Notes under the pieces: model-generated
What the model saw: only the letters and a program-made list of their open reading frames with translations
What the model was told of the DNA's origin: nothing
Databases searched by the model: none
Shown here: one piece after another, positions 1 to 64,000 of the stretch
Numbering within the stretch: position 1 is the first letter of the stretch
Layout: the number at the start of each line of letters is the position of its first letter
Source: Escherichia coli
GTDB taxonomy: Bacteria; Pseudomonadota; Gammaproteobacteria; Enterobacterales; Enterobacteriaceae
Length of the DNA: 64,000 bases
NCBI RefSeq assembly: GCF_003991155.1
Contig: NZ_CP031293.1
Reading direction: 5' to 3' (one strand)
Position numbers and translations under genes: made by a program

Positions 1-46289: not shown

Positions 46290-47243
46290 ATGCGGGCGAA
46301 ACTTCTGGGAATAGTCCTGACAACCCCTATTGCGATCAGCTCTTTTGCTTCTACCGAGACTATATCGTTTACTCCTGACAACATAAATGCGGGCATTAGT
46401 CTTGGAACTCTGAGCGGAAAAACAAAAGAGCGCGTTTATCTAGCTGAAGAAGGAGGCCGAAAAGTCAGTCAACTCGACTGGAAATTCAATAACGCTGCAA
46501 TTATTAAAGGTGCAATTAATTGGGATTTGATGCCCCAGATATCTATTGGGGCTGCGGGCTGGACTACTCTCGGCAGCCGAGGTGGCAATATGGTCGATCA
46601 GGACTGGATGGATTCCAGTAACCCCGGAACCTGGACAGATGAAAGTAGGCACCCTGATACACAACTCAATTATGCCAACGAATTTGATCTGAATATCAAA
46701 GGCTGGCTCCTCAACGAACCCAATTACCGCCTGGGACTCATGGCCGGATATCAGGAAAGCCGTTATAGCTTTACAGCCAGAGGTGGTTCCTATATCTACA
46801 GTTCTGAGGAGGGATTCAGAGATGATATCGGCTCCTTCCCGAATGGAGAAAGAGCAATCGGCTACAAACAACGTTTTAAAATGCCCTACATTGGCTTGAC
46901 TGGAAGTTATCGTTATGAAGATTTTGAGCTAGGTGGCACATTTAAATACAGCGGCTGGGTGGAAGCATCTGATAACGATGAGCACTATGACCCAGGAAAA
47001 AGAATCACTTATCGCAGTAAAGTCAAAGACCAAAATTACTATTCTGTTGCAGTCAATGCAGGTTATTACGTAACACCTAACGCAAAAGTTTATGTTGAAG
47101 GCGCATGGAATCGGGTTACGAATAAAAAAGGTAATACTTCACTTTATGATCACAATGATAACACTTCAGACTACAGCAAAAATGGTGCAGGCATAGAAAA
47201 CTATAACTTCATCACTACTGCTGGTCTTAAGTACACCTTTTAA
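46290..47243 (+). CDS. ompT: Outer membrane protease OmpT (omptin)
   Basis: 317-aa ORF recognised as OmpT; AT-rich upstream region. Confidence 0.93.
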   Translation: MRAKLLGIVLTTPIAISSFASTETISFTPDNINAGISLGTLSGKTKERVYLAEEGGRKVSQLDWKFNNAAIIKGAINWDLMPQISIGAAGWTTLGSRGGNMVDQDWMDSSNPGTWTDESRHPDTQLNYANEFDLNIKGWLLNEPNYRLGLMAGYQESRYSFTARGGSYIYSSEEGFRDDIGSFPNGERAIGYKQRFKMPYIGLTGSYRYEDFELGGTFKYSGWVEASDNDEHYDPGKRITYRSKVKDQNYYSVAVNAGYYVTPNAKVYVEGAWNRVTNKKGNTSLYDHNDNTSDYSKNGAGIENYNFITTAGLKYTF

Positions 47244-47263
47244 CGAAGTTAACCAGATTTTCT

Positions 47264-47290
47264 CCCCGGTGGTATTGTATAACCCCGGGG
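47264..47290 (+). terminator. Hairpin terminator after ompT
   Basis: ccccgg / ccgggg stem followed by a T-rich tract. Confidence 0.55.
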
Positions 47291-47429
47291 AATTTGTTTA
47301 CAGTTACAAGTAGACAATATCCACTAATTTTGTAAGCATTTAACCTATGTCATAACGTGTAATCTCTTACCGCAACACAAGACCTCAATATATTCAAATC
47401 TTATCTTTATTCCGATATTCAGAGACACA

Positions 47430-48914
47430 ATGCGAAAAATAATTACTCATTTCAAAGTTGTTTTAACGTTACTTCTACCAGTAACCGTATCTGCCCAGCA
47501 GATACAGTGGCAATCCTGTATGGCCAGTCAATTCAACCACTGGTTTGGTGAGGAAAAACCGTCTCCTGACTTACTATGTGGTTATTTGTCTGTTCCATTA
47601 AAATATACAGACACAGGCGGAGATGCTTCTTATGAAAAAAAATCACAAGTCAAACTAGCGTTGACAAAATTGCCGGCAAAAAGCAAGCATAAAGGAAGTA
47701 TCCTGATAATAAGTGGTGGTCCCGGGTTACCAGGCATAAATCCTTATATTAACTTTGACTGGCCAGTCACAAATCTTCGTGAGTCATGGGATATTATTGG
47801 ATTTGATCCTCGAGGCGTCGGACAGTCCACTCCGACAATAAACTGCCGGCAATCAGATACAGAGACTCAGGAAAACATAACCGAAAAGCAACAAGTATTA
47901 AATAAAATTAATGCCTGTATCCATAATACCGGAGCCGAAGTCATTCGCCATATCGGCTCTAACGAGGCTGTATACGATATTGATCGTATTAGGCAAGCCT
48001 TGGGGGATAAACAACTGACAGCCGTGGCGTATTCGTATGGAACTCAAATTGCAGCCTTATATGCAGAACGTTTTCCCTACAACGTAAGATCTATCGTTCT
48101 TGATGGAGTCGTCGATATCGATGACCTGGAGGACAACTTCACATGGCAACTCAAACAGGCACAGAGTTATCAGGAAACGTTTGATCGCTTTGCATCCTGG
48201 TGTGCGCGTACAAAAAGTTGCCCGCTTTCTTCAGACAGAGATAAGGCAATAACTCAGTTCCATGAGCTATTATCAAAATTACATCACAAACCTTTATTAG
48301 ACAGTAAGGGAGAAAATATATCTTCAGATGAACTCATATCATTAACAACAGACCTTCTGCTATGGCGTTCATCATGGCCAACCCTTGCAACTGCCATACG
48401 CCAGTTCTCTCAGGGGATTGTCAGTAATGAAATTGAAACTGCGCTCAGTGCTCCGATAGCCTCAGAAGAGTCAAGCGATGCTTCGGGGGTAATCCTCTGT
48501 GTAGATCAGGGGGATGAGCAATTAACACCAGAAGAGCGAAAATCCCGAAAAGACGCTCTTGCGAATGCCTTCCCGGCTATTAACTTTGACAATGGACGTT
48601 CCGATTCACCTGATTTTTGTGAATTATGGCCAATACATAGCGACCTGAACAAAACTCGCCTGAAAAATACTGTTCTGCCCTCTGGTTTACTGTTTGTAGC
48701 ACACAAATACGACCCAACAACGCCCTGGATTAATGCCCGTAAGATGGCAGAGAAATTTTCCAGCCCGTTACTAACAATAAATGGTGATGGGCATACATTA
48801 GCTCTCACCGGAGTTAATTTATGTGTAGATAAAGCAGTTGTACATCACCTGATCACTCCACAAAAAATAGAAAATATATACTGCCCAGGAAATTCTGAAG
48901 CAGAAATACAATAA
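47430..48914 (+). CDS. Putative secreted alpha/beta-hydrolase, S33 / TAP-like peptidase family
   Basis: 494-aa ORF with signal peptide (MRKIITHFKVVLTLLLPVTVSA), nucleophile-elbow-like YSYGT and a TAP-type C-terminal region (KYDPTTPW); occupies the K-12 appY position. Confidence 0.7.
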   Translation: MRKIITHFKVVLTLLLPVTVSAQQIQWQSCMASQFNHWFGEEKPSPDLLCGYLSVPLKYTDTGGDASYEKKSQVKLALTKLPAKSKHKGSILIISGGPGLPGINPYINFDWPVTNLRESWDIIGFDPRGVGQSTPTINCRQSDTETQENITEKQQVLNKINACIHNTGAEVIRHIGSNEAVYDIDRIRQALGDKQLTAVAYSYGTQIAALYAERFPYNVRSIVLDGVVDIDDLEDNFTWQLKQAQSYQETFDRFASWCARTKSCPLSSDRDKAITQFHELLSKLHHKPLLDSKGENISSDELISLTTDLLLWRSSWPTLATAIRQFSQGIVSNEIETALSAPIASEESSDASGVILCVDQGDEQLTPEERKSRKDALANAFPAINFDNGRSDSPDFCELWPIHSDLNKTRLKNTVLPSGLLFVAHKYDPTTPWINARKMAEKFSSPLLTINGDGHTLALTGVNLCVDKAVVHHLITPQKIENIYCPGNSEAEIQ

Positions 48915-48935
48915 TTTCAAAATATTCCGCTATTT

Positions 48936-48969
48936 GCTCCCAATGCAAAACATATATTGCATTGGGAGC
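48936..48969 (+). terminator. Rho-independent terminator after the hydrolase gene
   Basis: 13-bp perfect stem gctcccaatgcaa / ttgcattgggagc followed by a T-rich run. Confidence 0.65.
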
Positions 48970-49177
48970 ATATTCATATTTTTGTTATTCTTGTATGAAA
49001 TCGTCTCATGTACACGGTCCTTTTTTCGCCGAAAACTGATATTACTTTAATCAAAAGTTGACGTGCCAGATTCGAAGTAAATTTATAAAATATCAAATCA
49101 ATATACATTTTGCACCTTCGAGATAGTAATTGCTGTTACTGTAACATGAGTTACAAACAGCTTCATACCCAGAGCTA

Positions 49178-49396
49178 CTGATGTATCAACACGATTCAAC
49201 AATACCCGATATTTATTCCATGCCTCCAGCAACGATCTTTCTTCCTCCGTTGCGATTTCCCAGCATCCTGCAGTGGCGCAATATACTCACTGAATTCCTG
49301 GATGTAGAACTGTGTGGTGACGGTCTTCCAGCCATTCGGCTCCTGCTGTATCGAAGCATACCAGGCTATTTCAATATCGCTATGCTGCGGCAGCAT
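49178..49396 (-). pseudogene. Tail fibre assembly gene remnant (tfaX-like), frameshifted
   Basis: EYIAPLQDA matches the lambda Tfa C-terminal region as recalled; the rest of the Tfa C-terminus ([27 protein letters not shown]) is in another frame. Confidence 0.6.
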
Positions 49397-49452
49397 TTAA
49401 CCCCTTGTAATTCATCGCCATAATTGATTTAATTCACAAATAAAACTATAAC

Positions 49453-50121
49453 ATGGTGAAATTAATGAAAAAAAACACAGATGATGGGGCTAAAATTTAC
49501 ACACCACTTACCCTAAAGCTTTATGACTGGTGGGTTTTGGGAGTATCAAATCGGCTTGCATGGGGATGTCCTACAAAGGAACACCTTCTTCCACACTTTC
49601 TGGAACATTTAGGTAACAACCATCTGGATATTGGTGTTGGAACTGGGTTTTACCTTACTCACGTACCTGAGAGCAGTCTGATATCTTTAATGGATTTGAA
49701 CGAAGCTAGCCTGAACGCGGCATCTACAAGGGCTGGGGAATCAAAAATTAAACATAAAATTAGCCATGATGTTTTTGAACCTTATCCCGCGGCGTTACAT
49801 GGTCAATTTGATTCCATTTCCATGTTTTACCTTCTTCACTGCCTGCCTGGAAATATATCTACAAAAAGCTGTGTAATACGCAATGCGGCGCAGGCCTTAA
49901 CTGACGATGGAACTCTATACGGAGCCACAATTCTTGGCGATGGAGTTGTGCACAATAGCTTCGGTCAAAAACTGATGCGCATTTACAATCAGAAAGGCAT
50001 CTTTTCAAACACAAAAGATTCCGAAGAAGGCTTAACACATATACTCTCAGAGCATTTCGAGAATGTTAAAACCAAGGTTCAAGGTACTGTAGTAATGTTT
50101 TCCGCTTCAGGGAAAAAATAG
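49453..50121 (+). CDS. Class I SAM-dependent methyltransferase (ybcY-like prophage cargo), apparently intact
   Basis: 222-aa ORF with SAM motif I (LDIGVGTGF); sits between tfa remnants as ybcY does in K-12 DLP12. Confidence 0.75.
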   Translation: MVKLMKKNTDDGAKIYTPLTLKLYDWWVLGVSNRLAWGCPTKEHLLPHFLEHLGNNHLDIGVGTGFYLTHVPESSLISLMDLNEASLNAASTRAGESKIKHKISHDVFEPYPAALHGQFDSISMFYLLHCLPGNISTKSCVIRNAAQALTDDGTLYGATILGDGVVHNSFGQKLMRIYNQKGIFSNTKDSEEGLTHILSEHFENVKTKVQGTVVMFSASGKK

Positions 50122-50175
50122 CATCCAACCGCAGCACGTTCTTGCTTAAGACGTGCTGCGGCATAATCCCAATGA

Positions 50176-50300
50176 TTACTCCCTGACAGGGTTCGTAGGC
50201 CACTCAATATCAGGTGCAGTTGATGTATCAACACGGTTCAGCAACACCCGATACTTCTTCCAGGCTTCCAGCAACGAGGTTTCTTCCTCCGTTGCATATA
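50176..50300 (-). pseudogene. Tail fibre assembly gene 3' remnant (tfaD-like)
   Basis: Translates to [33 protein letters not shown] (Tfa C-terminus) with stops immediately upstream in frame. Confidence 0.6.
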
Positions 50301-50313
50301 CAGCTCACTTTTT

Positions 50314-50607
50314 TCACCCACGATTAACCAACAGCCAGACCAGCAGACACGCCACCACCGGCACAGCAAAATCCATCAGACTTGCTACATCCCACGCGCG
50401 CGGATCAAAACCGCCCCACCACGGCATATTCATTCGCTTGCCATGCCCGAACATTTCAATCCAGCGATATTCTGCCTGGGTGTGTTCACGCGCAATGAAG
50501 AACGTACAACCGGCTATCGCCCCGTAAACCCAGTTTCCGGTAAAAAGACCAATCAGTACCTGCGCAGCCACAGCACAAAGCGCATGAAGAAAAGGTGTTA
50601 TATCCAT
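50314..50607 (-). CDS. Hypothetical small membrane protein (97 aa), prophage tail-fibre region
   Basis: Track ORF with two or three hydrophobic helices, tightly packed after the 234-aa gene; no family recognised. Confidence 0.5.
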   Translation of the reverse strand: MDITPFLHALCAVAAQVLIGLFTGNWVYGAIAGCTFFIAREHTQAEYRWIEMFGHGKRMNMPWWGGFDPRAWDVASLMDFAVPVVACLLVWLLVNRG

Positions 50608-50617
50608 TACTCCTCCT

Positions 50618-51322
50618 TTATCTAATATCGCTTCGGGAAGTTAATAACAACTTTAATTCTGACTCAAGTTCATCAACTCTTTCAGTCAGTTTCTGGATAT
50701 GGTGAATCAGTGGAACAACCAGACGTTCGTACATTACACCTTCGGCAACAAGGCCATTGCTGGAAATAGCTTCAGGAGCATCATCTTCGTTAGCTGGTCG
50801 CCAGTGTACAAACTGAGGAGCAATTTCTCCTACTTCCTCGGCAATCAATCCGTAGAATCCCCAGTCACGCCTGTCATTTTCGCATTGCGACCTGTACCAC
50901 ACAGGGCGCATCCTGAAAATGAGATCGGCGTGCTCTGAATCTATTGTCTCTACTGAATGTTTATAGCGGATAGACGATGTTGACCGCAGCACAGACGAAA
51001 TTGCAGGGTCAGGATTAAGATAAAGGTTTGCCGCCGCTGTAGTCGTGGCCAAATTCCATAAATAAAACGCTTCACGACCTGTCAGTGGATAAAAATCTCC
51101 GCCATAACGACCACTTTCCAGATCGTTCACTTCCACTTTGTTTTTCAGCTTATTATCAACTTCAGTTTTTGTGTATCTGGAGCTGATATCCTGCTTTGCA
51201 CTGGTCATCTCAGTCTGAAGCGTTGATACTTTTCTGCTAATTGATGAAATATCTTCCTTAGCTTTACTGACATCTCCCTTTAGCTTGGTGATATCTCCTG
51301 GAATTACTGTCGATGTAGCCAT
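50618..51322 (-). CDS. Hypothetical fibre-like protein with a C-terminal S74-type intramolecular chaperone-like domain
   Basis: 234-aa ORF; motif SSIRYK then MRPVWYRS and GLIAEEVGEIAPQFV resembles the self-cleaving chaperone domain of phage fibres and spikes. Confidence 0.55.
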   Translation of the reverse strand: MATSTVIPGDITKLKGDVSKAKEDISSISRKVSTLQTEMTSAKQDISSRYTKTEVDNKLKNKVEVNDLESGRYGGDFYPLTGREAFYLWNLATTTAAANLYLNPDPAISSVLRSTSSIRYKHSVETIDSEHADLIFRMRPVWYRSQCENDRRDWGFYGLIAEEVGEIAPQFVHWRPANEDDAPEAISSNGLVAEGVMYERLVVPLIHHIQKLTERVDELESELKLLLTSRSDIR

Positions 51323-51331
51323 TTTTCTGCC

Positions 51332-51613
51332 TCACATCCAGCCACGAAGTTGATGCTCAACAACAACCGCGTATTTATCGAATATTGACGATTTTTTTGC
51401 ATCATTAATGATGCGCACGTTTACAAAATATCCATCTTCCTTAACACATACCGGTTCGCCATCTTCAGTCAGCTCTCCGGTTTCTTTGTACACGTTACCT
51501 ATCACGTCAATAAGAATATCATCCTGCATCGACTCGTCATCATAATAACCAGCACTCTCCATAAAGGTCGAAAAGTCGGCCCTGTCGGCAAATTTGAGTG
51601 TTAAATCTTTCAT
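51332..51613 (-). CDS. Hypothetical small acidic protein (93 aa), coupled to stf
   Basis: Start codon overlaps the stf stop at 51613; Asp/Glu-rich; no family recognised. Confidence 0.5.
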   Translation of the reverse strand: MKDLTLKFADRADFSTFMESAGYYDDESMQDDILIDVIGNVYKETGELTEDGEPVCVKEDGYFVNVRIINDAKKSSIFDKYAVVVEHQLRGWM

Positions 51614-53985
51614 TAGATTGACTCCCCCACCTGAGCATCAGTCAATGCCTTGTGCCATATTCTGAAATTCCTGACATGACCAAATAAATGACGTAACCCG
51701 GCTGTAGTCTGGCCTCCAATACGGATAATTGCGGTGTTCTGAATATAGGACCATGTGGTTTTTGTTTCGCTGGATATACGCCCGTTACTTACTGAGCACG
51801 TAGACTGATCTGACTTTACACGCATCCCCATAACCATTTTTTCAAGCAATGCGTTTTCGTTTACCCGTCTGTTAGCTCCTCCAATATCGCAATAAGGAAA
51901 TCCGTCGTAATCTGTTGAATGACCGAAGCCAAGAATAATAGCCGCTCCGGTTTGATGACCGCCGGTATCAAAAACACGCGGTGCTGCATTTGGCGTTTTA
52001 TACCAGTTCTTATGTACCTCACAAAGAACCGTAAAAGGAAGATTATAAAGGTTATTCTTGATTGGGACTGTCACCATATCGCTTGCGCGGGTCGCTGCCG
52101 TCGTTTCTGATATAATAAAAGATGATGCGCAAGGGCCATTTTCAACCTGAGGGGTGGACAGGAAAATATAATCTCCCGATTCAACGACACCACCTTCTTT
52201 TGGTGCGTATTGTATTGCCGAGGTTATGCAGGACTCGTCAATTGCCTGAATCGTTGCCTCTGCAAAAATCCAGCCCGTAACCTCATCCTTGTTAACTCGA
52301 GCAGTGAGCCTGTCGGCAGCTACACCGGTGATTTCAACCGATAAAGACCGCGTATTAACAATGGCATATCCAAGATTAGATGAAGCGCTGCCATCGAAGG
52401 CTTCAAACCTGATCCTTAACCGGAGTTCCAAATCCGTTTTAAATCTGCACGATGTCGTCACACACTTATTATCGCCTGATACATCGACAGCCCCGGTTAC
52501 TGTAACTGACGCCATGTTAACAGGAGAGGTTTTCCCAATCAGAGAATCGTTACAGACAAATTTTCCATAAGTAAAACCAAAACTATCCGTCCCGGTTTCG
52601 GGCACATCCATATTTACCGACTTGCCCCAACTGGCAGGGGTTTCCGAATTGAGCATGTAGTTCGTTCTCTGACCCTCAATAAGCAGGCCATCACGTTCAA
52701 ATCGTGGCTCGTCAATGGCAGCCTCTGTCAGCACACCAGATTTATTAATATAGGTTGCTTTCGATGCGCGTTTAAACTTTACAACCTTATCGCCAGGCAT
52801 CGTTATTTCATCATCACCAATAACAATCTTTTTATATGATGGCGAAAACCCCGTAATCATATCCAGTGAATCGTTAAACGGTATCCACACATCAGGCAGT
52901 GGCTGTAAGACATATTTATACGGCTCTGCTGCCTGACTTGCATACTCTCTGGCTGCGTCTTCACTTGCTTTTGCAGCGGTCTGGCTTGCAGCGGATGCTT
53001 TCGCCGAGTTCGCCGCTGCAGTCTCGCTTGTCTTTGCATTGGTTTCACTGGTTTTTGCTGCTTTTTGACTGTTGGCTGATGCAGTGGCAGAAGCAGCCGC
53101 CGCACTTGCAGAACCAGCTGCGGCACTCTCGCTTTGGGCTGCTGCATCCTGACTGTTTTTCGCCGCAGTTTCGCTGGCTTTAGCATTCGTTTCGCTGGTC
53201 TTCGCTGCCGTCTGGCTGGACTTTGCGTTGGTTTCGCTCGTCTTCGCTGCTTTCTGACTGTTAGCCGCAGCAGTTGCTGATCCAGCTGCTGAAGTCGCAG
53301 AACCGGCTGCTGCGCTCTCGCTTTCAGCTGCTGCAGCCTGGCTGTTTTTCGCCGCAGTTTCACTGGCTTTAGCATTCGTTTCGCTGGTCTTCGCTGCCGT
53401 CTGGCTTGACTTTGCGTTGGTTTCGCTCGTCTTTGCTGCTGTCTCGCTATTTTTCGCGTTGGTTTCTGATTTTTTGGCTGCTGTCGCGGAATTTGCCGAT
53501 GCAGTCTGTGAGGTCGCTGCCGCCTGTGCGCTGTTAGCTGCATTCGTTTCTGAGGTTTTCGCCGCGTTCTTCGATGATGCCGCTGCAGTTTCGGATTTCT
53601 TTGCCGCCGCTGCGCTCTGAGAGGCGGCTTCGGCGTTGCGTGCCACTTCTTCCACCATTGCCTCAAAACGACGCAATGCCTCCGGCATGACATCATCTTC
53701 CGTCATGGCACCGAGAAAATCATTCAGCGTACCTGGTCTGGAGCCTTCATAGACGGTAATGGTCCCAGCATGTGAAGGCGGAAAACCTTCAACCAGCAGG
53801 GTGACGCTGTACTGGCCATACTCAACATCCATGCTGTAACGTCCGGCTTCATCCGGATTTTCAGAAGCCACCGTGTTCACCAGTACCGTGGTGCTGTTAC
53901 GCTTTGCCTTCAGTTGAATAGTGCAGTTCTGTATTGGTTTTCCCGCACCATCTTTCAGCACACCTGAGATTTTTACTGCTGCCAT
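51613..53985 (-). CDS. stf: Side tail fibre protein Stf (lambda-like N-terminus, repeat region, distinct distal domain)
   Basis: N-terminus MAAVKISGVLKDGAGKPIQNCTIQLKAKRNSTTV matches lambda Stf as recalled; Ala/Ser/Thr-rich AAKTSETNAK repeats in the middle. Confidence 0.85.
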   Translation of the reverse strand: MAAVKISGVLKDGAGKPIQNCTIQLKAKRNSTTVLVNTVASENPDEAGRYSMDVEYGQYSVTLLVEGFPPSHAGTITVYEGSRPGTLNDFLGAMTEDDVMPEALRRFEAMVEEVARNAEAASQSAAAAKKSETAAASSKNAAKTSETNAANSAQAAATSQTASANSATAAKKSETNAKNSETAAKTSETNAKSSQTAAKTSETNAKASETAAKNSQAAAAESESAAAGSATSAAGSATAAANSQKAAKTSETNAKSSQTAAKTSETNAKASETAAKNSQDAAAQSESAAAGSASAAAASATASANSQKAAKTSETNAKTSETAAANSAKASAASQTAAKASEDAAREYASQAAEPYKYVLQPLPDVWIPFNDSLDMITGFSPSYKKIVIGDDEITMPGDKVVKFKRASKATYINKSGVLTEAAIDEPRFERDGLLIEGQRTNYMLNSETPASWGKSVNMDVPETGTDSFGFTYGKFVCNDSLIGKTSPVNMASVTVTGAVDVSGDNKCVTTSCRFKTDLELRLRIRFEAFDGSASSNLGYAIVNTRSLSVEITGVAADRLTARVNKDEVTGWIFAEATIQAIDESCITSAIQYAPKEGGVVESGDYIFLSTPQVENGPCASSFIISETTAATRASDMVTVPIKNNLYNLPFTVLCEVHKNWYKTPNAAPRVFDTGGHQTGAAIILGFGHSTDYDGFPYCDIGGANRRVNENALLEKMVMGMRVKSDQSTCSVSNGRISSETKTTWSYIQNTAIIRIGGQTTAGLRHLFGHVRNFRIWHKALTDAQVGESI

Positions 53986-54049
53986 ATCCACTCCACAAAA
54001 AAGCCCGCCTGAACCGGCGGGCTGTCATAACACTGTGTTACCTGGCTAA

Positions 54050-54649
54050 TCAGAATTTATAACCGACACCCACGATGAAACCGTCAGTGCGCCAGTCGCC
54101 ACTGCCGGAGCCTTCATAAGCAATATCAATGGCCACGGATTCGGTCGGGTTAAACTGCACGCCAGCTCCCCACGCCAGAGACGTGTTGCTGTGGCGATCG
54201 TCATCACTTCCGGTCAGCACATCGTGCGTTTTCCCCTTGTTGTCAGTTACGCGGAGATAATCCCCGGAGAACGTCGAAACACGGCTGTAAGCCACACCTG
54301 CCATCGCATAAGCACTGAACCATTCATTCACGCGTACAGATGGCCCCGCCATCATGCTGAACCAGCGGTTACGCACTGAATCTTCATGCCAGCGGGTATC
54401 GCTGTAATGCGTTTTTTGCTCATCTTTGGCATTGGCATAACTGAATGACGTCACCAGCCCCAGCGTGTCCGTAAATTCATAACGGTATTTCACGTTAATG
54501 CCCTTCAGGTCATCACTGCCTGGCATATCAGTATGGGTCTGAAGATACCCGGCGCTTAGTGTGGACTGATGCTCTGCTGCGCTCGCTGGCGTACCAGCGG
54601 CAACCAGCCAGACTACTGCGGACAGAATAACAGCACATAATTTACGCAT
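54050..54649 (-). CDS. lom: Lom-family outer membrane protein (Ail/Lom/OmpX family)
   Basis: Track ORF trimmed to MRKLCAVILSAVV; lies between J and stf as in lambda; C-terminal GVGYKF. Confidence 0.88.
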   Translation of the reverse strand: MRKLCAVILSAVVWLVAAGTPASAAEHQSTLSAGYLQTHTDMPGSDDLKGINVKYRYEFTDTLGLVTSFSYANAKDEQKTHYSDTRWHEDSVRNRWFSMMAGPSVRVNEWFSAYAMAGVAYSRVSTFSGDYLRVTDNKGKTHDVLTGSDDDRHSNTSLAWGAGVQFNPTESVAIDIAYEGSGSGDWRTDGFIVGVGYKF

Positions 54650-54716
54650 AATTACCTCTCGCTTTTCTGCAATAAAAAAGGCGTCATTTCTGACGCCCAT
54701 ATTGGGGTTATAAAAT

Positions 54717-64000: not shown

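What the first reader, a model, noticed from the sequence alone, without database searches (positions are those of the whole stretch)
47430..48914. Secreted S33-type alpha/beta hydrolase next to ompT, where K-12 has appY
In the K-12 order the gene between the tfa remnants and ompT is appY, an AraC-family regulator. This window instead has a 494-aa signal-peptide protein with alpha/beta-hydrolase features and a TAP-like C-terminal region, followed by a strong terminator. A second exported hydrolase beside the omptin protease, inside a prophage b-region, could be a fitness or virulence cargo gene.
Basis: partly seen in the sequence, partly recalled or inferred. Interest (0 to 1): 0.6.

Follow-up and report, generated by a model that had tools for sequence, protein, structure and literature searches.

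The report
Hip1-like exported hydrolase partnered with ompT
The gene is real: an uncharacterised exported serine hydrolase, related to the tuberculosis protease Hip1, that travels with the outer-membrane protease gene ompT (or ompP) on E. coli phages and plasmids, and it is already annotated in about a quarter of complete E. coli genomes.

Summary
The ORF at 47430-48914 (+) encodes a 494-aa protein with a Sec-type signal peptide. Pfam finds Abhydrolase_1 plus a TAP-like C-terminal domain. A 14-bp perfect hairpin follows the gene.

K-12 MG1655 matches the window up to 47247 and again from 49174. Its appY segment replaces the hydrolase segment in between.

The closest characterised relative is M. 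tuberculosis Hip1 (Rv2224c), of the tripeptidyl-peptidase cluster of MEROPS S33. The phmmer E-value is about 1e-50 over the full length, and the AlphaFold model matches Hip1 structures at TM 0.78-0.81. The Ser202/Asp428/His455 triad, the oxyanion-hole residues and all ten cysteines are conserved.

The gene is mobile cargo, not core. It occurs in 1253 of 5426 complete E. coli genomes, in O157:H7 Sakai as ECs_1662, in isolated lambdoid phages and on plasmids.

The added finding is that every allele of 76-100% identity lies directly downstream of an omptin gene (ompT or ompP). The two proteins diverge in parallel, and the hydrolase has dN/dS of about 0.13. Homologues at 53% identity or less never have an omptin neighbour.

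I found no paper that characterises the protein. It is a new member of a known kind and of moderate interest.

The parts
45821..45867 (-). attR core of the prophage, a duplicated 3' end of tRNA-Arg (argU; the pauD position of K-12). It marks the prophage boundary, so ompT and the hydrolase lie inside the prophage.
   Evidence: A 47-bp match at 100% to the tRNA-Arg region of L005. Rfam finds a partial tRNA at 45834-45917(-). The sequence was read. The annotated end of K-12 DLP12 maps to about 45868.
46290..47243 (+). ompT, the omptin outer-membrane protease (317 aa) and upstream partner of the hydrolase.
   Evidence: NCBIfam NF008222 scores 705 bits against a cut-off of 537. RefSeq annotates it as ompT.
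47254..47296 (+). Conserved GC-rich hairpin just after the omptin stop codon, followed by ATTTGTTT. It is a probable ompT terminator or attenuator.
   Evidence: Folds at -19.5 kcal/mol, z = -2.95. The CCCCGG...CCGGGG stem is kept in the ompT, plasmid and ompP versions of the module.
47430..48914 (+). The hydrolase CDS: 494 aa, a Hip1/TAP-clade S33 alpha/beta hydrolase. The signal peptide is 47430-47495 (22 aa). Codons of the triad: Ser202 at 48033-48035, Asp428 at 48711-48713, His455 at 48792-48794.
48935..48970 (+). Perfect 14-bp stem-loop 21 nt after the stop codon; terminator-like end of the omptin-hydrolase module.
   Evidence: Found by the terminator scan. Folds at -24.3 kcal/mol, z = -5.95. 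Homology with the plasmid module L004 ends at 48998.
47248..49173 (.). The segment that K-12 MG1655 replaces with its 1572-bp appY segment.
   Evidence: BLAST breakpoints against L003; K-12 annotation.
47400..49366 (.). The segment missing from the third allele, in which ompT is followed directly by the methyltransferase. The junction shows short microhomology (TTCAAAT / TTCAATAT), which fits a deletion.
   Evidence: Loci L005 and L006. About 1000 ompT-positive genomes have neither the hydrolase junction nor the appY junction.
49174..49400 (-). Tail-fibre-assembly gene remnant (the tfaX position), shared with K-12. It is the right-hand flank of the variable slot.
   Evidence: RefSeq annotates tfa and DinI pseudogene fragments here. 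Homology to K-12 resumes at 49174.
49453..50121 (+). Class I SAM-dependent methyltransferase, 222 aa. It is intact here and is the pseudogene ybcY in K-12. It is neighbouring cargo.
   Evidence: phrog_2132, unknown function.

Best explanation
The ORF encodes a catalytically competent serine hydrolase that is exported by the Sec pathway and held together by disulfide bonds. It belongs to the Hip1/tripeptidyl-peptidase cluster of MEROPS family S33.

It is mobile cargo. It forms a conserved two-gene module, omptin followed by hydrolase, that ends in its own terminator hairpin. The module moves between lambdoid prophage b-regions, F-type and other plasmids, and IS-flanked islands. K-12 swapped the hydrolase half for appY, and many other strains have deleted it.

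The most likely function is as follows, and this part is inferred, not shown. After signal-peptide cleavage the roughly 52-kDa enzyme folds in the periplasm or cell envelope. There it uses Ser202/Asp428/His455 to hydrolyse peptide (and ester) substrates. It probably acts on the same pool of cationic peptides and proteins that the surface omptin cuts at dibasic sites. Together they would form a two-step envelope proteolysis system useful against host antimicrobial peptides or for peptide scavenging.

Transcription is probably driven at least partly from the ompT promoter, by read-through of the conserved hairpin. This too is inferred.
For: **Family**
- Pfam finds Abhydrolase_1 plus the TAP-like domain.
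- phmmer against the PDB gives Hip1 chains at 3.5e-51 to 7e-50 over residues 21-475.
- The AlphaFold2 model has pLDDT 89.8. Its best Foldseek matches are six Hip1 entries, at TM 0.75-0.81.

**Catalytic competence**
- Ser202, Asp428 and His455 are invariant in a 40-sequence alignment that reaches down to 27% identity. They align with Hip1 S228/D463/H490 (PMC4022732).
- The Hip1 oxyanion-hole residues Gly110 and Tyr229 correspond to G97 and Y203. The S1-pocket residues P111, V254, Q267 and T466 correspond to P98, V228, Q243 and T431. Only R232 and A465 differ (Q206, T430) (PMC13041806).

**Export**
- The signal peptide is described.
- All ten cysteines lie in the mature part and are invariant or nearly so. 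This matches the five predicted disulfides of Hip1 (PMC4022732).

**A functional gene**
- dN/dS is 0.13 between alleles, up to dS of about 1.06.
- 1229 of the 1253 carrier genomes hold at least 80% of the gene.
- In Sakai, ECs1662 is transcribed in exponential phase. It drops by log2 -2.53 at the transition to stationary phase; ompT (ECs1663) drops by -2.72. Both are in the same, very large, expression cluster.

**The module**
- Seven alleles compared, of which the two F-type ompP copies are 98% identical (76-100% aa; window, L004, L023, L025, L027, L007, L014), lie 92-188 bp downstream of an omptin in unrelated contexts.
- Omptin and hydrolase identities change together, for example 70.5% with 76.3%, 79.4% with 81.9%, and 91.1% with 95.3%.
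- 1230 genomes carry the ompT-hydrolase junction.
- 166 plasmid records match at 60-80% identity, the range of the ompP-linked paralogue; adjacency to ompP was checked on two (L007, L014).
- Eleven isolated phage records carry the gene; in the one whose annotation I read (2G7b) the order is int-ompT-hydrolase-methyltransferase.
- No sigma-70-like promoter was found between ompT and the hydrolase.

**Weak hints of a peptide link**
- The Serratia marcescens homologue is followed by an OppA/DppA-type binding-protein gene. The Pseudomonas homologue lies near an Opp-like ABC transporter.
Against: - No biochemical, localisation or mutant data exist for this protein. Ten literature searches found none.
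- Adjacency to an omptin is confined to the E. coli clade. All 92 other loci I examined lack an omptin; these include Salmonella, Budvicia, Serratia, Providencia, Pseudomonas, Moraxella and about 75 actinobacterial loci. The pairing could therefore be one historical linkage that has been inherited rather than a functional coupling.
- About 60% of ompT-positive genomes do without the hydrolase.
- A conserved hairpin with a T-rich tail separates the two genes, so they may be transcribed separately.
- Alpha/beta hydrolases of this clade are not all peptidases. Hip1 was first described as a carboxylesterase, and TnmK1 and TnmK2 are biosynthetic enzymes.
- PADLOC holds a 'TAP-like protein' model from a candidate anti-phage system, and it matches this protein at 6.8e-56.
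Confidence: 0.6

Rival explanations
1. It is an exported esterase or lipase that acts on lipids, lactones or envelope components rather than peptides. On this view its place next to ompT is only a shared ride on mobile DNA.
For: - Hip1 hydrolyses p-nitrophenyl butyrate and is deposited in the PDB as 'Carboxylesterase A' (PMC4022732).
- Phage records annotate the gene as 'putative lactone hydrolase'.
- More distant homologues have no omptin neighbour.
Against: - The S1 pocket and oxyanion hole that bind peptidomimetic inhibitors in Hip1 are largely conserved (PMC13041806).
- The nearest S33 cluster consists of peptidases (PMC11878206).
- The parallel divergence of omptin and hydrolase across seven alleles compared argues for selection on the pair.
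Confidence: 0.15
2. It is a prophage- or plasmid-borne anti-phage or superinfection-exclusion factor. An envelope hydrolase, perhaps working with the omptin, would destroy incoming phage proteins or alter receptors.
For: - The PADLOC model PDLC01094 ('C3a206', TAP-like protein) matches residues 21-487 at 6.8e-56.
- The gene sits in the accessory b-region where prophages commonly carry defence genes.
Against: - The PADLOC library includes candidate systems as well as proven ones, and I could not see what else the system requires.
- The score of 188 bits indicates only family-level similarity.
- Periplasmic, disulfide-bonded enzymes are unusual as defence effectors.
- OmpT has documented host-directed substrates, namely antimicrobial peptides (PMC6854850).
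Confidence: 0.1
3. It is a housekeeping-type maintenance enzyme for the cell envelope, as proposed for Hip1 and its M. smegmatis orthologue. It would process the bacterium's own envelope proteins, possibly including the omptin, and not host molecules.
For: - Hip1 and its orthologue are reported to maintain envelope integrity, and Hip1 cleaves a bacterial protein, GroEL2 (PMC4022732).
- Its expression tracks exponential growth, as ompT's does.
Against: - The gene is accessory, is absent from 77% of genomes, and is readily lost.
- OmpT and OmpP are active when expressed alone in BL21, which lacks the module (PMC6854850).
Confidence: 0.1

Closest known systems
Mycobacterium tuberculosis Hip1 (Rv2224c, CaeA): a cell-envelope serine protease/esterase of the tripeptidyl-peptidase cluster of MEROPS S33
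   Same: - Similarity covers the full length (E about 1e-50; 27-30% identity) and the fold is the same, with a helical cap (TM 0.78-0.81).
- The Ser-Asp-His triad sits in the same motifs (YSYGT, DPxTP, GHT).
- The oxyanion-hole residues and most S1-pocket residues are the same.
- Ten aligned cysteines match Hip1's five predicted disulfides.
- Both carry an N-terminal export signal.
   Different: - The host is Gram-negative, so the destination is the periplasm or outer envelope, not a mycobacterial envelope.
- The gene is carried on phages and plasmids and paired with an omptin.
- Two S1-pocket residues differ: R232 is replaced by Q206 and A465 by T430.
- The first residue of the nucleophile elbow is Ala, not Gly.
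- No substrate is known.
Streptomyces lividans tripeptidyl aminopeptidases Tap, SlpD and SlpE (TPP A/B/C; MEROPS S33.002 group; the source of the Pfam name 'TAP-like')
   Same: - It has the Pfam Abhydrolase_4 (TAP-like) C-terminal domain.
- It falls in the same S33 cluster as Hip1 (PMC11878206).
- These are also secreted or envelope-associated enzymes.
   Different: - I made no direct comparison with these sequences.
- Removal of tripeptides from the N-terminus has not been shown for this protein or for Hip1.
The ompP-linked 499-aa alpha/beta hydrolase of F-type plasmids (WP_001263869.1)
   Same: - It is a paralogue at 76% aa identity, in the same position 92 bp downstream of the omptin.
- It keeps the same triad, the same ten cysteines (plus one extra in the signal peptide) and the same hairpin after the omptin stop.
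   Different: - It is on a plasmid and not a prophage.
- It has a stronger Shine-Dalgarno sequence and a much shorter intergenic gap.
- It too is uncharacterised.
Prolyl aminopeptidase / proline iminopeptidase (S33.001; TIGR01249)
   Same: It shares the alpha/beta-hydrolase core around the nucleophile (residues 167-263 match).
   Different: - The score is 35.8 bits against a curated cut-off of 259.75.
- Those enzymes are about 310 aa, cytoplasmic, and lack the TAP-like domain and the cysteines. Fold TM relative to the query is only 0.35.

Membership tests
MEROPS S33, Hip1/tripeptidyl-peptidase cluster (Pfam Abhydrolase_1 + Abhydrolase_4) | Alpha/beta-hydrolase core plus a TAP-like C-terminal domain | tested here: met
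   PF00561 at 5e-33 and PF08386 at 6.1e-14. Nearly all of the 120 listed homologues show the same two domains; the exceptions, with PF00561 only, are mostly partial sequences.
MEROPS S33, Hip1/tripeptidyl-peptidase cluster (Pfam Abhydrolase_1 + Abhydrolase_4) | Catalytic triad in the order Ser, Asp, His, with the nucleophile in a small-x-Ser-x-small elbow | tested here: met
   S202 (A-Y-S-Y-G), D428 and H455 are invariant in alignment A1. They align with Hip1 S228/D463/H490 (PMC4022732). Positions were checked.
MEROPS S33, Hip1/tripeptidyl-peptidase cluster (Pfam Abhydrolase_1 + Abhydrolase_4) | Full-length fold like Hip1, including the helical cap | tested here: met
   The model has pLDDT 89.8. 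Foldseek gives Hip1 entries first, at E 3.6e-33 and TM 0.78/0.81.
MEROPS S33, Hip1/tripeptidyl-peptidase cluster (Pfam Abhydrolase_1 + Abhydrolase_4) | Oxyanion hole and S1-pocket residues as defined in Hip1-inhibitor co-crystals | tested here: met
   Mapped through the alignment: G110/P111 to G97/P98, Y229 to Y203, V254 to V228, Q267 to Q243, T466 to T431. Exceptions are R232 to Q206 and A465 to T430 (PMC13041806). This rests on sequence alignment only; the geometry of the model was not inspected.
MEROPS S33, Hip1/tripeptidyl-peptidase cluster (Pfam Abhydrolase_1 + Abhydrolase_4) | Exported, disulfide-rich protein (Hip1 has five predicted disulfides) | tested here: met
   The signal peptide has a VSA|QQ cleavage site. 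All ten cysteines are in the mature part and are invariant or at least 90% conserved. Actual export and disulfide formation could not be tested.
MEROPS S33, Hip1/tripeptidyl-peptidase cluster (Pfam Abhydrolase_1 + Abhydrolase_4) | Serine-dependent peptidase activity | not testable with these tools
   This needs enzyme assays with wild-type and S202A protein.
Prolyl aminopeptidase (NCBIfam TIGR01249 equivalog) | Whole-protein score above the curated cut-off | tested here: not met
   35.8 bits against a cut-off of 259.75, and only residues 167-263 match.
Prophage accessory ('moron', b-region) cargo | Lies between the tail-fibre genes and the att site, has its own terminator, is present in isolated phage genomes, and is variably present among strains | tested here: met
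   - attR is at 45821-45867 and tail-fibre genes start from 50618.
- There is a terminator hairpin.
- Phages 2G7b, ev243, Turner and the PhiR series carry the gene.
- It is in 23% of genomes, with three alternative alleles at the site.
- GC3 is 0.35, against 0.56-0.59 for the chromosomal neighbours.
PADLOC candidate defence protein 'C3a206' (TAP-like protein, PDLC01094) | Match to the model, plus the partner genes that the system requires | tested here: inconclusive
   The model matches at 6.8e-56 over residues 21-487. The system definition and its partner genes are not available in the tool, and neither ompT nor the methyltransferase gave a meaningful PADLOC match.
TnmK1/TnmK2-type biosynthetic alpha/beta-fold enzymes | Embedded in a natural-product biosynthetic gene cluster | tested here: not met
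   The fold is similar (TM 0.76-0.77; 18-22% identity), but the neighbours are ompT, phage tail genes and a methyltransferase.

The most novel reading that the evidence does not exclude
The omptin and the Hip1-like hydrolase are a co-evolving functional pair. The outer-membrane endoprotease would cut cationic host peptides or proteins, and the periplasmic S33 peptidase would finish the fragments or process a shared substrate. On this reading much of what is attributed to OmpT or OmpP in EHEC and other wild strains depends on a partner that K-12 and BL21, the strains in which omptins were characterised, do not have. A variant of this reading is that the pair acts as an envelope-level barrier against phages.
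Probability: 0.25. Interest if true: 0.6.

Novelty: new member of a known kind. Interest (0 to 1): 0.35.

Why it matters
OmpT is a standard virulence and typing marker and a classic model protease. It has been studied almost entirely in K-12 and B derivatives or from plasmids that carry ompT alone.

In about 40% of ompT-positive complete genomes, including O157:H7, and next to ompP on F-type plasmids, the omptin comes with a conserved exported Hip1-like hydrolase under purifying selection. I found no study of that hydrolase.

If the two work together, models of antimicrobial-peptide resistance by omptins would need a second component, and differences between strains in 'OmpT activity' might partly reflect it. 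It would also be an easily handled E. coli relative of a tuberculosis drug target.

If they do not work together, this is simply one more uncharacterised cargo hydrolase.

Tried and rejected
- **Literature.** Ten full-text searches used gene names, locus tags (Z1930/Z1931/Z1932, ECs1662/1663/1664), protein accessions, phage names, and Hip1/TAP/omptin terms. None found a paper that characterises the protein.
  - The only mentions were a microarray table entry for ECs1662 (PMC2241611) and a context description in Desloges et al. 2019. That description names the gene 186 bp downstream of ompT 'ymcE, cold shock'. The 186-bp gap is exactly that of the hydrolase, so this is probably a mislabel.
- **Omptin linkage outside E. 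coli.** I looked at Salmonella, Budvicia, Serratia, Providencia, Chromobacterium, Pseudomonas and an unassigned metagenome contig with the look-up of encoding contigs, and ran one genome-contig scan. No omptin was found in any of 92 loci.
- **Prolyl-aminopeptidase assignment.** Rejected; the score is far below the curated cut-off.
- **Alternative start at Met31.** The PHROG model and the phage 2G7b annotation use it, giving 464 aa. I rejected it because W27 and C30 are nearly invariant across the family, and the paralogues have strong Shine-Dalgarno sequences before the upstream ATG.
- **Lipoprotein.** Rejected; there is no lipobox.
- **Rfam.** Nothing in 45500-50500 reaches a gathering score.
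- **Hip1 structure paper (PMC6033327).** Not held in the library.
Full report
**1. The observation**

The ORF at 47430-48914 (+) is real and is the longest ORF at that place, at 494 aa with an ATG start. Pfam finds Abhydrolase_1 (5e-33, residues 91-460) and Abhydrolase_4, the 'TAP-like protein' domain (6.1e-14, residues 386-479).

The N-terminus MRKIITHFKVVLTLLLPVTVSA|QQ has the parts of a Sec signal peptide: a basic start, a hydrophobic core and a V-S-A cleavage site. It has no lipobox.

A perfect 14-bp hairpin at 48935-48970 follows the stop codon. It folds at -24.3 kcal/mol, and none of 200 shuffles folds as well.

Window 40000-56000, the part compared, is 100% identical to E. coli strain 2016C-3878, where RefSeq calls the gene 'alpha/beta hydrolase'.

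**2. The setting**

The gene order is nfrB, nfrA, ybcH, envY, then attR, ompT, the hydrolase, a tail-fibre-assembly remnant, a SAM-dependent methyltransferase, and tail-fibre and tail genes on the minus strand.

The attR core is a 47-bp copy of the tRNA-Arg 3' end at 45821-45867. So ompT and the hydrolase lie in the accessory region at the right end of a lambdoid prophage, at the DLP12 site.

K-12 MG1655 is collinear up to 47247, four bases past the ompT stop, and again from 49174. Between those points K-12 has 1572 bp with appY, and the window has 1926 bp with the hydrolase. No remnant of either segment is found in the other.

A third allele lacks 47400-49366, so ompT is followed directly by the methyltransferase. 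The junction shows short microhomology, which fits a deletion of the hydrolase segment.

**3. Distribution**

| Feature | Complete E. coli genomes (of 5426) |
|---|---|
| Any match to the hydrolase gene | 1253 |
| At least 80% of the gene present | 1229 |
| ompT present | about 3083 |
| ompT-hydrolase junction | 1230 |
| ompT-appY junction | 831 |
| ompT present, neither junction | about 1000 |

- In O157:H7 the same ompT-hydrolase-methyltransferase block lies at another chromosomal site, inside prophage Sp8. In Sakai the hydrolase is ECs_1662 'hydrolase' and ompT is ECs_1663.
- Eleven isolated phage records carry the gene at 99.6-100% identity (2G7b, ev243, Turner and the PhiR series). In 2G7b the order is int, ompT, hydrolase, tfa remnant, methyltransferase, tail fibre.

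The gene is therefore mobile cargo and not a core gene.

**4. What the protein is**

- phmmer against all PDB sequences gives M. tuberculosis Hip1 (Rv2224c, 'carboxylesterase A') at 3.5e-51 to 7e-50 over residues 21-475. TnmK1 and TnmK2 follow, and prolyl aminopeptidases appear only at about 1e-3.
- An AlphaFold2 model built on a 40-sequence alignment has pLDDT 89.8 and pTM 0.90.
- The best Foldseek matches to the model are six Hip1 entries (E down to 3.6e-33, TM 0.75-0.81), then TnmK1 and TnmK2.
- A published classification places Hip1 and the tripeptidyl-peptidases (S33.002) in one of three S33 clusters (PMC11878206). The 'S33-type' label is supported in that specific sense.
- The prolyl-aminopeptidase equivalog model fails, at 35.8 bits against a cut-off of 259.75.

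**5. Catalytic and structural determinants**

- Ser202 (in AYSYGT), Asp428 (in YDPTTP) and His455 (in GDGHT) are invariant across an alignment that reaches 27% identity.
- They align with Hip1 S228/D463/H490. That triad was shown to be needed for Hip1's protease activity on azocasein and GroEL2; Hip1 also hydrolyses p-nitrophenyl butyrate (PMC4022732).
- I mapped the residues that form the oxyanion hole and the mouth of the S1 pocket in Hip1-inhibitor co-crystals (PMC13041806) through the alignment. G110/P111, Y229, V254, Q267 and T466 correspond to G97/P98, Y203, V228, Q243 and T431. All of these except V228 are invariant or nearly invariant in the alignment. R232 becomes Q206 and A465 becomes T430.
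- All ten cysteines (30, 50, 139, 163, 258, 264, 357, 397, 465, 485) lie in the mature protein and are conserved. This matches the five predicted disulfides of Hip1 (PMC4022732) and argues for folding outside the cytoplasm.
- The upstream start codon is the right one. W27 and C30 come before the alternative Met31 and are nearly invariant, and the paralogues have strong Shine-Dalgarno sequences before the corresponding ATG.

**6. The omptin-hydrolase module (the main addition)**

Every allele in the 76-100% identity range lies directly downstream of an omptin gene, on the same strand, with a gap of 92-188 bp:

- the window and O157;
- a 92%-nucleotide-identity copy flanked by IS elements on a plasmid that also carries iro genes (L004);
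- variants beside fimbrial or autotransporter islands (L023, L025, L027);
- the ompP-linked 499-aa paralogue on F-type plasmids (L007, L014; 166 plasmid records fall in the 60-80% identity band that includes this paralogue).

Identities of the two proteins to the window copy change together:

| Compared with the window | Omptin identity | Hydrolase identity |
|---|---|---|
| L004 | 91.1% | 95.3% |
| L023 | 79.4% | 81.9% |
| L025 | 72.4% | 79.2% |
| L014 (ompP) | 70.5% | 76.3% |

- The triad motifs and ten cysteines are kept in all alleles.
- dN/dS for the hydrolase is 0.13 even at dS of about 1.06.
- A GC-rich hairpin just after the omptin stop (47254-47296 here; -19.5 kcal/mol) is conserved across the ompT and ompP versions.
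- Homology between the chromosomal and plasmid modules runs from about 110 bp upstream of ompT to just past the hydrolase terminator, 46172-48998.
- By contrast, homologues at 53% identity or less never have an omptin neighbour. None was found in the 92 other loci, which include Salmonella, Budvicia, Serratia, Providencia, Chromobacterium, Pseudomonas, Moraxella and many Actinobacteria.

**7. Expression**

The consensus scan found no sigma-70-like promoter on the plus strand between ompT and the hydrolase. It did find one upstream of ompT.

In O157:H7 Sakai grown in minimal glucose medium, ECs1662 fell by log2 -2.53 and ompT by log2 -2.72 on entry to stationary phase. Both were placed in QT cluster 1 (PMC2241611). 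This shows that the gene is transcribed and is compatible with co-regulation. Cluster 1 is very large, so it does not prove an operon.

**8. Mechanism**

*Shown or directly supported:*
- an intact catalytic apparatus of the Hip1 type;
- an export signal and a conserved pattern of cysteines;
- purifying selection;
- transcription;
- mobility as a two-gene unit with an omptin.

*Inferred:*
- the mature enzyme of about 52 kDa (pI 5.4) works in the periplasm or envelope as a serine peptidase/esterase;
- because it has co-diverged with an outer-membrane endoprotease that cuts cationic peptides at dibasic sites (PMC6854850), it most plausibly acts on the same pool of substrates.

Weak hints of a peptide link come from an OppA/DppA-type binding-protein gene next to the Serratia homologue and an Opp-like transporter near the Pseudomonas homologue.

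*Rivals:* an esterase or lipase role; an anti-phage or exclusion role, suggested by a PADLOC model named 'TAP-like protein' that matches at 6.8e-56; and a role in maintaining the bacterium's own envelope, as proposed for Hip1.

**9. Novelty and verdict**

The gene is already annotated in public records. It appears, unnamed or probably misnamed, in at least two papers, and I found no functional study. It is a new, uncharacterised member of a known enzyme clade.

The conserved pairing with omptins, and its absence from the K-12 and B laboratory strains in which omptins were defined, is the part worth following up.

The caveats are that 'aminopeptidase', 'secreted' (beyond export across the inner membrane) and 'virulence' remain untested.

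Noticed in passing
window 51613-53991 (-): An intact 792-aa tail-fibre-like ORF with a GTG start. It has an Ala/Ser/Thr/Glu/Lys-rich repeat region: a 189-bp unit in 2.3 copies at 53014-53444, with 21- and 42-bp sub-periods. In the 100%-identical RefSeq genome, PGAP splits it into pseudogene fragments plus a small 'phage tail protein'. Phage 2G7b annotates an intact 2376-bp homologue. This is probably an annotation artefact caused by the repeats.
   Followed up: partly
window 47243-47430; PMC6854850: Desloges et al. 2019 describe three ompT contexts in uropathogenic isolates. They name the gene 186 bp downstream of ompT in isolate 'cystitis 6' as 'ymcE, a putative cold shock gene'. The 186-bp gap is exactly the ompT-hydrolase gap here, so that label is probably a mis-annotation of this hydrolase. 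They also note that the context with ybcY directly downstream goes with low omptin activity.
   Followed up: partly
window 47430-48911 (protein): PADLOC-DB model PDLC01094 ('C3a206', described as TAP-like protein) matches residues 21-487 at 6.8e-56. So a relative of this family is listed among known or candidate anti-phage defence proteins. I could not see the system definition.
   Followed up: no
window 49177-49373 (-) and 50219-50378 (-): Two Rfam matches to IS009 (RF02111), at 79.9 and 72.1 bits against a gathering score of 117. They fall on the two tail-fibre-assembly gene remnants that flank the methyltransferase. The remnants are diverged copies of each other (84-88% identical over 75-121 bp).
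   Followed up: no
window 49172-49180; L002 11751/14193: In O157:H7 an ISEc8 (IS66-family) element is inserted just downstream of the hydrolase terminator. The flanks overlap by 9 bp, which fits a target-site duplication. The hydrolase itself is untouched.
   Followed up: partly
window 49453-50121 (+): The class I SAM-dependent methyltransferase (222 aa; phrog_2132, unknown function) is intact here, in O157 and in phage 2G7b. Its K-12 counterpart ybcY is a pseudogene. It stays next to ompT even in the allele that has lost the hydrolase.
   Followed up: no
window 50314-50607 (-): A 97-aa hydrophobic ORF (phrog_1443, unknown function; no NCBIfam match) lies between a tail-fibre-assembly remnant and the tail-fibre domain gene at 50618-51322.
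   Followed up: no
L008/L009 (Salmonella enterica contigs), 12146-13449: The Salmonella homologue of the hydrolase (53% identity) sits beside a Tn7-like transposition module (TniQ, TniB, Mu-type transposase, resolvase). A serralysin-type M10 metalloprotease gene lies about 4.7 kb downstream. This is another mobile context that contains a second secreted protease.
   Followed up: no

Follow-up and report, generated by a model that had tools for sequence, protein, structure and literature searches.

The DNA analyzed here, called the window throughout, is a stretch of 64,000 nucleotides from an Escherichia coli contig (NZ_CP031293.1, assembly GCF_003991155.1). The part considered below, from ompT to the gene of a tail-fiber-domain protein, is what commonly stands at the end of a lambda-like prophage, and its arrangement is already known and annotated in K-12 and RefSeq. 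It contains the following features.

46290 to 47243, plus strand: ompT, coding for an omptin protease and lying outermost among the b-region cargo genes (open reading frame; annotated in a 100%-identical strain, in K-12 and, next to int, in 2G7b and ev243).
47430 to 48914, plus strand: alpha/beta hydrolase (TAP-like) cargo gene, occupying the place of appY in K-12 (open reading frame, annotation).
48935 to 48970, plus strand: terminator-like hairpin with a T tail, 3' of the hydrolase gene (14-pair stem, 7 GC pairs, T-rich tail).
49098 to 49396, minus strand: tfaX pseudogene, a chimeric ORF (frames, alignment to K-12).
49179 to 49253, minus strand: direct repeat copy A, encoding the region of the C-terminal Tfa helices (repeat search, core count, recount).
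49397 to 49452, plus strand: promoter-like region of ybcY, with TTAACC-16-CATAAT (49397-49424) and TTGATT-17-TATAAC (49424-49452) (consensus scan).
49465 to 50121, plus strand: ybcY, intact, predicted class I SAM-dependent methyltransferase of 218 aa (ORF, Pfam, PHROG, structure model).
50129 to 50161, no strand assigned: GC-rich hairpin where the ends of ybcY and tfa converge, terminator-like, tfa-distal and common to lambda (folding, lambda alignment).
50176 to 50295, minus strand: 5'-truncated tfa remnant, the last 39 codons with no start (PGAP in an identical strain: 'tail fiber assembly protein, incomplete, missing N-terminus').
50221 to 50295, minus strand: direct repeat copy B, within the tfa remnant (repeat search).
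50314 to 50607, minus strand: hydrophobic ORF of 97 aa, phrog_1443, function unknown, standing in place of the tfa body (ORF list, PHROG).
50618 to 51322, minus strand: tail-fiber-domain protein of 234 aa, like the C-terminal ends of long tail fibers (PHROG, annotation).

The repeat search returned a single direct-repeat family, copies A and B, of 75 nt with 88% identity and a spacing of 1042. A preliminary description had given roughly 80 bp and 85% identity; the direct repeats are real, and we correct only their size and identity. On recount the copies are identical at 66 of 75 positions, with nine mismatches and a longest perfect run of 16 nt, and the 64-kb window has exactly two occurrences of their degenerate 32-nt core, where shuffles give an expectation of 0. 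As had been proposed, both encode the Tfa C-terminus on the minus strand: the translations read ATEEE[R/T]SLLEAW[N/K]..., in agreement with lambda, K-12 TfaD and PhiR26_1 Tfa, and align to residues ~153-177 of lambda Tfa (translation of lambda orf-194). Pairwise alignment thus relates the repeats both to each other and to lambda tfa, the lambda DNA being 88% identical over 50127-50296 and 81% over 49179-49303. The left copy still encodes the Tfa C-terminus, but the reading frame that contains it is broken in the window by a 7-bp deletion.

Tfa proteins combine a variable fiber-binding N-domain with a conserved helical C-terminal domain (PMC9608196). Copy B, startless and 39 codons long, lacks the N-terminal domain and is not a full-length Tfa. 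The homology of the full-length tfa genes of K-12 and PhiR26_1 to the window ends at 50295, and the 97-aa ORF stands between the stub and the tail-fiber genes, as it also adjoins a tfa scar in phages 2G7b and ev243. The neighboring 234-aa protein matches positions 1147-1383 of the 1385 of phrog_3299 (E 9.5e-138) and several further 'tail fiber protein' PHROGs. Unannotated tfa 3' remnants of 57-108 nt are present in many lambdoid phages. Copy B is the scar of joining a different tail-fiber module. The hairpin downstream of the stub, unique in the window, folds at -23.9 kcal/mol (z -5.2 on the plus strand, -4.0 on the minus strand), and a T run follows it on the minus strand, with no T tract on the ybcY strand. 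It is homologous to lambda 22437-22608.

Copy A lies in tfaX, a chimeric ORF by its composition and not a standard Tfa. It is made of ybcY-upstream antisense DNA (49304-49396), an internal tfa fragment (49179-49303; 132 nt) whose best full-length tfa match has 85-87% identity, and an unrelated tail (49098-49178). K-12 and the window have different C-terminal tails, the Tfa homology running ~20 nt longer in K-12 ('PDIEW'). The 7-bp deletion, between 49260 and 49261, frameshifts tfaX in the window and in phage 2G7b, and the allele is found on 800 contigs; the K-12 lesion differs, being a TGG to TAG stop without the deletion. Intact TfaX is 101 aa long, occurs in ev243, PhiR26_1 and Turner, and matches Pfam Caudo_TAP (E 1.1e-17) over model positions 75-121 of 131 only. 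Copy A is not directly downstream of a cognate fiber gene; it is frameshifted and lies past a convergent gene.

It could be proposed that tfaX is a real gene for a short, selected Tfa-like protein, which might supply the trimerizing C-domain to the new fiber module or interfere with the fiber assembly of rival lambdoid phages; the duplication would then have a function and not be a scar. The exact 101-aa sequence is found on at least 1,000 contigs as well as in the three phages named above, the conserved C-terminal Tfa helices are retained, and an RNA polymerase binding site in K-12 faces tfaX (PMC3946193). We nevertheless consider this unlikely. The frame is lost by the 7-bp deletion in the window and in a viable phage, 2G7b, and by a different break in K-12; tfaX is split in phage Ayreon, which has the N-terminal segment and the ybcY flank without the Tfa-like part, and is missing from strains with an ompT-ybcY arrangement, which lack window 47400-49369 and show TTCAA(T)ATC microhomology at the joint. 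Moreover, the N-terminal third is antisense to DNA upstream of ybcY, the C-terminal tail varies between K-12 and the window, the fiber-binding N-domain is absent, and a hairpin and a convergent gene separate tfaX from the late operon. At ~99% DNA identity, an intact tfaX weighs little either way. The ompT-ybcY arrangement itself may be a deletion derivative, to which the microhomology points, or the ancestral state.

Two further candidates in this interval were rejected. PGAP annotates a 'DinI family protein' fragment (plus strand, ~49298-49378) that could not be reproduced: it gives no NCBIfam match at E<=10, and tblastn of its 37-aa translation against 50,697 phage records found nothing beyond ybcY-linked copies. 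A LexA box candidate near 49138-49160 (CTGT...ACAG) has the wrong spacing.

Between the two tfa relics, the ybcY frame is open over 49453-50121 on the plus strand. An in-frame upstream ATG at 49453 would yield 222 aa, and the true start is likely ATG 49465, because homologues are mostly 218 aa long and the PHROG profile alignment begins at residue 5. Apart from two substitutions (K to R and F to S in K-12), the gene differs from the K-12 frame by the K-12 lesion, a 2-bp loss of 'GA' at the ATG (TTAATGAAAAAAAAC to TTAATAAAAAAAC) that destroys the start codon. The expectation that the methyltransferase gene is intact, in contrast to K-12 ybcY, was therefore borne out, and alignment located the K-12 lesion. 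Its intactness is nothing exceptional, the intact form being the norm. ybcY is present in 3,837 of 5,426 complete E. coli genomes. Comparison with a divergent allele gives a dN/dS of ~0.1, a value that rests on 7-9 differences only.

Genomic SELEX with RpoD predicts the second of the promoter-like sites as the K-12 ybcY promoter, and both RpoD and H-NS bind the ybcY/tfaX spacer (PMC3946193); the position of TTGATT-17-TATAAC given above was taken directly from the window sequence. The promoter and terminator calls are consensus matches whose frequency is at chance level for the region. The ybcY stop codon lies 7 nt ahead of the hairpin at 50129-50161. The GC content of ybcY is 0.412, deviating from that of stf and the J-like gene (0.49-0.57) and of the window (0.527).

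Morons are extra genes that sit between conserved phage genes and bring a promoter and a terminator of their own, as exemplified in HK97 and HK022. ybcY looks like a moron-like cargo gene that is putatively expressed: it is a single extra gene of low GC content, with promoter-like sites and a terminator-like hairpin, opposed to the late operon. It is absent from relatives, as the lambda backbone homology ends at 50127, lambda has no ybcY and Ayreon lacks the ybcY body. It is unlike the classical morons in that the hairpin belongs jointly to the tfa flank and was not imported by the gene.

The YbcY protein matches phrog_2132 over its full length and the Pfam families Methyltransf_12 (6.3e-9), _23, _25, _11 and _31. 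SAM motif I reads LDIGVGTG at residues 54-61, with D55, G57, G59 and G61 invariant in 32 homologues. Its AlphaFold model (pLDDT 90.3, pTM 0.87) gave 1,355 Foldseek matches in the PDB at E<=1e-3, led by JHAMT, PE N-methyltransferase and PfPMT (TM 0.55-0.68); profile, SAM motif and alternating beta/alpha fold are all those of a class I SAM-methyltransferase. The top 50 PDB neighbors are small-molecule, lipid or polyketide methyltransferases, and, by sequence, the closest solved proteins are UbiG and juvenile-hormone acid methyltransferase. The homologues in Salmonella, Enterobacter and Yersinia are solitary chromosomal genes with unrelated neighbors, so the neighborhood offers no hint of a pathway. 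Two other assignments were discarded: NCBIfam naming as CpaM or RquA (17 bits against cut-offs of 175-180, far sub-threshold), and a defense role based on a PADLOC mad2 match (E 0.003, 14 bits). PADLOC gave no meaningful match to TfaX or the 97-aa ORF. Eleven papers contain the name ybcY; where it denotes the E. coli gene, it appears in lists only, with no function given.

These data suggest that YbcY is a conserved predicted methyltransferase of the small-molecule type, its activity being deduced from profile and model. Orphan DNA methyltransferases are frequent in phages and YbcY does have a SAM-binding Rossmann fold, so that a DNA methyltransferase serving anti-restriction or epigenetic marking might be considered; we regard this as extremely unlikely. 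YbcY has no (D/N/S)PP(Y/F/W) or PC(Q/K) catalytic motif and no match to a DNA-methylase Pfam family; no such enzyme is found among its top 50 structures or nearest sequences, and the solitary homologues in other genera are housekeeping-like. Since YbcY resembles a small-molecule methyltransferase, the methylome comparison that had been suggested as a test of the gene is misdirected.

The same arrangement was found in K-12 and in viable phages. K-12 DLP12 (tfaD-ybcY'-tfaX'-appY-ompT-envY-ybcH-nfrA) has the same chromosomal locus, gene order and orientation, is 97% identical to window 49174-50295, and its tfaX was made by the same ybcY-upstream/tfa joint. It differs in that appY replaces the hydrolase gene, leaving a gap in K-12 homology between 47293 and 49174, and in that tfaD retains most of the tfa body, compared with 120 nt in the window. 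The hydrolase shows weak prolyl-aminopeptidase family matches and a PADLOC match to PDLC01094 'TAP-like protein' (E 6.8e-56). Phages 2G7b, ev243 (Nesevirus) and PhiR26_1 are 98.8-99.7% identical to window 46001-50600 and have the order int-ompT-hydrolase-tfaX-ybcY-(tfa or tfa scar)-tail fiber. In 2G7b both the tfaX 7-bp deletion and the joint of the 97-aa ORF to the tfa scar are as in the window. PhiR26_1 has the complete arrangement of classical stf, full-length tfa, ybcY, intact tfaX, hydrolase and ompT. In ev243 and PhiR26_1 tfaX is intact, unlike in the window, and the tail-fiber tip genes differ among the phages and the window. In lambda, the Tfa C-terminus and hairpin (22437-22608) correspond to window 50127-50296 at 88% identity and the b region begins straight after, convergently. 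Because this homology includes the hairpin, ybcY ends exactly at the start of the lambda-like backbone. Lambda differs in having one full tfa followed by ea47, ea31 and ea59, without ybcY, tfaX, hydrolase or ompT.

The tail-fiber and tfa genes are mosaic among lambda, P2, Mu, P1 and defective prophages. In this classical mosaicism, as at the present locus, the conserved Tfa C-terminal segment is the homology shared between unlike modules; the products differ, since in place of alternative working tfa genes there are here a stub of 39 codons and a chimeric ORF, both relics without function. The last 120 nt of tfa match 18,611 places in 5,312 genomes, with a median of 4 copies per genome, and by this multiplicity the tfa 3' end acts as a homology patch for lambdoid swaps. 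Consistent with the above, and with the earlier proposal that tfa 3' ends join differing modules, at least five distinct joints lie in or beside them.

50295/50296: joint to the 97-aa ORF module.
50161/50162: joint to an invertase region, in phage Turner.
49303/49304: joint to ybcY-upstream DNA.
About 49174-49178: divergence point of the window hydrolase cassette and the K-12 appY cassette.
In K-12: joint at which tfaX continues to 'PDIEW' ahead of appY.

An invertible segment does not account for the repeats: they stand in direct orientation, and no invertase is encoded in the window. Phage Turner alone has an invertase, beside the same cassette.

The ends of the ybcY unit fall at 49304-49370 and 50122-50161 and not at the repeats: on the left, the upstream DNA stops at 49310 in Ayreon or at 49370 in the ompT-ybcY strains, in both cases without the left tfa, and on the right the end is the hairpin, before the tfa stop. 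This bears on a further reading, in which homologous or site-specific exchange between the two tfa 3' repeats mobilizes a ybcY cassette, cargo being gained and lost time after time exactly there. The repeats are direct and flank ybcY, the tfa 3' end offers a homology patch in many copies, and Red recombination accepts short, diverged homology (PMC3945230). Yet the predicted copy A/copy B deletion product, searched for with a chimeric flank query at >=80% coverage, was found in 0 of 5,426 genomes, the copies share at most 16 nt of perfect match, and there is no recombinase ORF next to the cassette in the window. Variants that lack one of the copies, or ybcY, have their joints in other places, at 49310 (Ayreon), 49370 (ompT-ybcY strains) and 50161 (Turner). 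We consider active sites quite improbable, and the locus does not have the makeup of a repeat-bounded mobile cassette. Nor does the evidence favor a special or recent capture of cargo: viable phages and about half of the complete E. coli genomes have inherited the block of tfa remnant, ybcY, tfaX, hydrolase and ompT as one piece, at >99% identity, and K-12 has the same bracket, annotated as tfaD and tfaX. The full bracket was seen in about 33 of 60 rows, evenly spaced through 4,899 matching records, which corresponds to about half of the complete E. coli genomes.

We propose, with a probability of roughly 0.8, that the locus is the boundary between the tail-fiber genes and the b region of a lambda-like prophage at DLP12/ompT, with the repeats as tfa relics, ybcY as a moron and the tfa 3' end as a homology patch. 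The late operon on the minus strand runs through the tail-fiber module and the last 120 nt of tfa to the hairpin, downstream of which lie three oppositely oriented cargo genes, ybcY, the alpha/beta hydrolase gene and ompT. Copy B would have arisen when a tail-fiber module without a full tfa was joined by a crossover within tfa, leaving the scar. Copy A would be an older, diverged 132-nt tfa fragment, and one illegitimate joint to ybcY-upstream DNA would have created tfaX. The tfa 3' end would thus serve as a patch flanked by exchangeable tail-fiber modules and, on the opposite side, by exchangeable b-region cargo. The order of these events is read from a handful of variants and not from a phylogeny. 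In experiments, stf-tfa homology let lambda and the prophages Rac and Qin exchange DNA at ~2e-6 (PMC3945230).

The arrangement is among the commonest prophage end structures of E. coli and as such has little discovery value; the locus is a clean natural case of a Tfa C-terminal homology patch between swappable fiber modules and stacked b-region cargo. Intact YbcY, which lambdoid prophages bring to ~70% of E. coli and which is under purifying selection, might have a host metabolite or an envelope lipid as its methyl acceptor, and separately or additionally an intact TfaX might act as a dominant-negative Tfa C-domain that disrupts fiber assembly in superinfecting lambdoid phages. This reading is speculative and improbable; with tfaX frameshifted in the window, only its YbcY part could apply here. 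If true, methylation by YbcY could give lysogens altered phage adsorption, stress tolerance or colonization. The gene is widespread, conserved and prophage-borne, and its neglect in research may be explained by the dead copy in the K-12 model strain.

Annotations routinely give the 120-nt stub and 'tfaX' the name 'tail fiber assembly protein'. As the stub is a scar and tfaX a chimeric ORF, predictions of host range from prophage tail modules should treat neither as a functional chaperone.

A repeat search of the 64-kb window returned a single strong direct repeat, 49179-49253 (copy A) and 50221-50295 (copy B), of 75 nt with 88% identity and a spacing of 1042. The two copies differ by 9 mismatches with a longest perfect run of 16 nt, and a degenerate 32-nt core occurs exactly twice in the window, where chance predicts no occurrence. 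The minus-strand translation of both copies matches the conserved Tfa C-terminal part of lambda, K-12 TfaD and PhiR26_1 Tfa. These results bear out the preliminary description, which had reported two direct repeats encoding the Tfa C-terminus on the minus strand; its intact plus-strand methyltransferase, unlike K-12 ybcY, was likewise confirmed. The layout of the region is as follows.

Features of the region (window coordinates, strand, description)
46290-47243, plus, ompT, the leftmost feature listed
47430-48914, plus, alpha/beta hydrolase, 494 aa
48935-48970, terminator-like hairpin belonging to the hydrolase
49098-49396, minus, broken reading frames
49397-49424, promoter-like site TTAACC-16-CATAAT upstream of ybcY
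49424-49452, promoter-like site TTGATT-17-TATAAC upstream of ybcY
49453-50121, plus, ORF containing ybcY
50129-50161, GC-rich hairpin
ending at 50176, minus, short Tfa-like frame
50314-50607, minus, hydrophobic protein gene, 97 aa
50618-51322, minus, tail-fibre-domain protein gene, 234 aa
beyond the 234-aa gene, minus, 93-aa protein gene
51613-53991, minus, open side tail fibre ORF, 792 aa

The 1.8-kb region is 100% identical in many E. coli chromosomes, and strain 2016C-3878 is annotated as nfrA-ybcH-envY-ompT-hydrolase-(tfa pseudogene)-methyltransferase-(tfa pseudogene)-hypothetical-tail fibre...Lom-J. At the same locus, the cryptic prophage DLP12 of K-12 MG1655 carries tfaD, ybcY (pseudogene), tfaX, appY, ompT, envY, ybcH and nfrA in the same order, so a methyltransferase between two tfa ends had already been annotated; the bracketed methyltransferase is an ordinary, known feature. 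Alignment and translation placed the K-12 ybcY lesion at a 2-bp loss (TTAATGAAAAAAAAC to TTAATAAAAAAAC) by which the 218-aa form loses its ATG and the upstream ATG is put out of frame. The remainder of the K-12 frame is open, with only two residue differences (K to R and F to S). In K-12-like records an annotation pipeline names a feature overlapping the ybcY/tfaD end 'nucleocapsid protein', which looks like a naming artefact. The window hydrolase stands in place of K-12 appY and travels with ompT in the viable phages 2G7b, ev243 and PhiR26_1; a match to PADLOC PDLC01094 ('C3a206, TAP-like protein'; E 6.8e-56) spans the whole protein, and there are weak hits to prolyl-aminopeptidase families.

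We took 49465 as the ybcY start because YbcY homologues are mostly 218 aa, the PHROG profile alignment begins at residue 5, and GGTGA is read in the sequence 4 nt upstream of this ATG. At the other end, lambda 22437-22608 aligns with window 50127-50296, spanning both the Tfa C-terminus and the hairpin; this assigns the hairpin to the DNA flanking tfa, with the ybcY stop at 50121 directly beside it. Folding gives a stable structure (-23.9 kcal/mol, z -5.2), and a T run comes after it on the tfa strand. A second copy of the hairpin (compared with window 50122-50162; 86% over 42 nt) is found in the lambda b region at 24161-24202 (5162-5203 of the extracted lambda locus, L006), between ea47 and ea31, so the same terminator-like hairpin recurs at b-region gene boundaries and might serve as another short homology patch. 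TTGATT-17-TATAAC is the K-12 ybcY promoter predicted by RpoD genomic SELEX, and H-NS binding has been reported in the ybcY upstream spacer (PMC3946193). At 0.41, ybcY is lower in GC than the window (0.53). As far as sequence features go, the predicted promoters, hairpin and GC content would fit a moron.

Pfam gives YbcY generic class I methyltransferase matches, and its SAM motif LDIGVGTG is invariant. The AlphaFold model is confident (pLDDT 90), with structural neighbours among juvenile-hormone acid, phosphatidylethanolamine, phosphoethanolamine, polyketide and natural-product methyltransferases; the nearest solved sequences are UbiG and JHAMT (E about 1e-3). A DNA-methylase motif and Pfam family were looked for in YbcY and neither was found. 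The best reading of the model and its neighbours is a predicted small-molecule or lipid methyltransferase. Homologues at 56-68% identity are solitary chromosomal genes with unrelated neighbours in Salmonella, Enterobacter and Yersinia, and the window allele differs from the divergent allele of strains with ompT joined straight to the ybcY promoter region (ompT-ybcY strains) by 5-7 synonymous and 2 non-synonymous changes (dN/dS about 0.1, from small numbers). Acquisition of ybcY from an enterobacterial chromosome and its retention as prophage cargo is the best reading of its origin.

Copy A lies within tfaX, which when intact (ev243, PhiR26_1, Turner) encodes 101 aa: residues 1-36 are unique, 37-77 correspond to Tfa residues ~144-184, and a 24-residue unrelated tail follows. 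The Pfam match is limited to positions 75-121 of the 131 in the Caudo_TAP model. In the window, tfaX has lost 7 bp between 49260 and 49261 and is frameshifted; 2G7b has the same allele, and 800 contigs have its 66-aa product on record. K-12 tfaX carries a different lesion, a TGG to TAG stop, and remains Tfa-like as far as 'PDIEW', after which its sequence gives way to the appY region. Two natural variants assign the N-terminal third of tfaX to the ybcY flank rather than to tfa. In phage Ayreon the tfa scar, the hairpin and the final 36 bp of ybcY are joined directly to window 49426-49310, beyond which lies unrelated DNA without the Tfa-like part. In the ompT-ybcY strains, a CFT073-type context (PMC6854850), window 47399 is fused to 49370 across an imperfect microhomology, TTCAA(T)ATC, with neither the hydrolase nor the tfaX body. 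Among 50,697 phage records, no full-length tfa exceeds 85-87% identity to the Tfa-like 132 nt, which are therefore an old copy. We concluded that tfaX is a chimeric ORF made by joints and not a bona fide tfa gene; the intact form could conceivably be used for something. Ayreon (locus L018, 3487-3822) is also a natural internal ybcY deletion, with window 50086 joined to 49426 in the promoter region. A 27-codon 'DinI family protein' fragment annotated by RefSeq antisense to tfaX (6399-6479 of L001, the strain matching the window; window ~49298-49378, plus strand) found no support in NCBIfam or phage tblastn and was set aside.

Copy B lies in frame 50176-50295, the final 39 codons of tfa. Its homology to full-length tfa (K-12 tfaD, PhiR26_1) ends at 50295, past which the window, like 2G7b and ev243, runs into the 97-aa ORF (phrog_1443); copy B thus marks, as a scar, the joint between the conserved end of tfa and a different tail-fibre module. 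The 234-aa protein of that module matches long tail fibres at their C-terminal ends (phrog_3299, positions 1147-1383 of 1385). Many other lambdoid phages have similar tfa 3' scars, unannotated and 57-108 nt long, and the tfa 3' 120 nt alone (50176-50295) is found at 18,611 places in 5,312 genomes (median 4 and maximum 10 per genome). The 97-aa ORF occupies the expected site of the tfa body beside the scar, and at least 1,000 contigs carry the identical sequence. Pfam, NCBIfam and PADLOC searches gave it no match, phrog_1443 being the only one; the product may be a tail-fibre-module membrane protein or an exclusion factor.

Distinct mosaic joints occur within or beside tfa 3' sequence: at 50295/6 into the 97-aa ORF module, at 50161/2 into an invertase region (Turner and O157-type prophages), at 49303/4 between the tfa fragment and ybcY-upstream DNA, and at about 49174-49178, where the window has the hydrolase cassette vs the appY cassette of K-12. 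Recombination across diverged stf-tfa sequences brings Rac and Qin prophage DNA into lambda at about 2e-6, chiefly by way of Red-beta (PMC3945230), and the Tfa C-terminal domain is conserved while the remainder is variable (PMC9608196). We infer that one illegitimate event linked a position inside the tfa of one phage with DNA beyond the ybcY of another, which would have placed the b region of that phage (appY or hydrolase, then ompT) in a stack behind ybcY. Subsequent exchanges in the tfa-like 3' end would have traded appY for the hydrolase, and a separate crossover within tfa probably substituted the present fibre module for stf-tfa. On this reading the repeats are by-products of such events and not functional sites. 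The suggestion that recombination at tfa 3' ends captured cargo is supported in part. Mosaic joints do lie there, but the ybcY unit does not end at the repeats, the copies share no perfect run longer than 16 nt, and the predicted copy A/copy B recombinant was absent among 5,426 complete E. coli genomes.

The ybcY gene with its flanks (49397-50175) is present in 3,837 of these 5,426 genomes, with up to 4 copies each, and in 17 phage records (14 with at least 80% query coverage); intact ybcY is the norm. The whole bracket (49179-50295) matched 4,899 records, whose coverage was judged from 60 evenly spaced rows of the ranked list. About 33 of the 60 cover both repeats, which by extrapolation places the whole bracket in approximately one genome in two. 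Another 9 or so (about 15%) end near 50161-50167, without the right-hand tfa directly past the hairpin (Turner/O157 type), and about 4 begin at 49367, without the left copy. Gene order is int-ompT-hydrolase-tfaX-ybcY-(scar)-97-aa ORF-tail fibre-Lom-J in 2G7b and ev243, and J-lom-stf-full tfa-ybcY-intact tfaX-hydrolase-ompT in PhiR26_1; from these maps the block is the b region of a viable lambdoid phage family. In Turner (locus L005, 5766-7511) ~1.7 kb containing small ORFs and a DNA invertase gene (6823-7413) separates the ybcY hairpin from a full-length Rac-type tfa. Strains 2009C-3133 and Rb-3 (L008 5001-5007 and L009) have minimal DLP12-type remnants, nfrA-ybcH-ompT-ybcY-tfa'-int'-tRNA-Arg, in which ybcY is intact; these have the same TTCAA(T)ATC joint of ompT to the ybcY promoter region (window 47399 and 49370), and the hydrolase and tfaX are missing. 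The 792-aa side tail fibre ORF contains long Ala/Ser/Thr-rich repeats (AAKTSETNAK...); RefSeq annotates the corresponding stretch of L001 (8714-11086), a strain whose identity to the window was established for 48900-50700, as three partial or pseudogene features, for which either a sequence difference in this stretch or confusion of the annotation by the repeats may account.

Follow-up and report, generated by a model that had tools for sequence, protein, structure and literature searches.

What has taken the place of the tail fibre assembly gene tfa behind stf in this Escherichia coli prophage, and do the small genes found there belong together? The locus lies in a 64,000-nucleotide stretch of contig NZ_CP031293.1, which is referred to here as the window. 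The first-pass annotation had placed after stf a 93-aa acidic protein, a 234-aa protein, a 97-aa membrane protein and a 3′ fragment of tfa, and this order is confirmed by the open reading frames and their translation, all on the minus strand. The features are as follows.

54002..54023, minus strand: terminator-like hairpin between lom and stf, with an 8-bp stem (seven G-C pairs) followed by a T-run
51613..53991, minus strand: stf, the side tail fibre gene (792 aa)
51332..51613, minus strand: p93, encoding the 93-aa acidic protein; translationally coupled to stf; phrog_1361
50618..51322, minus strand: fib2, encoding the 234-aa protein, a putative short second fibre with a C-terminal Peptidase_S74 domain
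50314..50607, minus strand: p97, encoding the 97-aa three-helix membrane protein of the ‘Ybl63’ family (phrog_1443); last gene of the fibre operon
50176..50304, minus strand: non-coding 3′ remnant of tfa (last ~40 codons and stop), recognised by translation, DLP12 homology and the PGAP label

The explanation that we prefer, with a probability of roughly 0.65, is that the three genes belong to a widespread, uncharacterised alternative distal cassette of the lambdoid side tail fibre, consisting of four working parts (Stf, p93, fib2 and p97) and a scar. The closest known system is the lambda Stf-Tfa pair, as found in Ur-lambda and in the Rac, Qin, e14 and DLP12 prophages of K-12. The two arrangements occupy the same locus, after J and lom; in both, Stf has the N-terminal attachment domain (PF08400; PDB 9e7m), and a small gene coupled to stf in translation comes next. 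What persists of tfa here is its 3′ end. They differ in that the distal 420 aa of the present Stf are unrelated to the lambda tip and homologous to the lateral-fibre heads of T1-, T5- and rV5-like phages, that p93 is no Tfa homologue, and that two more genes come after p93.

Coding status of the three small genes

All three small genes bear start codons. The ATG of p93 and the TAA stop of stf share one base (TAATG), which is the overlap already described in the first-pass annotation. A Shine-Dalgarno sequence of its own precedes fib2 (GAGG, 7 nt upstream) and p97, the ORF of which is preceded by AAGGAGGAG. The reading frame is intact in 58 of 58 loci for p93, 31 of 39 for fib2 and 75 of 80 for p97, and the dN/dS values of 0.31, 0.21 and 0.11, respectively, indicate purifying selection on all three. 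Conservation as coding in related prophages, which had been set as a check on the earlier reading, is thus established.

These data bear directly on the view that the three ORFs are inert leftovers, as the tfa stub is, from one tail-fibre recombination after another. A genuine remnant does lie directly downstream of them, and fib2 aligns with the C-terminal portion of phrog_3299, a long fibre profile. Such debris would nevertheless hardly show near-universal intact frames under this selection, start codons on every gene, two ribosome-binding sites and an overlap with the stf stop, nor would it be carried by plaque-forming temperate phages and by virulent phages. The dN/dS values and conservation data rule the debris view out, and its probability is close to nil.

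The stf ORF itself opens with GTG, and the likelier start is the ATG at 53985, in frame and two codons further on. The hairpin at 54002..54023, upstream of stf, is noted as context for transcription of the cassette. A search of 48800-54300 for RNA families gave zero matches in Rfam.

The tfa remnant and the spread of the cassette

The segment 50179..50304 translates to 42 residues followed by a stop and has no start codon. Positions 49174-50295 of the window are 97% identical to the tfaD 3′ end-ybcY-tfaX region of K-12 DLP12, and this homology ends at 50295, approximately at codon 148 of the 187-aa TfaD. In an identical genome, PGAP labels the remnant as ‘tail fiber assembly protein, missing N-terminus’ (pseudogene). 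The same stub is found 3′ of p97 in phage 21 and in most of the IMG/VR loci that reach that far. On the basis of these alignments, the stub marks the right-hand recombination junction of the cassette. The earlier proposal that most of tfa has been replaced is therefore correct, since the new genes stand in the tfa position and only the 3′ stub is left. A canonical stf-tfa locus would have received the cassette through a recombination event whose right junction fell inside tfa, and the conserved 5′ end of stf and the tfa stub may now offer the homology on which cassettes are exchanged.

The order stfN - variable stfC - p93 - [fib2] - p97 - tfa stub recurs in ~77 of 80 E. coli prophage loci from IMG/VR, in which the fib2 slot holds a protein of 227/234 aa or of ~345 aa, or is empty. 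The same order is found in phages PhiR49_1, 2G7b, PhiR55_1 and 21; PhiR49_1, 2G7b and phage 21 are plaque-forming lambdoid phages, of which phage 21 carries the cassette without fib2. Of 5426 complete E. coli genomes, 719 (13%) carry the whole module; the p97 gene, searched alone, is found in 1886 (35%). A further count of 4884 genomes refers to the p97 region including the conserved tfa 3′ fragment, which drives that number, so that it is not a measure of p97. The occurrence of the same cassette and tfa stub in plaque-forming phages and in hundreds of E. coli genomes indicates that the replacement is old and inherited, and the module is clearly not peculiar to one prophage.

The first-pass annotation had also considered that the genes could be a common, already annotated accessory set of lambdoid phages. 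Their commonness is largely confirmed; their annotation is not, because the records mostly say ‘hypothetical’. All three proteins fall into PHROG families, two of which have no assigned function. Nothing was found in the literature on the side fibres of phage 21, and the cassette is not treated in the Eligo lambda-STF paper or in the Hf4s paper.

The distal head of Stf

Three parts make up Stf: at the N-terminus a virion-attachment domain of the lambda type, then a shaft of Ala-rich repeats and, distally, a head of ~420 aa, encoded at approximately 51613-52875 of the window. The attachment domain is recognised by Pfam phage_tail_N (PF08400) on residues 5-134 (E=5e-67) and by a PDB match of residues 5-97 to the ‘Tail fiber protein’ 9e7m (94-residue 9e7m/9mgh chain, E=7e-49). 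In addition, phrog_1419 matches over the full length, phrog_5939 is matched as well, and NCBIfam GTA_spike_fiber covers residues 437-636. A tandem repeat of 189 bp lies within stf at 53014-53444. The N-terminus would plug into the tail tip as that of lambda does, and where lambda has its Tfa-dependent tip the fibre would present the ~420-aa head.

The head is 45-63% identical, over ~400-420 aa, to the C-termini of lateral tail fibres from T5-like, T1-like, Dhillonvirus and rV5-like phages, the fibres compared being those of IrisVonRoten, rolling, PeterMerian and CarlMeissner. It belongs by homology to the lectin-like-head fibre class (RBPseg pseudo-domain D69; phrog_1419/5939), which ends in the motif ...RHLFGH(V/I)RN(F/L)RIWHK.LTD.Q. 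In this class, the EmilHeitz fibre RBP_10 was modelled by RBPseg with a lectin-like head and checked by cryo-EM (PMC12143355), and a p93-like gene adjoins the lateral tail fibre gene of EmilHeitz. No Laminin_G match was obtained for Stf in Pfam; a Laminin_G_3 match falls on a distant relative in contig L102. By homology and the published model, with the GTA_spike_fiber and Laminin_G_3 matches as indirect pointers, the Stf head is predicted to be lectin-like, with a beta-sandwich fold, and it probably binds a surface glycan.

p93 as a proposed partner of the head

The small protein encoded directly after stf has a pI of 4.31, with 20 acidic (D+E) and 10 basic (K+R) residues. It matches phrog_1361 (E=1e-45), a PHROG labelled as unknown function. 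Searches gave no Pfam family even at E<=10, none in NCBIfam or PADLOC, and no significant match in the PDB sequence search. With PHROGs of unknown function as its only family matches and none to a Pfam family, p93 is not a Tfa homologue, though it stands in the Tfa position.

Homologues of p93 were found in 181 phage records, directly 3′ of a tail fibre gene in every case inspected. Head and p93 occur without fib2 in phage 21, the Dhillonvirus ‘rolling’, the rV5-like CarlMeissner and EmilHeitz, and PhiR41_1, and together with fib2 in the virulent phages ESCO3, PeterMerian, SECphi27 and IrisVonRoten. In the IMG/VR loci, a divergent R55-type p93 is always accompanied by an R55-type head, whereas the fib2 type varies. 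As judged from these co-occurrences, p93 travels with the Stf head and not with fib2. The common p93 allele class also adjoins heads down to 33-36% identity with the reference heads, and the pairing could accordingly reflect physical linkage rather than specificity. We propose that p93 is a cognate accessory of the fibre head, either a factor for its folding or assembly or a tip component; as the small partner belonging to the head, it holds the place of Tfa and would also fill its role.

fib2 as a proposed optional second fibre

The 234-aa protein consists of a conserved N-terminal peptide (residues 1-15), heptad repeats (~15-65), a small tip (66-115) and an S74 intramolecular chaperone region (116-234; 50621-50977 of the window). 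The chaperone-like C-terminal domain reported earlier is verified by Pfam PF13884 (Peptidase_S74) on residues 116-172 (E=2.2e-5). In the endosialidase, the catalytic Ser is followed by a Lys five residues downstream (i/i+5). The corresponding pair in fib2, S116 and K121 (S116-S-I-R-Y-K121), is invariant among five lambdoid and T1-like homologues. Thus, fib2 shares with K1F endosialidase and T5 pb1 the Peptidase_S74 domain, its C-terminal position and the Ser/Lys pair at the start of the domain, but differs in the unusually small part before S74, a coiled coil and a ~50-aa tip in 115 aa. Residues 110-222 also align with the C-terminus of DT57C LtfA (PDB 8hqz_d), and the N-terminal 32 aa match phrog_4563 and phrog_19752.

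The N-terminal peptide, MATxTVIPxDITxLK, starts proteins of 227-574 aa with different middle parts in lambdoid, T1-like (Drexlerviridae), 9g-like (Queuovirinae) and T5-like phages, at residue 1 or, in SECphi27, after two extra residues. A second fibre protein that lacks an attachment domain and begins with a short peptide conserved across phages is a hallmark of branched fibres, and fib2 has both features. In DT57C (LtfA/LtfB) and phiEco32 (gp14/gp15), branched fibres are formed by two proteins with a short conserved docking N-terminus (PMC4728585), and LtfA and LtfB of DT57C are numbered as adjacent genes (PMC10713586). The present locus resembles those of DT57C/DT571-2 and phiEco32 in its neighbouring fibre genes, the first with a virion-attachment N-terminus and the second with no more than a short N-terminal peptide, conserved from one phage family to another; the S74-type C-terminal domain of LtfA is likewise found in fib2. 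It differs from LtfA/LtfB in the p93 gene that separates the two fibre genes, as it also does in IrisVonRoten, and from both systems in that the first fibre ends in the ~420-aa head and not in S74, and that the attachment of fib2 is a prediction. When the first 36 residues of fib2 were searched by tblastn at E<=1, neither DT57C nor phiEco32 was among the 60 of 66 matching records listed, in a collection that may lack both phages.

A different reading makes fib2 a trans-acting chaperone, the S74 domain of which would aid trimerisation and folding of the Stf head with p93 as co-chaperone, neither protein being part of the virion. Database wording is in its favour, as BASEL annotates the fib2 homologues as ‘putative lateral tail fiber chaperone’ and other records use this name or ‘chaperone of endosialidase’. 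Furthermore, the part before the cleavage site of the 234-aa form measures only 115 aa and is 58% identical between lambdoid and T1-like phages, which makes it less like a variable receptor-binding tip. However, the phages listed above with head and p93 alone (phage 21, ‘rolling’, the rV5-like phages and PhiR41_1) indicate that the head does not need fib2. The homologues of 345-574 aa share the N-terminal peptide and have unrelated middles, as expected of fibres, and fib2 types reassort freely against head types in the IMG/VR loci. The S74 domain, moreover, works in cis, on its own carrier chain. A chaperone role in trans is for these reasons considered unlikely.

We favour instead that fib2 is an optional add-on fibre, short and trimeric, which would dock onto Stf by its N-terminal peptide to give a two-component or branched fibre. 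Its S74 domain would fold the trimer and then cut itself off at Ser116. In the head alignment, no segment exclusive to fibres with a fib2 partner, which would be a candidate docking site, was found. The earlier suggestion of an alternative receptor-binding and chaperone set thus holds in outline for the first two genes, given the S74 domain and the pairing of head and p93.

p97 at the end of the fibre operon

The AlphaFold2 model of p97 shows three helices with a mean pLDDT of 94.6. No match was found in Pfam or NCBIfam, the PDB sequence search gave no significant match, and Foldseek returned uncharacterised homologues alone, VanZ- and CPBP-like matches having been discarded at E>2. A literature search for ‘Ybl63’ found nothing. 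The family (Ybl63/phrog_1443) is spread over Alpha-, Beta- and Gammaproteobacteria, with 1956 clusters at 90% identity and 423 at 50%. An alignment profile run against 5.8 billion and 1.84 billion proteins recovered relatives of ~57-146 aa that all stand alone, with zero fusions. Nine residues are invariant (H8, A45, E46, W49, G56, R58, P62, G65 and G66), and the polar motifs H8, R40-E41-H42, E46 and R58 are strongly conserved.

All 53 matches of p97 with at least 77% identity lie in ~38-50-kb lambda-named genomes, ECOR-induced phages, a Stx phage and a circular 108-kb phage, and full-length matches among coliphages are confined to these groups; p97 was not found in the T1-, T5-, 9g- and rV5-like phages that share this head together with p93. 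The gene follows the last receptor-binding gene by 0-18 bp, or overlaps it, in P2-like, lambdoid and unknown phages. The protein is ~95% identical beside heads that share only 33-61% identity. By sequence comparison, p97 does not co-vary with the fibre type and is independent of the head and fib2. The initial idea of a single three-gene module consequently has to be abandoned, because p93 follows the head, fib2 is optional and shuffled, and p97 is independent of both.

The position of p97 permits the interpretation that it serves the receptor-binding proteins, either as a membrane factor for maturation or release of fibres and tailspikes or as a lysis accessory of the holin/antiholin type. Its coupling to, or overlap with, the upstream receptor-binding gene in unrelated phages is consistent with this, as is the absence of a promoter-like site upstream in our search. 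A link to the fibre is hinted at by contig L101, in which p97 is flanked by a phrog_5939 head-type fibre on one side and a p93-like gene on the other. In L102 an M15 endolysin is one gene away, the sole case near an endolysin. With ~100 aa and three helices, p97 would also fit class I holins in size and topology, but it does not belong to them overall, as the C-terminus (...LLVNRG) has no charged tail, the polar motifs are strongly conserved, and the gene closes the fibre operon. In addition, virulent T1-, T5-, 9g- and rV5-like phages make head and p93, with or without fib2, in the absence of p97, and the records of phage 21 and K-12 DLP12 show no lysis genes beside the fibre/tfa locus; the essD/rrrD/rzpD genes of DLP12 are found on the far side of nohD, ~3.4 kb upstream of tfaD. 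A role in fibre maturation or lysis is therefore regarded as possible though doubtful.

In the preferred explanation, p97 would be a small inner-membrane protein that ends receptor-binding operons and is not needed to build these fibres. Our tentative guess is an action on the host envelope, by way of superinfection exclusion or lysogenic conversion, and the exclusion or cargo role raised in the first-pass annotation is possible. Like T5 Llp, T1/phi80 Cor, HK97 gp15 and the O-antigen conversion genes of P22 and epsilon15, p97 directly adjoins receptor-binding genes, close to where the late operon ends, and it was not found in virulent coliphages with the same head. The logic of linking exclusion or conversion genes to receptor-binding genes has been discussed (PMC11990801). 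p97 differs from these exclusion or conversion genes in showing no sequence or fold relation to them, no PADLOC match (E<=0.1), no lipoprotein signal, no co-variation with the receptor-binding domain and no promoter of its own in our search. The last feature and the tight coupling to late genes make p97 unlike the classic lysogenic-conversion morons. A lipoprotein of the Cor/Llp type was rejected by inspection, as the N-terminus (MDITPFLHALC) has no basic n-region or canonical lipobox; in the AlphaFold2 model it is part of a transmembrane helix.

More speculatively, p97 may represent a new class of small inner-membrane factor placed directly behind receptor-binding genes. It may act on a conserved envelope step, for example by means of the invariant His, Glu and Arg residues that cluster on one face of the membrane, and may thereby exclude superinfecting phages or alter surface glycan display, whatever fibre is carried. 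Alternatively, p93 could be an uncharacterised pan-coliphage tip partner of head-type lateral fibres, present in the BASEL model phages. This pair of conjectures is offered tentatively, at well below even odds.

Implications

The locus is ordinary biology, a conserved cassette and no anomaly of this window. Side and lateral tail fibres mediate the first step of host recognition, and their parts are swapped in phage host-range engineering. The cassette is among the commonest fibre tips of E. coli prophages, and its head and p93 are also found in virulent phages of the BASEL collection that serve widely as models. If the head cannot fold or be completed without p93, any transfer of such a head to another phage would have to include p93. 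Should p97 prove to be an exclusion or conversion factor, the phage resistance patterns of natural E. coli lysogens would be explained in part.

Gene Organization of the Fibre Locus

The fibre locus lies within a lambdoid prophage at the DLP12 position, where the neighbouring genes run in the order envY, ompT, an alpha/beta hydrolase gene, ybcY, the fibre genes, lom, and J. The side tail fibre gene, stf, is followed by three ORFs, named here p93, fib2, and p97, and by a remnant of the tail fibre assembly gene, tfa. All features are on the minus strand.

Features of the fibre locus
51613..53991, minus: stf, 792 aa
51332..51613, minus: p93, 93-aa ORF whose ATG overlaps the stf stop by one base (TAATG)
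50618..51322, minus: fib2, 234-aa ORF with its own GAGG ribosome-binding site
50314..50607, minus: p97, 97-aa ORF preceded by AAGGAGGAG
50179..50304, minus: tfa stub, the final 42 Tfa residues without a start codon, directly downstream of p97

The window is 97% identical to the tfaD 3′ end-ybcY-tfaX stretch of K-12 DLP12 over 49174-50295, and the homology stops at 50295, corresponding to about codon 148 of the 187-aa TfaD. The ORFs, the overlap, the stub, and this end point confirm the gene arrangement described in the first-pass annotation, and its proposal that the module occupies the former place of tfa is borne out by the 3′ stub, all that is left of the gene, and by the break within TfaD.

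To the left of ybcY, at ~49098-49380, there is a further, frameshifted tfa fragment together with a fragment of a DinI gene, equivalent to the K-12 tfaX region; this follows PGAP's annotation for a genome that is identical over window positions 50100-51700. Because of this second tfa fragment, the site bears the scars of at least two fibre-cassette exchanges. K-12 has appY between tfaX and ompT, whereas the window has at that place a 494-aa alpha/beta hydrolase gene (47430-48914, plus strand, within 47294-49173); K-12 homology spans 45500-47293 and 49174-50295, but not the interval between them. In the genome identical over 50100-51700, PGAP breaks the stf region (L001:7514-9886) into three pieces, two annotated as pseudogenes (one of them N-terminal) and one as a 'phage tail protein', whereas the window has a single intact ORF of 792 aa; the cause is either a difference in the repeat-rich shaft or trouble of the annotation pipeline with it.

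Distribution and Conservation of the Cassette

Of 5426 complete E. coli genomes, 719 have the 1.6-kb cassette stretch at a coverage of at least 80%; the p97 gene alone is found in 1886 of the 5426 (median of two copies) and the p93 allele class in 987. About 77 of the 80 IMG/VR loci, which were fetched via p97, share one gene order: a conserved stf 5′ end, a variable Stf head (33-100% identity), p93, a fib2 variant or none, and p97. The fib2 slot encodes 227/234 aa or ~345 aa, or is empty, and the tfa stub follows p97 in every locus reaching that far. Nearly all loci keep their reading frames intact relative to the window alleles, against which dN/dS is 0.31 for p93, 0.21 for fib2, and 0.11 for p97. 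The cassette also occurs in the plaque-forming phages PhiR49_1, IdasGreatGrand, 2G7b, and PhiR55_1, and, without fib2, in phage 21. This conservation across genomes and active phages indicates that the tfa replacement is ancient and inherited; the alternative at this site, the canonical cassette type, is seen in K-12 DLP12, where a full tfaD adjoins ybcY. The cassette is thus common, old, and carried by active phages, and not a special feature of the window.

Many of the predicted viral regions among the IMG/VR loci (L013-L092) terminate precisely with the stop codon of p97, giving a locus length of 5294; prophage-boundary callers evidently stop there, so that the tfa stub is lost from the call along with the cargo genes ybcY and ompT. 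A stf-p93-p97 cassette of the phage 21 type, with no fib2, is carried by PhiR41_1, a circular 108-kb phage with ParA (L099:4001-4573), and p97 matches are also found at 57 places on E. coli plasmids.

The Stf Head and p93

The Stf N-terminus is a lambda-type attachment domain, matching PF08400 and a 94-residue chain in PDB 9e7m named 'Tail fiber protein'. The last ~420 residues, the Stf head, are 45-63% identical to lateral tail fibre C-termini of several virulent phages, namely IrisVonRoten (T5-like), rolling (Dhillonvirus), PeterMerian (T1-like), and CarlMeissner (rV5-like), with which they share the ending ...RHLFGH(V/I)RN(F/L)RIWHK.LTD.Q. Part of the head is assigned by NCBIfam to a 'GTA head spike fiber' domain. 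The EmilHeitz fibre RBP_10 was described with RBPseg as having a cryo-EM-checked, lectin-like beta-sandwich head (PMC12143355), and in EmilHeitz a p93-like gene adjoins a lateral tail fibre gene.

The p93 product is acidic (pI 4.31), and its homologues occur in 181 phage records ranging over lambdoid phages, Drexlerviridae, Dhillonvirus, Queuovirinae, Markadamsvirinae, and Vequintavirinae. In all cases inspected they immediately follow a head-type fibre gene, mostly with overlapping stop and start codons, both with and without fib2. Moreover, wherever the strongly divergent R55-type p93 occurs in the IMG/VR loci, the head is R55-type too, with differing fib2 types. From these sequence patterns, p93 is concluded to be the putative partner of the Stf head itself, in the slot that Tfa holds for the lambda tip, as a candidate chaperone or tip component. 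Homology of p93 to Tfa was rejected because p93 matched no Pfam family. Its fold prediction was only moderate, and the structural neighbours were uninformative.

fib2 as a Proposed Optional Second Fibre Subunit

A Peptidase_S74 match covers fib2 residues 116-172, S116 and K121 are invariant, and the C-terminal region resembles the DT57C LtfA C-terminus; the C-terminal half is an S74 intramolecular chaperone. Ahead of it lie a conserved N-terminal peptide, heptad repeats, and a tip of ~50 residues. The heptad count differs among homologues, and a 21-bp tandem repeat (2.4 copies) lies at the 5′ end (51249-51298). The Ala-rich Stf shaft likewise contains a 189-bp (63-aa) tandem repeat in 2.3 copies (53014-53444). 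Since homologues show 7- or 14-residue indels at the heptad repeat, slippage probably varies fibre length.

The peptide MATxTVIPxDITxLK opens proteins of 227, 231, 345, 351, and 574 aa with unrelated middle parts in lambdoid, T1-like, 9g-like, and T5-like phages, preceded by two extra residues in SECphi27. Several genome annotations suggest a trans-acting chaperone for fib2; this is hard to reconcile with the fibres that do without fib2, though it may hold for the short 234-aa form. The shared peptide, the unrelated middles, the free shuffling of fib2 types relative to head and p93 types, and the absence of any fib2 from several phages form instead the pattern expected if fib2 is a second fibre subunit that is optional and docks through a generic peptide, for which DT57C LtfA/LtfB and phiEco32 gp14/gp15 provide genetic precedent (PMC4728585).

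Position and Possible Role of p97

p97 is named 'Ybl63' in UniProt entries and belongs to phrog_1443, with no function given, and the literature search found no paper mentioning the protein. Three helices are predicted (pLDDT 94.6). The family, which comprises 1956 clusters when cut at 90% identity and 423 at 50%, is spread over Gamma-, Beta-, and Alphaproteobacteria, and every member is a stand-alone protein of about 57-146 aa. H8, A45, E46, W49, G56, R58, P62, G65, and G66 are invariant and R40-E41-H42 nearly so, and in the model the conserved residues lie on one membrane face. HC6, 6947, ZCEC08, and PBM-3 (e.g., OL362274.1 34208-34369), and likewise the Aeromonas jumbo phages PS1, PS2, and ACP1, have p97-like matches that are only partial (residues ~41-94, 42-47% identity); none of these phages looks lambdoid, the DNA concerned is unannotated or labelled hypothetical, and the matches may be distant relatives or fragments.

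In very different phages, p97 directly follows or overlaps the last receptor-binding gene. Besides the lambdoid Stf cassettes, this is the case for an S74-bearing P2-like fibre (Leclercia), a tailspike of the pectate-lyase type (Enterobacter), J together with a 72-aa gene (Comamonas), and head-type fibres on three metagenomic contigs. It does not co-vary with its neighbours, being ~95% identical beside heads 33-61% identical and beside differing fib2 types. All 53 coliphage matches at ≥77% identity are in genomes of ~38-50 kb with lambda-like names, ECOR-induced phages, an Stx phage, and one circular 108-kb phage; at this identity, p97 was not found in virulent T1-, T5-, 9g-, and rV5-like phages with the same head and p93. 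p97 is therefore dispensable for assembling these fibres.

We tentatively suggest, at odds somewhat below even, that p97 has a host-envelope role, either superinfection exclusion or lysogenic conversion, in which it acts on something conserved. This would fit the general adjacency of exclusion genes to receptor-binding genes and the argument that altering abundant glycans pays off for temperate phages only, both discussed in PMC11990801. Several observations count against an envelope role. No promoter of its own was found for p97, which is tightly coupled to the late genes, and PADLOC gave no match. In an ENA metagenome contig (L101:89-2393), the p97 homologue overlaps the end of a head-type fibre (phrog_5939) and precedes a p93-like protein (phrog_18574), thus lying between fibre and small partner, unlike the E. 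coli order. In a Logan contig (L102:2096-4546), a Laminin_G_3 fibre-like protein and then a 45-aa ORF precede the p97 homologue, after which come a 98-aa ORF and an M15 endolysin; this places p97 at the boundary of fibre and lysis genes, one gene from the endolysin. A stand-alone chromosomal homologue in Aeromonas rivipollensis (L008:6001-6309) is flanked by genes for a pirin and a RIO1 kinase; the 6 kb to each side are free of phage genes, and two genes for lipid A acyltransferases are nearby.

The interpretation in the first-pass annotation is thus partly supported, in that the module is an alternative fibre and accessory set. The cassette would work in the manner of known multi-component lateral fibres and of the Stf-Tfa pair. 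Family membership is demonstrable for the Stf N-terminus and the S74 domain only, p93 and p97 belonging to catalogued families without assigned function.

Follow-up and report, generated by a model that had tools for sequence, protein, structure and literature searches.

A 97-amino-acid (aa) protein encoded at the end of a tail-fibre operon in Escherichia coli belongs to the widespread phage family PHROG 1443, and the structural model is that of a small protein embedded in the inner membrane by three transmembrane (TM) helices. The family travels as the terminal, promoterless gene of receptor-binding-protein operons in many unrelated phage types. In the DNA analysed here (64,000 nucleotides of contig NZ_CP031293.1, assembly GCF_003991155.1, hereafter the window) it is the last intact gene of the operon, which bears out its initial annotation as a gene at the tail-fibre end of a lambdoid prophage; the translation of the open reading frame (ORF) at 50314..50607 is also identical to the sequence given there. 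The features of the locus, in the order in which they are read, are the following:

51613..53991, minus strand: 792-aa side tail fibre, Stf (Pfam PF08400, E=5e-67; PDB 9e7m tail fibre, E=7e-49)
51332..51613, minus strand: 93-aa acidic soluble protein of PHROG 1361/18574, repeatedly found beside members of the 97-aa family
50618..51322, minus strand: 234-aa tail-fibre-domain protein (PHROG 3299/454 tail fibre matches), directly upstream of the 97-aa gene
50612..50617, minus strand: Shine-Dalgarno sequence AGGAGG, 4 nt upstream of the ATG of the 97-aa gene
50314..50607, minus strand: coding sequence of the predicted three-helix inner-membrane protein (PHROG 1443 / 'Ybl63'), 97 aa plus stop, from the ORF and its translation
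50176..50295, minus strand: 3' remnant of tfa (tail-fibre assembly), in RefSeq 'tail fiber assembly protein, incomplete, missing N-terminus'
50110..50161, minus strand: stem-loop with an 11-bp perfect stem (50129-50161) followed by a U-run (RNA fold -29.9 kcal/mol, z = -3.5)

The minus-strand ORF is a genuine gene under purifying selection and not a chance ORF, since it combines a strong AGGAGG ribosome-binding site, a dN/dS ratio of about 0.15 and hundreds of homologous clusters. The ratio was obtained from 53 distinct E. coli alleles (mean dN 0.026, mean dS 0.175). Among complete E. coli genomes, 1886 of 5426 carry the gene, with a median of 2 and up to 7 copies per genome.

The initial annotation was unable to place the protein in a family, and this holds for Pfam, which gave no match for the query or for 35 diverse family members, as well as for NCBIfam and PADLOC. 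Nevertheless, PHROG 1443 is matched with E=6.7e-59, residues 1-96 aligning with profile positions 1-96 of 97. This family, to which relatives at 30-40% identity are also assigned, is annotated as of unknown function; the nearest neighbours in AFDB50 bear the name 'Ybl63' (UniProt/AFDB), and a literature search on the 'ybl63' family, including exclusion, tail fibre and membrane topics, found no characterisation. A profile search of the PDB gave a chance match only, a fold search of AFDB50 with the structural model recovered only unannotated homologues, and a similar search of BFVD returned nothing at E<=0.001. A few DUF2784, DUF2238 and DUF1772 labels among the AFDB50 matches were not reproduced by Pfam scans and were set aside.

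Homologues fall into 575 clusters at 90% identity and 447 clusters at 50% identity (E<=1e-3), the latter of 70-146 aa. The scan of genomes used the less diverse of two alignments (A1) and under-samples the most distant relatives. The members, of 63-146 aa over all hits and without exception stand-alone, are distributed among Gamma-, Beta-, Alpha- and Deltaproteobacteria, and the identified hosts are all Gram-negative. A single locus (L136) comes from a MAG classed as Dehalococcoidia, in which it may be misbinned. No informative domain fusion was found in the representative library scanned, the longest members carrying only a loop insertion of about 45 aa, a duplication of the QAEY helix. In E. 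coli, the longer 'variants' (118-146 aa) result from frameshift or stop-loss read-through and not from fusion to Tfa.

The AlphaFold2 model (mean pLDDT 94) comprises helices at residues 4-23, 26-53 and 74-96, and the hydropathy profile shows hydrophobic stretches at about 5-26, 27-40 and 77-94. Of the two or three helices initially proposed, it is therefore three, and not two, that the prediction supports. The Trp-rich segment pointed out at the same time, MPWWGGFDPRAWD, is present and is among the two most conserved stretches of the family. Across distant members (30-55% identity) H8, R40, E41 and W72 are invariant, and the family motif can be written [GA]RExxQAEYRW. According to the positive-inside rule, Lys plus Arg average 5.7-6.0 on the side of the N-terminus and loop 2 versus 0.5-0.7 on the opposite side, in 64 of 65 sequences, and the N-terminus is predicted to be in and the C-terminus out. 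In such a topology the polar cluster formed by H8, R40-E41, Q44, E46, W72 and D79, together with the Trp-rich loop, would lie at the cytoplasmic face of the membrane, and nearly nothing of the protein would face the periplasm. As the Trp-rich loop is predicted to be cytoplasmic and not periplasmic, a direct masking of receptors is unlikely. Moreover, no signal peptide or lipobox was found in the protein, its MDITPFLHALC start having no basic n-region and a Leu at -1 to Cys11, a cysteine which is not conserved in homologues. The C-terminal tail reads 'NRG'.

On the minus strand of the window the order is Stf, the 93-aa gene, the 234-aa gene and the 97-aa gene, followed by the tfa remnant only. 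The N-terminus of Stf is a prophage tail-fibre N-terminal domain, and its C-terminal part, as analysed in an E. coli relative, corresponds to PHROG 1419/5939; tail proteins of PHROG 5939/1419 also lie upstream of distant homologues of the 97-aa protein. The 93-aa protein has no Pfam or PDB match, and its family, PHROG 18574, adjoins 97-aa homologues in a metagenomic phage, Pantoea and Comamonas. The 234-aa protein consists of a coiled coil and, at the C-terminus, an intramolecular-chaperone domain as in L-shaped tail fibres; residues 110-222 match the chain 8hqz_d of such a fibre (E=2.7e-6). Its gene is a swappable cassette: other E. coli prophages keep it, carry a different fibre gene of about 1.1 kb, or have none. 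All lambdoid copies examined share the junction at which the tfa remnant joins the 97-aa gene, and the same downstream sequence is found in other prophages. Past the remnant, the window holds other prophage-derived cargo and then ompT/envY/ybcH/nfrA.

The stop codon of the 234-aa gene occupies 50618-50620, 10 nt from the start of the 97-aa gene, and the conserved DNA unit of the latter begins at the ribosome-binding site. The promoter search in the window detected none belonging to the gene and nothing promoter-like just upstream of it. In many prophages the gene lies 21 nt past an intrinsic terminator, which leaves no space for a promoter; in the P22-like phage Gally, an AT-rich spacer of 190 nt with one weak promoter-like site precedes the homologue. 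As the gene either abuts or overlaps a fibre gene, or trails a terminator at this short distance, its expression looks like antiterminated late transcription. The stem-loop at 50110..50161 is likely the terminator of the late or fibre transcript; it was not called by a simple terminator scan because its U-run begins 9 nt past the stem. The same stem-loop also sits just past a convergent methyltransferase gene. With regard to the features of a moron, a deviant G+C content (52.7% versus 41-49% in neighbouring genes) and the downstream stem-loop are present, and an own promoter was not found.

The linkage to receptor-binding genes holds almost throughout the family and extends well beyond E. coli. 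Immediately upstream of the 97-aa gene, in the same direction and often overlapping it, is a tail fibre, tailspike or J gene in lambda-like, P22-like, P2/HP1-like and other phages from four proteobacterial classes; the co-directionality is taken mainly from unbiased gene calls, since the nearest-ORF context analysis covered same-strand ORFs only. The linked contexts include E. coli lambdoid prophages, the P22-like phages Gally and 611R6, EC.W1-9, species-representative genomes, a Comamonas J gene, a P2/HP1-like tail fibre in A. salmonicida, and metagenomic phages. In P22-like phages the homologue occupies the classical conversion locus between the tailspike gene and int. The tailspike of Gally and the Stf of the window share no receptor-binding domain, so the 97-aa gene is not tied to one fibre type. 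Furthermore, the protein is 95-100% identical under any upstream cassette, be it the 234-aa fibre gene, another fibre gene, none at all or a tailspike gene.

Large phages that appear to be virulent have the gene too. In one of them, a metagenomic phage, the homologue is found away from any annotated fibre gene, and in the jumbo phage AVP1 the adjacent gene has only a marginal, N-terminal tail-fibre match. The homologues of six distant phages have lysis genes no more than a few genes away. Beyond phages, four Aeromonas species possess a syntenic, stand-alone chromosomal copy, adjoining two lipid A acyltransferase genes and a RIO1/Kdo-kinase-like gene in convergent orientation, and copies adjacent to ligA occur in one Sphingomonas genome and in one unclassified Pseudomonadota MAG. 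These lone chromosomal copies suggest a function beneficial to the host.

The role first proposed for the protein, lysogenic conversion or superinfection exclusion, can be retained in part. It is indeed a small membrane protein, by prediction, at the receptor-binding end, this position is general and includes the P22-type conversion locus, and lone chromosomal copies exist. The part that loses ground is that of a moron expressed in the lysogen: the gene is promoterless and abuts a fibre gene, apparently virulent phages have copies, the loop is predicted to be cytoplasmic, and there is no homology to the known exclusion or conversion proteins compared.

The explanation that we tentatively prefer, by analogy with known systems and with confidence well short of even, is that of a late-operon accessory protein which blocks the entry of phage genomes at the inner membrane. 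The protein would be made chiefly from the antiterminated late transcript, alongside the fibres, and low-level synthesis in lysogens may occur where upstream transcription or a local promoter exists. Located inside the inner membrane, it would constitute a general, receptor-independent barrier to superinfecting genomes, acting in a manner analogous to P22 SieA, T4 Imm or HK97 gp15, either by disturbing the membrane conduit or through a conserved inner-membrane host factor needed by incoming phages. In host lineages that retain a lone copy, it would serve for defence. As precedents, genes for exclusion typically lie beside receptor-binding loci (PMC8594841), and P22 SieA, with three TM helices in the inner membrane and a conserved motif on the cytoplasmic side, stops the delivery of DNA (PMC10883804).

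SieA is indeed comparable in several respects: like the 97-aa protein it is a phage product of the inner membrane, prediction gives each of them three TM helices and a conserved cytoplasmic-side motif, and both are encoded in the virion-gene region and independent of receptor type. However, SieA has 162-164 aa, its own promoter and expression in the lysogen, whereas the 97-aa gene is promoterless and follows a fibre gene; the SieA motif FxRYPxEAxxFNK is absent from the 97-aa protein, and the profiles of the two show no similarity (hhalign probability 0.2%). T4 Imm and Imm.1 are likewise small phage membrane proteins, found in virulent phages, and Imm stops incoming DNA at the inner membrane, but it has 83 aa, is encoded beside the T4 DNA polymerase gene, and neither shows similarity to the 97-aa protein (0.3% and 0.4%). 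The T4 imm gene is an early gene. HK97 gp15, which Cumby and co-workers are said to have found in 2012 to confer exclusion, is a small membrane protein from a lambdoid tail gene cluster annotated as a moron product; it differs in its 62 aa, its position just upstream of the tape-measure gene and the putative terminator of its own that follows, and it shows no similarity either (0.5%). Cor and Llp resemble the 97-aa protein as accessory envelope proteins encoded right beside the receptor-binding locus (PMC8594841), but they are outer-membrane lipoproteins dedicated to one receptor (FhuA), whereas the 97-aa protein is predicted to be in the inner membrane and is fibre-independent.

Several observations weigh against a block to genome entry. 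A protein expressed only late would be a poor exclusion system in lysogens, and so nearly invariant a polar motif suggests an active or specific binding site more than a passive plug. In addition, the protein is nearly invariant whatever the fibre, unlike the receptor-specific Cor and Llp, and its homologue lies beside or near holin, endolysin or putative lysis genes in six phages. Between the family on one side and SieA, Imm, Imm.1, gp15 and GtrA on the other, no sequence or profile similarity was detected (hhalign probabilities <1%).

The proximity to lysis genes leads to an alternative which we regard as unlikely, namely an accessory of lysis timing (an antiholin, a holin modulator or a membrane stabiliser), in which a protein made at the end of the late transcript would tune holin triggering or protect the energised membrane until assembly is done. 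Homologues directly precede holin-family genes, with overlapping or close starts, at locus L090 (PHROG 126) and in Comamonas terrae (L127; PHROG 4237/20). In a second Comamonas locus (L087) the homologue precedes a 3-TM protein, a 2-TM protein and a PHROG 3108 protein; in Acidovorax (L116) it precedes an endolysin; in EC.W1-9 it is upstream of a 134-aa 3-TM protein and a holin-endolysin-endopeptidase cassette; and in the Aeromonas phage 62AhydR11PP it shares one operon with PHROG 3108. Late promoterless expression would also fit, and with about 100 aa and three TM helices the protein resembles class I holins of the lambda S type, which are expressed late; several homologues abut holin genes. 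Nevertheless, its predicted topology is opposite to theirs and it lacks their charged cytoplasmic C-terminal tail, ending in 'NRG'. The family matches no PHROG holin or lysis family (none to holins even at E<=10), except for one weak Rz-like match in one member. Moreover, lambda-like, P22-like and P2-like phages have a complete and distant lysis cassette, separate in the carrier prophages, while the gene stays with the fibres, as it does in the window; and the lone chromosomal copy of Aeromonas and sphingomonads is under selection with no holin to regulate.

The constant association with fibres could in turn reflect a membrane-anchored help in the folding, staging or attachment of fibres and tailspikes at the cytoplasmic face, perhaps together with the acidic 93-aa protein; in this Stf type the 97-aa protein would take the place of the lost Tfa chaperone. 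Fibre-gene adjacency and translational coupling are kept down to about 32% identity, the family recurs with the small protein of PHROG 18574/1361 and with PHROG 5939/1419 tail proteins, lambdoid copies occupy the former place of the N-terminal part of tfa, and the conserved face, predicted to be cytoplasmic, could contact fibres. We nonetheless consider such a role rather improbable: the protein keeps its 95-100% identity whatever the upstream fibre cassette or tailspike, P22-type tailspikes need no folding helpers, and the gene is missing from most phages with the same fibre types. It also occurs away from annotated fibres, in the large metagenomic phage, and as a lone chromosomal gene, the neighbour in AVP1 being marginal in this respect.

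A further reading of comparably low probability is that of envelope modification, by a very small membrane enzyme or regulator acting at the cytoplasmic face on a lipid-linked or membrane substrate, so that an altered surface polysaccharide or lipid would change phage adsorption indirectly. At the membrane interface, the invariant His, Arg, Glu and Asp residues form a cluster reminiscent of a catalytic or metal site. The P22-like locus otherwise holds gtrABC or oac, and the copy of phage 611R6 follows an OafA O-acetylase; the Aeromonas copy adjoins the lipid A and RIO1/Kdo-kinase-like genes, and the identified hosts are Gram-negative. GtrA itself, encoded at the tailspike-int locus and conserved across O-antigen types, is likewise a small inner-membrane protein of several helices. 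However, it has four of them in about 120 aa, acts jointly with GtrB and GtrC, has a promoter of its own from which transcription is divergent, and shows no similarity to the 97-aa protein (hhalign probability 0.2%), and no gtrB- or gtrC-like neighbours were found in the E. coli prophage, P22-like or EC.W1-9 contexts examined. There is no similarity to an enzyme family by sequence or fold, 97 aa with no conserved partner gene would make an unusually small enzyme, and expression appears to be late and not lysogenic. As sphingomonads carry the gene yet have no lipid A, and the Aeromonas neighbours are convergent and not co-operonic, LPS as a target was down-weighted.

With equally little confidence, the family may be a membrane partner of receptor-binding modules that has so far escaped recognition: a very small enzyme or staging factor of the inner membrane, with its invariant His/Arg/Glu/Asp site at the cytoplasmic face working either with or on the fibres and tailspikes or on a universal component of the membrane that they need. 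Least probable of all, a counter-defence or host-takeover factor neutralising a membrane-bound abortive-infection effector, or else mainly a recombination linker flanking fibre cassettes, would accord with the near-invariance of the block made up of the gene and the tfa remnant, which lies downstream of fibre cassettes that are highly mosaic, with late expression and the presence in lytic phages, and with the proposal that conserved sequences flanking receptor-binding genes are recombination hot spots (PMC10408124), but the motif is invariant down to 30% identity and dN/dS is 0.15, so that selection acts on the protein and not on the DNA alone, no target can be named for counter-defence, and the retention of the gene by host chromosomes speaks against a purely anti-host role.

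About one third of complete E. coli genomes carry this family, often in several copies, it reaches phages of at least four proteobacterial classes, and it has no Pfam entry and no name other than 'Ybl63'. It is linked to receptor-binding genes, has an invariant motif at the membrane interface and persists as a lone chromosomal gene in some bacteria, which makes it a well-defined candidate for a new receptor-independent exclusion or defence protein, or for a late function of tailed phages not yet recognised. Either outcome would bear on the prediction of phage host range and of prophage-mediated resistance, for example in phage therapy against E. coli, and would clear a very common 'hypothetical protein' from prophage annotation. 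Were the protein an enzyme or a staging factor, the host-recognition proteins would involve a membrane-associated step common to sipho-, podo- and myoviruses of Proteobacteria.

The nfrA-ybcH-envY-ompT segment of the E. coli chromosome lies in the window, adjoined by an intact lambdoid prophage, and matches several sequenced strains at 100% identity. As the initial annotation had it, the 97-aa gene sits at the fibre end of the prophage, where the late operon closes as follows:

Minus strand, start of the listed end: gpJ, then a Lom-like gene
51613-53991, minus: side tail fibre (Stf), 792 aa
51332-51613, minus: gene for a 93-aa acidic soluble protein (PHROG 1361/18574)
50618-51322, minus: tail-fibre-domain gene, 234 aa
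50314-50607, minus: the 97-aa ORF, last in the late operon

Long, imperfect Ala/Ser/Thr-rich repeats in the Stf gene (52857-53696; KTSETNAK.. / SQTAA..) produce long but spurious reading frames on either strand, such as a 279-aa ORF that shares the minus strand with Stf in another frame. Between ompT and the prophage end (47430-48914, plus) lies a gene for a secreted-looking 494-aa alpha/beta hydrolase (TAP-like), with matches to PHROG 20134 and, in PADLOC, to the candidate-defence family PDLC01094 'C3a206' (E=7e-56). Convergent with the fibre operon is an intact class I SAM-dependent methyltransferase gene (49453-50121, plus; PHROG 2132, E=8e-157), which appears to be the counterpart of ybcY in the DLP12 region of K-12.

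The 97-aa ORF is preceded by AGGAGG four nt 5' of its ATG and starts ten nt past the preceding stop codon. It is not a chance reading frame, because its dN/dS is about 0.15 (over 53 different E. coli prophage alleles), 1886 of the 5426 complete E. coli genomes carry it (median two copies per genome, maximum seven), and its homologues form many clusters, 575 at 90% and 447 at 50% identity. With a G+C content of 52.7%, above the 41-49% of its neighbours, the gene is compositionally foreign to them.

The AlphaFold2 model (30-sequence alignment; mean pLDDT 94) agrees with the small membrane protein first proposed, and settles the "two or three helices" of that proposal in favour of three (residues 4-23, 26-53 and 74-96). 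The protein had also been described as impossible to place in a family. In fact it falls into PHROG 1443, with a match along the whole protein (E = 7e-59), and is already catalogued as a 'hypothetical protein', the family being named 'Ybl63' in UniProt entries within AFDB50; the description does hold in that this family has no assigned function, is functionally uncharacterised, and was the only one found. Indeed, Pfam gave no match for the protein or for 35 diverse relatives, NCBIfam, PADLOC and a PDB sequence search gave none for the protein, a fold search of the model against solved and predicted structures returned no annotated match, and a literature search found no paper on the family.

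Every relative stands alone as a protein of about 63-146 aa. Among those with 30-55% identity, H8, R40, E41 and W72 are invariant and G29, Q44, A45, E46 and P83 nearly so; D79 is invariant in close relatives and mostly Asp in distant ones. The family signature, H8 ... [GA]-R-E-x-x-Q-A-E-Y-R-W-I ... M-P-W-W-G-G-F-D-x-R-x-W ... D ... P, contains the Trp-rich loop noted at the outset. A few members (P0143, P0189, P0250) carry a hydrophilic insertion of about 45 aa in the long loop, duplicating the QAEY amphipathic helix, and the long loop therefore tolerates a soluble domain. The topology check that had been proposed was run on Lys+Arg counts: in 64 of 65 sequences, 5.7-6.0 such residues fall on the side of the N-terminus and long loop versus 0.5-0.7 on the other. 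By the positive-inside rule this predicts an N-in, C-out protein, which would place the conserved polar cluster and Trp-rich loop at the cytoplasmic face and leave only two or three residues and a short tail in the periplasm.

The main result concerns the family's genomic context. Across 80 loci in E. coli lambdoid prophages, the order is Stf, usually the 93-aa gene, a variable cassette and the 97-aa gene; the cassette is the 234-aa fibre gene, a different fibre gene of about 1.1 kb ending in a terminator, or nothing, and the 97-aa gene is 95-100% identical regardless. Such a swappable cassette suggests branched or exchangeable side fibres. The 234-aa fibre has a chaperone domain resembling that of L-shaped tail fibres. 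In the P22-like podoviruses Gally and vB_EcoP-611R6 the gene lies 3' of the tailspike, or of tailspike plus O-acetylase, and is followed by int, a slot which in P22 is filled instead by gtrABC; in the P22-like phage EC.W1-9 it lies between the tailspike and the lysis cassette. Furthermore, the homologue follows gpJ in a Comamonas testosteroni prophage and overlaps the 3' end of an 875-aa tail fibre gene in an Aeromonas salmonicida P2/HP1-like prophage. In metagenomic phages with homologues at 32-36% identity it is preceded by a PHROG 5939 tail protein (twice) or by a fibre ending in the chaperone domain of the 234-aa protein.

In a survey of one genome per species (43 loci, 39 analysed, classed by the nearest same-strand upstream ORF), at least 11 loci, from Escherichia, Comamonas, Pantoea, Silvania, Chelativorans, Sphingobium and Desulfovibrio, had a tail fibre, tail protein or tailspike in that position, and three more had a 93-aa family member (PHROG 18574). 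Wherever unbiased gene calls exist, the homologue is co-directional with the fibre gene. In Pigmentiphaga humi (L121:6824-8691) its neighbours are, on one side, a protein of PHROG 2889, a family of unknown function, with a partial tail-protein match, and on the other the avd gene belonging to a diversity-generating retroelement. The slot beside avd is that of the target receptor-binding genes in these elements, and the homologue may lie inside the cassette, as the target gene's downstream neighbour. The 93-aa family also stands beside the 97-aa family in E. coli, Pantoea, Comamonas and one metagenomic phage (further copies at L091:2076-2393, L109:7484-7999 and L114:7432-7998), usually accompanied by PHROG 5939/1419-type tail proteins. 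It has no Pfam or PDB match, and may be a chaperone or accessory for this type of fibre.

The 5' sequences of the different contexts share a ribosome-binding site and nothing more, and because the similarity stops there, the mobile unit appears to carry no promoter. The preceding stop codon is 10-12 nt away in the window and in phage ev207, and no promoter-like site lies just 5' of the gene in the window. In many E. coli prophages, as in 611R6, the gap from the end of a terminator (GGGGCCGAGCGCCCC then GTTTTATT) to the ATG is 21 nt and holds no promoter; Gally has 190 nt of AT-rich spacer after a terminator, and the one weak promoter-like site there is no stronger than chance would give. Late operons antiterminated by Q or gp23 read through such terminators in lambda and P22, and the P22 annotation shows read-through in the late operon. 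The simplest reading is that the gene would be co-expressed late with the fibres.

All lambdoid copies examined share an identical junction between the 97-aa stop codon and a 3' remnant of tfa (tail fibre assembly), so that a single ancestral recombination seems to have replaced the 5' part of tfa. This block may serve as downstream homology for fibre-cassette exchange. The window holds two tfa 3' remnants and a DinI fragment (50176-50295, minus, and about 49098-49378). Beyond the tfa remnant come a strong stem-loop (50129-50161) and a U-run. The stem-loop, which separates the fibre operon from the convergent methyltransferase gene, is a perfect 11-bp inverted repeat (CCGCAGCACGT ... ACGTGCTGCGG; RNA fold -29.9 kcal/mol, z = -3.5) and probably a bidirectional terminator.

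As to function, we tentatively rank first a putative receptor-independent block to phage entry at the inner membrane, a possibility rather than an expectation. It best reconciles the membrane location with independence from fibre type, is in keeping with the occurrence in temperate as well as lytic phages and with the multiple copies per genome, and would explain the lone copies kept by bacteria. HK97 gp15, which has an exclusion role, is encoded next to the tape-measure gene. The entry block also accords with the established tendency of phages to place exclusion genes next to virion genes involved in entry (PMC8594841), and P22 SieA is a direct precedent: this inner-membrane protein has three TM helices and a conserved cytoplasmic motif, and it stops the delivery of DNA (PMC10883804). 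The 97-aa protein resembles SieA, Imm and gp15, small phage inner-membrane accessory proteins, in architecture and position, but fails every homology test against each, as it does against Imm.1. This weighs against the entry block, as do the seemingly late, promoter-less expression and the catalytic look of the motif.

A putative role as an accessory of lysis timing, which we consider unlikely, draws on six phages with lysis genes near the homologue:

L090, and L127 of Comamonas terrae: holin
L087 (Comamonas): a 3-TM protein, a 2-TM protein and PHROG 3108
L116 (Acidovorax): endolysin
EC.W1-9: lysis cassette
Aeromonas phage 62AhydR11PP: PHROG 3108, in an operon with the homologue

The lambda, P22 and P2 contexts contradict it, and so do the lone host copies. 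Among the exceptions to the linkage with receptor-binding genes, a homologue lies in an early-looking region of a large phage, and another after a terminase-like gene in a jumbo Aeromonas phage. Non-prophage, syntenic chromosomal copies occur in A. aquatica, A. rivipollensis, A. media and A. taiwanensis, and ligA-adjacent ones in one Sphingomonas genome and one unclassified Pseudomonadota MAG. The stand-alone Aeromonas copy (L088/L100/L101/L102/L107, ~8001-8309) has a pirin gene on one side and, on the other, a convergent block consisting of a RIO1/Kdo-kinase-like gene plus two genes for lipid A acyltransferases.

A putative factor in fibre assembly or staging is more doubtful: the depth of linkage to fibre genes and the 93-aa partner speak for it, while the protein does not vary across fibre types. 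To a putative envelope-modifying enzyme or regulator we give the same small chance. A putative counter-defence or recombination-linker role is less probable still, and the remaining probability goes to something else.

By itself, a small hypothetical membrane protein at a prophage end would not surprise specialists. The observation is solid and the family common; the mechanism is what we infer. Its link to receptor-binding genes, seen across morphotypes, offers a new and useful way in.

Follow-up and report, generated by a model that had tools for sequence, protein, structure and literature searches.

A very short tail-fibre gene with an S74 chaperone domain, third member of a side-fibre cassette found in temperate and virulent phages

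The 234-aa protein encoded at 50618..51322 on the minus strand of the window (the whole stretch of 64,000 nucleotides of Escherichia coli DNA that was analysed) is a very short tail-fibre piece with the usual self-cleaving folding domain, and its gene is real and fairly ordinary. It probably belongs to a multi-protein side tail fibre of a lambdoid prophage, as the distal (branch) subunit in the shortest allelic form known. The tail-fibre identity of the product was already known from PGAP, Pfam and PHROGs, and the assignment of its domain is routine. What is new here is the context of the gene, a three-gene side-fibre cassette that occurs both in temperate lambdoid phages and in virulent T1-like, Dhillonvirus and T5-like phages.

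An earlier note on this DNA had placed a 234-aa protein at these positions without giving the strand. The open reading frame listing and the translation of the window contain exactly this frame, which runs from ATG to TAA on the minus strand. The product is identical to WP_000235975.1, named 'tail fiber domain-containing protein' in the PGAP annotation of the identical DNA, and on the basis of the reading frame, PGAP and PHROG 3299, the whole gene can be described as encoding a distal tail-fibre protein with a C-terminal S74 intramolecular chaperone. The match to PHROG 3299 (E = 9.5e-138) is limited to the C-terminal end, positions 1147-1383 of 1385. A ribosome-binding site (GAGG) lies 7-8 nt upstream of the start codon, and a spacer of 9 nt separates the start from the preceding stop. 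In comparison with the copy of phage IdasGreatGrand, the gene has a dN/dS of 0.23 and is under purifying selection, and full-length orthologues with 56-60% identity are present in virulent T1-like phages. The ribosome-binding site, the spacing, the dN/dS value and these orthologues together show that the gene is real. Derivatives of E. coli B have a copy with 99.9% identity. The gene is carried by 739 of 5,426 complete E. coli genomes (~14%), so a correct functional label, also in place of the current 'lateral tail fiber chaperone', would improve many annotations. NCBIfam gave no matches for the 234-aa protein or for the 93-aa and 97-aa products of the adjacent genes, and PADLOC assigned none of the three to a defence system. 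A literature search for the accession WP_000235975 returned no result, and the literature on lambda Stf engineering and on CBASS escape by Drexlerviridae was unrelated to the gene.

The C-terminal half of the protein is an S74 intramolecular chaperone domain (residues 116-234; 50621..50977, minus strand), which is predicted to be released after folding. Such a domain had been recognized in the letters alone, and Pfam, a sequence match in the PDB and the predicted fold all agree with this reading. The proposed HMM search against Peptidase_S74 (PF13884) was significant, with E = 2.2e-5 over residues 116-172 and model positions 1-57 of 58, and the same family is present in the precomputed annotation of close homologues. 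The motifs that had been quoted are found at residues 116-121 (SSIRYK), 138-145 (MRPVWYRS) and 158-172 (GLIAEEVGEIAPQFV). With phmmer, the PDB sequence matched is the C-terminus of the L-shaped fibre of the T5-like phage DT57C (8hqz_d, E = 2.7e-6), and a profile search, for which an HMM was built from 36 relatives, raised this match to E = 3.2e-8. Among the PDB sequences, 8hqz_d was the sole match of the profile; T5 pb1 (4UW8), 3GW6 and 3GUD were missed because they are too divergent, and 3GW6 and 3GUD were recovered by fold only. In a phmmer search of 1.84 billion representatives, 3,505 relatives were found at E <= 1e-3 and 1,588 at E <= 1e-10. The matched domain stands at the C-terminal end of the relatives, with a median of 1 residue after the match (203 relatives). 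The match to the S74 domain is therefore far beyond chance.

The AF2 monomer is consistent with the sequence searches. The domain, with pLDDT values of 82-98 for residues 121-234, forms a mixed alpha/beta body that is followed by a long helix at residues 198-233, in the place of the coiled-coil-like segment described earlier for the C-terminus. When the PDB was searched with the model using Foldseek, MyRF ICA ranked first (7dc3, E = 2.6e-5, 26% identity), the K1F endosialidase IMC (3gw6) and the GA-1 IMC (3gud) came next, and the top hits were all intramolecular chaperones. The suspected likeness to the chaperones of the K1F endosialidase and the T5 L-shaped fibre is borne out by fold in the former case (3gw6) and, in the latter, by the sequence match to a T5-like fibre (8hqz_d).

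The predicted autoproteolytic site, T115/S116 with K121, spans 50960..50980 on the minus strand (codons of T115 at 50978-50980, S116 at 50975-50977 and K121 at 50960-50962) and was assigned by HMMER alignment and conservation. The stretch STSSIRYK is aligned with GTSGIEYK of a T5-like fibre, and T115-S116...K121 with Thr1263-Ser1264...Lys1269 of T5 pb1. In pb1, the bond between Thr1263 and Ser1264 is cut, and Ser1264 and Lys1269 have been proposed to be catalytic; an Arg from a neighbouring chain (Arg1250) and an Asp (Asp1239) that form the oxyanion hole complete their surroundings (PMC4690869). The cleavage residues are conserved in nearly all of 200 relatives (Ser in 197, Lys in 199) and are invariant in two alignments (A1 and A2), in which R113, which may or may not correspond to the Arg of T5 and K1F, is nearly invariant as well. 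The earlier note had expected about 115 N-terminal residues to remain after cleavage at a serine, and the alignment with the pb1 site predicts the same: self-cleavage at T115/S116 would leave an N-terminal part of 115 residues. Its description as an unusually small fibre or adaptor was also fair, as the median predicted mature length of relatives starting with Met is 281 aa and distal fibres of 333-574 aa occur at the same position. Nevertheless, it is not the only protein of its kind: the mature version in T1-like phages has 105 residues, and there are further S74 proteins of ~220-240 aa.

The part of the protein that would be kept after cleavage consists of a motif, a stalk and a tip. Residues 1-20 (MATSTVIPGDITKLKGDVSK; 51263..51322, minus strand) form a conserved N-terminal motif and, judged by its conservation across phages, a putative docking peptide. 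The consensus of third-gene products at this end is M-x-T-x-T-x-I-P-x-D-I-x-x-L-K, and M1, T3, T5, I7, P8, D10, I11, L14 and K15 are invariant in seven cassettes that represent five phage groups and encode otherwise unrelated distal parts. Identity with the T1-like copy is 80% in the N-terminal segment, compared with 19% in the coil that follows it. When phage genomes were searched by tblastn with a 24-aa consensus, ~110 records contained the motif, which in all cases checked lies directly downstream of a homologue of the 93-aa gene. A profile search with the N-terminal 46 residues yielded only fragments of <=80 aa, which carry no information on architecture. Residues 10-47 (51182..51295, minus strand) form an alpha-helical coiled-coil stalk, identified from the AF2 helix (pLDDT 90-96) and from insertions and deletions that fall within it in homologues of 221-269 aa. 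It is made of short D-[IV]-S-x-[IL]-K-like repeats, the number of which differs between homologues.

The small distal tip comprises residues 48-115 (50978..51181, minus strand); it ends at T115 and is predicted to stay on the mature protein. Residues 44-234 match the C-terminal ends of fibres of 539-1243 aa (P0064-P0071) with 51-60% identity, and the four long fibres checked (P0064, P0066, P0070 and P0071) have tail-fibre N-terminal PHROG domains. By sequence, long lambdoid fibres of the Stf type end in the same tip module at their extreme C-terminus. T93, T94 and N99 are invariant or nearly so among relatives. The tip is 66% identical between the lambdoid and T1-like copies and is only about 50-68 residues long. 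The AF2 monomer is poor at residues 67-110 (pLDDT 42-52), as expected of an intertwined trimer. Between the N-terminal anchor and the chaperone, there is no receptor-binding domain, only the coiled coil and this tip of ~50-68 residues. Because the tip is short and well conserved, unlike a hypervariable receptor-binding domain, it may be structural and not receptor-binding.

The 234-aa gene is the third in a tight cassette that starts with a lectin-headed side tail fibre, continues with a ~92-aa protein and closes with a distal fibre. Lambdoid phages, Drexlerviridae, Dhillonvirus and T5-like phages all have versions of this cassette. In PeterMerian (Bas05, Drexlerviridae), its parts are conserved together, with identities of 55% for the Stf head, 45% for the 92-aa protein and 56% for a 231-aa third product, and the same arrangement is seen in the lambdoid IdasGreatGrand, the T5-like HMD-P4 and IrisVonRoten and the Dhillonvirus KarlBarth. 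In the window, the cassette begins with a 792-aa side tail fibre (51613..53991, minus strand), which matches PHROG 1419 over its full length and contains an NCBIfam GTA_spike_fiber domain at 437-636. This protein has a lambda Stf-like N-terminus, an Ala-rich repeat shaft and a lectin-like C-terminal head, and it is 53% identical to IrisVonRoten Gp22, which has been described as a proximal fibre with a galectin-like head (doi 10.1101/2024.09.12.612763). The 792-aa Stf is likewise a candidate for the proximal fibre on which the 234-aa protein would dock. The 93-aa partner (51332..51613, minus strand; ORF listing, PHROG 1361, function unknown in PHROG) has a start codon that overlaps the Stf stop (TAATG), and its homologues are located between the Stf head and the distal gene in all cassettes compared. 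It had no Pfam or NCBIfam match and no convincing fold match. A role of this protein in docking is uncertain because the Vequintavirus EmilHeitz has a homologue of it without a motif-bearing gene directly downstream.

The exchange of distal parts behind a constant N-terminus was observed directly in E. coli prophages. The loci came from a search with an alignment of the 93-aa protein that reached close E. coli prophage relatives only (88-98% identity; no diversity), and 68 of them, those whose contig continues, were informative. In all 68, a PHROG 1419-type head is followed by PHROG 1361 and a third gene, and the gene that begins 9 nt after the 93-aa gene starts with MA[TI]STVIP. The third product has 234 aa in 38 loci, 227-233 aa in 6 and 346 aa in 22, and alleles of 90 and 299 aa were also seen. 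Across the cassettes, the distal part of the third gene is swapped, giving products of 234, 346, 333 or 574 aa. The 346-aa allele has a globular domain of ~200 aa and an S74 domain of its own. What the products of HMD-P4 (333 aa), IrisVonRoten (Gp24, 574 aa) and KarlBarth (Gp30) share with the 234-aa protein is the N-terminal motif alone, and Gp30 is without an S74 domain. By its position and its termini, the 234-aa protein fits this distal-fibre family, and it is a minimal variant since it has only a coiled coil and a short tip in comparison with the globular domains of ~200-400 residues in the sister alleles.

From these features, the following mode of assembly can be proposed. The C-terminal S74 chaperone (116-234) would bring three chains into register and nucleate the folding of the tip (~48-115) and of the N-terminal coiled coil (~10-47). 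Once the trimer has folded, each chain would cut itself between T115 and S116 by means of the Ser116/Lys121 pair, and the 119-residue chaperone would leave. The resulting mini-fibre of 3 x 115 residues would dock on the 792-aa Stf, encoded two genes upstream, through the N-terminal peptide MATSTVIPxDIxxLK, possibly with the assistance of the 93-aa protein. In this position, it would add a small second tip beside the lectin-like Stf head, and this tip might bind a receptor.

Other explanations place the protein outside the virion or deprive it of a function. It is quite unlikely that the 234-aa protein is a non-virion assembly chaperone that acts in trans to fold and trimerise the 792-aa Stf, even though the BASEL label of its PeterMerian and KarlJaspers orthologues is 'putative lateral tail fiber chaperone', its mature part is very small and conserved, and the gene lies where lambda-type tfa genes usually lie, with tfa remnants just downstream. 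In the characterised examples considered, S74 domains act in cis on the residues immediately upstream (PMC4690869), and it is precisely the upstream residues T93, T94, N99 and R113-T115 that are most conserved in the 234-aa polypeptide; the Stf itself ends in a lectin-like head and not at an S74 cleavage motif. No Tfa family was matched in NCBIfam or Pfam, and the PHROG matches are all to fibre C-termini. The same N-terminal motif heads receptor-binding proteins of 346, 333 and 574 aa as well as the S74-less Gp30 of KarlBarth, which speaks for a docking module at the N-terminus rather than a portion of a chaperone. A reading as a 3' remnant, left from a long tail-fibre gene by recombination in a defective prophage, is extremely improbable. 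It would explain why PHROG 3299 and the fibres of 539-1243 aa are matched at their C-terminal ends only, and why tfa and dinI fragments lie at the prophage end, but in 68/68 informative loci the gene has a start codon and a ribosome-binding site of its own, a conserved N-terminus and a constant spacing of 9 nt. Moreover, full-length orthologues occur in compact virulent phage genomes, dN/dS is 0.23, and 739 genomes carry the gene intact. Synteny, selection and conservation led to the rejection of the pseudogene or fragment reading, which is close to refuted.

The protein might also be a virion subunit that only fills the distal docking site as a non-binding cap or spacer, with its receptor-binding domain lost or never acquired and host recognition left to the lectin-like Stf head. 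This, too, is unlikely. Three observations would suit a cap: the coiled coil is separated from the cleavage site by only ~50-68 residues, the tip is conserved and not variable, and a sister allele at the same site has a globular domain of ~200 aa. On the other hand, the same tip module ends long fibres of the Stf type in which no further binding domain is obvious, and its conservation may equally mean a conserved receptor, such as the LPS core.

The preferred reading, a distal subunit on a side tail fibre, can be compared with several known systems. Like T5 pb1, the protein has a C-terminal S74 domain; there is exact alignment of the scissile Thr-Ser and of the Lys five positions further on, and the domain ends in a helix that here, from an AF2 monomer, would form a trimeric coiled coil. 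It differs in that mature pb1 has 1,263 residues with a bullet-shaped receptor-binding domain of ~290 residues, against 115 residues predicted here. While pb1 docks directly on the tail collar, the 234-aa protein has a different N-terminus, common to distal branch fibres. A similar arrangement is the 'T-shaped' distal fibre locus Gp22-Gp23-Gp24 of IrisVonRoten (Bas32), which has the same three-gene order (doi 10.1101/2024.09.12.612763). Identity is 37% between the 93-aa protein and Gp23 and 53% between the Stf and Gp22, and Gp24 has both the N-terminal motif (MxTxTVIPxDITKLK) and a C-terminal S74 domain. However, Gp24 is 574 aa long and contains a Gp12-like and a T5-like receptor-binding domain, whereas the 234-aa protein has neither and is ~340 residues shorter, and IrisVonRoten is virulent and T5-like, in contrast to the lambdoid prophage here. 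The BASEL authors model Gp24 attached to the proximal fibre Gp22, as an AlphaFold-Multimer prediction only (doi 10.1101/2024.09.12.612763).

By analogy, LtfA/LtfB of DT57C and gp14/gp15 of phiEco32 may share the same principle, as a second fibre with its own S74 chaperone rides on the first via a short conserved N-terminal segment; LtfB differs in being a full-size O-antigen-binding fibre, and the available part of the source describes two ltf genes and does not mention an intervening gene of ~92 aa (PMC4728585). The K1F CIMCD (3GW6), the GA-1 gp12 IMC (3GUD) and the eukaryotic MyRF ICA (7DC3) share the fold and the Ser-x-x-x-x-Lys motif, but these domains are found behind the large bodies of tailspikes or appendages or behind a transcription factor. 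The 346-aa sister allele (PHROG 4563, 'tail fiber protein') has the same locus, the same 9-nt spacing, nearly the same first 20 residues and an S74 domain at its end, with the motif HSDRDLK. It differs in having a globular domain of ~200 residues in place of the coiled coil and mini-tip, and the two S74 domains are only distant relatives, with 25% identity over 67 residues.

If the N-terminal peptide is indeed a docking plug, it would offer a natural junction for chimeric receptor-binding fibres on lambda-, T1- and T5-type particles, and the 234-aa allele, with 115 mature residues, would be the smallest natural scaffold for S74-driven trimer folding and release. A bolder and rather doubtful reading is that the 115-residue stub is a purpose-built 'blank' or a mini-adhesin for a conserved glycan, exchanged with full receptor-binding alleles at a universal socket. 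The socket would lie on the lectin-headed Stf, with MxTxTxIPxDIxxLK as the plug, and the exchange would extend across at least three families (lambdoid, T1-like and, by cassette, T5-like). If this were true, the socket and plug would constitute a natural, portable system for host-range switching. The released 119-residue chaperone may also have a second role, for example, in the assembly of the Stf head or the 93-aa protein.

The genes J-lom-Stf-93aa-234aa-97aa form an operon on one strand, in which they are separated by spacers of 9-10 nt or have overlapping stop and start codons. The last of them encodes a predicted membrane protein of 97 aa (50314..50607, minus strand; ORF listing, PHROG 1443); it starts 10 nt past the stop of the 234-aa gene, with a strong AGGAGG site ahead, and is co-transcribed. 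It also follows the 234-aa gene in IdasGreatGrand and is absent from the T1-like and T5-like cassettes. The 97-aa protein is a co-transcribed neighbour that could possibly belong to the fibre. The 234-aa gene occupies the usual place of lambda-type tfa genes; tfa remnants are located just downstream, and the prophage end holds fragments of tfa and dinI.

The 234-codon open reading frame at 50618-51322 (-), which runs from ATG to TAA, encodes a protein in which an S74-type domain had been claimed in the earlier note, and this claim is borne out by Pfam, by a PDB match and by the predicted fold. The HMM search with PF13884 was significant (E = 2.2e-5, residues 116-172) and covered the whole model. 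The quoted motifs were all found, namely SSIRYK at residues 116-121, MRPVWYRS at 138-145 and GLIAEEVGEIAPQFV at 158-172, and the proposed C-terminal coiled-coil-like segment corresponds to a long terminal helix at residues 198-233. Among PDB sequences, the T5-like phage DT57C was hit at the C-terminal end of its L-shaped tail fibre (8hqz_d), at E = 2.7e-6 by the single sequence and at E = 3.2e-8 by a 36-sequence profile. Of 1.84 billion representative proteins searched, 3,505 are related at E <= 1e-3, 1,588 of them at E <= 1e-10, and in 203 relatives examined the domain is terminal, with a median of 1 residue beyond the match. The S74 observation is confirmed as real, far above chance expectation. 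Its profile match, the C-terminal location of the domain, the Ser/Lys motif and the fold place the protein in the S74 intramolecular chaperone family; its cleavage and trimerisation are predicted. PGAP names the product 'tail fiber domain-containing protein' (WP_000235975.1), and a tail-fibre label is already in databases; what is added here is the cassette context and a conserved N-terminal plug peptide. A literature search on that accession found no mention, and NCBIfam and PADLOC gave no match for this protein or its 93-aa and 97-aa neighbours.

The AlphaFold2 model, a monomer built on 36 homologues, has a mean pLDDT of 78, with values of 82-98 over residues 121-234 and 90-96 in the N-terminal helix (10-47), while residues 67-110 are poorly defined. 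The top three Foldseek matches in the PDB were all intramolecular chaperone domains: the MyRF ICA domain (7dc3, E = 2.6e-5, 26% identity), the K1F endosialidase chaperone (3gw6) and the GA-1 appendage chaperone (3gud). In the T5 fibre pb1, the cut lies at Thr1263-Ser1264, catalysis is proposed to rest on Ser1264 and Lys1269, and cleavage is lost in the S1264A mutant (PMC4690869). The T5/K1F mechanism additionally involves an Arg and an Asp. STSSIRYK was paired with GTSGIEYK of the T5-like fibre by HMMER, and based on this alignment a cut in the 234-aa protein would separate T115 from S116, and K121 would serve as the base. Both S116 and K121 are invariant in two homologue alignments, and the serine is kept in 197 and the lysine in 199 of 200 mapped relatives. 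The predicted cut would leave 115 N-terminal residues, in agreement with the approximately 115 expected earlier from the usual rule. The description of this mature part as unusually small holds in that it lies at the short end (relatives starting with Met have a median of 281 residues in the predicted mature part), but it is not unique, as T1-like copies are predicted to retain 105 residues.

Within a lambdoid prophage, the gene is located at the tail-fibre end, adjoining ompT-envY-ybcH-nfrA, and it is present in 739 of 5,426 complete E. coli genomes (at least 80% coverage). Over 19.5 kb, the DNA is identical to that of E. coli strain 2016C-3878. The minus-strand order is J (1,159 aa), lom, a 792-aa side tail fibre (Stf; 51613-53991), a 93-aa protein (51332-51613), the 234-aa protein and a 97-aa membrane protein. 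The Stf stop overlaps the 93-aa start (TAATG), and the 234-aa start, preceded by a GAGG site, follows 9 nt past the 93-aa stop. PHROG 1419 aligns with the Stf protein from end to end. The N-terminus is of the lambda Stf type, the shaft is made of alanine-rich repeats, and the NCBIfam 'GTA head spike fiber' domain lies in the head at the C-terminus. Stf is a single intact ORF, and PGAP splits the identical DNA of NZ_CP029747.1 into three pieces, two of them flagged as pseudogene or incomplete; the Ala/Thr/Ser-rich shaft has, we suspect, misled the annotation. The true start probably lies two codons downstream of the GTG that is listed, judging by MAAVKISG..., which matches the lambda Stf N-terminus. 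The repetitive AAKTSETNAKSSQT-type shaft (52857-53696, both strands) yields long spurious ORFs in other frames, and a 279-aa Arg/Gln-rich ORF in this region was rejected as an off-frame product. Between lom and Stf there is a strong terminator-like hairpin (54002-54023 (-); 8 bp, 7 GC, then a T-run), and expression of the fibre cassette therefore probably relies on antiterminated late transcription.

The trio of fibre head, ~92-aa protein and third gene recurs in several phage groups. This synteny was found in the lambdoid phage IdasGreatGrand, in T1-like PeterMerian/Bas05 (55%, 45% and 56% identity for the three proteins in order), in T5-like HMD-P4 and IrisVonRoten/Bas32 and in the Dhillonvirus KarlBarth. 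The 93-aa protein belongs to PHROG 1361, with 181 phage records spread over lambdoid phages, Drexlerviridae, Dhillonvirus, Nonagvirus/Seuratvirus, T5-like phages and Vequintavirus, and its gene always stands directly behind the one for a lectin-headed fibre. No Pfam family matches it, the fold that AF2 predicts for it with confidence resembles no known structure convincingly, and it may be an assembly factor or a connector. In the start peptide of the third gene, M1, T3, T5, I7, P8, D10, I11, L14 and K15 are invariant in all seven cassettes. A 24-residue consensus query located about 110 phage records with this motif, and every case checked had the ~92-aa gene immediately upstream of it. IrisVonRoten Gp24 has been described by the BASEL authors as a 'T-shaped' fibre predicted to be attached to the proximal fibre Gp22, whose C-terminus bears a galectin-like domain (doi 10.1101/2024.09.12.612763). 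The window's Stf is 53% identical to this Gp22.

The sequence after the motif is swapped between cassettes. The 234-aa protein continues with a coiled coil, a small tip and the S74 domain, and the T1-like proteins (231 aa) share this layout. HMD-P4 (333 aa) has a different distal region and a divergent S74 domain, and IrisVonRoten Gp24 (574 aa) has two receptor-binding domains and an S74 domain. In KarlBarth (L087 3770-4649), the 98-aa gp30 overlaps gp31, a 196-aa 'putative tail fiber protein', and there is no S74 domain; the distal fibre there has either been split or frameshifted or is made of two parts. Exchange was also seen among 80 IMG/VR prophage loci picked via the 93-aa gene. Wherever the contig continued (68 loci), the gene 9 nt downstream started with MA[TI]STVIP. 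The 234-aa allele accounted for 38 loci, plus 6 variants of 227-233 aa, and a 346-aa allele, with a globular domain of ~200 residues and its own S74 domain containing HSDRDLK, for 22; the two further loci had products of 90 and 299 aa. An N-terminal profile search with the 234-aa protein returned fragments only.

Between lambdoid and T1-like copies, identity is 80% in the plug (residues 1-20), 19% in the coiled coil of short repeats in variable number (~21-47; homologues have 221-269 aa), 66% over residues 66-115 of the tip (~48-115) and 72% over 116-175 of the chaperone (116-234). Long fibres of 539-1,243 aa have a counterpart of residues 44-234 at their very C-terminus (51-60% identity); all four checked have tail-fibre N-terminal PHROG domains, and two share the Stf N-terminus of the 792-aa fibre. 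For this reason, tip and chaperone together are a mobile fibre-end module, joined here to a plug and not to a long shaft.

The best-supported reading, which we consider probable, is that the protein forms the distal branch, in minimal form, of a side tail fibre made of several proteins, self-cut and docked on Stf. The chaperone would drive trimer folding, the protein would cut itself at T115|S116, and the 3 x 115-residue stub would dock via its N-terminal peptide on the lectin-headed Stf; these steps, and any receptor binding, are what we infer, and what the data show is the identity of the domain, the conservation of the motif, the synteny, the exchange of alleles and the selection on the gene. 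The protein has the same position and termini as Gp24-type distal fibres and, because it is without their receptor-binding domain, it can be called a minimal variant of them. DT57C LtfB riding on LtfA shares the principle, and the DT57C locus, as described, has two ltf genes without a ~92-aa gene, unlike the cassette (PMC4728585).

A variant of this reading, in which the stub is a non-binding cap or spacer, is consistent with the small, conserved tip and seems doubtful. The BASEL annotation implies a chaperone acting in trans, which is unlikely because S74 domains act in cis on conserved upstream residues, which are found in this very chain, and because the N-terminal motif also opens proteins that have full binding domains, as well as one that lacks an S74 domain. 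That the ORF is a decayed fragment is highly improbable in view of its conserved start and fixed spacing, its occurrence in compact virulent genomes and the selection on it (dN/dS = 0.23 against the IdasGreatGrand copy).

Around the fibre operon, several neighbours can be described. The 97-aa protein (50314-50607 (-); PHROG 1443) has hydrophobic, apparently membrane-spanning segments by eye. Its gene is translationally coupled to the 234-aa gene, with a strong AGGAGG site and a start 10 nt past the stop; it also follows the orthologue in IdasGreatGrand and is absent from T1-like and T5-like cassettes. A role as a moron or exclusion protein specific to lambdoid phages is conceivable. Past the cassette, two tfa remnants and a dinI fragment (~49098-49378 and 50176-50295; PGAP, identical record) suggest that recombination has put the present cassette in place of an earlier stf-tfa module. 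At the prophage end, convergent with the fibre operon, lies an intact gene for a 222-aa class I SAM-dependent methyltransferase (49453-50121 (+); PHROG 2132, E = 7.9e-157), which corresponds to ybcY; in K-12 DLP12 this gene is a pseudogene. In the interval from the prophage end to ompT, a 494-aa alpha/beta hydrolase (47430-48914 (+)) matches PADLOC PDLC01094 'C3a206, TAP-like protein' (E = 6.8e-56), and its N-terminus is, by eye, hydrophobic and signal-peptide-like.

Follow-up and report, generated by a model that had tools for sequence, protein, structure and literature searches.

The stf-like gene in the window analyzed here (the whole stretch of 64,000 nucleotides of the Escherichia coli contig NZ_CP031293.1) contains long direct DNA repeats, and the question which this locus raises is what these repeats encode, and whether and in what way their number changes among related prophages. 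The gene and its N-terminal domain are localized as follows:

51613..53985, minus strand: stf-like side tail fiber gene, 790 aa, ATG at 53985 (from the ORF list and its translation).
53590..53979, minus strand: PF08400 (phage_tail_N) N-terminal domain, residues 5-134 (Pfam E-value 5.4e-67).

Judging by its domain matches, this is a PF08400-type lambdoid side tail fiber gene. The PF08400 match scored 224 bits (Pfam cutoff 26.6), and the whole protein matched phrog_1419, "tail protein", over the full length of the profile (1-793 of 793, 1463 bits). The mechanical ORF starts with GTG 53991, two codons 5' of ATG 53985; relatives begin with MAAVKISG. Residues 5-97 match PDB entries 9e7m/9mgh, "Tail fiber protein" (the Ur-lambda Stf N domain; E-value 7e-49), and the first ~93 residues of the PF08400 domain are thus, by sequence, the collar domain that would attach the fiber to the tail, a role described for the Stf collar domain (PMC12617516). 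Directly upstream, on the same strand, there are an Ail/Lom gene (54050-54700) and a J-like ORF of 1159 aa (54717-58196), and in RefSeq the identical locus is annotated with the same gene order, J-lom-stf. The prophage carrying this gene adjoins ompT/envY/nfrA, and a tRNA search of the window, used to place the prophage, identified no tRNA. The gene is also present in the sequenced phages 2G7b, HannyBb, Tritos, and PhiR63_1 (89-91% nucleotide identity). As the lambda Stf forms trimers on the phage particle and accelerates adsorption (PMC12617516), trimer assembly and faster adsorption may be predicted by analogy for the stf-like fiber.

The repeats directly follow the PF08400 N-terminal domain and form a hierarchy of units:

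52948..53640, minus strand: heptad tract, 693 nt, i.e., 33 uninterrupted 21-nt units of the pattern x-S-(E/Q/A)-T-A-A-K.
53242..53430, minus strand: higher-order unit 1, 189 nt, nine heptads (TSETNAK SSQTAAK TSETNAK ASETAAK NSQAAAA ESESAAA GSATSAA GSATAAA NSQKAAK).
53053..53241, minus strand: higher-order unit 2, 189 nt, identical to unit 1 at 164 of 189 positions.
53011..53052, minus strand: partial third unit (TSETNAK TSETAAA), which passes into the diverged terminal part of the tract.

The preliminary description had placed the repeats at 52950-53520; they do occur there, but the end was set too short, as the tract reaches 53640. Self-comparison of stf put the repeats far above chance: all strong self-match offsets within 52950-53620 are multiples of 21 nt, and at offset 189 the identity is 68.5%, as against no more than 32% in a control segment of stf. 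Exact direct repeats are up to 44 nt long; in 200 shuffles, the longest ones had a mean of 10.4 and a maximum of 15 nt. Tandem Repeats Finder reported 53014-53444 with a period of 189 nt (2.3 copies, 85% matches, no indels, score 638) and nested periods of 21 and 42 nt. The 189-nt order is a property of the arrangement of heptads, since its identity of 67.1% exceeded that of all 2000 heptad-order permutations (maximum 60.9%). The Ala/Ser/Thr-rich blocks of the AAKTSETNAK type, noticed earlier, turned out to be parts of regular heptads, with Ser at position 2 in 32 of 34 units and Ala at position 6 in 31 of 34; AAKTSETNAK itself occurs five times.

The copies had also been called near-identical, which is true for the first ~105 nt of the unit (53140-53244 versus 53329-53433, 101/105, 96%) but not for the whole units (87%), which differ at 25 positions. 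The pair given then as an example (53160-53250 and 53340-53430) shows only 31% ungapped identity, being shifted by 9 nt; at the correct offset of +189 nt, 53160-53250 and 53349-53439 are 97% identical. In gene orientation, the first ~88 nt of units 1 and 2 differ at two positions, both synonymous. The nucleotide identity of these units is higher than their shared protein sequence requires: at 57 identical residues 41 codons are identical, a number reached in 0 of 20,000 simulations, while 21.5 would be expected, and only the first 35 codons show this excess (30/34 versus 13.2 expected; the remainder 11/23 versus 8.3). As synonymous sites are identical too, the first ~105 nt of both full units would have been homogenized or duplicated recently, whereas the remainder of each unit would be older. 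The repeat DNA is arranged in levels, from the 21-nt unit over 42-nt units to the 189-nt unit, which is present twice and followed by a partial third.

What this tract encodes is very probably the coiled-coil shaft of a lambda-like prophage side tail fiber. In the proposed layout, the PF08400 collar would dock on the tail and be followed by the 33-heptad shaft and a C-terminal receptor-binding tip, and the 33 heptads with small Ala/Ser core residues would form a parallel, trimeric, alpha-helical rod. A seven-residue periodicity with small Ala/Ser core positions, located right after PF08400, is what defines the proximal coiled coil (PCoil), and both were found here. The Ala/Ser core itself is unusual for a coiled coil. 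An AF2 model of a 276-residue fragment predicts helix at positions 4-136 and 145-265 (254 of 276 residues, mean pLDDT 80.9), so the tract is alpha-helical according to this prediction. The model was kept for secondary structure only; its helical hairpin, folding back at the Gly-containing heptads, was rejected as a single-chain artefact, and the same fold-back artefact was reported for full-length AF3 models by the authors of the Ur-lambda study (PMC12617516). In that work, the part of Stf resolved by cryo-EM/ET was limited to its ~120 proximal residues, which comprise collar domains, linkers, and a trimeric bundle, and the remainder of the "proximal coiled-coil domain" (Stf 102-393) is a segmented AlphaFold3 model fitted to cryo-ET density (PMC12617516), hence the coiled-coil assignment of the homologous lambda region is based mostly on a fitted AF3 model. 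For relatives of the tract a trimer was shown (PMC12617516, PMC3368898), and CD data are available for one of them (PMC3368898); homology, prediction, and the literature together point to a trimeric coiled-coil structure of the tract.

Several other matches of the tract were discarded. A collagen-like Gly-X-Y repeat was rejected, the tract having 3 Gly among 231 residues and a period of 7, not 3. PDB matches to the C-terminal heptads of RNA polymerase II RPB1 and to ribosomal P2 (E-values 0.01-0.5) are low-complexity chance similarities, and in NCBIfam, where cutoffs of 517-1260 apply, the 20-bit matches to DNA polymerase III tau and an NlpC/P60 protein are low-complexity noise.

It had been expected that such repeats would also produce spurious long ORFs in other frames, and three were indeed found:

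52857..53696, minus strand: spurious +1-frame ORF, 279 aa, R/Q/K/P-rich, running through the tract.
52899..53183, plus strand: spurious antisense ORF, 94 aa, across the tract.
53417..53620, plus strand: second spurious antisense ORF, 67 aa.

RefSeq names a part of the +1-frame ORF (52857-53186) "phage tail protein" (WP_371834555.1), and this label of its 3' part would suggest a real overlapping gene, which we regard as scarcely credible. Its 279 codons, the CDS annotation in NZ_CP029747.1 and several other genomes, and the frame being open in every relative examined speak for such a gene; however, all 1000 of 1000 synonymous reshuffles, in which the stf protein and codon usage were kept, left the ORF open, so that no selection is needed to explain its openness, and its length in relatives simply follows the tract copy number. 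Moreover, the low-complexity R/Q/K/P product has no match in PHROG and NCBIfam, the exact 109-aa product of the annotated part is absent from a collection of 15 billion proteins, and all recognizable domains are in the stf frame. The +1-frame ORF is a pure composition artefact, its length resulting from the restricted codon set of the tract, which cannot create +1-frame stop codons; the antisense open stretches are within the range of synonymous reshuffles. It should be added that RefSeq repeatedly splits intact stf into pseudogene fragments, and a warning concerning both the split stf and the misnamed part of the +1-frame ORF is the most useful by-product of this analysis.

Beyond the tract, the gene encodes the distal part of the fiber:

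51616..52926, minus strand: predicted C-terminal receptor-binding part (phrog_5939), residues 368-788.
~52084-52683, minus strand: "GTA/phage head spike fiber" domain (NCBIfam NF048003, E-value 7e-13), residues 435-634.

Counterparts of the C-terminal part with 35-86% amino acid identity (tblastn) are encoded in 220 phage records, T5-like and other virulent phages among them, and in relatives sharing the stem the nucleotide identity of the tip falls to 40-65%, a distribution by which the tip is recognized as a module exchanged among phages. Downstream of stf there are ORFs for a 93-aa protein (phrog_1361) and for a protein with an S74 chaperone domain, neither of which is Tfa, and tfa pseudogene remnants only are found further downstream. 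Due to the NF048003 tip and the lack of an adjacent tfa, the tip should not be called an orthologue of that of lambda Stf, which does not affect membership in the PF08400 fiber family. Such mosaicism makes it conceivable, though on balance doubtful, that the repeats serve mainly as a conserved homology linker promoting tip exchange between co-resident prophages, and not shaft length. The N-terminal domain and the tract are indeed 93-100% identical among fibers whose tips are only 40-65% identical, the stem was found in 2442 genomes (median of 2, up to 13 copies per genome) and the tip of this fiber in only ~550, and the lambda-type fiber diverges inside the tract. Yet, for the majority of relatives, the breakpoint is located outside the tract, 100-250 nt downstream of it, a conserved stem without internal repeats could act as a homology arm just as well, and the strict heptad pattern would be left unexplained. 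Furthermore, this function is compatible with the coiled-coil shaft and is not an alternative to it.

Returning to the coiled-coil shaft, the number of its heptads was compared among related prophages, and close relatives were found to form an allelic series of 24, 29, 32, 33, and 42 heptads, all in frame. The stems of these alleles are otherwise 93-100% identical, with conserved flanks, and their DNA spans (652, 757, 820, and 841 nt) differ by multiples of 21 nt. The earlier statement that such repeats can expand or contract by recombination is supported by these natural alleles and their junctions. In the 42-heptad allele (L002), the extra 189-nt unit is identical to its neighbor at 187 of 189 positions, with the crossover located in the near-identical segment. 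The 24-heptad alleles have chimeric block1/block2 units (the single unit of IdasGreatGrand is such a chimera), and as they differ from each other in junctions and tips, at least two independent 189-nt deletions are indicated. An 84-nt deletion is flanked by an exact 9-nt repeat and a 21-nt deletion by an 8/9 repeat. Both the 33- and 24-heptad forms are present in isolated, sequenced phages, and one tip type was found with 29, 33, and 42 heptads.

Unequal homologous recombination may gain or lose whole 189-nt units, since these are direct repeats, while slippage or deletion between 8-9-nt direct repeats could remove 21 or 84 nt. Changes by multiples of 21 nt, the only ones observed, keep the gene in frame and its heptads in register. 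As to the pathway, judged by the junction sequences, RecA, a phage recombinase, and replication slippage are candidates. The rise of a coiled coil is ~0.148 nm per residue; in this geometry each heptad would add ~1 nm and each 189-nt unit ~9.3 nm, so the physical fiber length is expected to change with the heptad number, the shaft having ~25 nm with 24 heptads, 34 nm with 33 (as here), and 44 nm with 42.

Arrays of this kind raise the suspicion that the two-unit structure is a collapsed or expanded assembly rather than biology, particularly as exact runs of 44 nt and 189-nt units can mislead short-read assemblers and the 42-heptad allele was seen only in draft assemblies or protein clusters. 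For the locus described here this is extremely improbable: ~1000 of the 5426 complete E. coli genomes contain the identical 841-nt stem (33 heptads, no indel), 407 contigs in public collections encode exactly this 790-aa protein, and a finished chromosome is 100% identical to the window. The 189-nt unit is also shorter than a typical read, its two copies can be told apart at the 25 differing positions, and the isolated phages have both the 33- and 24-heptad forms.

The length variants are rare and the 33-heptad form is dominant. In E. coli genomes sampled evenly, each of the 23 records with a full tract has 33 heptads, and only three of the best 120 protein clusters have a longer tract. When complete E. 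coli genomes were searched for 42-heptad alleles with the real three-unit sequence, the best 40 records were all two-unit ones, aligned in two pieces, although lower-identity variants may rank further down. A strict heptad walk was also performed on 150 family representatives, but it halts at the first deviating heptad and thus underestimates tract lengths, so its results were used qualitatively only. Given the dominance of a single length, the tract is no hypervariable locus. A contingency locus, in which frequent repeat change, as in simple-sequence phase variation, switches or rapidly tunes adsorption, could be suspected from the several length alleles on near-identical stems and the repeated 189-nt deletions; nevertheless, it is very unlikely, considering also that the units are imperfect and have 21 and 189 nt. 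The short, perfect, frame-shifting units and the high variability of phase-variable contingency loci are lacking here, and since all length changes are in frame, there would be no on/off switching.

A related, rather speculative idea, to which we give a low probability, is that the heptad number is an adaptively tuned spacer, where shafts of ~25, 34, or 44 nm match the reach of the tip to the thickness of the O-antigen or capsule. It would be compatible with the occurrence of one tip with 29, 33, and 42 heptads and with the 24-heptad stems having arisen at least twice; the strong dominance of one length and the rarity of variants (0 of 23 in the even sample) lend functional length tuning no support. 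If it were true, the 189-nt architecture might be maintained for a one-step recombinational change of reach.

The kind of feature described here is already known and ordinary, and its scientific value is small and its practical value modest. It illustrates how such a shaft is built from a hierarchical repeat whose natural alleles change only by whole heptads, and the alleles of 24, 29, 32, 33, and 42 heptads constitute a ready-made series for studying fiber reach versus adsorption or for fiber-length engineering.

Among known systems, the PCoil of the E. coli prophage collagen-like tail fiber proteins EPclA-D (PMC3368898) is localized in the same place, right after PF08400 (PfN), and has the same low-complexity Ala/Ser seven-residue periodicity, and it varies in length by multiples of seven (Ghosh et al. 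2012, PMC3368898). In contrast to EPclA-D, the tract analyzed here, with its 33 heptads, is far longer and highly regular and has a 189-nt higher-order repeat, and it is followed by a globular spike-fiber tip instead of a collagen triple helix, although collagen-type relatives do exist in this fiber family. The lambda Stf, a trimer with four fibers per virion (PMC12617516), shares the homologous N-terminal collar domain (E-value 7e-49), the same domain order (collar, linker, coiled coil), and the same gene position after J and lom. However, an alignment with lambda-type fibers is possible for only the first ~9-12 heptads, the distal part is probably not of the gp37-like lambda type, and the downstream genes are not tfa. 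Short motifs of the same type were also found in the N-terminal triple-helical bundles of further phage fibers and depolymerases, namely in DpK2 of Klebsiella phage RAD2 (7lzj), in 7vz3/7vyv, and in T5 pb1 (8hqz_d), all as weak matches (E-value ~1e-3); the cryo-EM density of DpK2 shows such a bundle in extended form, without an atomic model. The similarity to these proteins is of the weak, low-complexity kind, and their anchoring domains and tips differ from those of the stf-like fiber.

The repeats lie within a 2.4-kb ORF (51613-53991, minus strand), in which the ATG at 53985 is the likely true start of stf, giving a protein of 790 aa. Its match to phrog_1419 ("tail protein") is full-length; the protein carries the NF048003 spike-fibre domain in its C-terminal part and is encoded downstream of a J-like tail-tip gene and lom. 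The features discussed below are as follows:

Stf residues 5-134, PF08400 prophage tail-fibre N-terminal domain (E 5e-67)
Stf residues 5-97, match to the solved collar domain of Ur-lambda Stf (PDB 9e7m/9mgh, E 7e-49)
52948-53640, minus strand, heptad tract, 33 units
53242-53430, minus strand, full 9-heptad unit 1
53053-53241, minus strand, full 9-heptad unit 2, followed by a partial third unit
52857-53696, minus strand, ORF in the +1 frame, 279 aa

The presence of tandem repeats inside stf, noted in the preliminary description, was confirmed, and the interpretation given there is supported. Tandem Repeats Finder indicated a 189-nt period at 53014-53444 (2.3 copies, 85% matches, zero indels), with 21- and 42-nt periods nested within it, and all strong self-match offsets within 52950-53620 were multiples of 21 nt. 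In the self-comparison, identity at offset 189 was 68.5% over that region versus no more than 32% in a control segment of stf. The longest exact direct repeat spans 44 nt (200 shuffles: mean 10.4, maximum 15), and the value for the 189-nt order, 0.671, exceeded the maximum (0.609) over 2000 permutations in which the 33 heptads were reordered. Some details required correction: the repeats do not end at 53520, as the tract reaches 53640, and the exemplary pair 53160-53250/53340-53430 was out of register by 9 nt, the true partner of the former being 53349-53439 (97%). The term "near-identical" fits the initial ~105 nt of the units (101/105 identical); whole units are identical at 164/189 positions.

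Units 1 and 2 have 57 residues in common, and 41 of these have identical codons, versus 21.5 expected from the codon usage of the tract itself; 41 was reached in 0 of 20,000 simulations. This excess is limited to the first 35 codons (30/34 versus 13.2 expected), the last 28 giving 11/23 versus 8.3; hence, judging from codon identity, the 5' part of the unit was duplicated or converted recently, and the remainder is older.

It was also proposed that such repeats may expand or contract, and comparison of relatives bears this out: the heptad number varies among stems (N-terminal domain plus tract) otherwise 93-100% identical, every ORF is intact, and every difference is a multiple of 21 nt.

Length alleles of the stf heptad tract
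24 heptads: phage IdasGreatGrand; E. coli AVS0655, MSB1_4I, CB209
29 heptads: E. coli EFF60
32 heptads: E. coli 203740 and about six further genomes sharing an 820-nt span
33 heptads: the window; phages 2G7b and PhiR49_1
42 heptads: GCA_016595135.1 (locus L002); protein clusters P0001-P0003

The allele junctions point to possible mechanisms of these changes. The extra unit of the 42-heptad allele is identical to its neighbour at 187/189 positions, and the two differences locate the crossover within the near-identical 5' part. In IdasGreatGrand, the only unit resembles block 1 over ~105 nt and block 2 thereafter; in AVS0655 and MSB1_4I the switch occurs earlier, and the tips (the C-terminal receptor-binding parts) differ among all three, so there were at least two independent deletions. 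The 84-nt deletion has an exact 9-nt repeat (AACAGCCAG) at its borders, and the 21-nt one has GC(A/G)GCAGCC. The tips of the 42-heptad allele and of the 33-heptad phage 2G7b are 100% identical, so length and tip assort independently.

Nevertheless, tract length is not very variable. The 841-nt stem was found at ≥80% coverage in about 1000 of 5426 complete genomes; exactly 33 heptads were present in 23/23 full-tract records of an evenly spaced sample, and the 42-heptad allele in none of the best 40 complete genomes. The exact 790-aa protein occurs on 407 public contigs. In E. coli 2016C-3878, 100% identical to the window, the prophage adjoins ompT-envY-nfrA. Insertion sequences were noted in or near stf among relatives: IS1 disrupts stf in strain THO-008 (NZ_AP022536.1), and EFF60 carries IS200C between lom and stf (locus L008, 1337-1795).

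The suspicion that the repeats produce spurious long ORFs in other frames proved justified. The +1-frame ORF stayed open at unchanged length in 1000/1000 reshuffles preserving the Stf protein and codon usage, its length tracks copy number in relatives, and it had no match in PHROG or NCBIfam; antisense ORFs across the tract fell inside simulated ranges. RefSeq nonetheless names 52857-53186 "phage tail protein" (WP_371834555.1) and represents stf, itself intact, as a pair of pseudogene fragments, and the same mis-splitting affects EFF60, although its ORF is intact, and several other genomes. The pieces of intact stf (window 51613-53991; L001, the identical RefSeq-annotated locus, 12001-14373; L008 1916-4123) comprise an N-terminal pseudogene "missing C-terminus" and a C-terminal fragment named "hypothetical protein, missing N-terminus" or "phage head spike fiber domain-containing protein"; the off-frame "phage tail protein" CDSs that RefSeq/PGAP adds are WP_371834555.1 and WP_416373222.1. 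EFF60 was also given an antisense "hypothetical protein", and 415-aa C-terminal fragments from the same protein cluster as stf are found on 73 contigs.

Downstream of stf, in place of a tfa gene, there are three minus-strand ORFs: 51332-51613 (93 aa, phrog_1361, unknown function), 50618-51322 (234 aa, Peptidase_S74 intramolecular-chaperone domain; short, the protein being 346 aa in 2G7b and L002), and 50314-50607 (97 aa, phrog_1443). In L002, a mobile-element gene for a Pin-like resolvase/invertase (7460-8050) follows the fibre cluster; it is absent from the window. The prophage end near ompT-envY-nfrA (~49098-50300; L001 9486-10683) holds remnants of earlier prophage ends, i.e., a DinI fragment plus two pseudogene fragments for tail-fibre assembly, flanking a methyltransferase gene (class I SAM-dependent; 49453-50121) and one for an alpha/beta hydrolase (47430-48914). 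The window as a whole contains no tRNA gene.

The tip (51616-52926) shows 35-86% aa identity to lateral/side tail fibres of unrelated virulent phages (H211-H233), among them T5-like phages of ~108 kb, siphophages of ~50-60 kb (e.g., vB_EcoS_ESCO3 and VogelGryff), and myophages of ~136 kb, so it is a module in wide exchange. Records bearing the label "Campylobacter phage C13/C15" have it too, apparently through contamination or a mislabelled host. Within the tip, a patch at ~52095-52635 (gene nt ~1350-1890) has 56-87% nt identity to the closest relatives, 2G7b, L002, and L008, both flanks being ≥93% identical; from this pattern, the patch may be the receptor-contacting surface.

In the stf frame, the tract encodes 33 uninterrupted heptads with the consensus x-S-(E/Q/A)-T-A-A-K (position 2 is Ser in 32/34 units and position 6 Ala in 31/34). 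The described Ala/Ser/Thr-rich blocks were recovered, AAKTSETNAK occurring five times and the 231 residues including 85 Ala, 43 Ser, 28 Thr, and 23 Lys. A single-chain AF2 model of a 276-residue fragment predicted helix at 4-136 and 145-265 (mean pLDDT 80.9), the sole break falling at Gly-containing heptads; the hairpin in this model is an artefact of the monomer.

In nearly all of 150 family representatives, PF08400 is followed by A/S-rich heptads in a tract whose length varies, the one in the window sitting toward the long end of the range. Some PF08400 fibres (P0185, P0213, P0215, P0226, P0230, and P0231) turn to collagen-like Gly-X-Y repeats after 2-3 heptads, and these match the EPcl proteins (Ghosh et al. 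2012). In Ur-lambda Stf, residues 102-393 have been assigned to a trimeric "proximal coiled-coil domain" after the collar and a flexible linker (cryo-EM/ET); of Stf, the proximal ~120 residues alone were resolved, the remainder being a segmented AlphaFold3 model fitted to cryo-ET density (PMC12617516). The feature is the PCoil (proximal coiled coil) already known as the shaft of side tail fibres of the PF08400 type. Length differences in multiples of seven among relatives have already been published for the PCoil (PMC3368898), and the sole addition of this work is an explicit allelic series in 189-nt units, with its junctions.
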